Shown here one piece after another: positions 1 through 64,000 of a stretch of DNA of 64,000 nucleotides (within the stretch, counting starts at the first letter, position 1; the number at the start of each line of letters is the position of its first letter). Both the position numbers and the translations under genes were made by a program. The stretch is taken from assembly GCA_041687395.1 (NCBI GenBank), contig JAWLCA010000013.1:51470-115469 (forward strand). Reading direction: 5' to 3'. The notes under the pieces are model-generated. The model was given only the letters and a program-made list of their open reading frames with translations. It was not told the origin of the DNA and made no database searches. The stretch is from Paracoccaceae bacterium. GTDB taxonomy: Bacteria; Pseudomonadota; Alphaproteobacteria; Rhodobacterales; Rhodobacteraceae.

Positions 1-648
1 CGGGAAAACGCGGTCGAGTGAGGTTGCACCCCGCCCGACCAGGCGCCGCAGCGCGTCGTTGGCAAACAGCACGGTGCCGCTGCGGCTCGCGACCATCATC
101 GGCAGCGACAGGCCTTCGGCGCCTCGCGCCGCCACCATGGGATCCGACATCTCCTCCAACCGCCAGAGACAGCGGTCGCCGTCGATGCGATGCACACCCA
201 GCCGCGCGTGGCCGCGCCGGGTCAGCACATCCTCGCGCGCGGCGCCGCTGGAAAGGGCCGCTTCGCGCAGGCTGGCCAGAGCCGCGCCGGGTTCGGCAAA
301 ATAATCGCCCAAGGCATCGATCAGGGTATCGACACTGCTGCCAAACCTTTCCCGCGCCGCTGCGTTCCGGTAGCAGATCGCCCCGGCGGCATCGGTGCAG
401 AAGGTGGGGGCGAGGTCAGAGCCCACCAAGGCGTCCACCTGCTGGTCGCGCTTGCGCCGCACCACCCAGGCAGCGGCGGAAAACCCGGCCAGCGCCACGA
501 GCGTGCCGCCAACCGCTAGCAGCGCGAGCCGGGTCAGGTCATCGCCGACCAGCCCGCCGGCCAGAAGAAAAAGTCCCGCAGCCGTGCCAAGGGCCAGACC
601 CTCGGGAGCCTGAAACGCGACCCGCTGCGTCCAGCCGGGCCGCGACAT
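1..648 (-). CDS. Membrane-anchored PAS-type sensor protein, N-terminal part (gene continues beyond window start)
   Basis: Absent from the ORF track because it runs off the window. My minus-strand translation from the ATG (complement of 646-648) reads MSRPGWTQRVAFQAPEGLALGTAAGLFLLAGGLVGDDLTRLALLAVGGTLVALAGF. That gives two hydrophobic helices, followed by PAS-like segments (ICYRNAAARERFG; VLFANDALRRLVG). The output domain is not visible. Confidence 0.55.
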   Translation of the reverse strand, partial: MSRPGWTQRVAFQAPEGLALGTAAGLFLLAGGLVGDDLTRLALLAVGGTLVALAGFSAAAWVVRRKRDQQVDALVGSDLAPTFCTDAAGAICYRNAAARERFGSSVDTLIDALGDYFAEPGAALASLREAALSSGAAREDVLTRRGHARLGVHRIDGDRCLWRLEEMSDPMVAARGAEGLSLPMMVASRSGTVLFANDALRRLVGRGATSLDRVFP

Positions 649-720
649 CGTCGCTTGAGTCACACCATGCTCCCCCGCCGCCATCAGCCACAGCTAACAC
701 CGGCAAGTCTTAACCGGCCG

Positions 721-1902
721 TTAAGCATGATCGGGCGGGCTGCGGCTCAGGATCGCCAGATAGAATCCGTCCCCAGTTGGCCCGGGCAGGAACCTTCGGT
801 CGCGCTGCAGCCGCCAGCTAGGGGTTCTGGTCAGGAAATCGTCGATCTGCTGCCGGTTCTCCTGATCAATGATCGAACAGGTCACGTAGGCCAGCATCCC
901 ACCCGGCGCCACGAAGCGCGCTGCCTGATCAAGGATGGCGGCCTGTATCTGCACCAGCCTGTCCAATCCCTTGGGCGACAGGCGCCACTTCGCCTCGGGA
1001 CTGCGCCGCCAGCTGCCGGAGCCAGAGCATGGTACGTCCACAAGCACGAGGTCAAAGGGCGCCGCGGCCTCGATCCCGGCGAGATCGACAAGCTGAACCG
1101 GCACGCCCGCCCGATCCGCCCGCGCGGGCAAATCCTGCAAGCGCCCCGGATCGGCATCATGTGCCCAGAGCCGCACCTGCGACCGCCCGGCCATGGCCAG
1201 CGTCTTGCCCCCGCCTCCGGCACAGAAATCCAGCACCCGCGCGCCGTCCTGCAGCGGCAGGTCCAGCACCACCGCCTGAGAGGCCGCATCCTGAAGTTCG
1301 ACCTGTCCGGACCGGTAGGCGGTGCCGTTCAGGATCCGTCGCGCGTTGCCCGTCACCTCCAGCGCGCCGGCGATGCCCGGCACCGGCCGCGTCTCGATCC
1401 CGTCGGCGGCCAGCGCGGCGACCGCCTCTGAAACATCCACCTTCACCGCATTGACACGCAGGAACACCGGCGCGCGATCCTGAAGGGCCGTCATCACCGG
1501 GGCAAAGTCCGCGCCCAGACTGTCCCGCAAGACCGGCTCCAACCAGTCGGGGCAGTCCAGCGCCTGCGCGTCCGACATCGGCGGGGGGACGTAGTTCCGC
1601 TCGGCCTCGGACAGTGTCGCGGGGGCGTAGCCGGTGCCGGTAAAGACCTCGGCAGGGTCGGTCATGGTCCGCCGCGACAGGCCCAGCATCAATCCGCGAC
1701 CGCTCTCCGCCCCGCCCAGGTGCGCGAGCGACCGGCGCCGGCGCATCGCCTCATAGGCCAGATCGCGGATCGCCGCCCGGTCGCCCGAACCGGCAAAACG
1801 GTTGCCCCGCGCCCAGGTCGTCAGCACCTTTTCCAGCGCCTCGCCCGCCAGCGCGCGATCCAGAATCCCGATGGCCGCCGCGACCCTCGCTTCAGGGGTC
1901 AA
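721..1902 (-). CDS. RsmB/NOP2/Sun-family SAM-dependent RNA (cytosine-C5) methyltransferase
   Basis: 393-aa ORF. It has the SAM-binding motif LDFCAGGGGKT and the catalytic region VDVPCSGSGSWRRSPEAKWRL typical of Sun/RsmB m5C methyltransferases. Confidence 0.85.
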   Translation of the reverse strand: MTPEARVAAAIGILDRALAGEALEKVLTTWARGNRFAGSGDRAAIRDLAYEAMRRRRSLAHLGGAESGRGLMLGLSRRTMTDPAEVFTGTGYAPATLSEAERNYVPPPMSDAQALDCPDWLEPVLRDSLGADFAPVMTALQDRAPVFLRVNAVKVDVSEAVAALAADGIETRPVPGIAGALEVTGNARRILNGTAYRSGQVELQDAASQAVVLDLPLQDGARVLDFCAGGGGKTLAMAGRSQVRLWAHDADPGRLQDLPARADRAGVPVQLVDLAGIEAAAPFDLVLVDVPCSGSGSWRRSPEAKWRLSPKGLDRLVQIQAAILDQAARFVAPGGMLAYVTCSIIDQENRQQIDDFLTRTPSWRLQRDRRFLPGPTGDGFYLAILSRSPPDHA

Positions 1903-1941
1903 GTCGCCGCCTCGGGCAGCCCGAGCCCATACCCCTCACCC

Positions 1942-2775
1942 TCACCCCTGAACCAGTTCGTAGCCACCATTGGCCCGTGCGACGCGGTCGAAGGCGGGTT
2001 TCAACAGATGTCCGCCGGTGATCAGCGCGCCCTCGGTCGCCATCCGGTCCAGCAGCCGTTTGCGCGTCTCGCGCGCGGCGTCCATGTCGACGTCAAAGGC
2101 GATGCCCACTTCCGGGTCGGGGACCTGGACATCCTGCGCATGCACGATGTCGCCCACGTGATAGAGAATCTCGCCCTTCGATTCCAGGCGGAAGCCCGCG
2201 TGGCCGGGCGTGTGGCCCGGCAGCGGCAGCATCGTCAGCCCCGGCGCGATCTCCGCCTCGCCCTGCAGCGGCACGATCCGGTCGCCATAGGCGGCCAGCA
2301 CCGCCTTGGCCAATTGCTGCCAGGCCTTCACGTCATCGCTGGCCGCGCCGAAATTCGCATCCTCCAACCAGTAGCGCCGCTCGTCGCGCATCACCGCCAG
2401 TTCCGCATTCGGGAACACGGCCGCACCCTCGGCGGTCAGGGTTCCGGCAATGTGGTCGGGATGCAGGTGGGTAATGAAGATCCGGTCGATCTCTTTCGGC
2501 GATACCCGCACCTCGGCCAGTGCCGCCTGCAGGTTGCCGGCCGTCGGTCCCATCAGGTCGCGCGGGCCGGAATCGACGAGGATCGTCTTGCCGCCGGTGC
2601 GGATCAGAACCGCGTTGAAGTTCGTGCGAATCTCGGACGATCCCGCCTTGCCCAGCAACTCTCTCAGATGCGCGGGATCTGTGCCGGGAAACAGCGCCTC
2701 GGGAAAGGCAAAGGCGCCGTCGGTCAGCACCGTCACCTCGGCCTCGCCAATCTTCTTCGTCGTCGTGTGCGTCAT
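1942..2775 (-). CDS. MBL-fold metallo-hydrolase
   Basis: Internal start MTHTTTKKIGEAEV (ATG complement at 2773-2775) within ORF 1942..3096. The HxHxDH motif is present (ITHLHPDHIAG). The upstream part of the listed ORF is Arg-rich junk overlapping the neighbouring gene. Confidence 0.8.
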   Translation of the reverse strand: MTHTTTKKIGEAEVTVLTDGAFAFPEALFPGTDPAHLRELLGKAGSSEIRTNFNAVLIRTGGKTILVDSGPRDLMGPTAGNLQAALAEVRVSPKEIDRIFITHLHPDHIAGTLTAEGAAVFPNAELAVMRDERRYWLEDANFGAASDDVKAWQQLAKAVLAAYGDRIVPLQGEAEIAPGLTMLPLPGHTPGHAGFRLESKGEILYHVGDIVHAQDVQVPDPEVGIAFDVDMDAARETRKRLLDRMATEGALITGGHLLKPAFDRVARANGGYELVQG

Positions 2776-2843
2776 GCTGCGCCTCCCTTGCTTTGCCGTG
2801 AAGTTACGGCATGTTGCCGGGCGGCGCAGCCCCTTTCTGACGC

Positions 2844-4346
2844 TCAGATGTCGAACTTCACGCCCTGTGCCAGCGGCAGCGCGGCGGAATAGTTCACCGT
2901 GCTGGTCTGGCGGCGCATGTATCCCTTCCACGCGTCCGACCCGCTTTCGCGCCCGCCGCCGGTCTCCTTTTCGCCGCCGAAGGCCCCGCCGATCTCGGCC
3001 CCCGACGGCCCGATGTTCACGTTGGCGATGCCGCAATCCGACCCCACGGCCGACAGGAAGGTTTCGGCCTCGCGCAGGTTCAGCGTGAAGATGCACGACG
3101 AAAGTCCCTGCGGCACATCGTTCTGAAGCTTGATCGCCTCTTCCAACTCGTCATAGCCCAGCACGTACAGGATCGGCGCGAAGGTCTCTTCGCGCACGCA
3201 GGCGGTCTGGCCCGGCATCTCCACCACGGCGGGCTCCACATAGGCTCCGCCCTGCGGCACGCCCTCGGCCACGGCGCGGCCGCCGTGAACCGTTCCGCCC
3301 TCGGCCTTGGCCTGCTCCAGCATGCCCAGCATCCGGTCGCGCGCCCCGTGGTCGATCAGCGGGCCGACCAAGGTGGTCGATCTCCGCGGATCGCCAATGG
3401 GCAGGCTGGCATAGGCCTTGGTCAGACGCGCGACGAGCTCATCCCGGATCGAGTTGTGCGCGATCAGCCGGCGCAACGAGGTGCAGCGCTGTCCCGCCGT
3501 GCCCACGGCGGAAAACACGATGGCCCGCACCGCCATGTCCAGATCGGCGGATGGTGCCACGATCATCGCGTTGTTGCCGCCCAATTCCAGGACGCAGCGG
3601 CCGAACCGCTCGGCCACCTTCGGCCCCACGATCCGCCCCATCCGCGTCGATCCCGTGGCCGAGACGATGGCCACATCGCGGCTGTCCACCAGCTTCTCGC
3701 CCACCTCGGGCCCGCCGATTACCAGCTGCACCAGTCCGTCCGGCGCGTCGTCGCCAAAGCGCGCCAGCGCACGCTCCATCGCCTTCATCGAGGCAAGCGC
3801 CGTCAGCGGCGTCTTTTCCGACGGCTTCCAGATCACCGGGTCGCCGCACACCAGCGCCAGCGCCGTGTTCCACGACCAGACCGCCACGGGGAAGTTGAAG
3901 GCGGTGATGACCGCACAGGGCCCCAACGGGTGCCAGGTCTCCGCCATCCGGTGACCGGGGCGTTCGCTGGCGATGGTCAGCCCGTACAGCTGCCGCGACA
4001 GGCCCACGGCGAAATCGCAGATGTCGATCATCTCCTGCACTTCGCCCAGGCCCTCGGACGTGATCTTGCCCGCCTCCAGCGTCACCACCGCGCCCAGCGC
4101 GTCCTTGGCCGCGCGCAACTCCTCGCCCAGCAGCCGCACCAACTCGCCCCGGCGCGGTGCCGGCACATCGCGCCAGGCACGGAACGCCGCCTGCGACCCG
4201 GCGATCACCGCATCCACGTCGGCCGGGCCGGTCTCGGCCACGCGGGCGATCTCGGCCCCGTCGATGGGCGAGTGCACGGTCAGCGTGCCCCCGGTCAGTT
4301 CCCCCTTGGTCAGGCCGGCGGCGGCAAGGATTTCAGCAGCGGTCAT
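2844..4346 (-). CDS. amaB: ALDH7/antiquitin-type aldehyde dehydrogenase (alpha-aminoadipic/piperideine-6-carboxylate semialdehyde dehydrogenase)
   Basis: Near-colinear with the ALDH7 family as I recall it: GEVQEMIDICDFAVGLSRQLYG, ITAFNFPVAVWSWN, and C-terminus GAEIGGAFGGEKETGGGRESGSDAWKGYMRRQTSTVNYSAALPLAQGVKF. Start placed at MTAAE because a GAGGAGA SD precedes it. Alternative start at 4373. Confidence 0.85.
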   Translation of the reverse strand: MTAAEILAAAGLTKGELTGGTLTVHSPIDGAEIARVAETGPADVDAVIAGSQAAFRAWRDVPAPRRGELVRLLGEELRAAKDALGAVVTLEAGKITSEGLGEVQEMIDICDFAVGLSRQLYGLTIASERPGHRMAETWHPLGPCAVITAFNFPVAVWSWNTALALVCGDPVIWKPSEKTPLTALASMKAMERALARFGDDAPDGLVQLVIGGPEVGEKLVDSRDVAIVSATGSTRMGRIVGPKVAERFGRCVLELGGNNAMIVAPSADLDMAVRAIVFSAVGTAGQRCTSLRRLIAHNSIRDELVARLTKAYASLPIGDPRRSTTLVGPLIDHGARDRMLGMLEQAKAEGGTVHGGRAVAEGVPQGGAYVEPAVVEMPGQTACVREETFAPILYVLGYDELEEAIKLQNDVPQGLSSCIFTLNLREAETFLSAVGSDCGIANVNIGPSGAEIGGAFGGEKETGGGRESGSDAWKGYMRRQTSTVNYSAALPLAQGVKFDI

Positions 4347-4592
4347 GGTCAGTCTCTCCTCGATCAGGGGCATGGGCCGTGTGGCCCCGGTGGGCCGTTT
4401 GTCGCCCTATGCCCCGCAGTTCATCCGTCGGCCTTTTCGCTGATCACGCCGAAATGCGCCACCGCATTCCGCCCGTGTTTCGTGGCTCAAGCAAGCGCCC
4501 AGGCCGGACGAAAGGGTGAAGTGCAAGTTAACGAGAATCAGGGAATCTTTGTTTTTCCGAGACTTGCAAAAGTGTGCACGCGTGCACGGCCC

Positions 4593-5822
4593 TCAAAAAA
4601 ACGCCTGCAGCCCCGTCTGCGCCCGCCCCAGGATCAGCGCGTGCACGTCGTGTGTGCCCTCATAGGTGTTTACCGTCTCAAGGTTCACCATGTGCCGCAT
4701 CACCTGAAACTCACCCGAGATCCCGTTGCCCCCGTGCATGTCCCTCGCCGCCCGCGCAACTTCCAAAGCCTTGCCGCAGTTGTTGCGCTTGACGAGCGAA
4801 ATCATCTCGGGCGCCGCCCGCGCCTCGTCCAGCAGCCGGCCGACCCGCAAGCTGGCCTGCAGCCCCAGCGCGATCTCGGTCTGCATGTCGGCCAGCTTCT
4901 TCTGGAACAGCTGCGTCTGCGCCAGCGGCCGACCGAACTGCTTGCGGTCCAGCCCATACTGCCGCGCCGCGTGCCAGCAGAATTCCGCCGCGCCGAGAAC
5001 CCCCCAACTGATCCCATAGCGCGCCCGGTTCAGACAACCGAACGGCCCCTTCAGCCCCTCGACATGCGGCAGCAGCGCCTCCTCGCCGACCGCGACATCC
5101 TTCATCACGATCTCGCCGGTGATGGAGGCGCGCAGGGACAGCTTGTTGCCGATCTTCGGCGCGCTGAGACCCGCCATGCTCTTTTCCAGCACGAAGCCAC
5201 GGATCTTGCCGCCATGCGCCTCGGATTTGGCCCAGACCACGAAGACATCGGCAATGGGGCTGTTCGAGATCCACATCTTGGAGCCGTTCAGCACATAGCC
5301 GCCGTCGATCTTCTTCGCCGTGGTCTTCATCCCCGCAGGATCAGACCCTGCATCTGGCTCGGTCAGCCCGAAACAGCCGATCCACTCGCCGCTAGCGAGT
5401 TTCGGCAGATATTTCTTGCGCTGATCCTCAGTGCCGTAGGCGTAGATCGGGTACATGACCAAGCTGGACTGCACCGACATCATGCTGCGGTAGCCGGAAT
5501 CCACCCGCTCGATTTCGCGCGCGACGAGGCCATAGGCGACATAGCCCGCGCCGATGCCGCCGTATTCCTCGGGGATGGTCACGCCCAGCAGGCCCATCCC
5601 GCCCATCTCGGCAAAGATTGCAGGGTCGGTCTGTTCCTCGGCATAGGCCCGGATCACCCGCGTCTGCAGCTTTTCCTGAGCATAGGATCGCGCGGCGTCG
5701 CGCATCATCCGCTCATCCTCGGTCAGCTGGTCTTCCAGACGGAACGGGTCGTCCCAGGTGAAGCTGGACAAATCGGGCGCATCCTTGGCCTTTAGCGTTG
5801 GGGCGACGGGCGCATCTTTCAT
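4593..5822 (-). CDS. gcdH: Glutaryl-CoA dehydrogenase (acyl-CoA dehydrogenase family)
   Basis: Internal start [13 protein letters not shown] (ATG complement 5820-5822) within ORF 4593..6182. Gives a 409-aa product with GcdH-like blocks ([54 protein letters not shown]). Adjacent to amaB, which is consistent with lysine catabolism. Confidence 0.88.
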
Positions 5823-5889
5823 GGCGAACCTCTCGAAAACGTTCGGGGCAGCATAAGCGACCGGCGAACCAAGGCAAAGCCCCGCCCGC

Positions 5890-7413
5890 CTATCGGCCCT
5901 TGAACAGGCTACCCAGCACACCGCGCACGATGGCCCGTCCCGACTTGGTGCCAAGCTGGCGGGCAAAGGACTTGACGAAAGCCTCCGTCGCCGTGTCGCT
6001 GCGGCGCGCCGACGTTCTGGTCGCGGTGGGCTTGCGCGAGGGCATCTTGGGGTCATACCGGCGCGCCGACTGAAACTCCCGCTCTGCGGTAGCCTCGGCC
6101 TCGCGAGCGGCTTGTTCTGCCCGATGCGCCAGACGTTCGTGCGCGCTGTCCCGGTCGATAACGGTGTCGTACTTGCCCGCAAGCGGCGACCGGGTCATCA
6201 ACACCGTCCGTTCAGCGTCGCTGATCGGGCCCATGCGCGACGACGGAGGGCGGATCAAGGTGCGCTCCACCATGCCGGGGATGCCCTTGTCTTCCAGAAA
6301 GGATGTCACCGCCTCGCCCGTGCCCACTTCACGGATCGCCTCCTCGGTCGAGAAGCGGGGATTGTCGCGATAGGTCTGCGCCGCCAGCCGCAGGGCCTTC
6401 TGATCGCGGGCGGTAAAGGCGCGAAGGGCATGCTGCACGCGGTTGCCAAGCTGCCCGAGGATGGTTTCCGGCACGTCCGCCGGGTTCTGGGTGCAGAAAT
6501 ACACCCCCACCCCTTTGGACCGGATCAGGCGCGCCACCTGCTCCACCTTCTCGACCAGCGCGCGAGGCGCGTTGCGGAACAGCAAGTGCGCCTCATCGAA
6601 GAAGAAGACGAGCTTTGGTTTCGCAGGATCGCCGACCTCGGGCAGTTCCTCGAACAGTTGCGACAAAAGCCAGAGAAGAAAGGTCGCATAGAGCCGCGGC
6701 GATCGCATCAGCCGCTCGCCAGACAGAACGTTGATGCGGCCAAAGCCCTGGTCGTCGGTCGTCATCAGGTCGGAAAGCTCCAGCGCCGGCTCGCCGAACA
6801 GCTCCGACCCGCCCTGCGTCTCAAGCACCAGCAGACGCCTTTGCAGCGCCCCGACCGAGGCAGAGGTGACCGAGCCGTAGCGCAGGGACAGGTCACGGGC
6901 ATTCTGCCCCATCCAGTTGAGCATCGCCTGCAGATCCTTCAGATCGAGCAGAGGCAGCCCCTCTTCGTCTGCGAGGCGAAAGGCGATATTGATTACCCCC
7001 TCCTGCGCCTCGGTCGCGTCGAGAAGCCGCGACAGCAGCAGGGGCCCCATCTCGGCCACCGTCGTGCGCACCGGATGCCCGGTCTGGCCGAACATGTCCC
7101 AGTAGGTCACGGGGAAGCCGCGATACGCAAAATCGGTGTAGCCGATCGTGGCGTTTCGCTTGGCAAAGGCGTCATGCGTCTTGCCCGTCGGGTCGCCAGG
7201 CAAACCGATCCCGGCCAGATCCCCCTTGATGTCGGACAGGAAGACCGGAACACCCGCGGCAGAAAAACTCTCGGCCATGATCTGCAGCGTCACGGTCTTT
7301 CCCGTACCCGTCGCTCCGGCGATCAAGCCGTGGCGGTTACCATACTTCAGAAGCAGATGCTGCGGCGTGGCGTATCCCTCACCCCCGCCACCCACGAAAA
7401 TCCTGTCGCTCAT
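5890..7413 (-). CDS. HerA-like helicase-domain ATPase (DUF853/YjgR family)
   Basis: 507 aa with Walker A GATGTGKT near the N-terminus and a basic C-terminal tail. A GGAGGA SD lies upstream of the ATG. Confidence 0.8.
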
Positions 7414-7556
7414 TGTCTATTCCTCCGCAACTTTCCTGCCCTCATGCCACAGAGCGTGCGCTTCAGACATACATTGTTAACTTCCTTGCGGCAGGATTAA
7501 CCATATCCGGACAGTTGTCTTGGCGGTTCGGGTGTTACTTCCTCCCTGTTGACTGG

Positions 7557-7583
7557 CCGCGCCCGATCGGGCGCGGTCTTTTT
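7557..7583 (+). terminator. Intrinsic terminator with no upstream ORF (3' end of candidate sRNA 1)
   Basis: Stem ccgcgccc(7557-7564), loop gatc, stem gggcgcgg(7569-7576), followed by tcttttt. A C/U-rich CUUCCUCCC tract lies at 7538-7546 just upstream. Confidence 0.55.
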
Positions 7584-7667
7584 CACATCTTTTCAATTGG
7601 TTTCAGCTGGCGGCAACGGGCAAGATTCGCTGTTGACGCATGGCGGAGAAGGTCGTAGCGTCCGATC

Positions 7668-7736
7668 TCAATGAAAGTCGGCCAGTCCGACGGGGAGCGA
7701 AAGCAAAGTGGAAGGGCCCTTTTGGGGGCCCTTTTT
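7668..7736 (+). ncRNA. Candidate sRNA 2 (about 70 nt), promoter-to-terminator unit
   Basis: TTGACG (7633-7638), 17-nt spacer, TAGCGT (7656-7661). Terminator stem gggccc(7714-7719)/gggccc(7726-7731) followed by ttttt. No plausible ORF between them. The 5' end is a guess. Confidence 0.35.
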
Positions 7737-7850
7737 CGTTGGCATGTTGCCTGTCGCATGGCCGTGCCGCCAGGCCGGCGATTACCGGCCTGACAGCCGT
7801 AGCCGAGCATGCTAGAGACAGCATCGGAACAGCAGAGCCACAGGATCAAC

Positions 7851-8465
7851 ATGCTCGAACTGAACAAATCGATCGTCGCCGCCATAGCGGTCTCCCTCGC
7901 ACTCGCGGTACCGGTTGCGGCGCAACAGGAAACCGAAGCTCCAGCCGCCGAGGGCGAAGCCCCCGAAACCCCAGCGGAGGGCCTGAGCTTGGGCGAGGAA
8001 GTAGCGCCCGAACCCTTCGTCGCAGAGGTCTTCGGCGACTGGGAAATGCGGTGCGTCACAACGCCTGAAGGTGACAACTGCACCTTGTTCCAGCTCCTGA
8101 CGGATCAACAGGGCAACAACGTGGCCGAAGTCAGTCTGTTCGGTCTTCCGCCAGGACAGGAGGCCGCAGCTGGCGCAACGATCATCACGCCGCTGGAAAC
8201 GCTGCTGACACAGCAGATCACACTGCAGGTCGACAGTGGTCAGGCGCGCCGTTACCCGTTTTCCTGGTGCAGCCAGATCGGCTGCTTCGCACGGGTGGGT
8301 TTCACCGAAGACGAGGTGAACCAGTTCAAGCGCGGCGCACGCGCCACCTTGATGATCGTACCTGCGGCAGCCCCGGACCAGCAGGTGCAGTTGAACCTGT
8401 CCCTGTCGGGCTTCACCGCCGGGTTCGACGCGGTGAACGCGAAGAACTTCGCCGGTCAGCAGTGA
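7851..8465 (+). CDS. Invasion-associated locus B (IalB) family periplasmic protein
   Basis: Start chosen at MLELNKSIVAAIAVSLALAVPVAAQQ, a good signal peptide. IalB-like Cys pattern present (WEMRC...C..F...WCSQIGCFA). Confidence 0.75.
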   Translation: MLELNKSIVAAIAVSLALAVPVAAQQETEAPAAEGEAPETPAEGLSLGEEVAPEPFVAEVFGDWEMRCVTTPEGDNCTLFQLLTDQQGNNVAEVSLFGLPPGQEAAAGATIITPLETLLTQQITLQVDSGQARRYPFSWCSQIGCFARVGFTEDEVNQFKRGARATLMIVPAAAPDQQVQLNLSLSGFTAGFDAVNAKNFAGQQ

Positions 8466-8490
8466 CCTGAACCGGCATGGGCCGGCCCCG

Positions 8491-9621
8491 TCAGGCGGCC
8501 GGCTCGACCGCTGGTCTTGGCACGTAGGCGACCTCGGACAGATTGACCGCGCGACCGCTTCTTGCCGATTCCTGCGCCGCAAGGCCCATGGCCACGGCCC
8601 ACCAGCCGTCATCGAGCGACACTTCGGGTGCTCCCTCTCCCCTGACGACCGCGTTGAAGCGGGCGTGCTGGTAGTAAGTGGAACCATTGTGGTCGCCCGC
8701 CAGTAGAAGAACCGGGTCGATCGGAAGCTCCAGGACGCGCGGCCCCTTCGGCGCGCGCGGGCTGACGATCAATTGCGGTGTCGGGGGGGTGCCGAGATCC
8801 CTCGGCCAGAACCGAGTCGGCCCGGGGACGAGACATTCGATCTTCCCGTTGGGTCCGATGGCGCAGATCTCTTCCTGGTAGCGGCTGCCTTCGGCGAACA
8901 TGCACAACTCCAACATCGCGCGCGTGCCGCGCGAGAATTCGACCATGGCATAGCCGTGATCCCAGATGTCTGGCGCCTGCCCGGCGATTCGTTCTTCGCG
9001 GTGGTTCACGGCCTGCCCGGCGCTTGCCATGATGAGCACGGGGTCATCGCCAAGGATCAGCCGCATCAGGTCGAAGAAATGACAGCATTTCTCGACAAAG
9101 GTGCCACCTGTCCGCGCGTTGAAGCGGTTCCAGCCACCGACCTTTTCAAGAAATGGGAAGCGATGCTCGCGGATTGTGAGCATGCTGACGCCTCCGGTCG
9201 CGGTCGTTGCCTGCGCGATCAGGGCCGCGACGGGCGGCATGTAGCGGTATTCCATGGCCACCCAGATCGGCGCCGGGTAGCTGTCGCGCAGCGTGGCAAG
9301 CCGCGCCGCGTCGGAGGAGTTGGTGAAAAGCGGCTTCTCCACCAGAAGCGGCAAGGGCCGTGTGGCGGCGATCTGTTCGATCTGGTCCAGATGAAAGTCG
9401 TTCGGGCTGGCGATAAGAATGGCGTCCAATTCTGGCCCGGCCAGCAACTCGGCGATCGAACCGACCATCCGCGCCTCCGGCGCGATCAGGGCTGCCGCCG
9501 CGCGCATCCCTGCGTCCGGCTCGAAGATCGCCATCACGCACGCGTCCTGAACCAGCGCGATGTTGCGCAGGTGCTCCTGCCCCATCATGCCGCAGCCGAT
9601 CATCCCGTAGTTTGTCTTCAT
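8491..9621 (-). CDS. Gfo/Idh/MocA family NAD(P)-dependent oxidoreductase
   Basis: Internal start MKTNYGMIGCGMMGQEHL (Rossmann GxGxxG; ATG complement 9619-9621) within ORF 8491..10095. Lies 10 nt downstream of the GntR gene on the same strand. Confidence 0.85.
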   Translation of the reverse strand: MKTNYGMIGCGMMGQEHLRNIALVQDACVMAIFEPDAGMRAAAALIAPEARMVGSIAELLAGPELDAILIASPNDFHLDQIEQIAATRPLPLLVEKPLFTNSSDAARLATLRDSYPAPIWVAMEYRYMPPVAALIAQATTATGGVSMLTIREHRFPFLEKVGGWNRFNARTGGTFVEKCCHFFDLMRLILGDDPVLIMASAGQAVNHREERIAGQAPDIWDHGYAMVEFSRGTRAMLELCMFAEGSRYQEEICAIGPNGKIECLVPGPTRFWPRDLGTPPTPQLIVSPRAPKGPRVLELPIDPVLLLAGDHNGSTYYQHARFNAVVRGEGAPEVSLDDGWWAVAMGLAAQESARSGRAVNLSEVAYVPRPAVEPAA

Positions 9622-9631
9622 CCCCGTTGCC

Positions 9632-10336
9632 CTATCTGAGACGCGCCACATAGCGCACCGTTTGATCGTCAAACCAGGTACGCGAGGCTTCCGCCCGTGC
9701 ACCATCCTGAGCCCAAGAAATCCGCACCACGTGCCCGACGCGCTCACCACGCGCGCGCGGAAAGCACGGCGGCGCCCACTCGGGAACCGGCTGCACGTCG
9801 ATCCTGTCTTCGGCCCGGGCGATCCAGAAGCCGAGCCGCGTGCGATAGTAGAGATAGAGCGACTCGGACAGGTCTGATACGTCGATCCGAGGGGTGTAGC
9901 TGCCGTCCAGCCAGATCTCTTCCACGGCCCCCGGTTTGCCTGACAGAAATCGGAGGCGGCGGATCCGATGCGCGTCGGGCGCAGATCCGAAGTCCGGAAG
10001 GTCGTCGGGTTTCGGCAGCCTTGCGACCGACAGCACCTGCGCAGTCGGTAAGCCGCCCCCCTCGGCAAGCTCCAGACGGAAGAAGGCATAGACACTGTCC
10101 ATCCCTGTCCGGGCGCGAACGTAGTTTCCGGACCCTTGAACCCGCTCCAAAAACCCTTTCTCCGTCAGGTCTGCCAGCGCCCGGCGCAGGGTTCCGATTG
10201 CGATTCCGAATTGCGCGGCCATCTCGCGTTCGGGCGGCAGGCGTTCCCCATCCAGCAACCGACCGGCAGCAATCTCGCGGATCAGCATTTCACTGATCTG
10301 CTGATAAAGTGGCAGAGAACCGGTTTCAGGCGCCAT
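9632..10336 (-). CDS. GntR/HutC-family transcriptional regulator (wHTH + UTRA)
   Basis: LPLYQQISEMLIREIAAGRL...ERLPPEREMAAQFGIAIGTLRRALADLTEKGFLERVQGSGNYV. The ATG at 10336 is preferred. The track start at 10363 is a GTG. Confidence 0.85.
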   Translation of the reverse strand: MAPETGSLPLYQQISEMLIREIAAGRLLDGERLPPEREMAAQFGIAIGTLRRALADLTEKGFLERVQGSGNYVRARTGMDSVYAFFRLELAEGGGLPTAQVLSVARLPKPDDLPDFGSAPDAHRIRRLRFLSGKPGAVEEIWLDGSYTPRIDVSDLSESLYLYYRTRLGFWIARAEDRIDVQPVPEWAPPCFPRARGERVGHVVRISWAQDGARAEASRTWFDDQTVRYVARLR

Positions 10337-10353
10337 CCGAACCTGGAAAAAAA

Positions 10354-10399
10354 ATTGTTGCACGATTGATCTACATCATGGCAAACGGAGTGCAACAAT
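10354..10399. promoter_or_regulatory. Perfect 10-bp inverted repeat in divergent promoter region (candidate GntR operator pair)
   Basis: ATTGTTGCAC (10354-10363) and GTGCAACAAT (10390-10399), separated by 26 nt. Located between the GntR gene and the LLM monooxygenase gene. Confidence 0.45.
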
Positions 10400-10426
10400 A
10401 TTCTGCATCTGAGGCTGGGGGATTCG

Positions 10427-11584
10427 ATGGCAGTTGTGCCGGTGACGTCAGCCGACCTCGACGCGTCCGAGGTCTCGTGGTTCGCGGCCCTCTGTTCCGA
10501 CGATTATCGATACCTCGGCGTACCCGACGGCGCGTTGCGCTCCAGTTGGGAGCATTGCTCGAACATTGTGAAAACCGCCGAAACGCAAGGCTTCCGCAAC
10601 ATCCTGTGCCCCTCGTCCTATCAGGTGGGCCAGGACACGCTGACCTTCGTCGCCGGGTGTGCCCCGATCACCAGCAAGATCAATCTGCTGGCGGCAATTC
10701 GCTGTGGAGAGCTTCATCCGATCATGCTGGCACGCACGGTCGCGACGCTGGATCACATGCTCAAGGGTAGGCTTACGCTGAACGTCATCTCATCCGACTT
10801 TCCCGGCGAAAAGGTCGACAGCGCCTTCCGTTACCAGCGCAGCCACGAGGTGGTGGAGATTCTGCGCCAAGCCTGGACACGCGACACCATCGATCACGAA
10901 GGCGAGGTCTATCAGTTCAAGGGTCTCACCACCGACCCGGCGAAACCCTATCAGCAGAACGGTGGCCCCCTGCTCTACTTTGGCGGCTACAGCCCCGATG
11001 CGCTGGAGTTGTGCGGCGCACAGTGCGACGTTTACCTGATGTGGCCCGAGACGAAGGAGCAACTGGCCGCACGCATGCAAGCGGTGCACGAACGCGCGGC
11101 CGCCCATGGGCGTACGCTCGACTATGGCCTACGGGTCCACATGATCGTCCGCGACACTGAAGCGGAGGCTAAGGAATATGCCGAAGAACTGGTGTCGAAG
11201 CTGGACGACGAATATGGTCGATTGATCCGCGAGCGCGCGCATGATGCGGGCAGCCTTGGCGTCTCGCATCAGGCGCGGGCGCGGGAACTTGCCGACCAGT
11301 TCGGCTACATCGAACCCCATTTGTGGACGGGCATCGGGCGGGCAAGATCGGGGTGCGGCGCAGCACTGGTCGGATCGGCGGATCAGGTTATGTCCGAAAT
11401 CGAGGCGTACCGGAAAATGGGCATTCGTGCCTTCATCTTCTCCGGCTATCCTCATCTTGACGAGTGCGAACACTTCGGACGACTCGTCATGCCGGAACTG
11501 AAAACCTGCTCGCTGCCCGAGGAATACGGGCGCGTGCCAATCGAAACCCCGGCGACGCCGCTGGGGGTGGGAGAGCGCCGCTGA
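10427..11584 (+). CDS. LLM-class flavin-dependent monooxygenase, alkanesulfonate monooxygenase (SsuD)-like; SmoC-like candidate
   Basis: 385 aa. Luciferase-like TIM-barrel blocks resemble SsuD (NILCPSSYQ..., LLAAIRCGELHPIMLARTVATLDHMLKGRLTLNVISSDFPGE). Confidence 0.8.
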   Translation: MAVVPVTSADLDASEVSWFAALCSDDYRYLGVPDGALRSSWEHCSNIVKTAETQGFRNILCPSSYQVGQDTLTFVAGCAPITSKINLLAAIRCGELHPIMLARTVATLDHMLKGRLTLNVISSDFPGEKVDSAFRYQRSHEVVEILRQAWTRDTIDHEGEVYQFKGLTTDPAKPYQQNGGPLLYFGGYSPDALELCGAQCDVYLMWPETKEQLAARMQAVHERAAAHGRTLDYGLRVHMIVRDTEAEAKEYAEELVSKLDDEYGRLIRERAHDAGSLGVSHQARARELADQFGYIEPHLWTGIGRARSGCGAALVGSADQVMSEIEAYRKMGIRAFIFSGYPHLDECEHFGRLVMPELKTCSLPEEYGRVPIETPATPLGVGERR

Positions 11585-12477
11585 TGGAACGGATCGAACT
11601 GGCCGAGGGGCTCGAATTCAGCCGCATCGTCTACGGGATGTGGCGGCTGGGCGACGATGTCGACCGCAGCGCGGCCCATGTCCAGGCCAAGATCGAAGCC
11701 TGTCTGGAGCAGGGCATCACCACCTTCGACCAAGCCGACATCTATGGCGATTACGAATCCGAGACGATCCTGGGTCAGTGCCTGAAGGATCAGCCCTCGC
11801 TTCGCGCAGGAATGGAAATCGTGACGAAATGCGACATCATGCTGATTTCGGGCAAGTACCCGGACCGGCGGGTGAAACATTACGACACCTCGGCGGCGCA
11901 TATCACCGCATCGGCCGAGGCGAGCCTCCGGCACATGGGGATCGAGACGATCGATGTGCTGCTGCTGCACCGGCCCGACCCGCTGATGGACCATCTGGAG
12001 ACCGGCCGCGCGCTGGACGATCTGGTGGACAGCGGCAAGGTGCGCGCGATCGGCGTCTCGAACTTCAAGCCGCACGACTGGAACCTGCTGCAATCGGCGA
12101 TGGAACAGCTGCTTGTCACCAACCAGATCGAGGTAAGCCTGCTGGCGCCGGAGGCTTTCACGAACGGCGACGTGGCATTCCTGCAGGAACGCGGCATCCC
12201 GCCCATGGCCTGGTCGCCGCTGGCTGGCGGACGCTTGTTCGAGCCGGAGAACGGCACACTGCGTGCCTCGCTGGCCGAGGTGGGTGAAAAATGGGGAGTG
12301 GACGAGACCGCCGTCGCCGTTGCGTGGCTTCTGGCGCATCCGTCCATGGTCCTGCCGGTCATGGGGACCAACAACCTTGATCGGATCCGACGGTTTTCGG
12401 ACGCGACCAAGGTCGCGATGGACCGCGAAACCTGGTTTGACCTCTACACGCTCGGCCTTGGGCACGAGGTGCCATGA
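11584..12477 (+). CDS. Aldo/keto reductase (YdhF-like); SmoB-like candidate
   Basis: Internal start MERIELAEGLEFSRIVYGMWRL at 11584, forming an ATGA overlap with the upstream stop. AKR blocks present: FDQADIYGDYESE, IDVLLLHRPD, IGVSNF. Confidence 0.85.
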   Translation: MERIELAEGLEFSRIVYGMWRLGDDVDRSAAHVQAKIEACLEQGITTFDQADIYGDYESETILGQCLKDQPSLRAGMEIVTKCDIMLISGKYPDRRVKHYDTSAAHITASAEASLRHMGIETIDVLLLHRPDPLMDHLETGRALDDLVDSGKVRAIGVSNFKPHDWNLLQSAMEQLLVTNQIEVSLLAPEAFTNGDVAFLQERGIPPMAWSPLAGGRLFEPENGTLRASLAEVGEKWGVDETAVAVAWLLAHPSMVLPVMGTNNLDRIRRFSDATKVAMDRETWFDLYTLGLGHEVP

Positions 12478-12998
12478 TGGCTGACGGAGGACTTGGTCAG
12501 GACATGCAAGATTTCACTCCTGGCCCCAACACGGCGCGCGACCTTCGCGACGCGATGGGCCGGTTTGCGACAGGCGTGACCGTGATCACGACGCGGGGCG
12601 CGGACGGCCCCGTTGGGATAACAGCCAACAGCTTTGCCTCGGTTTCTCTCGACCCGCCGCTGGTGCTTTGGGCACCGGGAAAATTCTCGCGCCGGTTCGA
12701 GTACTTTGTCGAGGCACCGCACTTCGCGATACATGTTCTTGGTCTCGAGCAGGCCGAACTTGGCTACCACTTTGCGCGCAACGGCTTCGATTTCGACTTG
12801 CCCGGCCTCACGTCAAGCGCGGAGGGAACCCCTCTGCTGTCTGGCTGCCTGGCGCGGTTCGACTGCCGCCTGGCGGCGTCGCACGACGCCGGTGACCATG
12901 CCATCGTCGTCGGTCATGTGCTGCGGGCCAGCTTGCGCGAAGGGGAGCCGCTCGTATTCTCGCAGGGCAGATACGGGGGCTTTGACGCGAAGGACTGA
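12474..12998 (+). CDS. Flavin reductase family protein (NAD(P)H:FMN oxidoreductase); SmoA/SsuE-role candidate
   Basis: 174 aa with FATGVTVITTRGADGPVGITANSFASVSLDPPLVLW, typical of the flavin_reduct domain. Shows a 4-nt start/stop overlap with the AKR gene. Confidence 0.85.
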   Translation: MMADGGLGQDMQDFTPGPNTARDLRDAMGRFATGVTVITTRGADGPVGITANSFASVSLDPPLVLWAPGKFSRRFEYFVEAPHFAIHVLGLEQAELGYHFARNGFDFDLPGLTSSAEGTPLLSGCLARFDCRLAASHDAGDHAIVVGHVLRASLREGEPLVFSQGRYGGFDAKD

Positions 12999-13068
12999 TC
13001 GACCGCAAGGGGGCGACAGGACCCCGGTCATGCCCCGCGACGGGGCGGGAGGGAGAGGGAGGACCGTC

Positions 13069-13719
13069 ATGGGAGCATTGCTTGCCCTGCTGACACCGTT
13101 GCGTCTGCTGAACGAAACGCTTCTGGCGGCCGGGCGCGCAGTGGGAATCGTGTGCGTGGCGCTGATGGTCGCGGCGATACTGATCCAGGTGTTCTTTCGC
13201 TACGTGCTTGGCAACGCACTGCCCTGGCCAGACGAGGCCGCGCGCTTTCTGATGCTGTGGATGACCGGGCTGATGGCGCCCATGGCCTTCCGCCGCGGCG
13301 GCTTCGTGGCAATCGACATGGTGGTGCGTGCCCTGCCCCTTCGTCTTGGCGCCATCCTGTCTCTTGCGCTTCTCTGCCTATCACTTCTGGTCCTGGTGGT
13401 TGGCTTTCGCATCGGCGCAAACGAGGTCTGCGGCTTCGGTGGTCGGTTCGATACCGTTTCGCTCTACGTGCCCGACGCTGGCGTGCGGGTGAACATGGCG
13501 GCGATCTGCGGCTTCGACATCATCAATGCGTTCTCGATCGCCGAAACCCGCGGCTGGATGAAGGTGCCGCGCTGGTGGATGATGCTGTCGATCCACGTTG
13601 GTGTCGGGCTGATGATTCTGGTCTGCGTCGAGTTGATCCTGCGCAATCTCGTCTCTCTTCTCGGCGGCGCACACCGGCTGCCCGTGATCCGCGGCGCAGA
13701 GATGGCGGGGGCCGAGTGA
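13069..13719 (+). CDS. TRAP transporter small permease (DctQ family)
   Basis: Start MGALLALLTPLRLLNE, preceded by GGGAGAGGGAGG. Four hydrophobic helices. The listed ORF 12634..13719 is over-extended. Confidence 0.8.
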   Translation: MGALLALLTPLRLLNETLLAAGRAVGIVCVALMVAAILIQVFFRYVLGNALPWPDEAARFLMLWMTGLMAPMAFRRGGFVAIDMVVRALPLRLGAILSLALLCLSLLVLVVGFRIGANEVCGFGGRFDTVSLYVPDAGVRVNMAAICGFDIINAFSIAETRGWMKVPRWWMMLSIHVGVGLMILVCVELILRNLVSLLGGAHRLPVIRGAEMAGAE

Positions 13720-15008
13720 TGCTGGTCCTCTTCCTTCCGATGTTCCTGATTTTCCTGCTGATCGGCCTGCCGGTGTTCTTCGGGCTGATCGCCGCGCCCG
13801 GGATCCTGTTGTGGCTGAACGGACAGGAGCGCGACATCGTGCTCTTGTATCGCAACGTTTACAACGGCATGGACAGCTTCCCCCTGATGGCGATCCCGTT
13901 CTTCATGCTGGCGGGCGAACTGATGAACCGCGGCGGCATCACCATGCGGCTGGTCGAATTCGCACAGGCCCTGATGGGGCATCTGCGCGGCGGGCTTGCC
14001 CATGTGAACGTGCTGTCGTCGATGCTGTTTGCGGGTCTGTCCGGGTCGGCGGTGGCCGACACCTCTGCACTCGGGTCCATGCTGATCCCGGCGATGGAGA
14101 AGAATGGCTATACGCGACGGTTCGCTGCCGCGATCACCGCAGCCAGCTCGGTCATCGGGCCGATCATCCCGCCCTCGGGCATCATGATCATCTACGCCTA
14201 TGTCATGGGCGAAAGCGTTGCCGCGCTGTTCCTCGCCGGAATCGTTCCGGGGATCATGGTGGGCCTCGGCCTGATGGTGATGATCAAGCTGATGGCCGAC
14301 AGATATGATTTCCCCGTGGCCACCCGCCGCTACACCTGGGGCGAGAAGGGCCAGGCGAGCCTCAAGGCCTTCTTCCCGCTGTTGACCCCGGTGATCATCC
14401 TGGGCGGCATCCTTGCCGGTGTCTTCACCCCGACCGAGGCGGCGGCCGTCGCGGTCGGTTATGCGATGCTGATCGGGCTTTTCGTTTTGCGCACGCTGAA
14501 GTTTTCCGAACTGCCCGACGTGATGGGGCGTGCCGGTCTGACGTCTGCCGTCGTTCTGCTGCTGGTGGGCGCGGCCATGGCGTTCAAGACGGTGGTCAGC
14601 CTTTCGCATGCACCAGAGATGCTCGCCGGGATCATCCTCGGGCTGTCCGAGAACCCGTTGATCCTGCTGTTCCTGATCAACATCCTGCTGTTCATCGTCG
14701 GCATGTTTCTGGACGCCGGCCCGGCGATCATCATCCTTGGCCCGATTCTCGGGCCCATATTCACCTCGATGGGCGTCGATCCGGTGCATTTCGCCATCAT
14801 CATGTCGGTAAACCTGACGGTCGGACTGGCGACACCGCCGATGGGGCTCGTGCTGTTCGTGGCCTCTTCCGTCTCGGGTGAGCGGGTGGAATCGATCGCC
14901 CGTGCCATCCTGCCGTTCCTGGCCGTAGAGGTCATCGTGATCTTCCTGATCACTTACTTTCCGGCCTTTTCGCTTACTGTCCCGCGGCTCGCGGGATTCA
15001 TGAACTGA
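13719..15008 (+). CDS. TRAP transporter large permease (DctM family)
   Basis: Start MLVLFLPMFLIFLLIGLPVFFG at an ATGA overlap with the dctQ stop. 429-aa polytopic membrane protein with DctM-like blocks (MDSFPLMAIPFFMLAGELMN). Confidence 0.88.
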   Translation: MLVLFLPMFLIFLLIGLPVFFGLIAAPGILLWLNGQERDIVLLYRNVYNGMDSFPLMAIPFFMLAGELMNRGGITMRLVEFAQALMGHLRGGLAHVNVLSSMLFAGLSGSAVADTSALGSMLIPAMEKNGYTRRFAAAITAASSVIGPIIPPSGIMIIYAYVMGESVAALFLAGIVPGIMVGLGLMVMIKLMADRYDFPVATRRYTWGEKGQASLKAFFPLLTPVIILGGILAGVFTPTEAAAVAVGYAMLIGLFVLRTLKFSELPDVMGRAGLTSAVVLLLVGAAMAFKTVVSLSHAPEMLAGIILGLSENPLILLFLINILLFIVGMFLDAGPAIIILGPILGPIFTSMGVDPVHFAIIMSVNLTVGLATPPMGLVLFVASSVSGERVESIARAILPFLAVEVIVIFLITYFPAFSLTVPRLAGFMN

Positions 15009-15032
15009 CTTCAGACAACAGGGAGGACCAGA

Positions 15033-16091
15033 ATGCTCAAGACAACGCTCAAGTCGCTGATGGTGGCGACGCTGCTGGCGGGAACTGCCGGCTGGGCCGG
15101 CGCGCAGGAGATCACGCTGCGCGCCACGGCCACCTCGAACACCGACGACGAGGATTACGACGGCCTCGTCGTCTTCAAGAAGTATGTCGAGAACGCCTCG
15201 AACGGACGCATCGCCGTTGAACTTTTCATCGGCACCCAACTTTGCGTGACCGGCGAGGAATGCCTGCAAGGCGTGGCCGACGGCTCCATCGACATCTTCA
15301 TCTCCACCTCGGGCGGGGCCGCGGGGATCTTCCCCTACATCCAGGTGCTGGACCTGCCCTACCTGATGAGCGACGACCGCATCGCGGAGCATGTCCTGTC
15401 GGGCGACTTCGTGCGCTACATGCGCGACTTGGCCCTGCAGGACAGCGACAACACGATCCGGCTGATGACGGTGGGCAATACCGGCGGTTGGCGCAACTAT
15501 GCCAATACGATGAAGACAGTGCAGACACCGGCTGATCTGGAGGGTCTGAAGCTGCGCACCGTGCCCGCCGATCTGCCGCAGGTGCTGGCGACTGCGCTGG
15601 GCGCCGCGCCAACGCCGATCCCGTGGCCGGAATTGTTTACCTCGCTCCAGACTGGCGTGGTCGAGGGGACGGCGAACGGCATCACCGACATCATGAACAT
15701 GAAGTTCCCTGATGCCGGCCTGAAATACATCACGCTTGATGGCCACAGCTACATGGGCGCGTTCTGGTGGATGAATAACGAACGGTTCCTTGGGCTGCCC
15801 GACGACCAGAAGGCGATCGTGCTCGATGGGTTCTACGACCTCCAGCAGGCGACCTTTGCCAGCCCGAAGCGGAAGGAGATCCCGGCCTATGAGGCCTTCG
15901 TGGCCTCGGGCGGCGAGATCTATGTGCCTACGGCCGAGGAGAAGGCCCAGTTCCGGGACGCCGCCGCGCCCGCCTTCGAATGGTTCGTCGAGAACGTGCG
16001 GATGGGACCCGAGGTGCTGGACGCATTCGAGGCTGCGATCGGAGAGGCAGAGGATGCAGTCGGTGCGCAGCGCGCGGCCGACATGAACTGA
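15033..16091 (+). CDS. TRAP transporter substrate-binding protein (DctP family)
   Basis: 352 aa with signal peptide MLKTTLKSLMVATLLAGTAGWAGA and a GGGAGGA SD. DctP-like body. Ligand not inferable from sequence by eye. Confidence 0.85.
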   Translation: MLKTTLKSLMVATLLAGTAGWAGAQEITLRATATSNTDDEDYDGLVVFKKYVENASNGRIAVELFIGTQLCVTGEECLQGVADGSIDIFISTSGGAAGIFPYIQVLDLPYLMSDDRIAEHVLSGDFVRYMRDLALQDSDNTIRLMTVGNTGGWRNYANTMKTVQTPADLEGLKLRTVPADLPQVLATALGAAPTPIPWPELFTSLQTGVVEGTANGITDIMNMKFPDAGLKYITLDGHSYMGAFWWMNNERFLGLPDDQKAIVLDGFYDLQQATFASPKRKEIPAYEAFVASGGEIYVPTAEEKAQFRDAAAPAFEWFVENVRMGPEVLDAFEAAIGEAEDAVGAQRAADMN

Positions 16092-16152
16092 TCCTCCCGG
16101 AAGACGCAGGGGCCCGAGACAAGAGCAACCGGAGTGTTGCGGCTTTCAACGG

Positions 16153-16183
16153 AAAGGCGGGTCACTGCGTGGCCCGCCTTTTT
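16153..16183. terminator. Bidirectional intrinsic terminator between dctP-like and tusA-like genes
   Basis: aaa-aggcggg(16155-16161), 11-nt loop, cccgcct(16173-16179), then tttt. Confidence 0.65.
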
Positions 16184-16192
16184 GATCGGAAG

Positions 16193-16435
16193 CTAGCCGC
16201 CCTTTCGGATGAGATAGATTTGCTGTCCCGCGGCGTCGTCGGCCGCGAGCAGGGCGTGTCCGGCCTCGGAGCAGAAATGCGGCACATCGATCACGGCAGC
16301 TGGATCGGTCGCAATGACGCGAAGGACTGCCCCGGCGGGCAGCCCCTTCAGCCGCTTGCGGGCCTTCAACACGGGCAAAGGGCACAGCAGCCCAGCCGCA
16401 TCAAGCTCGTCATCCCATATGCGCTGTTCATCCAT
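16193..16435 (-). CDS. TusA/SirA-family sulfurtransferase-like protein
   Basis: 80 aa with the CPxP motif (LLCPLPVLKARKRL). Confidence 0.8.
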   Translation of the reverse strand: MDEQRIWDDELDAAGLLCPLPVLKARKRLKGLPAGAVLRVIATDPAAVIDVPHFCSEAGHALLAADDAAGQQIYLIRKGG

Positions 16436-16538
16436 GGCGGAAAACTAGTGTTGTGCTGGCGGCTTGTCCACGATGCAGTAATGCTGGACGGGGCCATCAG
16501 GGAAATGCAAACCTCGACACGTAAGTGTTGGAGGCTGA

Positions 16539-17717
16539 ATGACACTGCTCACCCTGCCCTTCTCGCCCGAGGAGTATGATGCCCGAATTGCCCGCACGCG
16601 GTTGGCGATGGATGAGCGAGGGCTTGATCTGCTGATCGTCTCGGACCCGTCGAACATGGCGTGGCTGACCGGGTATGACGGCTGGTCGTTCTACGTGCAT
16701 CAGGCGGTGGTGCTGGGGCACGAAGGCGCGCCGATCTGGTGGGGGCGCGCGATGGACGGACTGGGCGCCCAGCGAACCGTCTGGATGGATCCGGGCCACA
16801 TCGTCGGCTACGACGACACCTATGTCCAGAACACCGCCAAGCATCCGATGGAGACGCTGGCCACGCTGGTCCACGAGCGTTTCTCGGGCGTGGAGCGCAT
16901 CGGGGTGGAGATGGACAACTACTACTATTCCGCCGCCGCCCATGCGGTGCTGACGGCTGCGCTGTCGGACGCCGTGATCTTCGATGCGACGGGCGTGGTG
17001 AACTGGCAACGCGCGGTCAAGTCCGAGGCCGAGATCGGCTTCATGCGGCGCGCCGCAAAGATCACCGACGCGATGATGGCGACGATCCGCGACAAGGCCG
17101 AGCCGGGGATGCCGAAGAACGCGTTGGTGGCCGAGATCTACGCCACCGCGATCCGCGGGGCCGAGGGGCATTGGGGCGACTATCCGGCGATCGTGCCGAT
17201 GGCGCCGTCGGGCGTCGATGCCTCGGCGCCGCATCTGACCTGGGACGACCGGCCGTTCCTTCAGGGCGAGCCGACGTTTTTCGAGATTGCGGGCGTCTAC
17301 CGCCGCTATCACGCGCCGCAGTCGCGGACGCTGTTCTTCGGTCCGCCGCCCGACAAGTATCGCCGCGCCGAGGCGGCGGTGAAGGAGGCGGTCGAGGCGG
17401 GGTTGGAGATGGCGCGGCCGGGCAATACCTGCGCTGACCTGGCCAACGCCTTCAACGGGGTACTGAACCGGCTGGGGTTTCAGAAGGACAGCCGCTGCGG
17501 GTATTCCATCGGGCTGAGCTATCCGCCCGACTGGGGCGAACGGACGATGTCGTTCCGGCGCGACGACCAGACGGTGCTGGAGGCCGGGATGACGTTTCAT
17601 TTCATGCCGGCGCTGTGGCTGGACGATGGCGGGATCGAGCTGACGGAGCCGATCCTGATCACCGAGGATGGGCCGGAACTGCTGTGTTCGACCCCGCGGG
17701 AGATGTGGGTGAAATAG
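16539..17717 (+). CDS. M24-family metallopeptidase (creatinase/Xaa-Pro peptidase/ectoine-hydrolase-like)
   Basis: 392 aa with a creatinase-type N-domain plus an M24 pita-bread fold (FEIAGVYRRYHAP, GYSIGLSYPPDWGE). GGAGG SD present. Confidence 0.75.
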   Translation: MTLLTLPFSPEEYDARIARTRLAMDERGLDLLIVSDPSNMAWLTGYDGWSFYVHQAVVLGHEGAPIWWGRAMDGLGAQRTVWMDPGHIVGYDDTYVQNTAKHPMETLATLVHERFSGVERIGVEMDNYYYSAAAHAVLTAALSDAVIFDATGVVNWQRAVKSEAEIGFMRRAAKITDAMMATIRDKAEPGMPKNALVAEIYATAIRGAEGHWGDYPAIVPMAPSGVDASAPHLTWDDRPFLQGEPTFFEIAGVYRRYHAPQSRTLFFGPPPDKYRRAEAAVKEAVEAGLEMARPGNTCADLANAFNGVLNRLGFQKDSRCGYSIGLSYPPDWGERTMSFRRDDQTVLEAGMTFHFMPALWLDDGGIELTEPILITEDGPELLCSTPREMWVK

Positions 17718-17860
17718 CTGATTGGGGCCGATTTCGGCGGCTGTCCACGCGTGGACAAAATATCAAGCTATTGATATCAAATGAGAACGCAAATTTTTTT
17801 TACCGTGGCTTAACCAGTGACCACGGTTCAAGAGGGCGCCCTGACCCTCTCTCCGCCCGG

Positions 17861-17974
17861 TCAGAAATAGCTGCCGACGCGCTGCGCCCCGCCAGAAATG
17901 TCGCGGCCCACGCCCTCGATCGTGTTGCAGGCGGCGAGCCCCAGCAGCAGGGCGACGATCAGTGGCTTTCTCAT
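17861..17974 (-). CDS. Entericidin A/B-family small lipoprotein
   Basis: MRKPLIVALLLGLAACNTIEGVGRDISGGAQRVGSYF. It has a lipobox (LAAC) and the entericidin core CNT.xG.G.DI. Its ATG overlaps the upstream gene's TGA as ATGA. Confidence 0.7.
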   Translation of the reverse strand: MRKPLIVALLLGLAACNTIEGVGRDISGGAQRVGSYF

Positions 17975-19788
17975 TCCGCAGTCCCCTCGTACCACCAGAC
18001 CTCGGGTTGGAAGCCCAGCCAGTCCCCGTAAACTGGCAGATGGTCTGGAAATTTCAACTCGCGCCGGTGCGCGATGCGCGACACGTCGGTGTACCAGGCC
18101 GGGATCACGTAACGCCCCGAGGTCAGCACCCGGTCCAGCGCGCGGGTTGCGGACACGAAGTCCTCGTGACTCTCGGCGTTGAGCAGCCGGTCGATCATCG
18201 CATCCACCGCCGGCGAGGCGACGCCCATCCAGTTGCGGCTGCCCGGCTCCTCGACCCCGCGCGAACCCCAGTAAAGGATCTGCTCGTTCCCCGGCGACAG
18301 CGAGAGCGAGCGGGTGTACCACGCCATGTCGAAGTCATAGGTGTTCGTCCGCTCGGTATATTGTGCGGAATCGACCGTGGTGGTGCGCAGCGCGATGCCC
18401 AGCCGCTTCAATGCCTCGGCATAGATCGCGACGACCGCCTGCACCTCTGCCTGCCCCTGCGAGAGCAGCACCTCGATCTCGAAGGGCTGGCCGGCGGCGT
18501 TCTGCAGCACGCCGCCCACGACCGTCCACCCCGCCTCTTCGAGAAGGCGGGAGGCGGCACGGATGCCGGCGCGGTTGTTTTCCGACCCGTCGGTGACCGG
18601 CAACTTGTAGCCCTCCAGTGCGCCGGGAAGGAGCACGGCTGCATACGGCTGCAGCAGGTCGCGAACCGCGCCCTCGGCCGGTCCCTCGGCCATACCAAGG
18701 ACGGAGTTGGAGAAATACGAGGTGATCCGCGGCTCGGTCCCGCCGTTCAGTGTGTTGTTGATGAAGTCGAAGTTGAAGGCCTGGATCAGTGCCTCGCGCA
18801 CGCGCCAGTCGGCGAACTTGTCGCGCCGCGTGTTCATCACCAGGCCGGTGATGCCCGAGGGGCGCTGGTGCGCGATCTCGGATAGCACGACCGCGCCCGA
18901 CTGCACCGCGGGGAAGTTGTAGTTTATGCCCCAGCGGGACGGATTGCGTTCGCGGAAGGTGCTGATCTGGCCCGCCTTGAACGCCTCGAAGATCACGCCC
19001 GCGTCGCCGAAATAGTCGTAGCGCACCTCGTCAAAGTTGTGCTGGCCGCGGTTGAACGGGAGATCCTTCCCCCACCAGTCGGGGTTGCGGCGAAAGGTGA
19101 CGAAGCGCCCCGGCTCGAACGCATCCACGACGTAGGGGCCAGAGCCGATGGGGGCGTCCAGAGTGCTTTCGGTGAAATCGCGCCCCTCCCACTGGGCTTT
19201 CTTCAGCACAGGGCGCAGGCCGAGGATCAGCGGCATCTCGCGGTCGGACTCGGTGAAGGTGAAACGGACCGAGCGCGGCCCCGTCTGCTCCATCGTCGCG
19301 ATCTTGCGCCAGGCCCCCTGGTAGCGCGGCGCGCCCTGGGTCCCGAGCGTCTCGAAGGACCACATCACATCCTCGACCGTGACGGGGCTTCCGTCGGAGA
19401 ATCGCGCCGTCTCTCGCAGGGTGAATTCGACGAAGCTGCGCGCCGCGTCCGTCTCGACCGATTCGGCGAGAAGCCCGTAAAGGGTGAAGGGTTCGTCGTA
19501 GGCCCGGCCCATCAACGTCTCGACAGTCAGCTGGCCGAGGCTCCAGGGCGCGCGCCCGCGCAGGATGTAGGGATTGAGCGAATCGAAGCCGCCCGACTCG
19601 CCGAAGACGATTCGACCGCCCTTGGGCGCATCAGGGTTAACCTGCGGAAGATGCACAAAATCGGGTGGCAGCGCCGGGTCGCCGTACATAGCTATGCCAT
19701 GGGCCGGTTCAGCCAGAACGGGTGCGGCGGCTGCGATCAGCAGGGCAAGCGCCGTGCCAAGCAAGGGAGTCGGTCGGGGCTCACTCAT
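17971..19788 (-). CDS. ABC-transporter family-5 extracellular solute-binding protein (oligopeptide/YejA-like)
   Basis: 605 aa with a signal peptide and an SBP_bac_5-like body (GGRIVFGESGGFDSLNPY...). No permease or ATPase genes adjacent. Confidence 0.8.
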   Translation of the reverse strand: MSEPRPTPLLGTALALLIAAAAPVLAEPAHGIAMYGDPALPPDFVHLPQVNPDAPKGGRIVFGESGGFDSLNPYILRGRAPWSLGQLTVETLMGRAYDEPFTLYGLLAESVETDAARSFVEFTLRETARFSDGSPVTVEDVMWSFETLGTQGAPRYQGAWRKIATMEQTGPRSVRFTFTESDREMPLILGLRPVLKKAQWEGRDFTESTLDAPIGSGPYVVDAFEPGRFVTFRRNPDWWGKDLPFNRGQHNFDEVRYDYFGDAGVIFEAFKAGQISTFRERNPSRWGINYNFPAVQSGAVVLSEIAHQRPSGITGLVMNTRRDKFADWRVREALIQAFNFDFINNTLNGGTEPRITSYFSNSVLGMAEGPAEGAVRDLLQPYAAVLLPGALEGYKLPVTDGSENNRAGIRAASRLLEEAGWTVVGGVLQNAAGQPFEIEVLLSQGQAEVQAVVAIYAEALKRLGIALRTTTVDSAQYTERTNTYDFDMAWYTRSLSLSPGNEQILYWGSRGVEEPGSRNWMGVASPAVDAMIDRLLNAESHEDFVSATRALDRVLTSGRYVIPAWYTDVSRIAHRRELKFPDHLPVYGDWLGFQPEVWWYEGTAE

Positions 19789-19900
19789 CTTATGGTTGTG
19801 CTTTCTACCCTAGGGTTGCCTCGGTGGCAGGCTATCGCCATTGCTCCATGTTTTCAAACTTTTGGCTTGGCCGCTGGCAGAGAAAGGCTTATATGTAGGG

Positions 19901-19977
19901 CACTGCTCGATAGGTTTCTTGCCTGTATGAAACCTGCCTCAACGACTTGACGCCCGCCTTGTGCGGGCGTTTTTTTT
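19901..19977 (+). ncRNA. Candidate sRNA or bdhA 5' leader ending in a strong intrinsic terminator
   Basis: TTGGCC (19867-19872), 16-nt spacer, TTATAT (19889-19894). Hairpin aggtttc(19912-18)/gaaacct(19929-35). Terminator cgcccgc(19951-57)/gcgggcg(19963-69) followed by 8 T. No ORF. The 5' end is a guess. Confidence 0.35.
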
Positions 19978-20042
19978 CGCCTCTCACTGGTGTTTGCAGA
20001 CGCAGCGGCTATTCTCGCCGCAACTGCGAAAGGGAGCGATAC

Positions 20043-20822
20043 ATGACCAGCGAACTGGCCGGCAAGACCGCCGTCATCACGGGATCGACATCGGGAATCG
20101 GGCTGGGCATCGCCCGCGCGCTGGCGGGTGCCGGGGCAGATGTGGTGCTGAATTCGTTTTCCGACACCGAGGACGACCACGCCGCCGCGAGTGCGATCGC
20201 GGAGGAGTTCGGCGTGACCGCGCGCTACATTCAGGCCGACATGTCGAAGCCCGACCAGTGCCGCGCGCTGATCGAGAAAGCGGGCGCCTGCGATATCCTG
20301 GTCAACAACGCCGGCATCCAACACGTGGCGCGGATCGAGGAGTTCCCGGCCGACAAATGGGATGCGATCATCGCGATCAACCTGAACTCGGCCTTCCACA
20401 CGACGGCCGTCGCCCTGCCGAAGATGCGGGCGGCCGGCTGGGGCCGGGTGATCAATATCTCCAGCGCCCACGGGCTGACGGCCAGCCCCTACAAGTCGGC
20501 CTATGTGGCCGCCAAGCACGGCATCGTCGGGCTGACCAAGGTCACCGCGCTGGAAACCGCGAAGGAGCCGATCACCTGCAATGCGATCTGTCCCGGCTAT
20601 GTGCTGACGCCCATCGTCGAGGCGCAGATCCCCGACCAGATGAAGACCCACGACATGGACCGCGAGACGGTGATCGAGAAGGTGATGCTGGCGCGTCAAC
20701 CCTCGGGCGAGTTCGCGACGGTCGAACAGGTGGGCGGCACGGCGGTGTTCCTGTGCAGCCCGCATGCCGATCAGATCACCGGCACGACCATCTCGGTCGA
20801 TGGCGGCTGGACGGCACTGTAG
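20043..20822 (+). CDS. bdhA: 3-hydroxybutyrate dehydrogenase (SDR family)
   Basis: Start MTSELAGKTAVITGSTSGIGLGIA. Catalytic motif YKSAYVAAKHG present. C-terminus GTTISVDGGWTAL is typical of BdhA. Confidence 0.85.
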   Translation: MTSELAGKTAVITGSTSGIGLGIARALAGAGADVVLNSFSDTEDDHAAASAIAEEFGVTARYIQADMSKPDQCRALIEKAGACDILVNNAGIQHVARIEEFPADKWDAIIAINLNSAFHTTAVALPKMRAAGWGRVINISSAHGLTASPYKSAYVAAKHGIVGLTKVTALETAKEPITCNAICPGYVLTPIVEAQIPDQMKTHDMDRETVIEKVMLARQPSGEFATVEQVGGTAVFLCSPHADQITGTTISVDGGWTAL

Positions 20823-20826
20823 GCCG

Positions 20827-21882
20827 ATGACGGGCGCGCCGCGGCGGATCAATCTGGCGCTGCAGGGGGGTGGCGCGCATGGCGCCTATACCTGGGGCGT
20901 GCTGGACCGGCTTTTGCAGGACGACACGATCGAGATCGCGGGCGTCTCCGGCACCTCGGCTGGCGCGCTGAACGGGGCGGCGCTGAAGGCGGGACTCTTA
21001 TCGGCCGAGGGAAAGGCTGGGCGCGAGGCGGCGCGCGAGAACCTCGACTGGCTGTGGCGGCAGGTGGGAGCTGTGGGCGACATGCGGCTGGCGGGCTGGA
21101 TCGCGCCGTGGTTGCCTCCCGTTGGAAGCCTTGCCCGGATGGCCGAGGCGGCGGTGCCGATCGGACCGGCGGAATGGGTGTCGCGCATCTTCAGTCCCTA
21201 TTCCTATGGCCCCCTGTGGCGCAATCCGCTGGAGCGGGTGGTGCGGCGGTTCCGCTTCGACAGGGTGTGCGCCGCCGAGGGGCCGGCGCTGTTCATCTCG
21301 GCCACCAATGTGCGCACCGGCAAGATCCGGGTGTTCGAGGGGGCGGAGATCTCGCCCGACGTGCTGCTGGCTTCGGCCTGCCTGCCGACGATCTTTCGCG
21401 CGGTAGAGATCCCCGATCCTGAAACCGGCCGGGTCGAGGCCTATTGGGATGGCGGCTATTCCGGCAACCCGGCGCTGTTCCCGCTGTTTCGCAAGGATCT
21501 GCCGGATGACATCGTGATCGTGAACATCAACCCGCTGCACCGCGAGGAGGTGCCGACCACCCCGCAGGACATCCTGAACCGGATCAACGAGATCAGCTTC
21601 AACTCGTCCCTGCTGCGGGAATTGCGCGCCATCGCCTTCGTGAAGGAGTTGCTCGCCGAGGGGCGGATGAAGCGGGGCGAGATGAAGGACGTTCTGGTCC
21701 ACATGATCGCGGATGATGCGCTGATGACCTCGCTGACCTCCTCGACGAAACTGCTGCCGACGCCGCTTTTGCTGCATCAACTGAAGGAGGCCGGGCGGGT
21801 GGCGGCGGACAAGTTCCTGACCGAGTGCGGGTCCTCGCTGAACAACGCGGCGACGGTCGATCTGCCGGCGATGCTGAACTGA
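20827..21882 (+). CDS. Patatin-like phospholipase family protein
   Basis: Start MTGAPRRINLALQGGGAHGAY (oxyanion GGGxxG) with nucleophile motif GVSGTSAGA (GxSxG). Lies 4 nt after the bdhA stop. Confidence 0.85.
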   Translation: MTGAPRRINLALQGGGAHGAYTWGVLDRLLQDDTIEIAGVSGTSAGALNGAALKAGLLSAEGKAGREAARENLDWLWRQVGAVGDMRLAGWIAPWLPPVGSLARMAEAAVPIGPAEWVSRIFSPYSYGPLWRNPLERVVRRFRFDRVCAAEGPALFISATNVRTGKIRVFEGAEISPDVLLASACLPTIFRAVEIPDPETGRVEAYWDGGYSGNPALFPLFRKDLPDDIVIVNINPLHREEVPTTPQDILNRINEISFNSSLLRELRAIAFVKELLAEGRMKRGEMKDVLVHMIADDALMTSLTSSTKLLPTPLLLHQLKEAGRVAADKFLTECGSSLNNAATVDLPAMLN

Positions 21883-21976
21883 TCACGGCCTGCTCACGCG
21901 TGAGCAAAATTCCAACCCGCTGATTTTACATGATAACCTGTTTTTTCTTCACCTGATCTTAACCGTTGGCGACCGC

Positions 21977-23167
21977 CTACGCTTCGCCACGCAAACCGCC
22001 GAGGAAGCCGATGGCGGCGCCCATCATGCCCTCCCACGCCGGGTCTTGCGGCAGGGGAACGTGATTGCGGCTGTCGATCACGACCAGTTGCGCCCCCGGT
22101 ATCCCGGCCGCCAGCATCCGGCCCTGCGACAGCGGATGCACGGCGTCGCCCTGCGCATGGATCACCAGCACCGGCGCGCGGACCCGGTCCAGCAGGTCGG
22201 TCACGTCGAATCCGTCGATGGCCCGGCGCAGCGCCACGGCATTTTCGGCGCTGGCCGAGGAAAGCTGCATCCGCACCAACCCGCTCCGTTCTTCTGCGTT
22301 GGCGTCTGGCATGAAAAGCGTGGCGAAGGAGTCGGCGAAGGCGCTGGACCGCCCCCAGCCCTCGCGCACCATGGTCAGCACGGCCTCGGCAGTGGCGCGC
22401 TCCTCGGCCGTGCCGCGCACGGCGCGGCCTTGGGCGTAGCCGCCATACAGCACCAGGCCCGAGATGCGGTCGGGATGGGCGACGGCATAGGCGATGCTGA
22501 CCGGCACGCCCTGCGAGGCGGCGAAGATCGGAAAGCGGTCCAGGTCTGCGGCGTCCGCCACCGCGCCCAGATCCGCCACCAGTGCCGCCAACCCATAGGC
22601 GGGCGGCGCCGCGTCAGACAGCCCGGTGCCGCGCTGATCGTAGCGGGTGACGCTGGACTGCGCCCCCAGACGGTCCAGCAGCGGCCGCCAGATCGGGCTT
22701 TTCCAGTCCTCTTCCAGATGGGTCAGAAAGTGTCCGGCGCGCAGCAGCGGCGGCCCCTGCCCCGTCGTCGCATAGGCGATGCGCGTGCCGTCCGCCGACC
22801 GGGCCACGCGGATGCGCTGCGCCCGATCTGCCGCTGCAGCGGGTGGGCCGGCTGGCGCATCGGTGGACACGGGGGGCAGGAACCGGAACCCGCAGCGGGG
22901 CACGGTTTCCAGCATGGTCTGCGTGCGCCCACTGTCCCCCAGCGCCCGGCGCAGCGCCGCGATCCGTGACGACAGCGCGGCGTCGGAGACGATCCGCCCA
23001 TGCCAGATCTCCTGAAAGATGCGGTCCTGCGTCACCAGCTCGCCCGGATGGTGGACGAACAACGCCAGCAGGTCGAACACCTGCGGCTCCAGCGCGACAC
23101 GTACGCCGGCGCGGCTAAACTCATGCGCCACAAGGTCAAGCGCGCAGTCGGCGAAGCGGTAGATCAT
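21977..23167 (-). CDS. Winged-helix (OmpR/CadC-type trans_reg_C) DNA-binding domain fused to alpha/beta-hydrolase domain
   Basis: N-terminus MIYRFADCALDLVAHEFSRAGVRVALEPQVFDLLALFVHHPGELVTQDRIFQEIWHG...VPRCGFRF. The C-terminal approximately 270 aa is an alpha/beta-hydrolase fold (FAASQG nucleophile-elbow-like; HAQGDAVHP). Confidence 0.75.
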   Translation of the reverse strand: MIYRFADCALDLVAHEFSRAGVRVALEPQVFDLLALFVHHPGELVTQDRIFQEIWHGRIVSDAALSSRIAALRRALGDSGRTQTMLETVPRCGFRFLPPVSTDAPAGPPAAAADRAQRIRVARSADGTRIAYATTGQGPPLLRAGHFLTHLEEDWKSPIWRPLLDRLGAQSSVTRYDQRGTGLSDAAPPAYGLAALVADLGAVADAADLDRFPIFAASQGVPVSIAYAVAHPDRISGLVLYGGYAQGRAVRGTAEERATAEAVLTMVREGWGRSSAFADSFATLFMPDANAEERSGLVRMQLSSASAENAVALRRAIDGFDVTDLLDRVRAPVLVIHAQGDAVHPLSQGRMLAAGIPGAQLVVIDSRNHVPLPQDPAWEGMMGAAIGFLGGLRGEA

Positions 23168-23332
23168 CGGCACAACATAGCACGCCGACAAGCGGCCGTG
23201 CGCCACTTCGCGCGGATAGGGCCGCAGATTCCACGACTTCTGCAGAGATTCTCTGGAGTTTCCTCAGCGACGCTTCAAGCGCGCCCCGGACAGTCGCGCG
23301 ATCCTGTCCGCAGTACAACGGGAGGATGAGCG

Positions 23333-23518
23333 ATGGACAAGGTTGAACAGCCGAAGATCCGTCGACGCGCCAACGGATCCATCGATACCGACAGCTATGT
23401 CGACCGCGGGGCCGATGTGCGGGCAAGGGCGGCGCAGGCGCTGATCCGCGCCGCGGTATCGCGGCTGGGGCGAATCTGGTGGCCAGCGGCTCGGGACCGG
23501 GGCCTGCGAAACGGGTGA
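23333..23518 (+). CDS. Small hypothetical protein (61 aa)
   Basis: A strong GGGAGGA SD lies 7 nt upstream of the ATG. The composition is basic and helical. No family confidently recognised. Confidence 0.45.
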   Translation: MDKVEQPKIRRRANGSIDTDSYVDRGADVRARAAQALIRAAVSRLGRIWWPAARDRGLRNG

Positions 23519-23595
23519 GGCGGGTCGCCTGCGGTGGCAGCGGTCCGGGCCGCGGACGCGCGGCCCGCGATGGGACGTGCGGGCGCTTGCCCCCC

Positions 23596-24312
23596 CTATT
23601 CCGCCGCGCGGTCGGGGCGGTGTGGCAGCACTTCGGGCGGTTTGCGCGGATCCTTGGGGTTCGGGTAGACGAGGCCCGCCGAGATCACCAGCTTCGCCGC
23701 ATCCTCGACCGACATCTCAAGATAGATCAGGTCGGCAACCGGCACGAACAGCAGGAAGCCCGAAGTCGGGTTCGGCGTCGTGGGCAGGAAGACGCTGGCC
23801 ACCGGCCCCCCCAGATCGCCGCGGTCGACAAGGCTGCCCGCGATCTCGCCCTTGGCGTTGGTCGAGATGAAGCCGATCGCCCAGATCCCGCGGCGGGGAT
23901 ATTCCACCAGAACCGCGCGGTCGAACGAGGTTTCGCTTTGGGCAAAGACCGTCTCGGCGATCTGTTTCAACCCGTTGTAGAGAGAGCGGACAACGGGCAT
24001 CCGGTCCACGATCCGTTCGCCGAAATGGATCATCTGCCGCCCGATCAGGCCCTTGGCCAGCCACCCCACCAGGATCGTGAAGATCAGGAAGATGATCACG
24101 CCCGCGCCGCGGATGTCGTAGCCGGTCAGGAAGAAGGGGTGGTAGCGGTCGGGCACGAAGGGCAGGACGAGGTCGTCGATCCAGCCGATCGCGCTCCATA
24201 TCAGATAGAGTGTCAGGCTGATCGGCAGCACGACCACGAGGCCGGTGAGGAAATTGGCCCTGAAGCCGCCCAGCAGGCCGCGCTTCTTGCCGTGGGGGTC
24301 GTGTTCAGTCAT
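23596..24312 (-). CDS. DUF502 domain-containing membrane protein
   Basis: 238 aa. N-terminal TM region FLTGLVVVLPISLTLYLIWSAIGWIDDLV and overall layout are typical of DUF502. Confidence 0.75.
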   Translation of the reverse strand: MTEHDPHGKKRGLLGGFRANFLTGLVVVLPISLTLYLIWSAIGWIDDLVLPFVPDRYHPFFLTGYDIRGAGVIIFLIFTILVGWLAKGLIGRQMIHFGERIVDRMPVVRSLYNGLKQIAETVFAQSETSFDRAVLVEYPRRGIWAIGFISTNAKGEIAGSLVDRGDLGGPVASVFLPTTPNPTSGFLLFVPVADLIYLEMSVEDAAKLVISAGLVYPNPKDPRKPPEVLPHRPDRAAE

Positions 24313-24367
24313 TGGTCGTCCGCCGGATGCATGCCGGCGGAATGTAGTCGTGCGGCCCGCAAGCTAC

Positions 24368-24411
24368 AATGACGGTCGCGCCACTATAGAATGACGGTCG
24401 CGCCACTATAG
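24368..24411. repeat. Perfect 22-bp tandem duplication (2 copies) spanning the psuG stop codon
   Basis: aatgacggtcgcgccactatag at 24368-24389 and again at 24390-24411. Confidence 0.9.
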
Positions 24412-25314
24412 CAGGTGCCGGGCGATCCCGGCCGCAAGGCGCGCGTTGTTCTTCACCAGCGCGATGTTGGCCGCCAGCGTCGCGCCCCCTGTCAACTCGT
24501 ACAGGCGATCCAGCAGGAAGGGCGTGACCGCCTTGGCCGCGATGCCGTGCGCGGCGGCCTCGGTCAGGGCGCGGTCGATCAGCGGGGCGAGATCGGCCTG
24601 CGGGATCTCGTGTTCGGCCGGGATCGGGTTGGCGACCAGCTGGCCGCCCGGCAGGCCAAGGCGGGCACGCATCACATGGGCGGCGGCGATCTCTTCGGCG
24701 CTGTCCAGCCGCAGGGGCGCGCGCAGGCCCGCGCTGCGCGACCAGAAGGCCGGCAGATCGTCCTGCCCATGGGCGATCACCGGCACGCCCAGGGTTTCCA
24801 GCACCTCGTAAGTCTTGGGCAGGTCGAGCATCGCCTTGGCCCCGGCCGCGACGACCGTCACCGGGGTCTGCGCCAGTTCCTGCAGGTCGGCCGAGATGTC
24901 GAAGCTGCCTTCCGCCCCGCGATGCACCCCGCCGATGCCGCCGGTGGCAAAGACCGGTATGCCCGCCAGCCGAGCGCAGATCATCGTCGCTGCGACGGTG
25001 GTGGCCCCCATCCGGCCCGAGGTGAGACAGGCGGCCAGATCCGCGCGCGACAGTTTCATCACGCCCTGGGCCTGGGCCAGCGCCTCCAGCTCGTCGCCGG
25101 TCAGGCCCACGTGGATCTGCCCGCCAAGCACCGCGATGGTGGCGGGGACGGCACCCGCGGCGCGCACCTCCTCCTCGACCGCCTGGGCGGTGGTCAGGTT
25201 GTCGGGAAAGGGCATCCCGTGGGTGATGATGGTCGATTCCAGCGCCACGACGGGGCGGCCGGCGGCGCGGGCGTCGGCCACCTCGTGCGAGAAGTTCAGG
25301 GGCGCTCCGGTCAT
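24406..25314 (-). CDS. psuG: Pseudouridine-5'-phosphate glycosidase
   Basis: Internal start MTGAPLNFSHEVADARAAGRPVVALESTIITHGMPFP (ATG complement 25312-25314). PsuG/IndA blocks run throughout. Confidence 0.9.
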   Translation of the reverse strand: MTGAPLNFSHEVADARAAGRPVVALESTIITHGMPFPDNLTTAQAVEEEVRAAGAVPATIAVLGGQIHVGLTGDELEALAQAQGVMKLSRADLAACLTSGRMGATTVAATMICARLAGIPVFATGGIGGVHRGAEGSFDISADLQELAQTPVTVVAAGAKAMLDLPKTYEVLETLGVPVIAHGQDDLPAFWSRSAGLRAPLRLDSAEEIAAAHVMRARLGLPGGQLVANPIPAEHEIPQADLAPLIDRALTEAAAHGIAAKAVTPFLLDRLYELTGGATLAANIALVKNNARLAAGIARHLL

Positions 25315-26201
25315 GCGATGTCTCCCGAGACGTAGTCGGCTGCGGATTGCAGCGCGCGGTGAAGGGCGGCGGCGCGGTCGGCCGCCGCCCGTTGGGCGGC
25401 GATATGGGCGGCCATGAAGGTGTCGCCCGCCCCGGTCACGCGGGTGACCAGTACCTGCGGCGGCGGGGCACAGATTACGCCGTCGGCGGTGCCATCCGCG
25501 GCCAGACGCCCCCCATCCGTCACCAGCGCGCGCATGGCGCCGCGCGCGACCAGTGCCGTCGCAGCGGCATCGGCGCTGTCGAAGCGGGTCTGGCAGAGGA
25601 TCCCGGCCTCTTCCAGATTGACGTAGAGTGTCGCGCGGGCCCCGTGCAGGAACGGCAGCAGCCGCTCGGCCTTGCCGGGGCTGGCGGGGGCCACGCGCAG
25701 ATCGGCGGCGGCGAACAGGGGCGAGACGGCGATGTCGTGCAGAAGCGCCTCGGTCAGGTTGCCATCCAGCACGATGGGGCCCGACCAAGGCGCGGCGGCC
25801 GAGCCCAGCCTCCCATCGGAGAGCGGGCGGAGGATCTTGTCGCCTGCAGCTTCCAGCGAGTGCGCGTCGGCAATCGCGGCGATCAGGCCGTTCGCGCCCT
25901 CGACCGCCATGTACCGATCGGTGGGCAGGTCGTCGGACAGGTAGATGTGATCCGTGACCAGCCCCATCCGGGCGCAGGCGGCAAGGAGTTCAGTCCCCTC
26001 CTCGTCCCGGCCGATGGTGGTCAGGAGCGCGGGCGTCAGGTCGAAGCGGCGGAGCGTCATGGCGATGTTCAGCGCCACTCCGCCGGGCAGCCGGGTGATC
26101 CGGCCCGGCACGTCGGAGCCCACCCGCATTGTCGCTGCCGAGCGGCCGATCACGTCCCACAGGACCGATCCAATACACAGGATATCGGGCGCGGCGCTCA
26201 T
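25311..26201 (-). CDS. psuK: PfkB-family carbohydrate kinase, pseudouridine kinase-like
   Basis: 296 aa with the GAGDTF motif. Shows a 4-nt overlap with psuG downstream. Confidence 0.8.
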   Translation of the reverse strand: MSAAPDILCIGSVLWDVIGRSAATMRVGSDVPGRITRLPGGVALNIAMTLRRFDLTPALLTTIGRDEEGTELLAACARMGLVTDHIYLSDDLPTDRYMAVEGANGLIAAIADAHSLEAAGDKILRPLSDGRLGSAAAPWSGPIVLDGNLTEALLHDIAVSPLFAAADLRVAPASPGKAERLLPFLHGARATLYVNLEEAGILCQTRFDSADAAATALVARGAMRALVTDGGRLAADGTADGVICAPPPQVLVTRVTGAGDTFMAAHIAAQRAAADRAAALHRALQSAADYVSGDIA

Positions 26202-26226
26202 GCCGCTTTGTCGCGCGGGCAGACCG

Positions 26227-26850
26227 TCAAGGCAAGGCCTGGAACAGCACCCGAACCATGTCGCGGAACAGGAGCACCTGCCGCGGCAGCACGTGCGGCT
26301 CGCGCGTGGCTCTGGATACGATGATACCGCCCTCGCAGATCGCGGACATCATGTCGCCGAGCGCGTCGCAATCGACGGGCGTTCGCGGCGGATAGTGATC
26401 TGCGATTTCGCGGAACATGGCGCTGAACCGCGCGCGCCACCCCAGGATCGCGTGCCGGTTGATCTCGCGCACGTCGGCGTCGAACAGACGGTCCTGATAG
26501 CACGCCGTCGCGATCAGACAGCCCGGATGCCCGCCGGGAATGTCCTCGAACAACTCTGCCAGCAGCTTGAGTCCGACAAGCATGGTCTGCAGGGGGTCAC
26601 CCGTCAGCTCGCGTGCGCGGCCGAAAAGGTCGTCGAAGATGCGGTTCTCTTCCGCAATGTACCGGTCGATCAGGGCCCGGGCGAGCGCGTTCTTGTCGGG
26701 GAAATGGTAGAAAAAGCCCCCCTTGGTGATCTCGACCGCAGCCACGATCTCTTCGATCGACGTCGCCTCGAACCCCTTGGCCAATACGGCCTCTTGCGCC
26801 ACGTCGAGGATGCGCTGGCGTGTGGATGTGCCCCGAAGGTTGGTGTTCAT
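26227..26850 (-). CDS. TetR/AcrR-family transcriptional regulator
   Basis: Start MNTNLRGTSTRQRILDVAQEAVLAKGFEATSIEEI, preceded by an AAGGAAGGG SD. The track start at 26871 is less likely. Confidence 0.85.
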   Translation of the reverse strand: MNTNLRGTSTRQRILDVAQEAVLAKGFEATSIEEIVAAVEITKGGFFYHFPDKNALARALIDRYIAEENRIFDDLFGRARELTGDPLQTMLVGLKLLAELFEDIPGGHPGCLIATACYQDRLFDADVREINRHAILGWRARFSAMFREIADHYPPRTPVDCDALGDMMSAICEGGIIVSRATREPHVLPRQVLLFRDMVRVLFQALP

Positions 26851-26862
26851 CGCCCTTCCTTT

Positions 26863-26879
26863 CTGGACCAATGGTACAG
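26863..26879. promoter_or_regulatory. Candidate TetR operator (17-bp near-palindrome)
   Basis: CTGGACCAaTGGTACAG, with one mismatched pair. Located 13 nt upstream of the tetR start. A related half-site, CTGACCA, occurs at 26962. Confidence 0.35.
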
Positions 26880-27036
26880 AAACCGGCTGCCACCCTTTAC
26901 ACCTGCGATGGGAGGTAACCCCACCGTCTTGAATTCACTTCCTAAAAAAAACACTCGCCACCTGACCACCGGTTCAATGGATTGAGAGGCAAAATCGACG
27001 CTAGATCATCGTGCCCCAACAGGATGGAGAACGGAG

Positions 27037-27987
27037 ATGACAATTGCAAGGGAACGGATGCTGGCGCGCATCGGCAAGCAACTGTGGCTTACGGAAGGCG
27101 GTCTGGAGACCGAACTGGTCTTTCACGACGGGATCGAGCTGCCGCACTTCGCAGCCTTTACGCTGCTGGAAAGTGTCGCGGGCCGCGCGAGGCTTGCGCG
27201 CTATGCCATGGGGTATCTGGAGGCTGCGGCGGAGTTGGGGCGCGGATTTATCCTCGACACCCAGACTTGGCGCGCCAGCCACGGCTGGGGTGCGAAGATG
27301 GGCTTGACGGCCGCGCGCATCGCCGAGATCAACGCAGACGCCACGCAATTCCTGCAGGACTTGCGGGCCCGGCGCGGGGCGCAGGCAAGGCACATCCTTG
27401 TCAACGGGATCATCGGTCCCGTGGGCGACGGCTACGCGCCGGATCGGCAGATGACCGTGGCCGCTGCGCAGGCCTACCACCAGCCGCAGGTGTCGGCCCT
27501 TGCCGCGGCTCGGGTGGACTTGGCGACAGCGATGACGATGACGCATGTCGAGGAAGCCATCGGCGTGACGCTTGCCGCGCGCGCGGCGCGGGTGCCCTTT
27601 GTCTGCTCGTTCACGGTGGAGACGGACGGTCACCTGCCGTCCGGCATGGCGCTGGAAGAGGCGATCGCCCGCGTCGATGCGGTCACTTCTGGCTGGCCGA
27701 TGTGGTTCGGGATCAACTGCGCCCATCCCGAACACTTCCGCGACCGGCTGAGGGGCGACTGGGTGGCGCGGATCGGGGCGCTGCGGGCGAATGCCTCGCG
27801 CAAGAGCCACGCGGAACTGGACGCATCGGGGGAACTGGATGCCGGCGATCCCCATGAACTGGGGCAGGATTACGCTGCGCTGAGGCATCTTCTTCCTGGC
27901 CTGCGCGTGATCGGCGGGTGCTGTGGCACGGATCTGCGGCACATCATGGCCATCGGCGGGGCCTGCAATCACCGCAAGGCAGCATGA
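27037..27987 (+). CDS. Homocysteine S-methyltransferase family protein
   Basis: 316 aa. N-terminal LTEGGLETELVF and the C-terminal zinc-ligand motif GGCCGTD are present. Confidence 0.8.
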   Translation: MTIARERMLARIGKQLWLTEGGLETELVFHDGIELPHFAAFTLLESVAGRARLARYAMGYLEAAAELGRGFILDTQTWRASHGWGAKMGLTAARIAEINADATQFLQDLRARRGAQARHILVNGIIGPVGDGYAPDRQMTVAAAQAYHQPQVSALAAARVDLATAMTMTHVEEAIGVTLAARAARVPFVCSFTVETDGHLPSGMALEEAIARVDAVTSGWPMWFGINCAHPEHFRDRLRGDWVARIGALRANASRKSHAELDASGELDAGDPHELGQDYAALRHLLPGLRVIGGCCGTDLRHIMAIGGACNHRKAA

Positions 27988-27997
27988 GGACGTCGAG

Positions 27998-28576
27998 ATG
28001 GCAGAAATCACGACCCGCCCCGCCACACCGGCCGACTGCGCCGATCTGGCTCGCCTGATCGATCTGGCCGGCGAGGGGCTTCCGCGGCTGCTATGGTCCC
28101 GGATGGCAGAGCCGGGAGAGGATGTCTGGGACGTGGGCGCACGACGTGCGGCGCGCGACGAGGGCAGTTTCAGCTGGCGGAACGCGCGCATCGCAGAGGT
28201 CGACGGTCAGGTCGCCGGCGCCATCGTGACCTATCGTGTGGGCGCGCCAGAGCCGGTGGAGGACCTGCCGCAGGAGGTGCGCAGCCTGCAGGTTCTGGAA
28301 GATCTGGTGCCGGGAACGCGCTACGTGAACGTGCTGGCCGCTTACGCGCCGTTTCGCGGCGGGGGGATTGGCACGCGCCTTCTGGCCGAGGTCGAGGATG
28401 GCGACATGTCGATCATCGTGGCCGACCGGAACCTGCCGGCAGTGCGCCTCTATCTTGCCACCGGCTATGTCGAACAGGCCCGCGCGCCGGTTGAGGGAGA
28501 CTGGGGTTGCGAAAGCCGCGAATGGGTGCTGCTGACCAAGCGGGCGGCCCTTGCCAAGGGTGGTGGAACGGCGTAA
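27998..28576 (+). CDS. GNAT-family N-acetyltransferase
   Basis: Internal start [20 protein letters not shown]. Acetyl-CoA motif [11 protein letters not shown] present. Confidence 0.8.
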
Positions 28577-28694
28577 AGCGCGCGTACTTCACAGGCTGGG
28601 TGAGGGCCTGACGGGGGAGACATCCCCGCAGGTCCACCGGTTGGGGGAAACCCTGAAACACCCTGCCGAGGCGCAAACCGGAAAGGAAATGGAC

Positions 28695-29462
28695 ATGGCG
28701 CTCCCCGATTTCTCCATGCGTCAGCTGCTTGAAGCTGGCGTTCACTACGGCCACCAGACGCAACGCTGGAACCCCCGCATGGGCGAGTTCATCTACGGCG
28801 CGCGCAACGGCATCCACATCATCGACCTGACGCAGACCGTTCCGATGATGGATGCCGCACTTCAGGTGGTGCGCGACACCGTGGCCAAGGGCGGCCGCAT
28901 CCTGTTCGTCGGCACCAAGCGGCAGGCCCAGAAGCCGATCGCCGAGGCGGCCGAGAAATGCGCCCAGTACTACATGAACCACCGCTGGCTGGGCGGTACG
29001 CTGACGAACTGGAAGACCGTGTCACAGTCGATCCAGCGCCTCAAGCAGATCGACGAGATTCTGGGCGGCGGCGCAGAAGGCATGACCAAGAAGGAACGCC
29101 TGGGCCTTGAGCGGGAACAGGGCAAGCTGCAGGCCTCGCTTGGTGGTATCCGCGAGATGGGTGGTGTGCCTGACCTTCTGTTCGTGATCGACGTCAACAA
29201 GGAAGACCTGGCCGTTCTGGAGGCCCGTAAGCTGGGCATCCCGGTCGTCGCCGTGGTCGACACCAACTGCTCGCCTGACGGGGTAGACTACATCATCCCC
29301 GGCAACGATGACGCCGCCCGTGCCATCGGTCTGTATTGCGACCTGGCAGCGCGTGCCGCCCTTGACGGCATGTCCGCGCAGCTTGGTGCCGCAGGCGTCG
29401 ATCTTGGCGCACTGGAAGAGGCACCCGCCGAGGAAGCCGTCGCCGATACCGAACGGGCCTGA
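28695..29462 (+). CDS. rpsB: 30S ribosomal protein S2
   Basis: [29 protein letters not shown]... The listed ORF is 5'-over-extended. An alternative start 6 nt upstream gives MDMALP. Confidence 0.95.
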
Positions 29463-29533
29463 GGCCGTTCACATCACTGTCGCAGGGCAGGGATACCCCC
29501 GCCCGGCACAACCTATTTGCAAGGAGAGCCAAG

Positions 29534-30409
29534 ATGGCGATCACCGCTCAGATGGTGAAAGAGCTGCGCGACACCACCGGCGCAGGCATGATGGACGCGA
29601 AGAAGGCCCTGACCGAAACCAGCGGCGACATGGAAGCCGCGGTGGACTGGCTGCGGACCAAGGGCTTGGCGAAAGCCGCGAAGAAATCCGGCCGCATCGC
29701 GGCCGAGGGCCTCGTCGGCGTGGCCGTCGAGGGCGGCCGCGGGGTTGCGGTCGAGGTGAACTCGGAAACCGATTTCGTCGGCAAAAACGCCGAATTTCAG
29801 GCGATGGTGCGCGACATCACCGGCACCGCGCTGGGCGTGTCGGACATCGACGCGCTGAAGGCCGCCGATCTGGGCGGCAAGCCTGTCGAAACGGTCCTGA
29901 CCGACGCCATCGCCAAGATCGGCGAGAACATGACCCTGCGCCGGATGGAGGCGATCGAGGGCGAGACGGTCGTGTCCTATGTCCACAACGCGGCCGCCGA
30001 CGGCCTCGGCAAGATCGGCGTTCTGGTTGCGCTGAAAGGCACCGACAACGGCATCGGCAAGCAGATCGCCATGCACGTCGCGGCCACCAGCCCGGCCTCG
30101 CTGTCCGAGGCCGACCTGGACCCCGCTCTGATCGAGCGTGAGAAGGCCGTGCTCAGCGAACAGGCCCGCGAAAGCGGCAAGCCCGAAGCGGTGATCGAGA
30201 AGATGATCGTCGGCCGCATGGCAAAGTTCTTCGAGGAAGTCACGCTGCTGGGCCAGAAGTTCGTCATCAACCCCGACGTGACCGTCGGTCAGGCCGCCAA
30301 GGATGCGGGCGTGGAAGTGACCGGCTTCGTCCGCATGGCCGTGGGCGAAGGCATCGAGAAAAAAGAAGAGGACTTCGCCGCCGAGGTCGCAAAGACCCTG
30401 GCCGGCTGA
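29534..30409 (+). CDS. tsf: Translation elongation factor Ts
   Basis: [26 protein letters not shown]... Confidence 0.95.
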
Positions 30410-30444
30410 GGACCCGCAACGGGGTCGCCAGACCCCGGACCTTG

Positions 30445-30477
30445 CGCCGCCGGACCCTCGTGTTCGGCGGCGTTTTT
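30445..30477 (+). terminator. Intrinsic terminator after tsf
   Basis: cgccgccg(30445-52), 12-nt loop, cggcggcg(30465-72), followed by ttttt. Confidence 0.7.
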
Positions 30478-30491
30478 CATGGGAGAATGGC

Positions 30492-31676
30492 ATGAGTGAA
30501 CACTGGGACGTGGTGATTGCCGGCGGCGCGGTGATGGGCGCTTCGGCGGCCTATTGGCTGACGCGGATGCACCCCGGTCTGCGTGTTCTCGTGGCCGAGA
30601 TGGACCCGACCTATGCGCGGTCTTCCACCGCGCTCTCCGTGGCATCAATCCGGCACCAGTTCAGCAACCCCGTGAACGTAGAGATCAGCCGGTTCGGGTT
30701 TGATTTCATTCGTGATTTCCAGGAAAGTATTGGTGCTTTGGCGGGCGTTCCGGACCTGGGCCTGAAAGAGAATGGCTATCTGTTCCTTGCCGGCTCCGCA
30801 GATGCGGCCGCGGTGATGACCGAGGTGGCGGCGATGCAGCGGCAGCACGGCGGCCTGACCGAGGTGCTGGACCGTGACGCCATTGCGGCGCGGTTTCCCT
30901 GGCTGAATCTTGGCGACGTCGTCGCGGGATCCTTTGGGCCGAAGCGCGAAGGGTGGTTCGATAACATGGGGTTATTGAACGGTTTTCGCGCTGCGGCGCG
31001 GACGCAGGGGGCGGTGTTCGTGACCGACCGCGTGGTGGGCGCCGTCAGGGAAGGCGACCGGCTGACCGCAGTGCGGTTGGCAGAGCGGGGAGAGGTCACC
31101 TGTGGCGCGGTCGTCAACGCCATGGGCACGCGGGCGGCGGAGCTGCTGCGCTGGCTGGGCGAGGACCTGGCGGTAGAGCCTAGGAAACGCACGGTTTTCC
31201 TGATCGACGCGCCGAATGCGAAACATCCGGAGGCGCCGCTGCTTGTGGATCATACGGGGTTCTACATTCGGCCCGAGGGGGACGGGCAGTGGATCACCGC
31301 CATCGTGCCCGAGGACGATGGCCCCGTGGACGCGGAGGATTTCGAGCCCCGGCATCAGGATTTCGAAGACCTGATCTGGGAGCGACTCTACAACCGTTGT
31401 GCGGGCTTCGACGCGGTGAAGGTGCTGCGGTTCTGGGTTGGGCACTACGCCTATAACACATTGGACCAGAACGCTATTCTGGGGCCGCACCCGCATATCC
31501 CCAACCTGTTCCTGATGAACGGTTTTTCCGGCCACGGGCTGCAACAGGCCCCTGCCGTGGGGCGCGGGATCGCCGAGGTGCTACTGACCGGGGCCTATCA
31601 GACATTGGACCTGTCGGAGCTGGGCGTGGCGCGGATGCTGGAGCGGCGGCCGTTCGCAGAGCGGGCCATCGTCTAG
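30492..31676 (+). CDS. FAD-dependent oxidoreductase (DAO family)
   Basis: N-terminal dinucleotide fold WDVVIAGGAVMGASAAYWL. 394 aa. Confidence 0.75.
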   Translation: MSEHWDVVIAGGAVMGASAAYWLTRMHPGLRVLVAEMDPTYARSSTALSVASIRHQFSNPVNVEISRFGFDFIRDFQESIGALAGVPDLGLKENGYLFLAGSADAAAVMTEVAAMQRQHGGLTEVLDRDAIAARFPWLNLGDVVAGSFGPKREGWFDNMGLLNGFRAAARTQGAVFVTDRVVGAVREGDRLTAVRLAERGEVTCGAVVNAMGTRAAELLRWLGEDLAVEPRKRTVFLIDAPNAKHPEAPLLVDHTGFYIRPEGDGQWITAIVPEDDGPVDAEDFEPRHQDFEDLIWERLYNRCAGFDAVKVLRFWVGHYAYNTLDQNAILGPHPHIPNLFLMNGFSGHGLQQAPAVGRGIAEVLLTGAYQTLDLSELGVARMLERRPFAERAIV

Positions 31677-31773
31677 CGGGTGCGAACGGTGGGGAACCGA
31701 AAGGCGCAACACCCGGCGGTGTACGGGACTGCAAGCCACGGAAAAGGCTGGAGAATGGGGTGCCATTAATGCG

Positions 31774-31805
31774 CCACCACCCTGCCACCAACCTGCCACC
31801 ACCTG
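31774..31805. repeat. Short tandem repeat, about 11 nt x3 (CCACCANCCTG)
   Basis: ccaccaccctg ccaccaacctg ccaccacctg, in a convergent intergenic region. Confidence 0.7.
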
Positions 31806-31835
31806 TATGCTTTGCAAAAGACTCGGGAATAGCGG

Positions 31836-32678
31836 CTAGAGGCCGACCAGCGCCCTGACCTGCACCGGGGTCATCCCGTCGTCGCGGTAGCGGCGGATCG
31901 CGCGGGCGTCGTCGCGTTTGGCCAGCCGCTTGCCCGCCTCATCGCGGATCAGGCGGTGGTGATGGTAGGCGGGAACGGGCAAGGCAAGCAGGCTTTGCAG
32001 CAGGACGTGAATTGGCGTGGCGGGTTGCAGATCGGCGCCGCGCACCACCTCGGTGATCGCCTGTTCGGCATCGTCCACGACGACGGCCAAGTGATAGGAG
32101 GTGCCGATGTCACGGCGCGCCAGCACCACGTCGCCCACGCCCGCAATCATCGCGGCGGGATCGAAACGGTGGCGGTCGGCACCCTGCCCCGTCTCTGTCC
32201 ACTCCGGCACGACCACCAGCGCTGTCAGCGCGGCAGCCATATCGAGGCGCACGGCCGTATCGTCCCTGACTGGCAGGCCCTTGTGGCGGCAGGTGCCGGG
32301 ATAGACCGGGCCGTCGGGGCCCATCGCGCCCTCTTGCGGGGCCGACAGGGCGGCGCGGATGTCGGCGCGGGTGCAGGTGCAGGCATAGGTCAGGCCCATG
32401 TCGGCCAGCCGGGCCAGCGCCGCGTCATAGGCGGCGCGGCGGGCGGACTGACGCATCACAGGCTCGGGCCAGGTGAGGCCCAGCCAGCGCAGGTCGTCGA
32501 AGATCGCGGCCTCATACTCCGGGCGGCAGCGGGCGGTGTCGATATCCTCGATCCGCAGCAGGAAGGTGCCGCCGGCCCGCGCGGCGCGGTCGAACGCGGT
32601 AAGGGCTGAGAAGGCGTGGCCAAGATGCAGAAGGCCGGTGGGCGACGGCGCGAAGCGGGTGACGTAGTCAGGCGGCAT
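31836..32678 (-). CDS. gluQ: tRNA glutamyl-Q(34) synthetase
   Basis: Internal start [26 protein letters not shown] (HIGH motif). 280 aa, a truncated GluRS-like protein. Confidence 0.85.
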
Positions 32679-34017
32679 CCTGCCGGGCCTGTCCCAGCCA
32701 GTCCAAGAACGCGGCCTTGGCGCGGTCGGTATAGGCCTTGTAGCGATCCTTGCGCCCGCGCCGACCGCCCTTGGCATCCACCGGCGGAAACAGGCCGAAA
32801 TTCACGTTCATCGGCTGGAATGTCCTGGCATCCGCCCCGCCGGAGATGTGGTTGACCAGCGCGCCCATCGCGGTTTCGGGCGGCGGCGGAGTGAGGGGGC
32901 GGCCAAGGATCTCGGCCACGGCAAGGCGCCCGGCCAGGAGGCCCATCGCGGCGGATTCGACATAGCCCTCAACCCCCGTGATCTGCCCTGCGAAGCGGAT
33001 ATGTGGACGGGATTTCAGGCGCATCTGACCGTTAAGCAGGCTGGGCGAGTTGATGAAGGTGTTGCGGTGGATGCCGCCAAGGCGCGCGAAGGACGCATCC
33101 TGTAAGCCGGGGATCATCCGGAAAACAGAGGTTTGCGCGCCGTACTTCATCTTTGTCTGGAAGCCCACGATGTTGTAGAGCGTTCCCAGCGCGTTGTCGC
33201 GGCGCAGTTGCACCACGGCATGGGGCTTCACGTCCGGCTGGTGCGCGTTGGTCAGGCCCACGGGCTTCATCGGGCCGAAGCGCAGGGTTTCGCGGCCACG
33301 CTCGGCCATCACCTCTATCGGAAGGCAGCCGTCGAAATACTGCGCGGTTTCGCCCGGCTTGAACTCGGTCTTGTCGGCTGCCAGCAGGGCGTCGATGAAA
33401 CCCTCGTACTGCGCGCGCGTCATCGGGCAGTTGATGTAGGCAGTGCGCTCTTCTTCGGTCTCGCCCTTGTCGTAGCGCGATTGCGCCCAAGCCACGCCCA
33501 TGTCGATGGTGTCGGCATGGACGATGGGGGCGATGGCGTCGAAGAAGGCAAGCTGATCCCCGGTTTCGGCCCGGATCGCCTGCGCCAGCGCACCGGATGT
33601 CAGCGGACCGGTGGCGATGATCCAGTGGCCGTCTGTCGGCAGGTCGCGGATCTCTCCCGCCTCAACTGTCACATTCGGATGCGCGCGCAGCCGCTTGGTA
33701 ACGCTTTCGGAAAAGGCATCCCGATCCACCGCCAGAGCACCGCCTGCGGGCAGGGAATGGGCATCGGCCATGGCCATGATCAGACCACCGGCGGCGCGCA
33801 TTTCCCAATGCAGCAGGCCCACGGCGTTCTGCTCGTCATCGTCCGACCGAAACGAGTTGGAGCAGACCATTTCGGCCAGGTCGCCCGTCCTGTGGGCAAA
33901 GGTACCGACATGGGGGCGCATTTCGTGGATCACGACAGGCACGCCTGCCTCGGCCGCCTGCCAGGCTGCCTCGGACCCGGCCATGCCGCCGCCGACGATG
34001 TGAAGTGTCTGTGTCAT
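32668..34017 (-). CDS. trmFO: Methylenetetrahydrofolate--tRNA-(uracil54-C5)-methyltransferase
   Basis: [20 protein letters not shown]... 449 aa with TrmFO/Gid blocks. Confidence 0.92.
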
Positions 34018-34122
34018 GGGCCGGATCTAACGCCTGACGCAGCCGTTGGGAAGGCCACATCCGGCTGGACCTTGACGCGCGCATGGGCCATATCGGGGGC
34101 GACGGTTGCGAAAGGACGGAAC

Positions 34123-34497
34123 ATGGAACTGCTCAAGCGCCTGCTGACCTGGTGGAACGGTCAGACGCTCGGCACCCAGATCTTCACCTGGCGCAAGGGC
34201 GAGAAGGTCGGCGAGGATGCGCAGGGCAACGTGTTCTACCAAACCCGCGACGGAAAGCGCCGCTGGGTGATCTACAAGGGCGAGTCCGAGGCGAGCCGGA
34301 TCAGCCCGGACTGGCACGGCTGGATGCATTTCACCTGGGACACGCCGCCGACCGAGGCGCCGCTGAAGCACAAGTCCTGGGAAAAGCCGCATCAGGAGAA
34401 CCTGACCGGCACGGCGCTGGCCTACGTTCCCGCAGGCTCGATCCGCCGGGTGGAACCCAAGGAGCGCCGGGACTACGAGGCCTGGCGCCCGGAATAG
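34123..34497 (+). CDS. NADH:ubiquinone oxidoreductase subunit NDUFA12-family protein
   Basis: [40 protein letters not shown]... The start at 34123 is in frame with ORF 33133..34497. Confidence 0.8.
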
Positions 34498-34500
34498 GAC

Positions 34501-34866
34501 ATGCGGATCATGGCATGGGGCGTGCTGGCCGCTGCGCTGGCGCTGGGGCAGCCCGTGGGGGCGCAGGCAGTGGACGGCACCGGGGCGGTGCTGCGCTGGC
34601 TGGACAAGGTCTCGGGCGAGTCGGTGGACATCGAGTTGCCGGTGGGCGAATTCCGCGTGCAGGGGCGCCTGACGATCACCCTGAACGCCTGCCGCTATCC
34701 TCAGGGCAGCGCGCCGACAGACGCCTATGCCCACCTCACCATCCATGACGGTCTGGTCACTACCGGGCCGGTTTTCGCGGGCTGGATGGTCGCCGCTAGC
34801 CCCGCGCTGCACGCCCTGGACCATTCGCGCTACGACGTCTGGGTGATCCGCTGCACCACCCCCTGA
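34501..34866 (+). CDS. DUF2155 domain-containing periplasmic protein
   Basis: 121 aa with a signal peptide, then LRWLDKVSGESVDIELPVGE.... Confidence 0.65.
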   Translation: MRIMAWGVLAAALALGQPVGAQAVDGTGAVLRWLDKVSGESVDIELPVGEFRVQGRLTITLNACRYPQGSAPTDAYAHLTIHDGLVTTGPVFAGWMVAASPALHALDHSRYDVWVIRCTTP

Positions 34867-35492
34867 GGGGTCGGGACAGCAGCCTTGGCATCGAAGGTGG
34901 CCGGGAGGCTGATCGCCTCGGCCAACCGCTGGCGATAGCTGGCCCGCGGAATTTCGATCGCGCCGAGGCTGGCGAGATGTTCGGTCAGGAACTGTGCGTC
35001 GAAGAGCGTGAAGCCCCCCTGAAGGAGGCGATGCACAAGGTAGGCCAGCGCGATCTTCGAGGCGTCGGTGCGGCGCGAGAACATGCTTTCGCCGAAGAAG
35101 GCCCCCCCCAGCACCACGCCATACACCCCGCCGACAAGCACGCCGTCGATCCAGACCTCGACGCAATGCGCCTGTCCGCGCCGGTGCAGGTCAAGGTAGA
35201 GCGCATGGATCTGGTCGTTGATCCACGTCTCCTCGCGCTCGGCACAGGCGTCGACGACGGCGGCAAAATCATGGTCGAACCGCACCTCGTACCCGCCGCG
35301 CAGGATCCGGCGGCGCAGCGAACGCGAGATGTGGAAGCCATCAAGCGGGATGATCCCGCGGCGGCGGGGATCGATCCAGTGCACTTCGGCGCTGTCGCGC
35401 GCCTCGGCCATCGGGAAAATCCCGACGGCATAGGCGCGCATCAGCAGATCGGGCGTCAGGCGGACGGTCATCGGTTCGGCCGGGTTTGCCAA
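34830..35492 (-). CDS. aat: Leucyl/phenylalanyl-tRNA--protein transferase
   Basis: LLMRAYAVGIFPMAE... and GESMFS... blocks. The 3' end overlaps the convergent DUF2155 gene by 37 nt. Confidence 0.88.
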   Translation of the reverse strand: MANPAEPMTVRLTPDLLMRAYAVGIFPMAEARDSAEVHWIDPRRRGIIPLDGFHISRSLRRRILRGGYEVRFDHDFAAVVDACAEREETWINDQIHALYLDLHRRGQAHCVEVWIDGVLVGGVYGVVLGGAFFGESMFSRRTDASKIALAYLVHRLLQGGFTLFDAQFLTEHLASLGAIEIPRASYRQRLAEAISLPATFDAKAAVPTPQGVVQRITQTS

Positions 35493-35534
35493 GTCGCCCC
35501 GATGTGACCGCCCTGCCCCGCACTTGGCAAGTCC

Positions 35535-36413
35535 TCAGGACTTCGACAAGGCGCGCAGCCGGTGGATCAGCGACGAGGTGTCGTAGCGCCCGCCGCCCAT
35601 CTGCTGCACGTCCTTGTAGAACTGATCGACCAACGCGGTGACCGGCAGCGGCGCGCCGATCTCGTCGGCGGTGGACAGGCAGATGCCCAGATCCTTGCGC
35701 ATCCAGTCCACGGCGAAGCCGAATTCGAACTTGTCGTCCAGCATCGTCTCGTAGCGGTTCTGCATCTGCCACGACCCGGCGGCGCCCTGGCTGATCACCT
35801 CGACCACCTGGCGGCCGTCCATGCCAGCGAGTTCACCGAAGCGAAGCGCCTCGGCGAGGCCCTGGACCAGGCCCGCGATGCAGATCTGGTTCATCATCTT
35901 GGCGATCTGGCCGGACCCGCTGTCGCCCAGCCGCTTGCAGACCCGATAATACGCCGCCATCACCGGCTCGGCACGGGCAAAGGCGTCTTCCGTGCCGCCG
36001 CACATGATCGACAAGGCGCCATTCTCGGCCCCCGCCTGACCGCCCGAGACGGGCGCATCGACGAAATCGATGCCGTGCTCGGCCGCCAATGCGAACAGTT
36101 CGCGCGTCACCTTGGCCGAAACCGTGGTGTGATCGACGAAGATCGTGCCTGCTGACATGCCCGCAAAGGCGCCGCCGTCGCCGGTGCAGATGCCGCGCAG
36201 GTCGTCGTCATTGCCGACGCAAGCCATGACGAAATCCTGCCCCTCGGCCGCGGCCGCCGGGGTCAGCGCGGCCTTGCCACCGTGCTTTGCCACCCAGGCC
36301 TCGGCCTTTGCGGCGGTGCGGTTGTAGACCGTGACCTCGTGCCCCTTGGCGGCCAGATGGCCGGCCATCGGAAAGCCCATGACCCCCAGTCCCAGAAACG
36401 CTACCTTTGCCAT
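35535..36413 (-). CDS. NAD(P)-dependent beta-hydroxyacid dehydrogenase (3-hydroxyisobutyrate dehydrogenase family)
   Basis: MAKVAFLGLGVMGFPMAGHL... 292 aa. Confidence 0.8.
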   Translation of the reverse strand: MAKVAFLGLGVMGFPMAGHLAAKGHEVTVYNRTAAKAEAWVAKHGGKAALTPAAAAEGQDFVMACVGNDDDLRGICTGDGGAFAGMSAGTIFVDHTTVSAKVTRELFALAAEHGIDFVDAPVSGGQAGAENGALSIMCGGTEDAFARAEPVMAAYYRVCKRLGDSGSGQIAKMMNQICIAGLVQGLAEALRFGELAGMDGRQVVEVISQGAAGSWQMQNRYETMLDDKFEFGFAVDWMRKDLGICLSTADEIGAPLPVTALVDQFYKDVQQMGGGRYDTSSLIHRLRALSKS

Positions 36414-36512
36414 TTTTCTCTCCCTCGCGCTGCGGCGCGGCGTGATTGCATGTGCCGCTCTTTGACCCTAGTTACCGTCAGACACCCCGCCGTCAACCTC
36501 TCGGGACCGTCG

Positions 36513-38978
36513 ATGATCACCGCCTTTCGCTGGATGCTGCGCCTGCTGCTGGGCCTGACTGCGGTGATCCTGCTGGTGCTGGCTGGGGTGTATTACTTCG
36601 CCACCCGGTCGATCCCGGACTATTCCGCCACATGGCGGGTGGAGGGCCTGACGGGTCCGGTGGAGATCGTAAGAAACAACGCGAATGTGCCGCATATCTT
36701 TGGCGAGACGGACGCGGACGTGTTCTACGCGCTGGGGTTTGCCCATGCTCAGGACCGTCTGTGGCAGATGACGATGATGCGGCGCACCGCGCAGGGCCGC
36801 CTGTCAGAGATCTTCGGCGAGCGGACGGTGCAGATCGACGAGTTGATGCGGCGCTTCGACATCTACAGTTTGGCCGCCGCCTCGTATGCGGTGCAGGATG
36901 CCGAGGCGCGCGAGGCGCTGGAGGCCTATGCCCGCGGCGTGAATGCCTGGATCGGGCAGGTGAACGAGCGCGCAATGGGCCGCGGCGCCCCCGAATTCTT
37001 CCTGTTCGAACCCGAAATCGCGGTCTGGCAACCGGCAGATTCGCTGGCGGTCATCAAGCTGATGGGTATCCAGCTGTCGGCGCAGTTGCAGGCCGAAGTG
37101 CTGCGCGCCCGCGCATCGCTGGTGCTGTCGGATGACCGATTGCGGGACATCCTGCCCGACGACCCGACGCAAGCCGTCGCTGCGCTGCCTGAATTCTCGA
37201 GGCTGTTTCCGGGCGTCGCGCCGGGAACCGCGCCGCTGGATTTCGCCGCCGACCCGCTGTCACCGGTACCAGACCGCGCATTGGCCGGGGCTTCGAACGC
37301 CTGGGCGGCGGCGCCGTCGCGATCGGCGGCCGGTGGGTCGCTGCTGGCAAACGATCCCCACCTGAGCCTGACCGCGCCGACGGTGTGGTATCTTGCCCGG
37401 CTTGAGCTTTCGACCGGCGGCGTGATCGGGGCGACGATCCCGGGGATGCCGGCGATCCTGGCCGGGCGGTCGGATACTCTGGGCTGGGGGGTCACCTCAT
37501 CCTATCTCGACGACCTTGACGTCTACGTCGAACGCCTGAACCCCGAAAACCCTGAGGAATATGAGACCCCCGAGGGCTGGAAGGCGTTCGAGACGCGGCG
37601 ATCCATCATCCGGATCAAGGATCAGGAGCCGCGCACCCTGACCCTGCGTTGGACCGACAACGGCCCGGTCCTGCCGGGCACCCATTTCAGCCTGGGCAGC
37701 ATCACACCCGGCGGTCACGTGACCTCGGTCGCGTGGACGTTGCTGGATGCCTCCGACACCTCGATGTCGGCGGCGCTGCGGCTAATGCGAGCGGGATCGG
37801 TCGACGAGGGGCTGGCGGCTGGCGCGCTCTACGTGGCGCCCAGCCAGAGCCTGATGCTGGCTGACCGCGACGGGATCGCCACGCAATTGATCGGCGCCAT
37901 GCCCCGGCGCGACCCGCGCCATCAGACACGGGGCCGGATGCCCGCACCCGGCTGGCTGGCCGAGAACCGCTGGCAGGGCCGCCTGCCCTATGAGGATAAC
38001 CCCGGCGAGGTGAATCCCGAAACCGGGATCGTCGGCAACACCAACAACAAGATCACCGACGCGCCCTTTCCCCGCCATGTGGCGCATGACTGGGGCGATA
38101 CGCAACGGATCCAGCGCTGGCTGCGCCTTATGCAGGTGCGCGACGTGCACACGCGCGAAAGCTTCATCGAGGCGCAGCTGGATACGGTGTCGAACGCCGC
38201 CCGCACCCTGCTGCCGCTGGTTGGCGCCGACCTGTGGTTCACCGGCGAGGGCGCGCCCGAAGGTACCCGCGAGCGCCAGCGCCAGCGCGCTCTGTCCCTC
38301 ATGGCGGAATGGAACGGCGAGATGAACGAGCATCTGCCGGAACCGCTGATCTACGCCGCCTGGATGCGCGCGCTGCAGGAACGGCTGATCCGCGACGAAC
38401 TTGGGCCACTGGCCGATTCCTTCACCCACATCGATCCCGTCTTCATCGAGCGTGTTTTCCGCGACGCCGGCGGTGCCGGGGTCTGGTGCGACATCATCCA
38501 GTCCTCGCCCATCGAGACCTGCGTCGATGTGGCCCGGATGGCGCTCGACGACGCGCTGATCTGGCTGGAGGAACGCTACGGAAGCAGCATCGAAAGCTGG
38601 CGGTGGGGCGATGCGCATCAGGCGGTGCACGAGCATCAGGTGCTGGGAGAGACGCGCGGTCTGGGGGTGTTCGTGAACATCCGGCAATCCACCTCGGGGG
38701 GAGATTTCACGCTGATGCGGGGGATGACCTCGGGGCGCGAGCCGACGCCGTTTCGGAACGTCCACGGCGCGGGCTATCGTGGCGTCTACGATTTCGCCGA
38801 TCCCGACAGTTCGGTTTTCATCACTGCGACCGGGCAGTCCGGCCATCCGCTCAGCCGGCATTATGACAACCTTGGCGACCTGTGGCGGCGGGGCGAATAC
38901 ATCCCGATGAGCCTTGATCCGCAGCTTGCGCGGGCGGGCGCGGTCGGAGTGACGACGCTGCTGCCCCTCGCTGACTAG
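36513..38978 (+). CDS. Penicillin/AHL acylase family (Ntn-hydrolase) protein with N-terminal membrane anchor
   Basis: Internal start MITAFRWMLRLLLGLTAVILLVLAGVYYF. Family blocks present: VPHIFGETDADVFYALGFAHAQDRLWQM and ASNAWAA (Ser nucleophile of the beta subunit). Confidence 0.85.
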   Translation: MITAFRWMLRLLLGLTAVILLVLAGVYYFATRSIPDYSATWRVEGLTGPVEIVRNNANVPHIFGETDADVFYALGFAHAQDRLWQMTMMRRTAQGRLSEIFGERTVQIDELMRRFDIYSLAAASYAVQDAEAREALEAYARGVNAWIGQVNERAMGRGAPEFFLFEPEIAVWQPADSLAVIKLMGIQLSAQLQAEVLRARASLVLSDDRLRDILPDDPTQAVAALPEFSRLFPGVAPGTAPLDFAADPLSPVPDRALAGASNAWAAAPSRSAAGGSLLANDPHLSLTAPTVWYLARLELSTGGVIGATIPGMPAILAGRSDTLGWGVTSSYLDDLDVYVERLNPENPEEYETPEGWKAFETRRSIIRIKDQEPRTLTLRWTDNGPVLPGTHFSLGSITPGGHVTSVAWTLLDASDTSMSAALRLMRAGSVDEGLAAGALYVAPSQSLMLADRDGIATQLIGAMPRRDPRHQTRGRMPAPGWLAENRWQGRLPYEDNPGEVNPETGIVGNTNNKITDAPFPRHVAHDWGDTQRIQRWLRLMQVRDVHTRESFIEAQLDTVSNAARTLLPLVGADLWFTGEGAPEGTRERQRQRALSLMAEWNGEMNEHLPEPLIYAAWMRALQERLIRDELGPLADSFTHIDPVFIERVFRDAGGAGVWCDIIQSSPIETCVDVARMALDDALIWLEERYGSSIESWRWGDAHQAVHEHQVLGETRGLGVFVNIRQSTSGGDFTLMRGMTSGREPTPFRNVHGAGYRGVYDFADPDSSVFITATGQSGHPLSRHYDNLGDLWRRGEYIPMSLDPQLARAGAVGVTTLLPLAD

Positions 38979-41569
38979 CCCTCACCTGACACGGGAGCGA
39001 TCGTCAGGCGGTTGCCGCCCAGATCGCGGAAGGCGCGTTGGCGACACGTCAACACGATGATCTGCAGATCCGCCGCCTGCCGGTGGAGCGCGTCGAACAT
39101 CGCCTCGATCCGGTCGTCGTCGGTGAAGACCAGCGCATCGTCCAGGATCAGAGGGGCCGCATGGCCGGCGCGAGCGTGCATCCGGGCAAAGGCCAAGCGT
39201 ACGAGCAGCGCGATCTGTTCCTGCGTGCCGCCCGACAGGATGTCCAGCCCCTCCTCCTGCCCCTCGCGTATCAGGGTCGAGGGCAGCAGCGTGGCATCGT
39301 CGAAGCGCAGGTCGGCCTCGGGCCAGAGCAGGCGCAGGAGCGGCGCAAGTTCCGCCATCACCGGCGCGAAGTAGCGTTCGCGGGCCTGGGTCCGGGCGGC
39401 GTCAAGTGCGGCCTCCAGCCTCCGCAGCACCGCAACCTCGAAGGTCACGCGCTCCAGGTGCGCGCGGGCGGCGACCAGTCGCGCCTCGGTATCTGCCAGT
39501 TCCTCCTCGACCGCCTCGGAGGCGCGCAGGTCGATCAGCGTGTCAAGCTGTCCAAGCTCCAGCGTCAGCTTCCCGACCTCGGCCCGGACAGCCTCGATCA
39601 CCGACTGCGCCCGATCGCGCGCCGCGCGGGCCGAGGCCAAATCGGGTGCGTCGCGCAAAAGTTCGGCGTGATGGGCTTCAGCCGCCGACAGTTCGGCCGC
39701 AAGCGCGCTGTGCGCTGCCGCAAGCTCGGCCTCGCGCGCCGTCGGATTTGGCCCATTCAGTGAAGTCGTCGCGCGCGCAAGGCGCTCTGCCGCGCCTTCC
39801 TCGGCGGCTGCGGCGCGGGCCGCGCGTTCCCGACCCAGGGCGACGCGCGACAGCGCAGACTCGCGCGCGGCTACGGCCGCTTGTCGGGCGGCTTCGGCCA
39901 CGTCATGCGCCGCCTGCGCCTCGACGCTCGGGGGCAGCGAGTCGTCGGCCAGCGCATCTGGCAAGGCCGCGAGCGCGGCCCGCAACGGATCGAGCCCATC
40001 TGGGGCCAGCACCTGAAAGGTTGCGCGCGCTTCCTGGACCTCGCCCTCCGCCACCTGACGCGCCTGCGCCGCCTCGCGGGCGCTATCGCGATGAGCGTGA
40101 CCAAGGCGGTCCAGCGCGGATTTCAGCGCGGTTTCGGCCTCTGCCACGTCGGTCGCTGCCCCGCCCTGCCCGCCAGGGTCGATCGAAAGCTGCCCAAGAC
40201 CACGCAGGGACAGCACCGCCTGCGCGGGAATCGTCACCGGCTCTCCTTCGGGCAAGGCGACACCATCGTGCGTTACGCCCCCCGCGCCCTCTGACATGTG
40301 TGCCATCGTAATCTTTACCGCCGTGGCCGTGTGCAGACGGCGCGCGGTGGCAAGGGCATGGGCAAGCTCGTCAAGCTGGGCGATCTGCTTGAAGGTTGGC
40401 CCCTTGGCCGCACGCACCATCGCCTCGTCACGCCGCGCTCGCACCGCTTCGGCGCGTTCGATCCTCGCGATCAACTCCGCGCGTCGATGGGCGGATTCCC
40501 GCGCCGCCTCGTGGCGAAGCGCGGCGTTGAGCACCCTGCCCGCCTCGGCCGCCGCCCCGGCGGTGGTTTTCGCGGCCCTTTCTGCATCAACGAGGCGTGC
40601 CTGCGCCTCAGCCAGCATGGTTTCCGCCTCGGCCCGCGTGGCTTTGTGCTCCTCGGCGACCCTTTTTGCCTCGGCCAGCTCGCGTTGCGCCGCCTTGATC
40701 GCATCAAGGGCCTGCGAGGTCTGCGCCAGCTTCAGTTTGGAGAGCGCCAACGCCTCCGTTGCCTTCTCCAGCGCCTCGGCGTGGCGCTCGGCGCGCGTCA
40801 GCGCGGCGGTCGCCTCGGCCAGCCGTGCTTCGCGGAACTGGGCCGCTTCGGGGTTGCGCAGTTCGGCCAGATCCCGGCGGATCTCGCGCCGGCGGGTCAG
40901 CGCCTGTTCCAGCGTCGCGATCTGTTCGCTCAGGGCCGTGTGCCGATCTGCCAGCGCGGAGACGTCCTTTTGCGCCGCGGCCAGTGGTCCGTCGGCCCGG
41001 GCGCGGCCGGTCTGGGTCTGATAGCGCGCTAGCTCCTCGCGGCAGCGGCGCAGCGCCGCGTCCATCCGGCGCCCTCCGGTCATCGCCTCGACCTCGCCCG
41101 CGACCGAGGACAGCAGGTCGCGCCGCGCCTCGATGGCGCCGCCGTCCCGCTGGTCGAGCGAAGTGAGGCCCTGGCGAACCCACAGCAGGCCCGTCGGACC
41201 GCTATCCCCGCCCATCAGCGAGGCGATCCAGGCCTCGGCGTCATCGGCCTGCGCGATCAGGCGCGCGCCGTGCATCACCCGCGCCTGCGGCCGCGACAGC
41301 CAACGCTTCTCGATCAGGAACAACCCGTTCGAGGTCTCGATCTCCACCGAAACCTCTGGCCCCCCGCCGGCATGAGGTTGCAGTGCCATCACCGACTGGG
41401 CGCGGGAGCGATGCGGGGCGAAGAACAGCGCCTGCACCGCATCGAACAGCGTCGACTTCCCCCGTTCGTTGGGGGCAGACAGCACGTTCAGCCCGTCTGC
41501 GATGGCAGCCACCTCGACCGGGGCATCGAAGCGGCGGACGTTGCTCAGACGGATGCGCCGCAGCCTCAT
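38975..41569 (-). CDS. SMC/Rad50-like AAA ATPase (YhaN/SbcC-like) with long Ala/Glu-rich coiled coil
   Basis: Walker A SAPNERGKST, ABC signature LSGGTQEQ and Walker B LILDDAL at the two ends, with about 600 aa of coiled coil between them. I see no CxxC zinc hook. Confidence 0.8.
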   Translation of the reverse strand: MRLRRIRLSNVRRFDAPVEVAAIADGLNVLSAPNERGKSTLFDAVQALFFAPHRSRAQSVMALQPHAGGGPEVSVEIETSNGLFLIEKRWLSRPQARVMHGARLIAQADDAEAWIASLMGGDSGPTGLLWVRQGLTSLDQRDGGAIEARRDLLSSVAGEVEAMTGGRRMDAALRRCREELARYQTQTGRARADGPLAAAQKDVSALADRHTALSEQIATLEQALTRRREIRRDLAELRNPEAAQFREARLAEATAALTRAERHAEALEKATEALALSKLKLAQTSQALDAIKAAQRELAEAKRVAEEHKATRAEAETMLAEAQARLVDAERAAKTTAGAAAEAGRVLNAALRHEAARESAHRRAELIARIERAEAVRARRDEAMVRAAKGPTFKQIAQLDELAHALATARRLHTATAVKITMAHMSEGAGGVTHDGVALPEGEPVTIPAQAVLSLRGLGQLSIDPGGQGGAATDVAEAETALKSALDRLGHAHRDSAREAAQARQVAEGEVQEARATFQVLAPDGLDPLRAALAALPDALADDSLPPSVEAQAAHDVAEAARQAAVAARESALSRVALGRERAARAAAAEEGAAERLARATTSLNGPNPTAREAELAAAHSALAAELSAAEAHHAELLRDAPDLASARAARDRAQSVIEAVRAEVGKLTLELGQLDTLIDLRASEAVEEELADTEARLVAARAHLERVTFEVAVLRRLEAALDAARTQARERYFAPVMAELAPLLRLLWPEADLRFDDATLLPSTLIREGQEEGLDILSGGTQEQIALLVRLAFARMHARAGHAAPLILDDALVFTDDDRIEAMFDALHRQAADLQIIVLTCRQRAFRDLGGNRLTIAPVSGEG

Positions 41570-42684
41570 GCCATGCCGCCCCGCAAGTAGCCGTAAAGGC
41601 GGTTCAGCGCAGCCGCGGCGAGACGGCGCTCGTCGTCGGCAAGGCCGTCGTCGAGGGCGGCGTGGCGCAGACCCTCTGCCGCCGACCGCAAGGCGCCGCC
41701 GCGGTCGATCTCGTCCAGGTCGGCCGCGTCGAATTCTGTCTCAAGCGAGTCAAGCGACAGGTCGAAGAATCCGAACTCTGGCGCAACAACCTCGGCAGCA
41801 TCCTCGAGTGCGGCGCGGTCGGGCAGACGGACGCGACCCTCGGCCCGAAGCGAAAGCAGGGTGTCGCGCCGGCCGCCGGTCGGTAGCACCGCCTGCAGCG
41901 CCGCGGCAGTCTCCTGACCGGGGAGCAGATCAAGCCGCCGGTCCACCCATTGAAACTGGCCGGTTTCCACTTGCGCGACCCTTGGCGGTGCGCCCGGCCC
42001 CTCCAGCGACACCACCAGGCAAGAGCCTCGCCCGCTACGGCGGAATCGGTCGTATTCCGGGGTTCCCGAATAGCGCGTCCGCGGGCTGATTTCCTTCGCG
42101 CCGTGCCAGTCCCCAAGGGCGAGGTAATCGAGTCCGGCAAGCCGATCGCGATCGGGGCGGATCACGCCGGTCGCATCTTCCTCGAACCCGACGACCGCAC
42201 CGTGGGCCAGACCGATGCGAAGGCTGCCTTCGGGGCTGGGCATCGCGTCAAGCGCCTCTGTCAGGTCGCGACCCGGATACCGACGGGTCACGGGCACCGG
42301 AAGAAGCGTCGCCCCGGGGCCAAGCGGCACCGGACCTGCCGTCGTCAATGGATGCACATTGGCAGGCGCATCGCGCGCAACACGCGCCCAAAGCGACTCT
42401 GCCGCCAGGCTGTCGTGGTTTCCCGGTAAGAGCCACCAGTGTACGGCGTCATGTTCGGCCATTGCGGCCAGCGCCTGCCGCAAGACCGGTGGGGACGGGG
42501 TCTCTGTGTCGAAGATGTCGCCTGCGATCAGTACATGCGCCGCGTCATGCTTGCCTGCAACAACTGCCAGTCGGGCGATGGCACCGTGCCGCGCCTCGAC
42601 CAGACGGCCGCGCAGATCTTCGGAAAAGGTGCCGAAACGGCGACCAAAGTGCAGATCAGAGGTGTGGATGAAGCGAAAAGTCAT
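41566..42684 (-). CDS. Mre11/SbcD-like metallophosphoesterase (YhaO-like)
   Basis: MTFRFIHTSDLHFG, GDIFD, LLPGNHD, GDWHG motifs. Shows a 4-nt overlap with the ATPase gene. Confidence 0.8.
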   Translation of the reverse strand: MTFRFIHTSDLHFGRRFGTFSEDLRGRLVEARHGAIARLAVVAGKHDAAHVLIAGDIFDTETPSPPVLRQALAAMAEHDAVHWWLLPGNHDSLAAESLWARVARDAPANVHPLTTAGPVPLGPGATLLPVPVTRRYPGRDLTEALDAMPSPEGSLRIGLAHGAVVGFEEDATGVIRPDRDRLAGLDYLALGDWHGAKEISPRTRYSGTPEYDRFRRSGRGSCLVVSLEGPGAPPRVAQVETGQFQWVDRRLDLLPGQETAAALQAVLPTGGRRDTLLSLRAEGRVRLPDRAALEDAAEVVAPEFGFFDLSLDSLETEFDAADLDEIDRGGALRSAAEGLRHAALDDGLADDERRLAAAALNRLYGYLRGGMA

Positions 42685-42702
42685 GGCACAGGCGGGCAAT
42701 GC

Positions 42703-43161
42703 CTAGCCCAGACGGCCCTTGACCAAGGGTCCGACGGCGCCGAAGTCCATCTGACCGGTGTATTTGGCCTTCAGGATCGCCATGACGCGCCCCATGTCGC
42801 GCAGTGATCTGGCGTCGATTTCGGAAATGGCGGCGTCGATCGCGGCCTCGATCTCGTTCTCGGACAATTGCCGCGGAAGGTAGCCTTCGATCACCTTCGC
42901 CTCTGCGCGCTCCTGCTCGGCCAGTTCCACGCGCCCGCCCTCTTCATAGGCTCGTGCGCTTTCCTGGCGCTGCTTTACCATCCGTCCCAGAATTGCCAGC
43001 ACATCGGCGTCGGTCACCCCGCTCTCGCTGCCCTCACCCCGCAGCGCGATGTCGCGATCCTTGATCGCGGCCGTAATAAGCCTGAGCGTCGACAGCCTGT
43101 CGGTATCGCGCGATTTCATCGCATCCTTCAGATCAGCGGAAAGCCGGTCGCGCAGCGTCAT
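42703..43161 (-). CDS. GatB/YqeY domain-containing protein
   Basis: MTLRDRLSADLKDAMKSRD... 152 aa. Confidence 0.88.
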   Translation of the reverse strand: MTLRDRLSADLKDAMKSRDTDRLSTLRLITAAIKDRDIALRGEGSESGVTDADVLAILGRMVKQRQESARAYEEGGRVELAEQERAEAKVIEGYLPRQLSENEIEAAIDAAISEIDARSLRDMGRVMAILKAKYTGQMDFGAVGPLVKGRLG

Positions 43162-43350
43162 GATCCGTCACATCCCCATGTCGATTGAATGGCGCCACTG
43201 TAACCAGTTCGCAGAAGGCGCACAACAGCCCGTGACGGCGCGTCTAACACATTGTTTTGTATATACAAACCAATTCTGACCCACCCTTGACCCCGGGTGC
43301 GGCCGGGCATAGGTTGCGCGCGACCCGCCGCCGCCCGACCGGAGTGCCCC

Positions 43351-44511
<1,161 letters not shown>

Positions 44512-44631
44512 CGCGCCGCGCAGAGCGACCGGTTAAGGCTGCGTGAATCGACAGCGCGGAGATTTGGTCGCGCGTTAACCTGTTTCCTAACAAATCGTGG
44601 GGGTTTCTCTACGAATTGTTAAGGTTTCGGG

Positions 44632-46587
44632 ATGACGCCCACGACCCAGCCACTCGACTCATCCAACATCACCGTCTTGCAGCCGCGGATGGTCGGAAAT
44701 CTTGTGTCACGGCCGAGCAGCGGATCTGCGCTGATCGACCAGCAGCCGCAACTCGGCGACATCCTCGTAGAGATGGGCGCCATCTCGGCGACCGAGTTGG
44801 CACAGGCGCAGATCCTGCAGACGCGGCAGGACGTCCGCCTTGGGCGCGTCCTTCTTGCGCATGAGATGATATCCGAGGCCGCGCTGCTGCTTGCGCTCTC
44901 GCAGCAGCAAAAGACCCGGATCGTCGACCCGATGCAGGATCCGGCAGACCCTCGCCTGATCGATCTGCTGGGCGCGGATCGATGCCTGCGTGAGACGGTG
45001 CTGCCGTGGCGCTGTGCCGGTCAGGTGACGGTGATCGTCGTTGCCTGGCCCGAGGATTTTCATCGCCTCCAGCCCGAGCTTCAGGCCATCTTCGGGCCAG
45101 TGGTGATGGCCTTGGCCGCCGAGGCCAAAGTACAGGCGGCAATCCTCGTGCGACGTCGCACGGAACTCGGCCGACGGGCCGAAACCCGCACCACAGAATC
45201 CGAGAGCTGCCGGAACTGGCCCGCGGCGCGGGTACGTGGCGGCGTGGCCCTGACCTGTCTTCTGGCCGGCGTGATGGCTGCCTTCGCGCCCCTTTTGCTC
45301 GTCGGGGTGCTGACCCTGTGGACGGTACTCACGCTTCTGGCGACCACCCTGCTGAAAGCCGCAGCCATGGTGCTTCACCTTCGCCAGCGCACGGGCGACG
45401 ACACGTCGCCCAAGGCCCTGCCAGAGGTCGCCCGGCAGCCCACGATCTCGATCCTCGTTCCCTTGTTCAACGAAGCGGATATCGCCCCACGCCTGGTCGC
45501 GCGCCTGTCGCGCCTGAGCTATCCACGCGAACTGCTCGACATCCTGTTGATCGTCGAGGAAGACGACGCGACCACGCGCCGGGCTCTCGGCGAAGCCGAA
45601 CTGCCGCTATGGATGCGCATCGTGGTCGTCCCCGCGGCCGGTCAGTTGCGGACCAAGCCGCGTGCCCTGAACTTCGCGCTCGACTTTGCCCGTGGAAGCA
45701 TCGTTGGCGTCTACGATGCCGAGGACGCCCCCGAGCCGGTGCAATTGCAGCGCGTGGTGGAGCGGTTCCACCAGCGCGGATCGGAACTGGCCTGCGTTCA
45801 GGGCGTGCTCGATTTCTACAACCCGCGCACGAACTGGCTCTCTCGCTGCTTCACCATCGAATACGCCACCTGGTTCCGGATCGTGCTTCCTGGCCTGGAG
45901 CGGCTGAAGCTGCCCGTTCCCCTGGGCGGTACAACCCTGTTCTTTCGCCGGAATGTCCTGGAGGAACTGGGCGGCTGGGACGCCCATAACGTGACCGAGG
46001 ATGCCGATCTGGGAATCCGCCTGGCCCGGCACGGCTACCGGACCGAACTTCTGCCCACCGTGACCGAGGAAGAGGCGAACTGCCGCGCGCTCCCCTGGGT
46101 GCGGCAGCGGTCGCGCTGGCTGAAGGGCTACGCGATGACCTATGCTGTCCACATGCGCAATCCGCGCCTACTATTGCGGCAACTTGGATGGTGGCGCTTC
46201 GCAGGCGTCCAGATTCTATTTGGCGGAACGCTGACTCAGTACCTCATGGCCCCGCTCTTGTGGTCGTTTTGGCTGGTAGCCTTGGGGGTCTGGCACCCGC
46301 TGAACGGGCTCGTTCCGCCGGCGGCCTTCTGGCTGATCGGTGGCTTGTTCGTCGCCAGCGAGGCGGTGAACCTGGCCCTTGGGTGGGTCGCCACGGCAGA
46401 GCCGCGCCATCGCTTTCTCAGAATTTGGCTGCCGACGCTGCACCTCTATTTTCCGCTCGGCGCTCTGGCCGCGTACAAGGGCGCGTGGGAGATGCTCACA
46501 AACCCCTTTTACTGGGACAAGACGACACACGGCGTCTTCGACCGAACCAGCCCGGCCGCGCAGTCCGGCGATCAGCCCTTGGGCTGA
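44632..46587 (+). CDS. Processive family-2 glycosyltransferase (polysaccharide synthase) with N-terminal T2SSE_N/MshEN-type domain
   Basis: aa 40-92 read QLGDILVEMGAISATELAQAQILQ-TRQDV-RLGRVLLAHEMISEAALLLALSQQ, two 24-aa MshEN-like motifs with a 5-aa spacer. These are followed by 2 TM helices and a GT2 core (VYDAEDAP, TEDADLG, QRSRW), then at least 4 C-terminal TM helices. Confidence 0.8.
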   Translation: MTPTTQPLDSSNITVLQPRMVGNLVSRPSSGSALIDQQPQLGDILVEMGAISATELAQAQILQTRQDVRLGRVLLAHEMISEAALLLALSQQQKTRIVDPMQDPADPRLIDLLGADRCLRETVLPWRCAGQVTVIVVAWPEDFHRLQPELQAIFGPVVMALAAEAKVQAAILVRRRTELGRRAETRTTESESCRNWPAARVRGGVALTCLLAGVMAAFAPLLLVGVLTLWTVLTLLATTLLKAAAMVLHLRQRTGDDTSPKALPEVARQPTISILVPLFNEADIAPRLVARLSRLSYPRELLDILLIVEEDDATTRRALGEAELPLWMRIVVVPAAGQLRTKPRALNFALDFARGSIVGVYDAEDAPEPVQLQRVVERFHQRGSELACVQGVLDFYNPRTNWLSRCFTIEYATWFRIVLPGLERLKLPVPLGGTTLFFRRNVLEELGGWDAHNVTEDADLGIRLARHGYRTELLPTVTEEEANCRALPWVRQRSRWLKGYAMTYAVHMRNPRLLLRQLGWWRFAGVQILFGGTLTQYLMAPLLWSFWLVALGVWHPLNGLVPPAAFWLIGGLFVASEAVNLALGWVATAEPRHRFLRIWLPTLHLYFPLGALAAYKGAWEMLTNPFYWDKTTHGVFDRTSPAAQSGDQPLG

Positions 46588-47222
46588 TTGGCAGCATCCT
46601 GTTTCAATCGGGTCTCGAAGGCGCGGCTGATATGGGCCCGCAGGGCGTCATAGGCCGCATCGCCGTCTCCCGCCGCGATCGCGTCGACGATCCTGGCGTG
46701 TTCGTCGAGCGTCGCTTCTGTCCGGCCCTCGGCCGCGAGCGACGTCGTCGCCATCAACGCCATCGAGCGATAGACGAGGTCGAGTTGCTGGACCAGGTAG
46801 CGGTTGTGAGAGGCGAGGTGGATCTGCTTGTGAAACCGCCGGTTGGCCTGTGACATGGCCCGCGGGTCGCCGGTCAGCGCGCGGTCTTCGTCAACCATGT
46901 GGCGCAGCACCCGCACCTCTTCCTCGGTCGCGTGTTTCGCGGCCAGCCGCGCGGCCAGACCTTCCAGTTCGGCGCGAACCACGTAAAGTTCCGCCAATTG
47001 ATTGTGGTCGAGCGAGGCGACGATCAGGCTGCGTCCGTCGCGCGCCAGCATCGACTGCGTCTCAAGCCGCTGCAAAGCCTCGCGCACCGGGGTGCGTGAG
47101 ACGCCGAACCGGTCGGCCAGTTCCGATTCCACCAACCGGTCGCCCGGACGATAAACCCCGGTATCGATCGCATCAAGGATCAGGTGATAGGCATCCTTCT
47201 GGGCGGGCTTCGCGTCACGCAT
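46572..47222 (-). CDS. GntR/FadR-family transcriptional regulator (wHTH + FCD)
   Basis: Start MRDAKPAQKDAYHLILDAIDTGVYRPGDRLVESELADRFGVSRTPVREAL, with a GGAGGAA SD. The 3' end overlaps the convergent GT2 gene by 16 nt. Confidence 0.85.
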   Translation of the reverse strand: MRDAKPAQKDAYHLILDAIDTGVYRPGDRLVESELADRFGVSRTPVREALQRLETQSMLARDGRSLIVASLDHNQLAELYVVRAELEGLAARLAAKHATEEEVRVLRHMVDEDRALTGDPRAMSQANRRFHKQIHLASHNRYLVQQLDLVYRSMALMATTSLAAEGRTEATLDEHARIVDAIAAGDGDAAYDALRAHISRAFETRLKQDAANQPKG

Positions 47223-47242
47223 TGTATTCCTCCGCATACAAT
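47221..47242. promoter_or_regulatory. Inverted repeat overlapping the GntR/FCD start/SD (candidate auto-operator)
   Basis: ATTGTAT-tcctccgc-ATACAAT (7-bp arms). Confidence 0.35.
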
Positions 47243-47318
47243 CGACAGCCTAAGCACCGATCGCCGCACCGTTCAAGCCGCGGCTTGCCGTGGGCCACCC
47301 GGCGCGGTAGCAGGCGGC

Positions 47319-47966
47319 ATGGTTCAGCAACACTTCTCTCATGTCAGGGCGTGGGTCTTCGACCTCGACAACACGCTTTACCCGCCCGCCGCGCGTCTGT
47401 TCGAGCAGATCGACCGCCGGATGACCGACTACGTGATGCGAGAGTTGCGGATGGAACGCGACGCGGCGGACAAGTTGCGCCATGCCTACTGGCGCGACTA
47501 CGGCACAACCCTCGCCGGGCTGATGCAGAACCACGGGATCGACCCCGACCCCTATCTGGTCGAGGTGCACGAGATCAGCTTTGATCCCCTTGCCCCTGAC
47601 CCGGAGCTGGCGTCGCGGATCCGCGCGCTTCCGGGCCGGCGCATCGTCTATACCAATGGCTCAGCCCCCTATGCCCACCGGGTGCTGGAGGCGCGGGGCC
47701 TTTCGGGCCTGTTCGACGGGGTCTATGGTGTGGAACACGCGGGCTTCCGCCCCAAACCGGAGCGCAGCGCCTTCGAGGCGGTCTTTGCCGCCGCCGGCAT
47801 TGCGTCGGACAGGGCGGCGATGTTCGAGGATGATCCCCGAAACCTGAGCGCTCCGCATGAGATGGGAATGCGCACGGTGCACGTGGCCCCTGAGCCCCAC
47901 CCCGCCCAACACATTCATCACCATACCGATGACCTGACGATATTTTTATCGCAGCTCACCACCTGA
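47319..47966 (+). CDS. HAD-family pyrimidine 5'-nucleotidase
   Basis: Internal start MVQQHFSHVRAWVFDLDNTLY (DxDxT motif). FEDDPRNL block present. Confidence 0.8.
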   Translation: MVQQHFSHVRAWVFDLDNTLYPPAARLFEQIDRRMTDYVMRELRMERDAADKLRHAYWRDYGTTLAGLMQNHGIDPDPYLVEVHEISFDPLAPDPELASRIRALPGRRIVYTNGSAPYAHRVLEARGLSGLFDGVYGVEHAGFRPKPERSAFEAVFAAAGIASDRAAMFEDDPRNLSAPHEMGMRTVHVAPEPHPAQHIHHHTDDLTIFLSQLTT

Positions 47967-48044
47967 AATGCTGCGGTGCGGCATCCCGTCGCTGGTCCGC
48001 CCACTCCTGCCTACCTAATTGGGTCGTGAACAGGAGAAAATACC

Positions 48045-48314
48045 ATGACCACCTCGACTATCGGCCGTTTCCGACTTCCCCGCTTTTCGTTTCCGCGCCT
48101 CACGCTCCGCTCCTTCTACAGGATCCCGGTACTCGGGTGGATCGCCCGCGACCTTATCGAGGGCGACGCAGACAACCTCTGGTATCTGCTGGTGGCGCTG
48201 GTCAGCCTGTGGATCATCGCGGTGATGATCTGGGGACTGCCCGCTCTTTATCTGCCTGCAGTGTTGCTGGCCCCGCTGGCTATCGTGATGCTGGTGCTCC
48301 TCACCCTCGGGTAG
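48045..48314 (+). CDS. Small hypothetical membrane protein (89 aa)
   Basis: AGGAGA SD present. Two clear hydrophobic helices (LWYLLVALVSLWIIAVMIWGL; PAVLLAPLAIVMLVLLTL). Confidence 0.55.
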   Translation: MTTSTIGRFRLPRFSFPRLTLRSFYRIPVLGWIARDLIEGDADNLWYLLVALVSLWIIAVMIWGLPALYLPAVLLAPLAIVMLVLLTLG

Positions 48315-48383
48315 GTCGCGCGCGACCAACTGCCGCTTGGCCCGTCGGCGCAGCCCGGCTAGATGGGGCTCAGGAGGCGTGAC

Positions 48384-49604
48384 ATGCGGCAGACCTGCGA
48401 CATCATGATATCGGGCGGGGGCGTTGCCGGGCTGACGGCCGCCGCCGCCTTTGGCAGTGCCGGATTTTCGGTGATATGCGTCGATCCCGCGCCTCCGGTG
48501 ACCGAAGAGGCTGCGGACGGCGCCGACCTGCGCACGACCGCAATCCTGCAACCGTCCGTCGCCGTTCTGCGCGCAGCCGGATTGTGGGATCGTCTGGCGC
48601 CCTTCGCCTCGCCCCTGCAGGTCATGCGGATCGTCGATGCGGGCGGCCCGCTGCCCGAGGCGCGCCTGACCAAGGAATTCGACGCCGGCGACATTTCCGA
48701 CCAGCCCTTCGGCTGGAACCTGCAGAACTGGCTGCTGCGCCGGGAAATGGTGGCGAGGCTTGCCGAGTTGCCCAACGTCGATTTCCGCCCCGGAACAGGC
48801 ACCGCCCGCGTGCTGACGCGCGAGGCCGAGGCGCTGGTCACCTTGACCGACGGCACCCGCATCTCGGCGCGGCTGCTGATCGCAGCCGACGGCCGAAGTT
48901 CGCCCGTGCGGCAGGCGGTGGGCATCGATGCCCGCACGACCCGCTACGGGCAAAGGGCGCTGGCGTTCGCCGTGACGCATCCCTTGCCCCACAAGGGCGT
49001 GTCCACAGAGATTCACCGTTCTGGCGGGCCCTTCACCCTGGTGCCCCTGCCCGACCGCGACGGCACGCCCTGCTCGGCCGTGGTCTGGATGGAGCATGGC
49101 CCCGAGGCGCTGCGCCTGTCGGCCCTGCCGGTGGCGGAGTTCGAGGAGGCGATGACCGAACGCTCCTGCCACCTTTTCGGCCCCCTGACGCTGGCCACCT
49201 GCCGCACCGTCTGGCCGATCATCAATCAGATCGCCAGCCGCTTTGCCGCCGAACGCACAGCGCTGATCGCCGAGGCCGCCCATGTCGTCCCGCCGATCGG
49301 TGCTCAGGGGTTGAACATGAGCCTCGCCGACATCGGCACCTTGCTGGACCTCGCCGTCGCCGGGCCCGAAACGCTGGGTCAACCCGCGATGCTGGACCGC
49401 TACCACCGCCGCCGCTGGCCCGAGGTGCAGGCCCGCGTCGCAGGCATCGACGTGCTTAACCGCGCGTCGATGATGGGGGCGCCGGTCCTGCGGGATCTGC
49501 GCGCGCTCGGACTGGACGTGCTGTATGGCGCGGCGCCGATCCGGCGGACGCTGATGCGCGTCGGCATGGGCACCGGCCGGGCCGGATTTGCTGGCACGGA
49601 TTGA
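48384..49604 (+). CDS. UbiH/UbiF/VisC/COQ6-family FAD-dependent hydroxylase
   Basis: CDIMISGGGVAGLTAAAAF dinucleotide fold plus the AHVVPPIGAQGLNMSLADI block. Start could be 48363 or 48384. Confidence 0.8.
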   Translation: MRQTCDIMISGGGVAGLTAAAAFGSAGFSVICVDPAPPVTEEAADGADLRTTAILQPSVAVLRAAGLWDRLAPFASPLQVMRIVDAGGPLPEARLTKEFDAGDISDQPFGWNLQNWLLRREMVARLAELPNVDFRPGTGTARVLTREAEALVTLTDGTRISARLLIAADGRSSPVRQAVGIDARTTRYGQRALAFAVTHPLPHKGVSTEIHRSGGPFTLVPLPDRDGTPCSAVVWMEHGPEALRLSALPVAEFEEAMTERSCHLFGPLTLATCRTVWPIINQIASRFAAERTALIAEAAHVVPPIGAQGLNMSLADIGTLLDLAVAGPETLGQPAMLDRYHRRRWPEVQARVAGIDVLNRASMMGAPVLRDLRALGLDVLYGAAPIRRTLMRVGMGTGRAGFAGTD

Positions 49605-49683
49605 AACAGCATCGGCGCCAGACCGCTTCCCCCTTGCCAAGAAATCGCCTAACCCTGTGGCAACATGACCGACGGGGGGAACG

Positions 49684-51963
49684 ATGGAAGAGTCACGGCA
49701 GGAAAACGCGCGTCAGGCGGCGCTGAACTACCACGAATTCCCCCGACCCGGAAAACTTGAGGTTGTCGCCACCAAACCGCTGGCGAACGGTCGTGACCTT
49801 TCTCGCGCCTACTCACCCGGCGTGGCCGAGGCCTGCATGGAGATCAAGGCCGACCCCGCCAATGCCACCCGGTTCACCAGCAAGGGCAACCTGGTCGCCG
49901 TGGTGACCAACGGCACCGCCGTGCTGGGCTTGGGCAACATCGGCGCGCTCGCGTCAAAGCCGGTGATGGAGGGCAAGGCCGTCCTGTTCAAGAAGTTCGC
50001 CAACATCGACTGCTTCGACATCGAGGTGAACGAATCCGATCCCGAGAAGCTGGCGGACATCGTATGCGCGCTGGAACCGACCTTCGGGGCGATCAACCTT
50101 GAGGACATAAAGGCCCCCGACTGCTTCATCGTGGAAAAGCTGTGCCGCGAGCGGATGAACATCCCCGTCTTCCACGACGACCAGCACGGCACCGCCATCG
50201 TCGTCTGTGCCGCCGCCACCAACGCCCTGCGCGTCGCCGGCAAGACGCTGGAAGATATCAAACTCGTCTCCACCGGCGGCGGGGCGGCGGGCATCGCCTG
50301 CCTGAACATGCTGGTCAAGCTTGGCGTCAAGCGCGAGAATATCTGGCTCTGCGATATCCACGGTCTGGTCCATGAGGGCCGCGCGATCGACATGAACCCG
50401 CAGAAGGCAGCCTTTGCACAGGCGACCGATCTGCGGGCGCTCGATGACGTGATCGCAGGGGCCGACATGTTCCTCGGGCTGTCTGGTCCCGGCGTACTGA
50501 CGCCCGCGATGGTGGCGAAGATGACCGCGCGCCCGATCATTTTCGCGCTTGCGAACCCCACGCCAGAGATCATGCCCGACGACGCCCGTGCCGTGGCCCC
50601 CGACGCGATCATCGCGACCGGCCGGTCGGATTATCCGAACCAGGTCAACAACGTGCTGTGCTTTCCGTTCATTTTCCGCGGCGCGCTCGACGTGGGCGCG
50701 ACCGAGATCAACGATGCCATGCAGATCGCCTGCGTCGAGGGGATCGCGGCCCTTGCCCGCGCGACCACCAGCGCCGAGGCCGCCGCCGCCTATCGCGGCG
50801 AACAGCTGACCTTTGGCGCCGACTACCTGATCCCCAAGCCCTTCGACCCGCGCCTGATGGGTATTGTCGCGAGCGCCGTGGCCAGCGCGGCTATGGCGTC
50901 GGGCGTGGCCACGCGCCCGATCGAGGACATGGTGGCCTACAAGGAGCGGCTGGACGGCTCGGTCTTCCGCTCTGCCCTGATCATGCGTCCGGTGTTCGAT
51001 GCTGCCCGCACCGCCAGCCGCCGTCTGGTCTTTGCCGAAGGCGAGGACGAGCGGGTGTTGCGCGCAGCCCACGCGATCATGGAGGAAACGACAGAGGTTC
51101 CGATCCTGATCGGCCGCCCCGACGTGATCGCCATGCGGTGCGAGCGTGCCGGCCTGCCGATCCGGCCGCAGACCGACTTCGAGATCGTCAACCCCGAGGA
51201 TGATCCCCGGTACCGCGAATACTGGGAAACCTATCACCGCCTGCTCCAGCGCAACGGTGTCACGCCCGATATCGCCCGGGCCGTGGTGCGCACCAACTCT
51301 ACCGCCATCGGCGCGGTGATGGTCCACCGGGGCGAGGCCGACAGCCTGATCTGCGGCACTTTCGGTCAATACCTGTGGCACCTGAACTATGTCCGGCAGA
51401 TCCTCGCGCGCGACGGGTTGCGGCCCCAGGGCGCGCTCAGCCTGATCATCCAGGACCAGGGGGCCCTGTTCATCGCCGACACCCAGGTCAACGCCGAGCC
51501 CACGCCGGAACAGATCCGCGACACCGCCATCGCCGCCGCGCGCCACGTACGCCGCTTCGGCATCCTGCCGCGGATCGCGATGTGCTCCTCCTCGCAGTTC
51601 GGCAATCTCGACAACGACAGCGGCCGGCGGATGCGCGCGGCGATGAACCTTCTGGACGCGATGGAGCCCGACTTCGACTACGAAGGCGAGATGACGCTCG
51701 ATGCCGCGCTCGACCCGGAATTGCGGCAGCGCATCTTCCCCAACGCCCGGTTCGAGGGCGTGGCGAACGTGCTGATCTTCGCCAACACCGACGCGGCCAG
51801 CGCCGTGCGCAACATCCTGAAGATGCGCGGCGGCGGGCTGGAGGTGGGGCCGATCCTGATGGGGATGGGGAACAAGGCGCATATCGTGACGCCATCAATC
51901 ACCGCGCGCGGTCTGCTGAACGTCTCGGCACTGGCCGGCACGCCGGTTTCGAACTACGGGTAA
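49684..51963 (+). CDS. maeB: NADP-dependent malic enzyme with C-terminal PTA-like domain
   Basis: 759 aa, N-terminus ALNYHEFPRPGKLEVVATKP... Confidence 0.92.
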   Translation: MEESRQENARQAALNYHEFPRPGKLEVVATKPLANGRDLSRAYSPGVAEACMEIKADPANATRFTSKGNLVAVVTNGTAVLGLGNIGALASKPVMEGKAVLFKKFANIDCFDIEVNESDPEKLADIVCALEPTFGAINLEDIKAPDCFIVEKLCRERMNIPVFHDDQHGTAIVVCAAATNALRVAGKTLEDIKLVSTGGGAAGIACLNMLVKLGVKRENIWLCDIHGLVHEGRAIDMNPQKAAFAQATDLRALDDVIAGADMFLGLSGPGVLTPAMVAKMTARPIIFALANPTPEIMPDDARAVAPDAIIATGRSDYPNQVNNVLCFPFIFRGALDVGATEINDAMQIACVEGIAALARATTSAEAAAAYRGEQLTFGADYLIPKPFDPRLMGIVASAVASAAMASGVATRPIEDMVAYKERLDGSVFRSALIMRPVFDAARTASRRLVFAEGEDERVLRAAHAIMEETTEVPILIGRPDVIAMRCERAGLPIRPQTDFEIVNPEDDPRYREYWETYHRLLQRNGVTPDIARAVVRTNSTAIGAVMVHRGEADSLICGTFGQYLWHLNYVRQILARDGLRPQGALSLIIQDQGALFIADTQVNAEPTPEQIRDTAIAAARHVRRFGILPRIAMCSSSQFGNLDNDSGRRMRAAMNLLDAMEPDFDYEGEMTLDAALDPELRQRIFPNARFEGVANVLIFANTDAASAVRNILKMRGGGLEVGPILMGMGNKAHIVTPSITARGLLNVSALAGTPVSNYG

Positions 51964-52075
51964 GGGGGCGGGGTTAGCGCAAACCGTGACACCGGGCCGC
52001 AGATCGGGGCCCGGGGCGGGCTTGCCGCAAGCATGACGCCGCGCCATAAGACCGGAAGCTCAGGGAGGGTATACG

Positions 52076-53962
52076 ATGGCATACGCAGATCTCTACGCCG
52101 GCTGGAAAGCCGACCCCGAGGGGTTCTGGATGAGCGCCGCCAAAGCGATCGACTGGGACAGCCCCCCATCGCGCGCCTTTTTCCCTGACAATGGCCCCAT
52201 CGGCGAATGGTTCGCCGACGGACTTGTGAATACCTGCTGGAACGCGGTCGACCGCCATGTCGAGGCCGGGCACGGCGACCGCGTCGCGATCATCCACGAC
52301 AGCCCGATCACCCATTCGGTCCGCGAGTTGACCTTTGCCGATCTGCGCGACCGCGTCGCCAGCCTTGCCGGCGCCCTGCGCGCCAAGGGCATCGAAAAGG
52401 GCGACCGCGTCATCATCTACATGCCGATGGTCCCCGAGGCGCTGGAGGCGATGCTGGCCTGCGCACGCCTGGGCGCGATCCACTCCGTCGTCTTCGGCGG
52501 GTTCGCCGCGAACGAGCTGGCGACGCGGATCGACGACGCCAAGCCCAAGGCGATCATCGCGGCCTCCTGCGGGCTGGAGCCGGGGCGCGTCGTGCACTAC
52601 AAGCCGCTGGTCGATGGCGCGATCGACATCGCCCAGCACAAGCCCGAGTTCTGCGTGATCTTCCAGCGGGAGCAGGAGGTGGCCAATCTGATCGCGGGGC
52701 GCGACTACGACTGGCACGCGATCCAGTACGGCACCGACCCCGCCGATTGCGTCCCGGTCGAGGGGAACCATCCCGCCTACATCCTCTATACCAGCGGCAC
52801 CACCGGTCAGCCCAAGGGCGTGGTACGCCACACCGGTGGGCATCTGGTGGCGCTGAACTGGACGATGAAGAACATCTACAACGTCGATCCGGGAGAGGTG
52901 TTCTGGGCCGCATCCGACGTCGGCTGGGTCGTGGGCCACAGTTACATCTGCTACGCGCCGCTGATCCACGGCAACACCACCATCGTGTTCGAGGGAAAGC
53001 CCGTGGGCACGCCCGACGCAGGCACCTTCTGGCGGGTGATCCAGGATCACAAGGTCGCTTCCTTCTTCACCGCCCCCACCGCCTTCCGCGCGATCAAGCG
53101 CGAGGATCCCAAGGGCGAACTGATCGGCGACTACGATCTGTCCACCCTGCGCACGCTGTACCTCGCCGGCGAACGCGCCGATCCCGACACCATTGTCTGG
53201 GCGCAGGAAAAACTGGGCGTGCCGGTGATCGACCACTGGTGGCAGACCGAAACCGGCTGGGCCATCGCCGCCAACCCGGTTGGCATCGATCCCCTGCCGG
53301 TCAAGATCGGCAGCCCCTCGGTCGCGATGCCGGGCTACGACGTGCAGGTGCTGGACGAGGGCGGCCACCCCGTCGCCCCCGGCACGCTGGGCGCCATCGC
53401 GGTGAAGCTGCCCCTGCCCCCCGGCACCCTGCCCACGCTGTGGAATGCCGAGGACCGGTTTCGCAAGAGCTACCTCGATCACTTCCCCGGCTACTACGAG
53501 ACCGGCGACGCCGGCTACATCGACGACGACGGCTACCTCTACATCATGGCGCGCACCGACGACGTGATCAACGTGGCGGGGCATCGCCTGTCCACCGGCG
53601 CGATGGAAGAGGTTCTGGCCAGCCACCCCGATGTCGGGGAATGCGCAGTGATCGGCGTGGCGGACGACCTGAAGGGCCAAAGCCCGGTGGGCTTTCTGTG
53701 CCTGAACAAGGGGTCCGACAAACCCCACGACCAGGTCATCGCCGAATGCGTGGCGCTGGTGCGTGACCGGATCGGCCCGGTGGCCGCCTTCAAGCGGGCA
53801 CTGGTGGTGGAGCGGCTGCCGAAGACACGGTCGGGCAAGATCCTGCGTGCGACGATGGTCAAGATCGCGGATTGCGAGCCGTTCAAGCTGCCCGCCACGA
53901 TCGACGACCCCGCCATCCTGGACGAGATAGCCACCGCGTTGAAGGTCGAATTGCGCAAGTAA
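52076..53962 (+). CDS. prpE: Propionate--CoA ligase (acyl-CoA synthetase, PrpE-like)
   Basis: 628 aa. YILYTSGTTGQPKG AMP-binding motif present, with a PrpE-type N-terminus (DPEGFWMSAAKAIDW). Confidence 0.8.
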   Translation: MAYADLYAGWKADPEGFWMSAAKAIDWDSPPSRAFFPDNGPIGEWFADGLVNTCWNAVDRHVEAGHGDRVAIIHDSPITHSVRELTFADLRDRVASLAGALRAKGIEKGDRVIIYMPMVPEALEAMLACARLGAIHSVVFGGFAANELATRIDDAKPKAIIAASCGLEPGRVVHYKPLVDGAIDIAQHKPEFCVIFQREQEVANLIAGRDYDWHAIQYGTDPADCVPVEGNHPAYILYTSGTTGQPKGVVRHTGGHLVALNWTMKNIYNVDPGEVFWAASDVGWVVGHSYICYAPLIHGNTTIVFEGKPVGTPDAGTFWRVIQDHKVASFFTAPTAFRAIKREDPKGELIGDYDLSTLRTLYLAGERADPDTIVWAQEKLGVPVIDHWWQTETGWAIAANPVGIDPLPVKIGSPSVAMPGYDVQVLDEGGHPVAPGTLGAIAVKLPLPPGTLPTLWNAEDRFRKSYLDHFPGYYETGDAGYIDDDGYLYIMARTDDVINVAGHRLSTGAMEEVLASHPDVGECAVIGVADDLKGQSPVGFLCLNKGSDKPHDQVIAECVALVRDRIGPVAAFKRALVVERLPKTRSGKILRATMVKIADCEPFKLPATIDDPAILDEIATALKVELRK

Positions 53963-53983
53963 CACGGCTGAATCCTGGCCCAT

Positions 53984-54021
53984 TCCACCTTGCGTGCAGG
54001 GCCGCTCCACCTTGCACGCAA
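53984..54021. repeat. Direct repeat TCCACCTTGC x2 whose 3' parts form a 9-bp inverted repeat
   Basis: TCCACCTTGCGTGCA (53984-98) and TCCACCTTGCACGCA (54006-20). TTGCGTGCA and TGCACGCAA are complementary. The repeat could be either the prpE terminator hairpin or an upstream site for the kinase operon. Confidence 0.6.
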
Positions 54022-54122
54022 CGGTTGAACCAGGGGAGTTTGTCGGCTAGCTTTCTGTTAGCCATGATTTCAGTTTTCCTGACCCGACGCGTTTCTGTTC
54101 GGCCTGCCCCCCTGGGGCGCGG

Positions 54123-55669
54123 GTGATGGCTGTGCCTGCGACAACCAATGTCGCCGAACCGGCAGAGGATCTGAACGATCCGGCCCGCGTTTCGCTTCTG
54201 AACCACGACCTGCGCGCCGCCGTCTCGGACATCATGGGCGGCTTGCGCCTGATCGACCAGACAACGCTCGACCCTGCGACCCGGCTGCAACTGGAACGTG
54301 TGCGCACGGCGGCCGAGGGGCTGGCGCGGCTGATGGAACTGGCCCTGACCGCGATGGGCGGCGCGGACGAGTTCACCGACCAGCCGCCACGCACCATCCA
54401 GCTCGATCGTTTCCTGCGTGATGTCGAGATGCGCTGGAGCGGACGCGCGCGCGAACAGGGGCTGAGCTTCGAGCTGATGCAGGCCGCGGATCTGCCGCCG
54501 CTGCTGATGATCGACCGCATCGCGCTGGAACGGGTTCTGTCCAACATCCTGTCGAACGCAATCAAGTATACCGACGCCGGCACGGTTTCGATGCAGGTCC
54601 AGTGTCCACCGGGCGGCGGGTTGCAGTTCATCGTCCGCGACGCGGGGCCGGGATTTTCCAGGGCAGCGCTTGCACAGCTTTTTCGCCGCGACGGTCGTCC
54701 GCGTGGCACCATCAAACCGGGAACGGGATTGGGCATGCATATTTCACACAAGATGACACGGCGGCTGGGTGGAGAGCTGGAAGTGCGCAACGCCGACGAT
54801 GGCCGGGGCGCGATCGTCACGTTGACGCTTCCGCCCGACGCCATTGCCGCCGATACCATCGACCTGCCCGCCAACGGGCCGACCAACCTGCCCGATCTGA
54901 CGCGCCAGCGCGTTCTGGTGGCCGAGGACAACCCGACCAACCAGGCCATCCTTGGCCAGATGCTGACGCGTCTGGGCGCCGAGTTCGAGATCGCGGGAGA
55001 CGGCGCGCAGGCCCTGCACCTGCTGGAGCGCGAGCATTTCGACCTTGCCCTTGTCGATATCGAGATGCCGTTCCTGTCGGGGATCGAGGTCATCCGGGCG
55101 CTGCGCGCGCGCACCGATGCACAGGGCCAGATCCCGGTGCTGGCGGTGACCGCCTATGTGCTGCGCGCCAACCGCGAGGCGATCTTTGCCGCCGGCGCCG
55201 ACGGGATCCTCGCCAAGCCGGTGACCGGGATCGACCCCTTCGGTCAGGCGATTGCCGAAGTCGTGCGCAAGTCCGGCGCTCCGGCGGCTGCCGACGGCAC
55301 CGCCGCGACGGCCGACGACAGCGGCTTCGATCACGCGCGCTTCCAAGGCCTCATGGCCGTCGCCGGCCCCGAGGGCGCCCGCGAACTGCTGGACCGCGTG
55401 GTCGAGGATCTGCGCCGCGTCGAACGCGAGATCGTGCAGGCCCTGGCCGAGGGCGACCGGGCCGAGATCCGCGCCCAGACCCACGTGCTGATCGCCGTCT
55501 CGGGCGCGGTCGGTGCGGTGCGTCTGCAGGGGATGGCGCAAGAGCTGAACGCCCGCGCGCACGATCGCGACGCCCCCGACCTGACCACCCTGGGAGAGGA
55601 ATTGTTAACCGAACTGGATCAGATGATCGTATTCCTGACCCTCAAGCGCGGGTCCGGCGGAGATTCAGG

Positions 55670-55673
<4 letters not shown>
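54123..55673 (+). CDS. Hybrid histidine kinase HisKA-HATPase-REC-HPt lacking any recognisable input domain
   Basis: The H-box (LNHDLRAAVSDIMGG) begins about aa 26 with no TM helices. HATPase G-boxes present (RDAGPGF, GTGLGMHI). REC domain RVLVAEDNPTNQ...DIEMP. HPt motif THVLIAVSGAVGA. Confidence 0.85.
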
Positions 55674-57088
<1,415 letters not shown>

Positions 57089-57092
57089 GCTG

Positions 57093-57860
57093 TCAGATGA
57101 ACTGCTCTCGGGTCAGGCGTTCCTCCAGCCCGTGACCGGGATCGAACAGGATGCGGTGCTGCACGCCGGGCTCGCTGCGGATCTCCACGCTGACCACATC
57201 GCGCACCGACCGGCCGTCGGCATCGGCCATCACCGGCCGCCGCTCGGGGTTCAGTATGTCGATGCGCACATTTGCATTCTTGTCCAGGATCGCCCCGCGC
57301 CAGCGGCGCGGTCGAAAGGGCGCGACCGCCGTCAGCGCCAGCACGTTCGACCCGATGGGCAGGATCGGCCCGTGCGCGGAATAGTTGTAGGCGGTCGACC
57401 CGGCCGGCGTGCAGACCATCGCCCCGTCGCAGACCAGTTCCTCCATCCGGGTGCGGCCGTCGATGCCGATCTTCAGCTTCGCCGCCTGCGGACCCTGGCG
57501 CAGCAGGCTCACCTCGTTGATTGCCAGCGCGTGATGTTCCTGCCCGTCCATCGTCACCGCGCGCATCGCCAGGGGGTTGATCACCGTCTCCTCCGCCGCA
57601 GCCAGACGCTCGGTCAGGTCGTCCTCGGAATAGTCGTTCATCAGGAATCCGATGGTGCCGCGGTTCATGCCATAGACCGGCAGGTTCAGCGCCTGCGTAC
57701 CGTGCAGCGTATCCAGCATGAACCCGTCGCCCCCCAGCGCCACGATCACTTCGGCTGCCTCGGGCGGTGTGTCGCCATAGCGCGCGATCAGCCGCTCGCG
57801 CGCCTCAATCGCGGTCGGGCTGGAACTTGCGGCAAAGGCGATGCGGGTCTGGCCGGGCAT
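57093..57860 (-). CDS. nadK: NAD+ kinase
   Basis: Internal start [14 protein letters not shown]. The GGDGFML motif is present. Confidence 0.88.
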
Positions 57861-58036
57861 GTCTCCCCTCCTCCGGGTCAGGCAGTCTTTGCCCGCGCCA
57901 TGCGGAAACACAAGCCTGCCGCCCGCGCGCGATGCCGCTTTGCGCCGCCGGTGCGACGGATTCCCCGCTTTCCGCCCTGCCCCCCATGCGGTATGCAGCG
58001 CACAGGTTTCAGCAGGCCCGATCACAGGAGTTGCCC

Positions 58037-59332
58037 ATGAACGCCCCCCATCGTGACAGCGGTTTCTTCACCGAGCCCCTCGCCTCGCGCGATCCCGAGA
58101 TCTTCGGCGCGATCCGCAAGGAACTGGGCCGCCAGCAGGACGAGATCGAGCTGATCGCCTCGGAAAACATCGTCAGCCGCGCGGTGATGGAAGCCCAGGG
58201 CAGCGTGATGACCAACAAGTATGCCGAGGGCTATCCGGGCAAGCGTTACTATGGCGGTTGCCAGTATGTGGACATTGCCGAGGAACTGGCGATCAGCCGC
58301 GCGTGCGAACTGTTCGGCGTGCAATTCGCCAACGTGCAGCCGAACTCCGGCAGCCAGGCCAACCAGGGGGTGTTCACCGCGCTGATCAAGCCGGGCGACA
58401 CGATCCTCGGCATGGAGCTCGCTTCGGGCGGCCACCTGACCCACGGCGCCCCCCCGAACCAGTCGGGCAAGTGGTTCAACGCGATCCACTACGGCGTGCG
58501 CCAGCAGGACAACCTGATCGACTACGATCAGGTCGCGGCGCTTGCGGCAGAGCACAAGCCGAAGCTGATCATCGCCGGTGGCTCCGCCGTTCCGCGCGTG
58601 ATCGACTTCGCCCGCTTCCGCCAGATTGCGGACAGCGTCGGCGCGTATCTGCTGGTGGACATGGCGCATTTCGCCGGGCTGGTGGCGGGTGGCGTCCACC
58701 CCTCGCCCTTCCCGCACGCCCATGTCGCCACAACCACCACCCACAAGACGCTCCGCGGCCCGCGCGGCGGCATGATCCTGACGAATGACGAAGGCCTGGC
58801 GAAAAAGTTCAACTCCGCCATCTTCCCCGGCATCCAGGGTGGCCCCCTGATGCACGTGATCGCCGCCAAGGCCGTCGCCTTCGGAGAGGCGCTGCGGCCA
58901 GAGTTCAAGGCCTACAGCGCGCAGGTCGTGAAGAACGCCAAGGCCCTTGCCGAGCAGTTGCAGAAGGGCGGCCTCGACATCGTCACCGGCGGCACCGACA
59001 CCCACGTGATGCTGGTGGATCTGCGGCCCAAGGGCGTGAAGGGCAACGCCACCGAAAAGGCACTGGGCCGCGCCCATATCACCTGCAACAAGAACGGGAT
59101 CCCCTTCGACCCCGAAAAGCCGATGGTGACATCGGGCGTCCGCCTCGGCACCCCCGCCGGCACCACCCGCGGTTTCGCCGAGGCCGAATTCCGCCAGGTG
59201 GCCGACTGGATCGTCCGCGTGGTCGATGGGCTGGCGGCGAATGGCGAGGATGGCAATGCCGAGGTAGAGGCTGCCGTGAAGGCCGAAGTTCAGGCGCTCT
59301 GCAACCGCTTCCCAATCTATCCCGGCCTGTGA
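58037..59332 (+). CDS. glyA: Serine hydroxymethyltransferase
   Basis: Internal start [23 protein letters not shown]. Motifs [18 protein letters not shown] and [14 protein letters not shown] present. Confidence 0.95.
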
Positions 59333-59340
59333 TCTGCTGA

Positions 59341-59364
59341 CGGCCCGTGCCCCGGCACGGGCCG
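59341..59364 (+). terminator. GC-rich hairpin after glyA (weak U-tract)
   Basis: cggcccgtgc-cccg-gcacgggccg. Confidence 0.45.
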
Positions 59365-59432
59365 CTTGCCGATGTCTAAACGCGCGCGCACTGCGCCATG
59401 TCGCCCTTTAAATGTCATCGCCTCGCGCGCCG

Positions 59433-59456
59433 TCATCCCCGCGAAAGCGGGGATCT
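59433..59456. repeat. REP-like intergenic hairpin element
   Basis: gtcATCCCCGCgaaaGCGGGGATct, an 8-bp stem with a GAAA loop. It is the type of element whose translation gives the spurious VIPAKAGI / IPAFAGMT peptides seen in ORFs 59366.. and 59317.. Confidence 0.4.
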
Positions 59457-59547
59457 CCCCACGCCGACGCACGCCCGGGACCCGCGGCAAACCTTTCGGC
59501 ACGGTTAACAAAAAAACGAATATCGTTTCAGATCATAGGGTTGCAAA

Positions 59548-59567
59548 TTTGGGCACGCGTGCCCAAA
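59548..59567 (-). terminator. 20-bp perfect palindrome after lipA (CACGCGTG core)
   Basis: tttgggCACGCGTGcccaaa, 5 nt beyond the lipA stop. Confidence 0.55.
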
Positions 59568-59571
59568 CCGC

Positions 59572-60528
59572 TCATCCCCGCCCCAGCTTCGCCTCCCGCG
59601 CCGCCTTCAGCCGGGCGAAATCATCCCCCGCATGATAGGACGACCGCGTCAGTGGCGTGGCCGAGACCATCAGGAACCCCTTGCCAAGCGCCGCCTTCTC
59701 ATAGGCCGCGAACTCTTCCGGCGTCACGAACCGATCCACCCGGTGATGCTTCGACGTAGGCTGCAGATACTGCCCGATGGTCAGGAAATCCACATCCGCA
59801 GCCCGCATGTCATCCATCACCTGAAGCACGGATTGCCGATCCTCGCCCAGCCCCACCATGATGCCCGACTTGGTGAACATCGCCGGGTCCAGTTCCTTCA
59901 CCCGCTGCAGCAGGCGAAGGCTATGGAAATAACGCGCCCCCGGCCGCACCTCGGGGTAAAGGCCGGGGACTGTTTCCAAATTGTGGTTGAACACATCCGG
60001 ACGCGCCTCGACGACCATTTCCAGCGCGCTTGCCGGGCATTTCAGGAAATCCGGCGTCAGCACCTCGATCGTTGTGCCCGGGCTGCGATGCCGGATCGCC
60101 CGGATCGTCTGCGCAAAATGCTCCGCCCCGCCATCGTCCAGATCATCGCGGTCGACCGATGTCACGACCACATGGTTCAGCCCCAAGGTCTCCACCGCAT
60201 GCGCCACCCGCCCCGGCTCGAACGCATCCAGCGTCTGCGGCCGCCCGGTGGCGACGTTGCAGAAGGTACAGCCGCGCGTGCAGATCTCGCCCATGATCAT
60301 CATGGTGGCGTGTCCCTGGCTCCAGCACTCGCCAACGTTCGGGCACCCCGCCTCCTCGCAAACCGTCACCAGCTTGTTCTTGCGCAGGATGTCGCGGGTC
60401 TGCTTGTAGCCTTCGGAGTTGGGCGCCTTCACCCGTATCCACGCAGGCTTCTTCGGCTGCGCCTGGTCAGCCCGGTGGGCCTTTTCCGGGTGGCGTTCGG
60501 TCGGGATGGTCAGGTCGCGCGGGGTCAT
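59572..60528 (-). CDS. lipA: Lipoyl synthase
   Basis: Internal start [16 protein letters not shown]. Motifs [13 protein letters not shown] and [10 protein letters not shown] (radical SAM) present. Confidence 0.95.
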
Positions 60529-60642
60529 CGGTGCCTCAGCTTTGCTTGCCTGATCACATAGCCCCTTTGCGCCCGCTTGTCCAAACCATCGCTGCACCAG
60601 ATTGCAGCGTTGCACAAAATGCATGTGCTCAGGATCGCCCTC

Positions 60643-60679
60643 CGAAAAGTGAAAAGGCGCGAGGTTTCCCCCGCGCCTT
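60643..60679 (-). terminator. Intrinsic terminator after the HTH/GafA-like gene
   Basis: Minus strand reads aaggcgcg-ggggaaacct-cgcgcctt, followed by ttcactttt. Confidence 0.6.
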
Positions 60680-60714
60680 CTCTTCGGTTTTTGCCTGTAT
60701 TTTTCTTCAGCGCC

Positions 60715-61839
60715 TCATCCGATCAGCGAATCCGATCCGCCGTATGTCTCGTCGTAGTGCCGCTTCAGCCGCTGCAACGCGATCCGCAGGACGATCTTGC
60801 CGGACCGCGCGGCCCAGCCCATCCGCCGCTCGGCCGTCTCCAACCCTTCAAGATAGCAGCAGCAGCGCAGCACCATGTCGCCCAGACCCGGGCCCAGATC
60901 GCGCAGCGCGGCGGCCACACGCTCGCGCGCACCCCGCGGCCCCTCGGCCGGACCGCCCGCGGGCACGAAGCCTCCCCGGTCGCCACCGGTCAGGAAGCGG
61001 TCCCAGTTCTGCGCCACCCGCGTGCCCATCTGGGCAAGCTCGAAATCCTCGCGCAGACGCTCGGCGGCGGCGACCAGGTCGGGTGTCAGGAAGGGCTTAC
61101 CATCCTTGTCCCGCCGGCGCCCAAGGGCGGCAACCGGGCTCTCGGCCAGATTGTAGCGCACGCGGCGCGCGGCGCCGTCGCCATCCTCGTCGATCTCGCG
61201 TTCTCCCCAGACCCGGTGCTGCTCGGCAAAGGGTGTGGCAGCCTCGGCAAATCCGGCGCGCGCATGTTCATCGGCGGCGAGCAACCGCTTCAGGGCAGCG
61301 CGCCCGGTGGCCGTGATCTCGTAGGTGGTTACTCGCCCGCTTCCGCGGCACGAGATCCAGTCCTTCAGCGCAAAGGCCTGGGCGATGACGCGATCCACCA
61401 CCGCGATGCGGGCGGGCTTTCCGCCGGGCAGGTCGCGCAGGACCACCGCACGCTCCATCTCGGCGGCGATCGCCAGCATTGCGCCAGGTTCGCATAGACG
61501 GCGCAGGATGCGCCTCGCCTCGCGCTCTATCGTGGCCTCGTCGGAAAGTGTGGGGTCAGGACGCAGGGCAGCAGTCATTTCGGTATTGTCCTTCCTGGCT
61601 AGGGTCGGGGCATCGGTGTAGGTGAGCTGAGCAAGGCTGAGAAGCGCCTCGTCCACCAGAGGGTCGTCGCGACGGCTTTCGAAACGGCGGACCTGACGGA
61701 GTATGGTCGAGGCATGACATCCCTCGAGCCGCGCGAGTTCACGCAGGGACATCCCCTTTTCCACGTGCGACAGATACAACCGCACGGAGTCCGGCAACCA
61801 CGCCGGCAATCCGTTACGGCTTTCCTCTGTCGTCGTCAT
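60715..61839 (-). CDS. HTH protein with conserved C-terminal domain (DUF6456-like); candidate GafA-type gene-transfer-agent activator
   Basis: N-terminal HTH LSHVEKGMSLRELARLEGCHASTILRQVRRFE, a long linker, and a C-terminal block GLGDMVLRCCCYLEGLETAERRMGWAARSGKIVLRIALQRL. The start is ambiguous between ATG 61839 and GTG 61878. Family assignment is from memory and not verified. Confidence 0.6.
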   Translation of the reverse strand: MTTTEESRNGLPAWLPDSVRLYLSHVEKGMSLRELARLEGCHASTILRQVRRFESRRDDPLVDEALLSLAQLTYTDAPTLARKDNTEMTAALRPDPTLSDEATIEREARRILRRLCEPGAMLAIAAEMERAVVLRDLPGGKPARIAVVDRVIAQAFALKDWISCRGSGRVTTYEITATGRAALKRLLAADEHARAGFAEAATPFAEQHRVWGEREIDEDGDGAARRVRYNLAESPVAALGRRRDKDGKPFLTPDLVAAAERLREDFELAQMGTRVAQNWDRFLTGGDRGGFVPAGGPAEGPRGARERVAAALRDLGPGLGDMVLRCCCYLEGLETAERRMGWAARSGKIVLRIALQRLKRHYDETYGGSDSLIG

Positions 61840-62063
61840 CCTCTGCCCCCAGTTCGAACCGGCGCGTGCCGGCCACACAGATTGCTGATCCGTTAAGGTT
61901 AACGTTGCTTAGCAATGGTTACGGACCAGTTAATATCCGCGCATGATCCCATCATTGTTTCCAATAGCTAAACTATACTGAAAGCCCCGCGCGCCGTTTT
62001 GCAAACTCCGGCAACACCCGCTTAGGTTGAGTCACTCTAGGCGTCCATCAAGGAGCTGCCAAC

Positions 62064-62420
62064 ATGATGAACCTTCGCACGATTGACCTGACCGGAACCG
62101 ACTTCTGGGCACAGGTGGCCGCGCTGCGGCGCCCGCGCCTGCTCATAAGCGCGGCCAGGCACGCGCTTTCAGAGTGCGACCGGGAACGGAACCTGCGCCG
62201 CATCCTCGCCAATTCTGCAGCGCCCGCCCCGATCAAGGCAATGCCCCGGCTGTTGGAGGAAGAGCAACGCCTGAACGACCTGCGCCGTGCGGAAGACGCA
62301 ACCTACGACGCGCACAGGCACATTGCGGTTCTGACTGCGATTCTGGGGGAACTCCAAACCTTGCCGCGCCCCGTGCCGCAGCTTCTTGTCGTTCCCAATC
62401 TGGGCGATCGACCGGAATGA
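62064..62420 (+). CDS. Small conserved hypothetical protein (DUF6477-like), divergent partner of the HTH gene
   Basis: 118 aa with an AAGGAG SD. Helical and Arg-rich. Family name recalled from Rhodobacterales annotations and not verified. Confidence 0.55.
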   Translation: MMNLRTIDLTGTDFWAQVAALRRPRLLISAARHALSECDRERNLRRILANSAAPAPIKAMPRLLEEEQRLNDLRRAEDATYDAHRHIAVLTAILGELQTLPRPVPQLLVVPNLGDRPE

Positions 62421-62450
62421 GACAATCAGACCTGTCGCGGCACCCGACGC

Positions 62451-63998
62451 CTACAGAAAGGCGTCGGGCATTTCCGAGTTGCGACGATCGACATAAGCTT
62501 GAAGCGCCTCAGCGGTGCCGGGATCGATGGCGGGGGGCTGATAATCGCCCAGCATCTTCGTCACCCGTTTGCGGGCCAGCGCGACTGTGTCGCGCGCGCC
62601 TTCTTCTTCCCAGGTTTCGAAAGGCTTGTAGTCGAGAAGTTCGGTCCGCCAGAAGGCCGACTTGAAATTCGCCTGTGTGTGGCCGCAGCCTAGGAAGTGC
62701 CCCCCCGGCCCGACCTCGCGAATCGCATCCATCGCTTGTCCATTCTCGGACAGGTCGATTCCCCGTGCCAGACCGTGCAGCGCGCCCAGTTGATCGGCAT
62801 CCATCACGAATTTCTCGAAGCTGGCGACCAGTCCGCCCTCCAGCCATCCGCAGGCGTGCAACATGAAGTTCACGCCCGACAGCAGCGCCACGTTAAGACT
62901 GTTTGCCGATTCGTAGGCGGCCTGGGCGTCGGGCAGCTTCGATCCGCAGAACGCCCCCCCCGATCGGTAGGGCAAGCCAAGCCGCCGGGCGAGTTGACCC
63001 GCGCCATAGGTGATCAGCGCCGCCTCGGGCGTGCCGAAAGTGGGCGCACCTGAATTCATGTCGATGGAGGTGACGAAGGCGCCGAAGATAACCGGCGCGC
63101 CGGGACGGACAAGCTGGCTGTAGGCAACGGCCACCAGCACCTCTGCCAACACCTGCGTCAGCGTGCCCGCGACCGTGACCGGCGCCATCGCCCCGCCGAC
63201 GATGAAGGGACTGACGATGCAGGCCTGACCCGCGGCGGCATAAACCTCCAGCGCGCCCATCATCACCGCATCGAATGTCAGCGGCGAGTTGATGTTGACC
63301 AGCGAGGTCATCACGCAGTTCTGGTCAACAAAATCAGACCCGAACAGAACCCTCGCCATCTCGACCGAGTCCGCGGCGCGGCTTGGTTCGGTCACCGAGC
63401 CCATGAATGGCTTGTCCGACAGCGTCATATGCGCCAGCAGCATGTCCAGATGGCGCTTGTTGACCGGCACATCGGTCGGCTCGCAGACCGTTCCGCCGGA
63501 ATGGTGCAGCCATTTCGACATGTAGCCCAGCTTCACGAAGTTCCGGAAATCCTCGATCGTGGCATAGCGGCGGCCGCCAACCGCATCCCGGACAAAGGGC
63601 GGGCCGTAGACCGGCGCCAGCACAAGACTGCGCCCGCCGATCTCGACATTCCGCGCGGGATTGCGGGCGTGTTGGACGAACGAGGCGGGCGCCGTGGTGC
63701 AAAGCTTTCGCGCCAGCCCGCGCGGGATGCGAACGCGTTCGCCATCGACCGTGGCCCCAGCGTCCCGCCAGCGCTGAAGAGCGGCGGGGTTCTCGGGGAA
63801 ATTCACGCCGATCTCTTCCAGAATGATCTCGGCGTTGTGCTCGATGATCTCCAGCGCCTCGGCGTTCAGCACCTCTAGATTGGGGATATTGCGCTCGATG
63901 AAGCGCGCGGTCTCGAAGCTGACGGCCGACCGCTCTGCACGCCGCGCGGCGCCGCCCCCGCTGCGTGCCCGACGACCTGCCAATGCCGCGTCGCTCAT
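62451..63998 (-). CDS. Trimethylamine methyltransferase (MttB) superfamily protein, non-pyrrolysine type
   Basis: 515 aa with an MttB-like body (VYGPPFVRD..., INSPLTFD...) and no in-frame amber codon. The substrate (a quaternary amine such as glycine betaine) cannot be inferred by eye. The start lies 2 nt from the window edge. Confidence 0.8.
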   Translation of the reverse strand: MSDAALAGRRARSGGGAARRAERSAVSFETARFIERNIPNLEVLNAEALEIIEHNAEIILEEIGVNFPENPAALQRWRDAGATVDGERVRIPRGLARKLCTTAPASFVQHARNPARNVEIGGRSLVLAPVYGPPFVRDAVGGRRYATIEDFRNFVKLGYMSKWLHHSGGTVCEPTDVPVNKRHLDMLLAHMTLSDKPFMGSVTEPSRAADSVEMARVLFGSDFVDQNCVMTSLVNINSPLTFDAVMMGALEVYAAAGQACIVSPFIVGGAMAPVTVAGTLTQVLAEVLVAVAYSQLVRPGAPVIFGAFVTSIDMNSGAPTFGTPEAALITYGAGQLARRLGLPYRSGGAFCGSKLPDAQAAYESANSLNVALLSGVNFMLHACGWLEGGLVASFEKFVMDADQLGALHGLARGIDLSENGQAMDAIREVGPGGHFLGCGHTQANFKSAFWRTELLDYKPFETWEEEGARDTVALARKRVTKMLGDYQPPAIDPGTAEALQAYVDRRNSEMPDAFL

Positions 63999-64000
63999 GC

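Follow-up and report, generated by a model that had tools for sequence, protein, structure and literature searches.

We identify the locus described here, within a window of 64,000 nucleotides (the whole stretch of DNA that was analysed), as very probably a complete sulfo-SMO (sulfo-ASMO) cluster of the "Roseobacter type" for the catabolism of sulfoquinovose (SQ). The assignment is based on the orthology of each protein, the retention of published catalytic residues, and a gene order kept across species. The cluster is an ordinary copy of a gene set described before in bacteria. Its eight-gene layout, sqgA-gntR divergent from smoC-smoB-smoA-dctQMP, has already been published for Roseobacter-clade bacteria, in work that includes binding tests of the TRAP binding protein (PMC12780224), and the combination of TRAP system, SqgA, and smoCBA is in the literature (PMC10755693, PMC12780224, PMC10507154). 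All genes proposed in an earlier note on this DNA were found in their places with the predicted families (Pfam, NCBIfam; Table 1), and the published diagnostic residues of SmoC and SmoB (listed in PMC8795539) and of SqgA (PMC12780224) were all kept.

Table 1. Features of the sulfoquinovose locus and its downstream neighbour, in window coordinates
Feature	Position	Strand	Description	Length (aa)	Basis
sqgA	8491..9621	-	NAD+-dependent sulfoquinovosidase, GH188, Gfo/Idh/MocA fold	376	Pfam, PDB matches, residues
gntR	9632..10336	-	GntR/HutC-type regulator (SmoD equivalent)	234	GntR HTH PF00392, UTRA effector domain PF07702
promoter	10351..10402		divergent promoter/predicted operator region		repeat arms, conserved core
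smoC (squD)	10427..11584	+	FMNH2-dependent sulfoquinovose monooxygenase, luciferase-like	385	PDB matches, residues
smoB (squF)	11584..12477	+	NADPH-dependent 6-oxo-glucose (6-dehydroglucose) reductase, aldo-keto reductase	297	PDB matches, residues
smoA	12474..12998	+	flavin reductase		Pfam Flavin_Reduct 129.5 bits; synteny
dctQ	13069..13719	+	TRAP small membrane subunit	216	Pfam DctQ; syntenic, 45-72% identity
dctM	13719..15008	+	TRAP large membrane subunit	429	Pfam DctM 389 bits; TIGR00786 426 bits
dctP	15033..16091	+	TRAP periplasmic solute-binding protein	352	Pfam DctP 177 bits
TusA-like gene	16193..16435	-			family confirmed

Desulfonation enzymes and gene neighbourhood

The monooxygenase, aldo-keto reductase, flavin reductase, and GntR regulator had been likened to smoC, smoB, smoA, and smoD of Agrobacterium tumefaciens, and both structure matches and a gene-neighbourhood survey upheld their orthology. 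SmoC aligned without gaps over residues 1-384 with the crystallised SQ monooxygenases 7OLF (769 bits) and 7OH2 (762 bits), with E-values of 1e-229 to 1e-231 as compared to 1e-60 for SsuD-type enzymes; the best SsuD/MsuD-type chain reached 209 bits. Residues Y136, S189, W206, R236, H238, Y341, and H343 were kept. The aldo-keto reductase was closest to SmoB (PDB 7BBY/7BBZ, E 1e-124; next family, YdhF-like, 3.6e-67) and kept its catalytic tetrad (D71/Y76/K104/H151) as well as the residues that contact glucose (R152/K120) and NADPH. The top NCBIfam match of SmoA was a FerA-type flavin reductase, and a syntenic orthologue (47-62% identity) was present in 75 of 80 related loci. Both junctions among these genes had been described as ATGA-coupled; the description holds for smoB/smoA (ATGA, four-nucleotide overlap) but not for smoC/smoB, where the overlap is a single nucleotide (TGATG).

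The survey covered 80 loci at the species level, chosen for having the closest SmoC. In 51 of them, SqgA, GntR, SmoC, SmoB, SmoA, and DctQMP occurred in the same order and orientation as in the window; TRAP, SqgA, and smoCBA together are what most of the closest relatives have. A TRAP system and a GH31 sulfoquinovosidase were never found together in the surveyed loci.

Predicted uptake and glycoside cleavage

The TRAP system occupies the place of the Agrobacterium SmoEFGH ABC importer, as had been proposed, and no GH31 or SmoEFGH homologue was found anywhere in the 64-kb window. Junctions are overlapping or tight and fit a single smoCBA-dctQMP operon, with an alternative dctM start possible at GTG 13716. 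Syntenic orthologues in the survey shared 64-90% identity with DctM and 70-82% with DctP. DctP has a signal-peptide-like N-terminus, its nearest relatives belong to Plastorhodobacter, Roseicitreum, and Gemmobacter, and R154, R175, and N215 were invariant among 121 close homologues. From synteny and the Roseobacteraceae loci of the survey, DctP appears orthologous to RD1_2315 of Roseobacter denitrificans; it is probably a receptor for SQ and/or sulfoquinovosyl glycerol (SQGro), a ligand specificity predicted for the window protein.

The earlier note had held that the locus contains no glycosidase but an additional Gfo/Idh/MocA oxidoreductase, pointing to a possibly modified pathway. Both statements fail on the same gene, which encodes SqgA. 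Read from ATG 9621 (MKTNYG...), a start that makes it shorter than the mechanical open reading frame, the protein carries N- and C-terminal GFO_IDH_MocA domains. We consider it very improbable that the locus has no glycosidase and imports free sulfosugar only, with the Gfo/Idh/MocA protein acting as an extra sugar dehydrogenase that alters the route, for instance through oxidation of one of its intermediates. The top NCBIfam match of the protein is inositol 2-dehydrogenase, yet its 92 bits fall short of the cutoff, which is 355, and uptake of free SQ only was assumed earlier by Liu et al. 2023, as that work is cited in PMC10507154. Three crystallised and assayed SqgA enzymes, however, match far better than the best dehydrogenase (E 1e-16): R. 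denitrificans SqgA (RdSqgA; PDB 8ZN9, E 1.3e-160, roughly two-thirds identity) and the two founding GH188 structures, 8QC3 and 8QC2, from Arthrobacter and Flavobacterium (E 1e-108 and 1e-105, respectively). All seven named residues (K98, Y127, R156, L160, K162, E179, and H183 in RdSqgA numbering) are present, SqgA and the GH31 sulfoquinovosidase were mutually exclusive and strictly complementary in distribution across the 80 loci, and R. denitrificans, with the same cluster type, grows on SQGro (PMC12780224). Since the gene is sqgA, the pathway as predicted from sequence has all its steps and no modification, and the free sugar need not be the only form taken up.

It is very improbable that the cluster targets a different sulfosugar, sulfofucose for instance, or a different sulfonate, for instance an aliphatic one scavenged for its sulfur, and not SQ. 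SmoC does sit in the SsuD-like branch of luciferase-like monooxygenases, no structure of a SmoC-SQ complex exists (PMC8795539), and the specificity of SmoC in the window is read from its sequence; but its score falls below the NCBIfam SsuD equivalog cutoff (247.6 vs 518.2), its match to the two SQ-specific SmoC enzymes exceeds that to SsuD/MsuD-type chains by about 560 bits, and it is encoded together with a SmoB orthologue that keeps the glucose-contact residues and with an SQ-specific glycosidase. It is equally improbable that the TRAP transporter is merely adjacent and serves an unrelated carboxylate, with SQ entering through another system. Among solved structures, those that DctP matches best go no further than E 1e-32 and have varied ligands, and R154/R175/N215 point to an anionic ligand without telling sulfonate from carboxylate. 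Against this, the order smoA-dctQMP recurs in 51-52 of the 80 species (across Rhodobacterales, Rhizobiaceae, and Pannonibacter), the junctions are operon-like, no second importer was found within the cluster, and the counterpart RD1_2315 has been tested by surface plasmon resonance (SPR) for SQ/SQGro binding (PMC12780224).

The regulator and the divergent promoter

The regulator gene lies 10 bp upstream of sqgA on the same strand, and a syntenic orthologue (59-74% identity) was found in all 80 related loci, Agrobacterium-type loci included. The perfect 10-bp inverted repeat reported earlier, ATTGTTGCAC / GTGCAACAAT at 10354-10363 and 10390-10399, is real: the 10-mer has no other copy in the 64 kb, chance predicts 0.09 matches, and a count of two was reached in 1 of 100 shuffles. 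It is, however, specific to the window, its outer blocks reaching only 5-8 of 10 complementary positions in other loci. Between its arms lies the conserved core ATTGATCTACATCA (10365-10378). A tandem ATTGAT-N4-5-ATTGAT upstream of smoC was present in 80 of 80 related loci, and a TTGAT-N4-ATCA palindrome in 66 of 80 as well as in the window. Anchored sequences from 73 loci and the window, 74 in all, were compared, and in 67 of them the core was positioned 59-63 nucleotides upstream of the smoC ATG; in the window promoter, two of the three blocks conserved in the family deviate from its consensus. The conserved operator-like element, and likely the operator, is the ATTGAT repeat/palindrome rather than the 10-bp repeat.

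Known systems and the proposed pathway

The closest described counterpart is the sulfo-SMO cluster of R. denitrificans OCh 114, RD1_2308 (sqgA) to RD1_2315 (dctP) (Liu et al. 2023 ISME J; Kaur et al. 2023, PMC10755693; Ma et al. 2025, PMC12780224), where the TRAP system and its binding protein were proposed as the SQ/SQGro importer, with SPR data (PMC12780224). In this cluster, as in the window, the gene for a GH188 SqgA lies upstream of the sulfo-SMO genes, a TRAP system with DctP is present, and GH31 is lacking; compared by locus tag, its eight consecutive tags correspond to the eight genes here. The window is from a different organism, has about 65% G+C, and has its own perfect inverted repeat. 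Nearly all Roseobacter sulfo-SMO clusters have GH188 (PMC10755693), and a TRAP importer in Roseobacter clusters of this type has been noted (PMC10507154). The smo cluster of A. tumefaciens C58 (Atu3277-3285; Sharma et al. 2022, PMC8795539) shares the smoC-smoB-smoA order, the divergent GntR gene, and the chemistry, and Agrobacterium-type loci share the ATTGAT element upstream of smoC; its SmoC aligned gap-free over residues 1-384 (762 bits) and its SmoB over 1-296. DctPQM and GH188 SqgA stand in the window in place of SmoEFGH and the GH31 sulfoquinovosidase SmoI. Sulfo-SDO (sulfo-ASDO) clusters of Marinomonas and Marinobacterium (Ye et al. 2023, PMC10507154) also combine a TRAP transporter (SqoKLM), oxygenolytic C-S cleavage of SQ, and a SquF/SmoB-type 6-dehydroglucose reductase without YihQ-type GH31, but they cleave the bond with the Fe/alpha-ketoglutarate dioxygenase SqoD rather than the two-component flavin monooxygenase SmoC/SmoA.

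A link between the downstream TusA-like gene and sulfite handling, raised earlier, found no support; the gene is not part of the system, because it was never adjacent in the 80 loci. About half of the TRAP-type loci have a putative PF03601 (YeiH/SuyZ-like) exporter after dctP; the 64-kb window has none.

We propose that periplasmic DctP would capture SQGro and/or SQ for import by DctQM, driven by an ion gradient. Cytoplasmic SqgA would cleave the glycoside to SQ, using bound NAD+ catalytically through transient oxidation at C3. SmoA would reduce FMN with NAD(P)H; SmoC, with FMNH2 and O2, would break the C-S bond of SQ, yielding sulfite and 6-oxo-glucose, which SmoB would reduce with NADPH to glucose for central metabolism. 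The sulfite would leave the cell by a route that is a presumed part of the model. The regulator presumably represses both promoters from the ATTGAT site in the 90-bp intergenic region, its putative operator, and would be released on binding SQ or a derivative, its putative effector. Sulfoquinovose, the predicted substrate, is a plant and algal sulfosugar, which would be taken up as such or as its glycerol glycoside.

Gene content and pathway assignment

The cluster is a copy of a system that is already known and has been experimentally characterised in close relatives. Gene calls were made from an ORF listing with Pfam and NCBIfam scans, which recovered all of the genes and families listed in the earlier note, coordinates included. 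The junctions were operon-like: smoC and smoB meet at TGATG, smoB and smoA overlap at ATGA, and dctQ and dctM also overlap, with gaps of 70 bp between smoA and dctQ and 24 bp between dctM and dctP. Because the flanking genes (IalB-like, HerA-like ATPase, DoeA-like hydrolase, and family-5 binding protein) are unrelated, the limits of the cluster were placed at 8491 and 16091. The eight genes so enclosed match in number the eight locus tags of the Roseobacter denitrificans sulfo-SMO cluster (RD1_2308-RD1_2315). A search for paralogues of the cluster genes elsewhere in the 64-kb window found none. The lowest G+C of all 2-kb bins in the window was observed at 10001-12000 (0.612, versus 0.63-0.71 elsewhere), a bin that spans gntR, the promoter, and smoC.

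Features of the sulfo-SMO cluster and its surroundings (window positions)
Feature	Position	Strand	Remark
Gfo/Idh/MocA gene (sqgA)	8491-9621	-	ATG start at 9621, 10 bp past the regulator stop
GntR+UTRA regulator (gntR)	9632-10336	-	
Inverted-repeat arm	10354-10363		
Retained central block ATTGATCTACATCA	10365-10378		
Inverted-repeat arm	10390-10399		
Luciferase-like monooxygenase (smoC)	10427-11584		
Aldo-keto reductase (smoB)	11584-12477		
Flavin reductase (smoA)	12474-12998		
DctQ	13069-13719		
DctM	13719-15008		
DctP	15033-16091		
TusA-like gene	16193-16435	opposite	
DoeA-like gene (creatinase/M24 fold)	16539-17717	+	

Both the pathway (sulfo-SMO) and the transporter class (TRAP) proposed in the earlier note were right, as seen from the SmoC and SmoB matches, their diagnostic residues, and the presence of three TRAP components. 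The monooxygenase aligned without gaps over residues 1-384 to the solved SmoC structures 7OLF (769 bits) and 7OH2 (762 bits), whereas no SsuD/MsuD-type chain scored above 209 bits, and it scored 247.6 bits against the NCBIfam equivalog model for SsuD (TIGR03565), below the cutoff of 518.2 bits. On these scores sulfur scavenging of the SsuD type (the ssu system) was rejected. The enzyme groups with SmoC, not with the NtaA or RutA types, in agreement with its proposed role as a sulfoquinovose (SQ) monooxygenase. Its sulfonate-site constellation (W206, R236, H238, Y341, H343) was conserved throughout, as was the FMN phosphate gate (Y136/S189); signature residues of SmoC and SmoB were proposed for bioinformatic use by Sharma et al. 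(PMC8795539). The naming of the aldo-keto reductase as SmoB likewise held, the closest match being SmoB itself (7BBY/7BBZ, E 1e-124) and the next family YdhF-like (3.6e-67). After correction of the residue numbers for the 22-residue tag of 7BBZ, conservation extended to the whole AKR tetrad (D71/Y76/K104/H151) and to the glucose contacts R152/K120. The flavin reductase SmoA (PF01613, 129.5 bits), encoded directly after smoB, shared 48% identity with its syntenic counterpart in L059 (Agrobacterium sp.), a locus of the Agrobacterium type. Across the 80 surveyed loci, identity to the window proteins was 82-89% for SmoC, 47-62% for SmoA, 45-72% for DctQ, and 59-74% for the regulator. SmoC is thus unusually well conserved between Rhodobacterales and Rhizobiales, which suggests that it is very strongly constrained, that the cluster has spread laterally, or both.

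The glycosidase and its distribution

The Gfo/Idh/MocA gene had been taken for an added oxidoreductase of a possibly modified pathway in a cluster lacking any glycosidase, and on both counts that reading proved wrong. The best matches of the protein among solved structures were 8ZN9 (E 1.3e-160), 8QC3 (8.6e-108), and 8QC2 (2.3e-105); next, at only 1.9e-16, came an inositol dehydrogenase, the best of the ordinary dehydrogenases. The first of these is the SqgA of R. denitrificans, RD1_2308 (PMC12780224); the other two, from Arthrobacter and Flavobacterium, are the founding structures of GH188, a family of NAD+-dependent sulfoquinovosidases named SqgA (PMC10755693). The window protein carries PF01408, its N-terminal NAD-binding Rossmann domain, and PF02894. 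All seven of the catalytic and binding residues K98, Y127, R156, L160, K162, E179, and H183 (R. denitrificans SqgA numbering) were conserved at an offset of -2, obtained from the ungapped 8ZN9 alignment and a 34-residue expression tag of assumed length, which puts K98 on the lysine of the EKP motif. By sequence, then, the protein is a predicted GH188 sulfoquinovosidase, SqgA, not an accessory dehydrogenase. The inference of a missing glycosidase is the view of an older literature, since overturned: Roseobacter sulfo-SMO clusters were formerly believed to be without a sulfoquinovosidase and confined to free SQ (PMC10755693), and GH188 is near-universal in such clusters of the Roseobacter clade (Kaur et al., PMC10755693).

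The neighbourhood survey covered 80 species-representative loci carrying the closest SmoC (82-89% identity), queried with the window proteins and with the GH31 and ABC proteins of one Agrobacterium-type locus. SqgA, GntR, SmoC, SmoB, SmoA, and DctQMP occurred in the order and orientation of the window in 51 of the 80, among them Pannonibacter, Rhizobium/Allorhizobium/Peteryoungia, Pseudorhodobacter, Tabrizicola, Cypionkella, Flavimaricola, and others. One further TRAP-type locus lay on a contig ending ahead of sqgA; 21 carried SqgA without this TRAP system, several of them on short contigs; and in seven a GH31 sulfoquinovosidase replaced SqgA, five of these with the ABC importer SmoEFGH. The two glycosidases were mutually exclusive, with SqgA without GH31 in 72 loci, GH31 without SqgA in seven, both in none, and one locus truncated. 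No locus of the 80 combined the TRAP system with GH31. Even though the sample is biased toward relatives of this SmoC, these counts show that the window architecture is the common form rather than a rearranged curiosity. In three loci (L006, L007, and L009, from Mesorhizobium and Pseudomonadota MAGs; positions 10001-11700) smoA directly followed smoC and sqgA and gntR were present, with a smoB orthologue and the TRAP system undetected within 10 kb; these may represent a rearranged sulfo-SMO variant.

The speculative link between the TusA-like gene and sulfite handling was rejected, as the gene lies on the opposite strand and neither it nor the DoeA-like gene adjoins the cluster in any of the 80 loci. 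For the DoeA-like protein the model of the ectoine hydrolase DoeA gave 593 bits, just short of its cutoff of 613. The gene runs divergently from the TusA-like one and may belong to a locus for ectoine utilisation that has no relation to the SQ cluster.

Transporter and its probable ligand class

Agrobacterium-type smo clusters place the SmoEFGH ABC importer and the GH31 enzyme SmoI beside smoD-smoCBA, whereas the window has neither. The GH31 enzyme, both permeases, the binding protein, and the ATPase of L059 gave no tblastn match anywhere in the window at E 1e-3, and all three TRAP components were found (DctP, PF03480; DctQ, PF04290; DctM, PF06808; with TIGR00786 and TIGR00787), which bears out the claim that a TRAP system stands in place of the ABC importer. 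That some smo clusters rely on non-ABC transporters was reported by Sharma et al. (PMC8795539), and a TRAP system homologous to this type, SqoKLM, occurs in sulfo-ASDO clusters (PMC10507154); the importer is, like the enzymes, one that earlier work has described. Binding proteins named for TRAP systems of the SQ and sulfoquinovosyl glycerol (SQGro) type are RD1_2315 of R. denitrificans and SqoK (UniRef50_V9WJD9); SQGro supports growth of R. denitrificans (Ma et al., PMC12780224).

The position of dctP after smoA is kept in 51-52 of the 80 species, and from this synteny we infer that the window DctP is orthologous to RD1_2315, a protein tested by SPR. Identity to the window DctP was 70-74% in three Roseobacteraceae loci (L044, L056, L077) and 74% in a match labelled 'uncultured Roseobacter sp.'; the nearest named relatives were Plastorhodobacter, Roseicitreum, and Gemmobacter, which puts the window in Paracoccaceae/Rhodobacterales. 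The family is large: of the candidates scored, 3,729 proteins reached E 1e-60 or better. A 100%-identical DctP (P0001) was present in the protein collection. The window protein has a signal-peptide-like N-terminus, and R154, R175, and N215 were invariant across 121 close homologues. Their spacing fits the anion-binding Arg/Arg/Asn arrangement of DctP-family proteins such as SiaP, and it indicates a ligand that would be anionic, short of proving that the ligand is SQ.

Candidate operator and the fate of sulfite

The earlier note reported a perfect 10-bp inverted repeat in the divergent promoter. The repeat is real, with arms ATTGTTGCAC, and the 10-mer was found nowhere else in the window. Alignment of the gntR-smoC intergenic regions of related loci yielded a strongly conserved element with the consensus AAATTGATACAC-T-ATTGATCTACATCAA...GTGYTACGCAAG, Agrobacterium-type loci included; in the window the corresponding region is 10351-10402. 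The window and 73 of the loci could be anchored on it, and in 67 of these 74 sequences the anchor stood 59-63 nt ahead of the smoC ATG. Each of the 80 related loci had a tandem ATTGAT-N4-5-ATTGAT some 60 nt before the start of smoC, and 66 of them a palindrome TTGAT-N4-ATCA. The window retains the central ATTGATCTACATCA, unique within its 64 kb, but two of the three conserved blocks are altered: the first ATTGAT reads ATTGTT, and another sequence takes the place of the downstream GTGYTACGCAAG block. The arms of the inverted repeat coincide exactly with these two altered blocks, and in the other loci the outer blocks are complementary at only 5-8 of 10 positions. The inverted repeat is thus non-random but private to this genome. 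It was set aside as the primary operator candidate, and the inner conserved element is the better one; the ATTGAT tandem/palindrome is probably the operator of the GntR regulator. No description of the element was found in the literature searched. Nothing usable came of a promoter scan, which returned one promoter-like site only, inside smoA and on the wrong strand, or of a terminator scan, in which terminator-like sites numbered roughly double the shuffle mean and several fell within genes.

A gene for a PF03601 membrane protein (YeiH/SuyZ-like, 'putative sulfate exporter family') lay just past dctP in 24-26 of the 52 TRAP-type loci, about 250 bp downstream in L001, and was also present in some Agrobacterium-type loci (in L059 at 12590-13609). 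The product is probably a sulfite/sulfate exit route, a putative function. A search across the 64-kb window found no PF03601 homologue. Since two of the three conserved blocks are replaced and PF03601 is absent, regulation or sulfite handling could differ here; we nevertheless consider it improbable that this cluster is regulated, or handles sulfite, differently from the characterised examples.

Clusters of this type have been under close study since 2021, and for the Roseobacter cluster the primary account is Liu et al. 2023 (ISME J). Within the literature searched, only two details appear unpublished: the candidate operator, conserved among the related loci, and the variant of it that is private to this genome. 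The present copy adds one more carrier organism, probably a member of the Paracoccaceae/Rhodobacterales, and nothing new on the chemistry or the transporter. Its use is practical: a Gfo/Idh/MocA gene that adjoins smo genes should be annotated as a GH188 sulfoquinovosidase instead of an accessory dehydrogenase, and the GntR regulator of the cluster now has a conserved candidate operator that is easily testable.

Follow-up and report, generated by a model that had tools for sequence, protein, structure and literature searches.

The 651-aa open reading frame (ORF) analysed here encodes a family-2 glycosyltransferase (GT2) that is integrated in the membrane and preceded by an N-terminal MshEN domain. 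It sits at a fixed genomic position and has no linked partner genes. The ORF is a real member of the MshEN-GT2 design and not a new architecture, since this design had already been catalogued by 2016 and recurs in hundreds of related bacteria from sea and soil; to this extent, the finding mostly rediscovers what had been listed. In our preferred explanation, to which we assign a probability of roughly 55%, the protein is a Rhodobacterales orthologue of the XagB-type family, in which MshEN binds c-di-GMP and switches on a processive GT2 that makes a beta-linked glycan. All positions refer to the window, i.e. the whole 64-kb stretch of DNA that was analysed.

Architecture of the protein and its GT2 core

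On re-reading the DNA, the ORF coordinates and the N-terminal residues quoted in the original prediction (residues 40-92, nt 44749-44907) were exact. The order proposed there, namely MshEN, two transmembrane (TM) helices, a GT2 core with DAED, TED and QRSRW, and C-terminal membrane helices, was borne out by Pfam and NCBIfam profiles and by an AF2 model of the full-length protein (mean pLDDT 90.9, pTM 0.90). The features of the locus are collected in Table 1.

Table 1. Features of the MshEN-GT2 locus, with residues of the 651-aa protein and positions in the window
Feature	Residues	Positions (nt)	Strand	Basis
carA (carbamoyl-phosphate synthase small chain), upstream neighbour		43297..44511	+	Pfam CPSase_sm_chain and GATase
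Upstream intergenic region with CtrA-box-like elements		44533..44622	+	Sequence, one-mismatch scan
One-mismatch CtrA box, TTAAGGCTGCGTGAA		44533-44547	+	One-mismatch scan
TTAACC half-site		44575-44580	+	Sequence
TTAA half-site		44619-44622	+	Sequence
Whole ORF (ATG at 44632, stop included)	651 aa	44632..46587	+	MshEN - 2 TM - GT2 - C-terminal membrane helices
MshEN_N motif I, QLGDILVEMGAISATELAQAQILQ	40-63	44749..44820	+	Gapless alignment to VcMshE R9-Q32
Five-residue spacer, TRQDV	64-68	44821..44835	+	Sequence
MshEN_N motif II, RLGRVLLAHEMISEAALLLALSQQ	69-92	44836..44907	+	Alignment to VcMshE R38-Q61
MshEN_C / T2SSE_N1-like alpha/beta subdomain	97-171	44920..45144	+	Pfam PF05157, AF2, Foldseek
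Two N-terminal TM helices	198-254	45223..45393	+	Hydropathy block 200-251; AF2 helices 198-218, 220-254
GT2 (GT-A) catalytic domain	270-498	45439..46125	+	Pfam PF13641, PF13632, PF00535
EEDD	309-312		+	GT2 motif
DAED	362-365	45715-45726	+	GT2 motif
TED	455-457	45994-46002	+	GT2 motif
QRSRW	492-496	46105-46119	+	GT2 motif
C-terminal membrane region	511-623	46162..46500	+	AF2 helices, hydropathy
WDKTTH motif	628-633	46513..46530	+	Conserved C-terminal motif
GntR/FCD regulator, convergent, 16-nt 3' overlap with the ORF		46572..47237	-	Pfam GntR and FCD

Matches to GT2 Pfam families extended over residues 270-554 (E about 1e-26). Within a GT-A fold, the protein carries the series D, DxD, TED and Q(Q/R)xRW, and the residues D312, D362, E364, D365, T455, E456, D457, Q492, R493, R495 and W496 were invariant in 120 homologues. 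These data support a membrane-integrated GT2 with a processive-type motif set, and we infer that the enzyme is processive. It would be an inner-membrane enzyme of the D,DxD,TED,QxxRW kind. No PilZ domain was detected by Pfam in the 651-aa protein.

C-terminal to the catalytic domain, AF2 placed helices at residues 511-518, 520-538, 540-550, 563-587 and 591-623 (pLDDT mostly >90), with a hydropathy peak at 556-588, and this region aligned weakly to residues 340-470 of NfrB. It is followed by the WDKTTH motif, of which W628, D629, K630, T631 and H633, together with G634, were invariant in the 120 homologues. WDKTxH may be the equivalent of the gating loops FxVTxK of BcsA and WGT of hyaluronan synthases (HAS). 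When the full model was searched with Foldseek, the best matches were BcsA, hyaluronan synthases and chitin synthases, with TM-scores to BcsA and HAS of only 0.4-0.6. An hhalign comparison of the family with E. coli BcsA (prob 96%) covered residues 268-514 and ended at 514. HAS and BcsA have 6-8 TM helices, with 8 in BcsA. In the model, two N-terminal TM helices and about two C-terminal ones are accompanied by amphipathic helices, so that the predicted number, about four, is lower than in these enzymes. With so small a number, it is doubtful whether the protein could form a channel of its own, although under the preferred explanation it would translocate its polymer.

It is extremely improbable that we are dealing with a gene copy in decay or without function. 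The regulatory features of the ORF are indeed degenerate relative to the family, with substitutions in the motif and no perfect CtrA box. However, the ORF runs uninterrupted over its full length, its structure was modelled with high confidence and the GC3 of positions 44632-46587 (0.80) is similar to that of the adjoining genes. All invariant family residues are also kept, although this follows from the way in which invariance was counted.

The MshEN domain and its predicted c-di-GMP binding

The identification of the N-terminus as MshEN, made in the original prediction, holds both in HMM searches and in the comparison of the AlphaFold model with 5HTL. The NCBIfam profile NF053729 ('c-di-GMP_motif, MshE-related') aligned over its entire length (model 1-53/53) to residues 40-92, with 42.7 bits (cut-off 38) and an E-value of 3.6e-11. 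The Pfam profile MshEN (PF05157) aligned to residues 97-171 with 31.4 bits (cut-off 23.1), a segment in which AF2 modelled strands at 123-129, 132-137 and 157-161 with helices on their flanks. For a model of the N-domain (residues 30-190, pLDDT 94), the top Foldseek match was 5HTL, MshE with c-di-GMP (TM 0.85, rmsd 2.1 A, 138 columns), followed by c-di-GMP-bound GSPII-B domains of PilF. AF2 and Foldseek thus agree on a four-helix MshEN_N bundle joined to a T2SSE_N1 alpha/beta subdomain.

The MshEN motif is defined as two 24-residue stretches RLGxx(L/V/I)(L/V/I)xxG(L/V/I)(L/V/I)xxxxLxxxLxxQ separated by a five-residue spacer. Register and spacer are exact in the query, which matches 19 of the 22 relaxed positions and deviates at Q40, Q60 and E78. 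In motif I, Q40 (position 1) stands for R9 of V. cholerae MshE (VcMshE) and Q60 (position 21) for L29, a leucine that stacks on guanine; at these two positions, P and L, respectively, prevail in the family. The sole deviation in motif II is E78 (position 10) for G47, at a position that varies among the 120 homologues (G 70, D 18, Q 12, N 10). Both LG dipeptides, L56, L85, L89, Q63 and Q92 are kept relative to VcMshE. The original prediction had named the Q-for-R and E-for-G changes, both of which we found, but its list lacked Q60. Its caution about binding competence was justified and, because of Q60, slightly understated.

Neither query motif passes the relaxed regular expression of Wang et al., and the full tandem form of this expression was satisfied by only 16 of 120 relatives. 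Being too brittle, it was replaced by a per-position score calibrated on NfrB and VcMshE. On this scale, the query (19/22) lies close to the proven binder NfrB (20/22); of 229 family members, 99 do not exceed 19. Judged from its motif, with Q40, Q60 and E78 taken into account, c-di-GMP binding by the query copy is plausible. Our literature search found no c-di-GMP binding test on any GT2 with an N-terminal MshEN. Other family members have two to six tandem MshEN domains, or a REC domain, ahead of the same GT2, which argues that MshEN is a regulatory input.

A possible but doubtful alternative is that the query copy, or its sub-lineage, has retained the MshEN fold and lost c-di-GMP binding, the domain then being a structural or docking module and the enzyme being controlled in other ways. 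The three departures from the motif point in this direction, in particular Q60, a polar residue in the place of a Leu that stacks on guanine; the closest relative (P0002) has Lys there. Any change of a conserved hydrophobic residue in the MshEN motif lowers affinity more than 10-fold (Wang et al. 2016), and changes of this kind have cost XpsE and many other MshEN domains their binding (Wang et al.). PilB N-domains, which share the fold, bind proteins, and the PilB-PilZ structures 7lko and 7lkm were among the Foldseek matches. The degenerate CtrA box of the window would also fit a lineage with relaxed regulation. Nevertheless, the NF053729 score is still above the curated cut-off, and both critical glycines (G42 and G71) and five of the six stacking leucines are retained. 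Moreover, NfrB binds although position 10 of its motif I is not Gly, and L-to-A variants of MshE are still stabilised by c-di-GMP. In the preferred explanation, the cytoplasmic MshEN would act as the c-di-GMP receptor and, by analogy with E. coli NfrB, as an allosteric ON switch for the catalytic domain, with c-di-GMP probably activating rather than inhibiting the enzyme.

Genomic setting, distribution and predicted product

A survey of the distribution of the fusion, as the original prediction had proposed, detected the MshEN-GT2 gene in no fewer than 595 species-level genomes. Full-length homologues with the order MshEN-TM-GT2 included over 100 cluster representatives, which aligned across residues ~38-640. 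The 80 best matches were almost all labelled Rhodobacterales, and their genes were nearly always flanked by carA and a convergent GntR gene. Across 84 orthologous loci, carA lay upstream in 81 and the GntR gene was the convergent downstream neighbour in 77; in the window, Pfam assigned both neighbours, including the overlapping GntR/FCD regulator, as the original prediction had done. In Rhodobacterales, to which the ecologically important marine roseobacters belong, the orthologue group appears to be near-universal and fixed in position. Our literature search turned up no experimental work on this group.

A perfect CtrA box (TTAA-N7-TTAA) was present directly upstream of the gene in 81 of the 84 loci, while the window has only a one-mismatch version. 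Considering that most relatives have this promoter-proximal box, the family is predicted to be under the control of CtrA at the level of transcription and of c-di-GMP at the level of activity.

Adjacent genes for export, modification or hydrolysis were said to be lacking, which is true of the window and of the 84 loci alike. Searches with tblastn for XagA, XagC and XagD gave no match in either. There was no NfrA or YbcH homologue at the locus, and neither a linked outer-membrane or periplasmic partner nor a GGDEF or EAL gene in the 64-kb window. The one-gene synthase and translocase of the original prediction was not established by these results, in view of the small number of TM helices (~4) and of the partner genes beside the Xanthomonas and Halopseudomonas homologues. 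In these two genera, the homologue belongs to a four-gene cluster with two further proteins and a GH113 hydrolase, and the xag biofilm phenotype of X. oryzae requires xagA. From these clusters and this requirement, it follows that partners may be encoded at unlinked sites in the query genome.

Alternatively, the enzyme might not be an exopolysaccharide synthase at all and might make a glycolipid of the membrane or else an oligosaccharide, either short or periplasmic, e.g. a glycosyl-diacylglycerol, for which no export partners would be needed. We regard this as quite unlikely. It would agree with an orphan gene at a housekeeping locus (84/84 loci), with the few TM helices predicted, with a Pfam Glyco_transf_21 match above its cut-off and with the good structural match to the archaeal membrane mannosyltransferase PcManGT (TMt 0.59). 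The annotation 'Beta-monoglucosyldiacylglycerol synthase' is carried by one orthologue from Sulfitobacter and by an XagB-like gene of iron oxidisers, but these labels are automatic. On the other hand, polymer synthases that form channels gave the best structural matches over the full length, XagB is genetically linked to biofilm that depends on exopolysaccharide (EPS) and adjoins a GH113 hydrolase, and NfrB, whose membrane part is similarly small, is an accepted EPS synthase. Under the preferred explanation, the product would most likely be a beta-linked glycan, either at the surface or in the periplasm.

Comparison with known systems

The 'MshEN - Glyco_trans_2_3' architecture has been catalogued with Rhodobacter sphaeroides Rsph17029_0522 as its example, in the binders' column (Wang et al. 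2016, Nat Commun, Suppl. Tables 3-4). This protein resembles the query in domain order, in bacterial order and in the register of its N-terminal 'PLG...' motif, and it has motif deviations of its own, such as PLAD in motif II. It is an entry of a bioinformatic catalogue, without experiment. Based on a 75-residue fragment and on order-wide synteny rather than on the full sequence, the two proteins very probably belong to one orthologous group. The novelty that the original prediction implied for an MshEN in place of PilZ does not hold, as this had been published both in that catalogue (Suppl. Table 4) and, experimentally, for NfrB.

XagB, encoded by xagABCD in Xanthomonas (XCC0678 in Wang et al.; 'glycosyltransferase XagB' in KEGG), is a full-length homologue with the same order MshEN-TM-GT2. 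For its X. sacchari representative (P0223), the identity is 37% across query residues 38-637 (E 8e-105). Some sources give the name XagB to Rhodobacterales members. XagB has been tied to EPS-dependent biofilm, which increases upon deletion of RpfG, an HD-GYP c-di-GMP phosphodiesterase; a published link between XagB and MshEN was not found in our literature search. Its operon also encodes a GH113 hydrolase and two other proteins, of 316 and 504 aa, none of which was found in the window or in the 84 Rhodobacterales loci.

BcsA, which ranked first among the Foldseek matches, shares with the query the processive GT2 core and, under the preferred explanation, activation by c-di-GMP, but its c-di-GMP sensor is a C-terminal PilZ domain and it needs BcsB. 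An assignment to cellulose synthase was rejected for want of a PilZ domain and by the scores for TIGR03030 (58.5 vs 699 bits) and NF008558 (45.2 vs 992 bits). The PNAG synthase PgaC/IcaA was likewise rejected (TIGR03937, 54.1 bits vs a cut-off of 422). The N-domains of V. cholerae MshE and T. thermophilus PilF share their fold and 24+5+24 motif with the query, but there MshEN regulates a secretion or pilus ATPase and not a glycosyltransferase.

E. coli NfrB is a GT2 synthase that is activated by c-di-GMP and makes the phage N4 receptor glycan. It binds c-di-GMP with a Kd of about 1 uM, and both of its domains are needed. The two modules of NfrB are those of the query arranged the other way round, with MshEN after WDKTTH. 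The GT and membrane region of the query (272-633) is 25% identical to NfrB 71-475, and the alignment ends in an identical WDKTTH, which in NfrB (470-475) lies 13 residues ahead of MshEN motif I. Between the MshEN domains, the family profile matched NfrB with a probability of 94%, and 'RPLGQILL' is common to both. NfrB is longer (745 aa), with an extra C-terminal region, and is encoded in an nfrBA-ybcH operon with an outer-membrane partner. The query was not accepted as an NfrB equivalog: NF008411, with a cut-off of 1170 bits, scored 39.8 and in the MshEN part only, the two modules stand in the opposite order, and no NfrA or YbcH homologue was found at the locus.

A bolder reading, which we consider unlikely, is that the Rhodobacterales MshEN-GT2 proteins are domain-permuted relatives of NfrB, gated by WDKTxH, that belong to the CtrA regulon and make a surface glycan serving as a phage receptor. 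The free C-terminal WDKTxH loop would then be the catalytic gate, under cis control of the N-terminal MshEN, and a single orphan enzyme would join CtrA, with its motile/sessile programme, and c-di-GMP to a surface glycan. The glycan would also be a phage receptor, and the gene might correspond to the 'NfrB-like' RD1_1962, which dominates the phage-resistance mutations of R. denitrificans. RD1_1962, described as the 'NfrB homologue' of Roseobacter denitrificans, is a major phage-resistance locus (PMC13392355); R. denitrificans was absent among the matches listed in our homologue search, which was seeded with the Sulfitobacter delicatus orthologue. If the predicted control by both CtrA and c-di-GMP is borne out, one enzyme would couple the CtrA motile/sessile switch and c-di-GMP to the production of a surface glycan, which could also explain biofilm and phage-susceptibility phenotypes of Rhodobacterales. 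Sharing WDKTxH and having the domain order reversed with respect to NfrB, the family lends itself as a natural experiment on the control of a GT2 active site by MshEN.

Domain architecture and fold of the glycosyltransferase

The protein is a predicted membrane-bound GT2 glycosyltransferase preceded by an MshEN domain. The original prediction described it correctly: the ORF is uninterrupted in a single frame, the translation of residues 40–92 agrees exactly with the sequence quoted there, and the three GT2 motifs and the hydrophobic block ahead of them were all located (see table). The first N-terminal segment was matched from end to end by NF053729, a 53-position NCBIfam model named 'cyclic di-GMP-binding domain, MshE-related', and the segment that follows it was retrieved with the Pfam MshEN profile.

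A full-length AlphaFold2 model based on an alignment of 120 homologues (pLDDT 90.9, pTM 0.90) comprises, from the N- to the C-terminus, a four-helix bundle (41–93), an alpha/beta subdomain (107–185), two TM helices (198–254), a GT-A domain and further helices (486–623). BcsA, hyaluronan synthases and chitin synthases were its first Foldseek matches in the PDB. Modelled separately, residues 30–190 (pLDDT 94) best matched 5HTL, the MshE–c-di-GMP crystal structure (target-normalised TM 0.85, rmsd 2.1 A, 27% identity), followed by c-di-GMP-bound GSPII-B domains of PilF. As the profile matches and the fold concur, and no HMM points to a different fold, the N-terminus is assigned to MshEN; the other testable parts of the proposed interpretation also stand.

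Coordinates of the glycosyltransferase (GT) gene, its domains and motifs, and other features of the window
Feature	Window position (strand)	Residues	Details
GT gene	44632-46587 (+)		651 aa
NF053729		40-92	42.7 bits, cut-off 38 (NCBIfam)
MshEN PF05157		97-171	31.4 bits, cut-off 23.1 (Pfam)
Hydrophobic block		200-251	two helices in the model
GT2		270-554	several models, E ~1e-26 (Pfam)
DAED		362-365
TED		455-457
QRSRW		492-496
WDKTTH	46513-46530	628-633
carA	43297-44511 (+)		listed ORF, GTG start
One-mismatch TTAA-N7-TTAA box	44533-44547		region 44533-44622
TTAA half-sites	44575 and 44619		region 44533-44622
Perfect TTAA-N7-TTAA	710-724		TTAACCGGCCGTTAA
RsmB-like methyltransferase gene	721-1902 (-)		3' end adjoins perfect box
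Hybrid histidine kinase	54123-55673 (+)		516 aa, HATPase_c and receiver domains

The putative c-di-GMP-binding motif and its family

The MshEN domain aligned without gaps (HMMER) to that of Vibrio cholerae MshE, retaining both LG dipeptides, L56, L85, L89, Q63 and Q92. Three positions depart from it. Two, Q40 and E78, had been pointed out in the original prediction, which overlooked the third, Q60. Q40 replaces Arg9, where Pro is the commonest family residue and is also found in E. coli NfrB; E78 replaces Gly47, a position that varies across the family; and Q60 replaces Leu29, which is Leu in 74 of 120 family sequences. Wang et al. (2016, Nat Commun) found that changing any conserved hydrophobic residue lowered affinity more than 10-fold, whereas changes of Arg9, Asp12 or Gln32 cost less than 5-fold. 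Judged by its sequence, Q60 is a real risk to c-di-GMP affinity. At 22 key motif positions the query scored 19, against 22 for V. cholerae MshE and 20 for NfrB, a proven binder. By this count the query is ordinary for its family, since 99 of 229 members score 19 or less. The Leu29 equivalent is Lys in the closest relative (P0002, 76% identical) and Leu in P0003. Within its widespread orthologue group, the window copy is a slightly degenerate representative.

A word-indexed search retrieved 7,964 proteins, the best 120 of which are 52–76% identical to the query; the named proteins among these are mostly from Paracoccaceae/Rhodobacteraceae, some as 'glycosyltransferase XagB'. An exhaustive search of cluster representatives gave 2,362 with E <=1e-30, and more than 100 among the matches listed align over residues ~38–640. 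The gene was found in at least 595 genomes in a one-genome-per-species scan; among the best 80, the labels are almost all of Rhodobacterales type (for example Sulfitobacter, Ruegeria, Phaeobacter, Roseovarius, Paracoccus, Rhodobacter and Rhodovulum), the remainder being MAGs with broader labels. Some orthologues are auto-annotated 'Beta-monoglucosyldiacylglycerol synthase' (P0398; PMC4643136), a probably misleading label that has spread through databases. Family variants, among them P0243, P0244, P0241 and P0236, place 2, 3, 5 or 6 tandem MshEN copies, or a REC and two MshEN domains, ahead of the same GT2, which fits a role of MshEN as regulatory input.

The architecture and its logic are not new. 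Supplementary Table 4 of Wang et al. catalogues both domain orders, 'Glyco_trans_2_3 - MshEN' (example E. coli NfrB) and 'MshEN - Glyco_trans_2_3' (example Rhodobacter sphaeroides Rsph17029_0522; Actinobacteria, Firmicutes and Proteobacteria), which settles the question of novelty. In their Table 3, the R. sphaeroides protein shares a column with the binders. They also list Xanthomonas XCC0678 (MshEN at residues 14–92); its fragment and P0223, a protein of 643 aa from Xanthomonas sacchari, are 57% identical, and P0223 aligns with the query over its full length. We found no experimental studies of the Rhodobacterales orthologue group in the literature. The window copy is of modest interest; worth pursuing are the conserved CtrA box, the domain order reversed relative to NfrB and a possible link to phage susceptibility.

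Conserved neighbourhood and upstream CtrA box

As predicted, carA lies upstream and a convergent GntR/FCD gene overlaps the 3' end of the GT ORF by 16 nt. Across 84 Rhodobacterales loci with orthologues, carA is directly upstream in 81 and the convergent GntR/FCD gene downstream in 77, with yqeY (74), a HAD hydrolase gene (69) and a UbiH-like gene (68) nearby. Between genera, GT proteins share only 45–60% identity and the flanking CarA and GntR mostly 70–85%. The GT protein evolves faster, which would fit a function exposed at the surface or to phage. The true carA start is probably farther downstream than the listed GTG, because the Pfam domain opens ~30 codons after it.

In the carA–GT spacers TTAA is very frequent, with 12 copies per kb compared with 0.59 per kb overall. 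The 84 loci (1.31 Mb) contain 93 perfect TTAA-N7-TTAA boxes, 92 of which lie directly upstream of the GT gene; 81 loci have at least one. The boxes (consensus GTTAACC-N5-GTTAACC) stand about 30–400 bp upstream of the GT match, with a median of 44 bp between box end and first in-frame start codon; by its sequence, this is a canonical CtrA site. The window is among the few exceptions, with a one-mismatch box and two half-sites; its sole perfect box lies elsewhere (see table). In Roseobacter denitrificans, CtrA-pathway mutants show upregulation of a gene named 'xagB' and increased biofilm. The second main locus of phage resistance in this species is RD1_1962, described as an 'NfrB-homologous' glycosyltransferase; either gene may be the orthologue. 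In E. coli, the nfr operon is regulated together with flagella. These observations resonate with the conserved box.

Comparison with the Xag and Nfr systems

In the Xanthomonas and Halopseudomonas loci, the homologue is flanked by proteins of 316 and 504 aa, both without Pfam match, and then by a GH113 hydrolase, XagD (11376–12347 in L086 and 11346–12323 in L087). GH113 is a beta-mannanase family. A partner from this family may point to a polymer of mannose configuration, which would agree with the proposal of ManNAc for NfrB. In X. oryzae, biofilm of an rpfG mutant depends on both xagA and xagB. Neither the window nor the 84 loci contain homologues of the 316-aa protein, the 504-aa protein, the GH113 hydrolase, NfrA or YbcH. 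At the level of the locus the gene thus does stand alone, and it does so across the 84 loci, but this does not establish a one-gene system. The other scanned genes of the 64-kb window are housekeeping or metabolic, and no GGDEF, EAL or export gene was found among them. A hybrid kinase is the only histidine-kinase/receiver-domain protein found there.

BcsA FxVTxK and the WGT motif of HAS/CHS are models for a gating loop. The C-terminal WDKTxH motif, invariant across 120 homologues and followed, at the median, by the C-terminus 17 residues on, may be such a loop; the hhalign alignment of the family with BcsA ends at residue 514, short of it. NfrB binds c-di-GMP with a Kd of ~1 uM and requires both its GT and MshEN sites. 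Query residues 272–633 align with NfrB 71–475 at 25% identity (BLASTP), ending on an identical WDKTTH, and the family profile matches the NfrB MshEN domain with 94% probability, both opening with 'RPLGQILL'. In NfrB, however, the sensor follows GT2, whereas in the query it precedes it. Because WDKTxH is common to both, and in NfrB (residues 470–475) lies directly before MshEN, 13 residues ahead of motif I, the simplest reading would be one ancestral MshEN–GT2 pairing whose sensor shifted between the termini.
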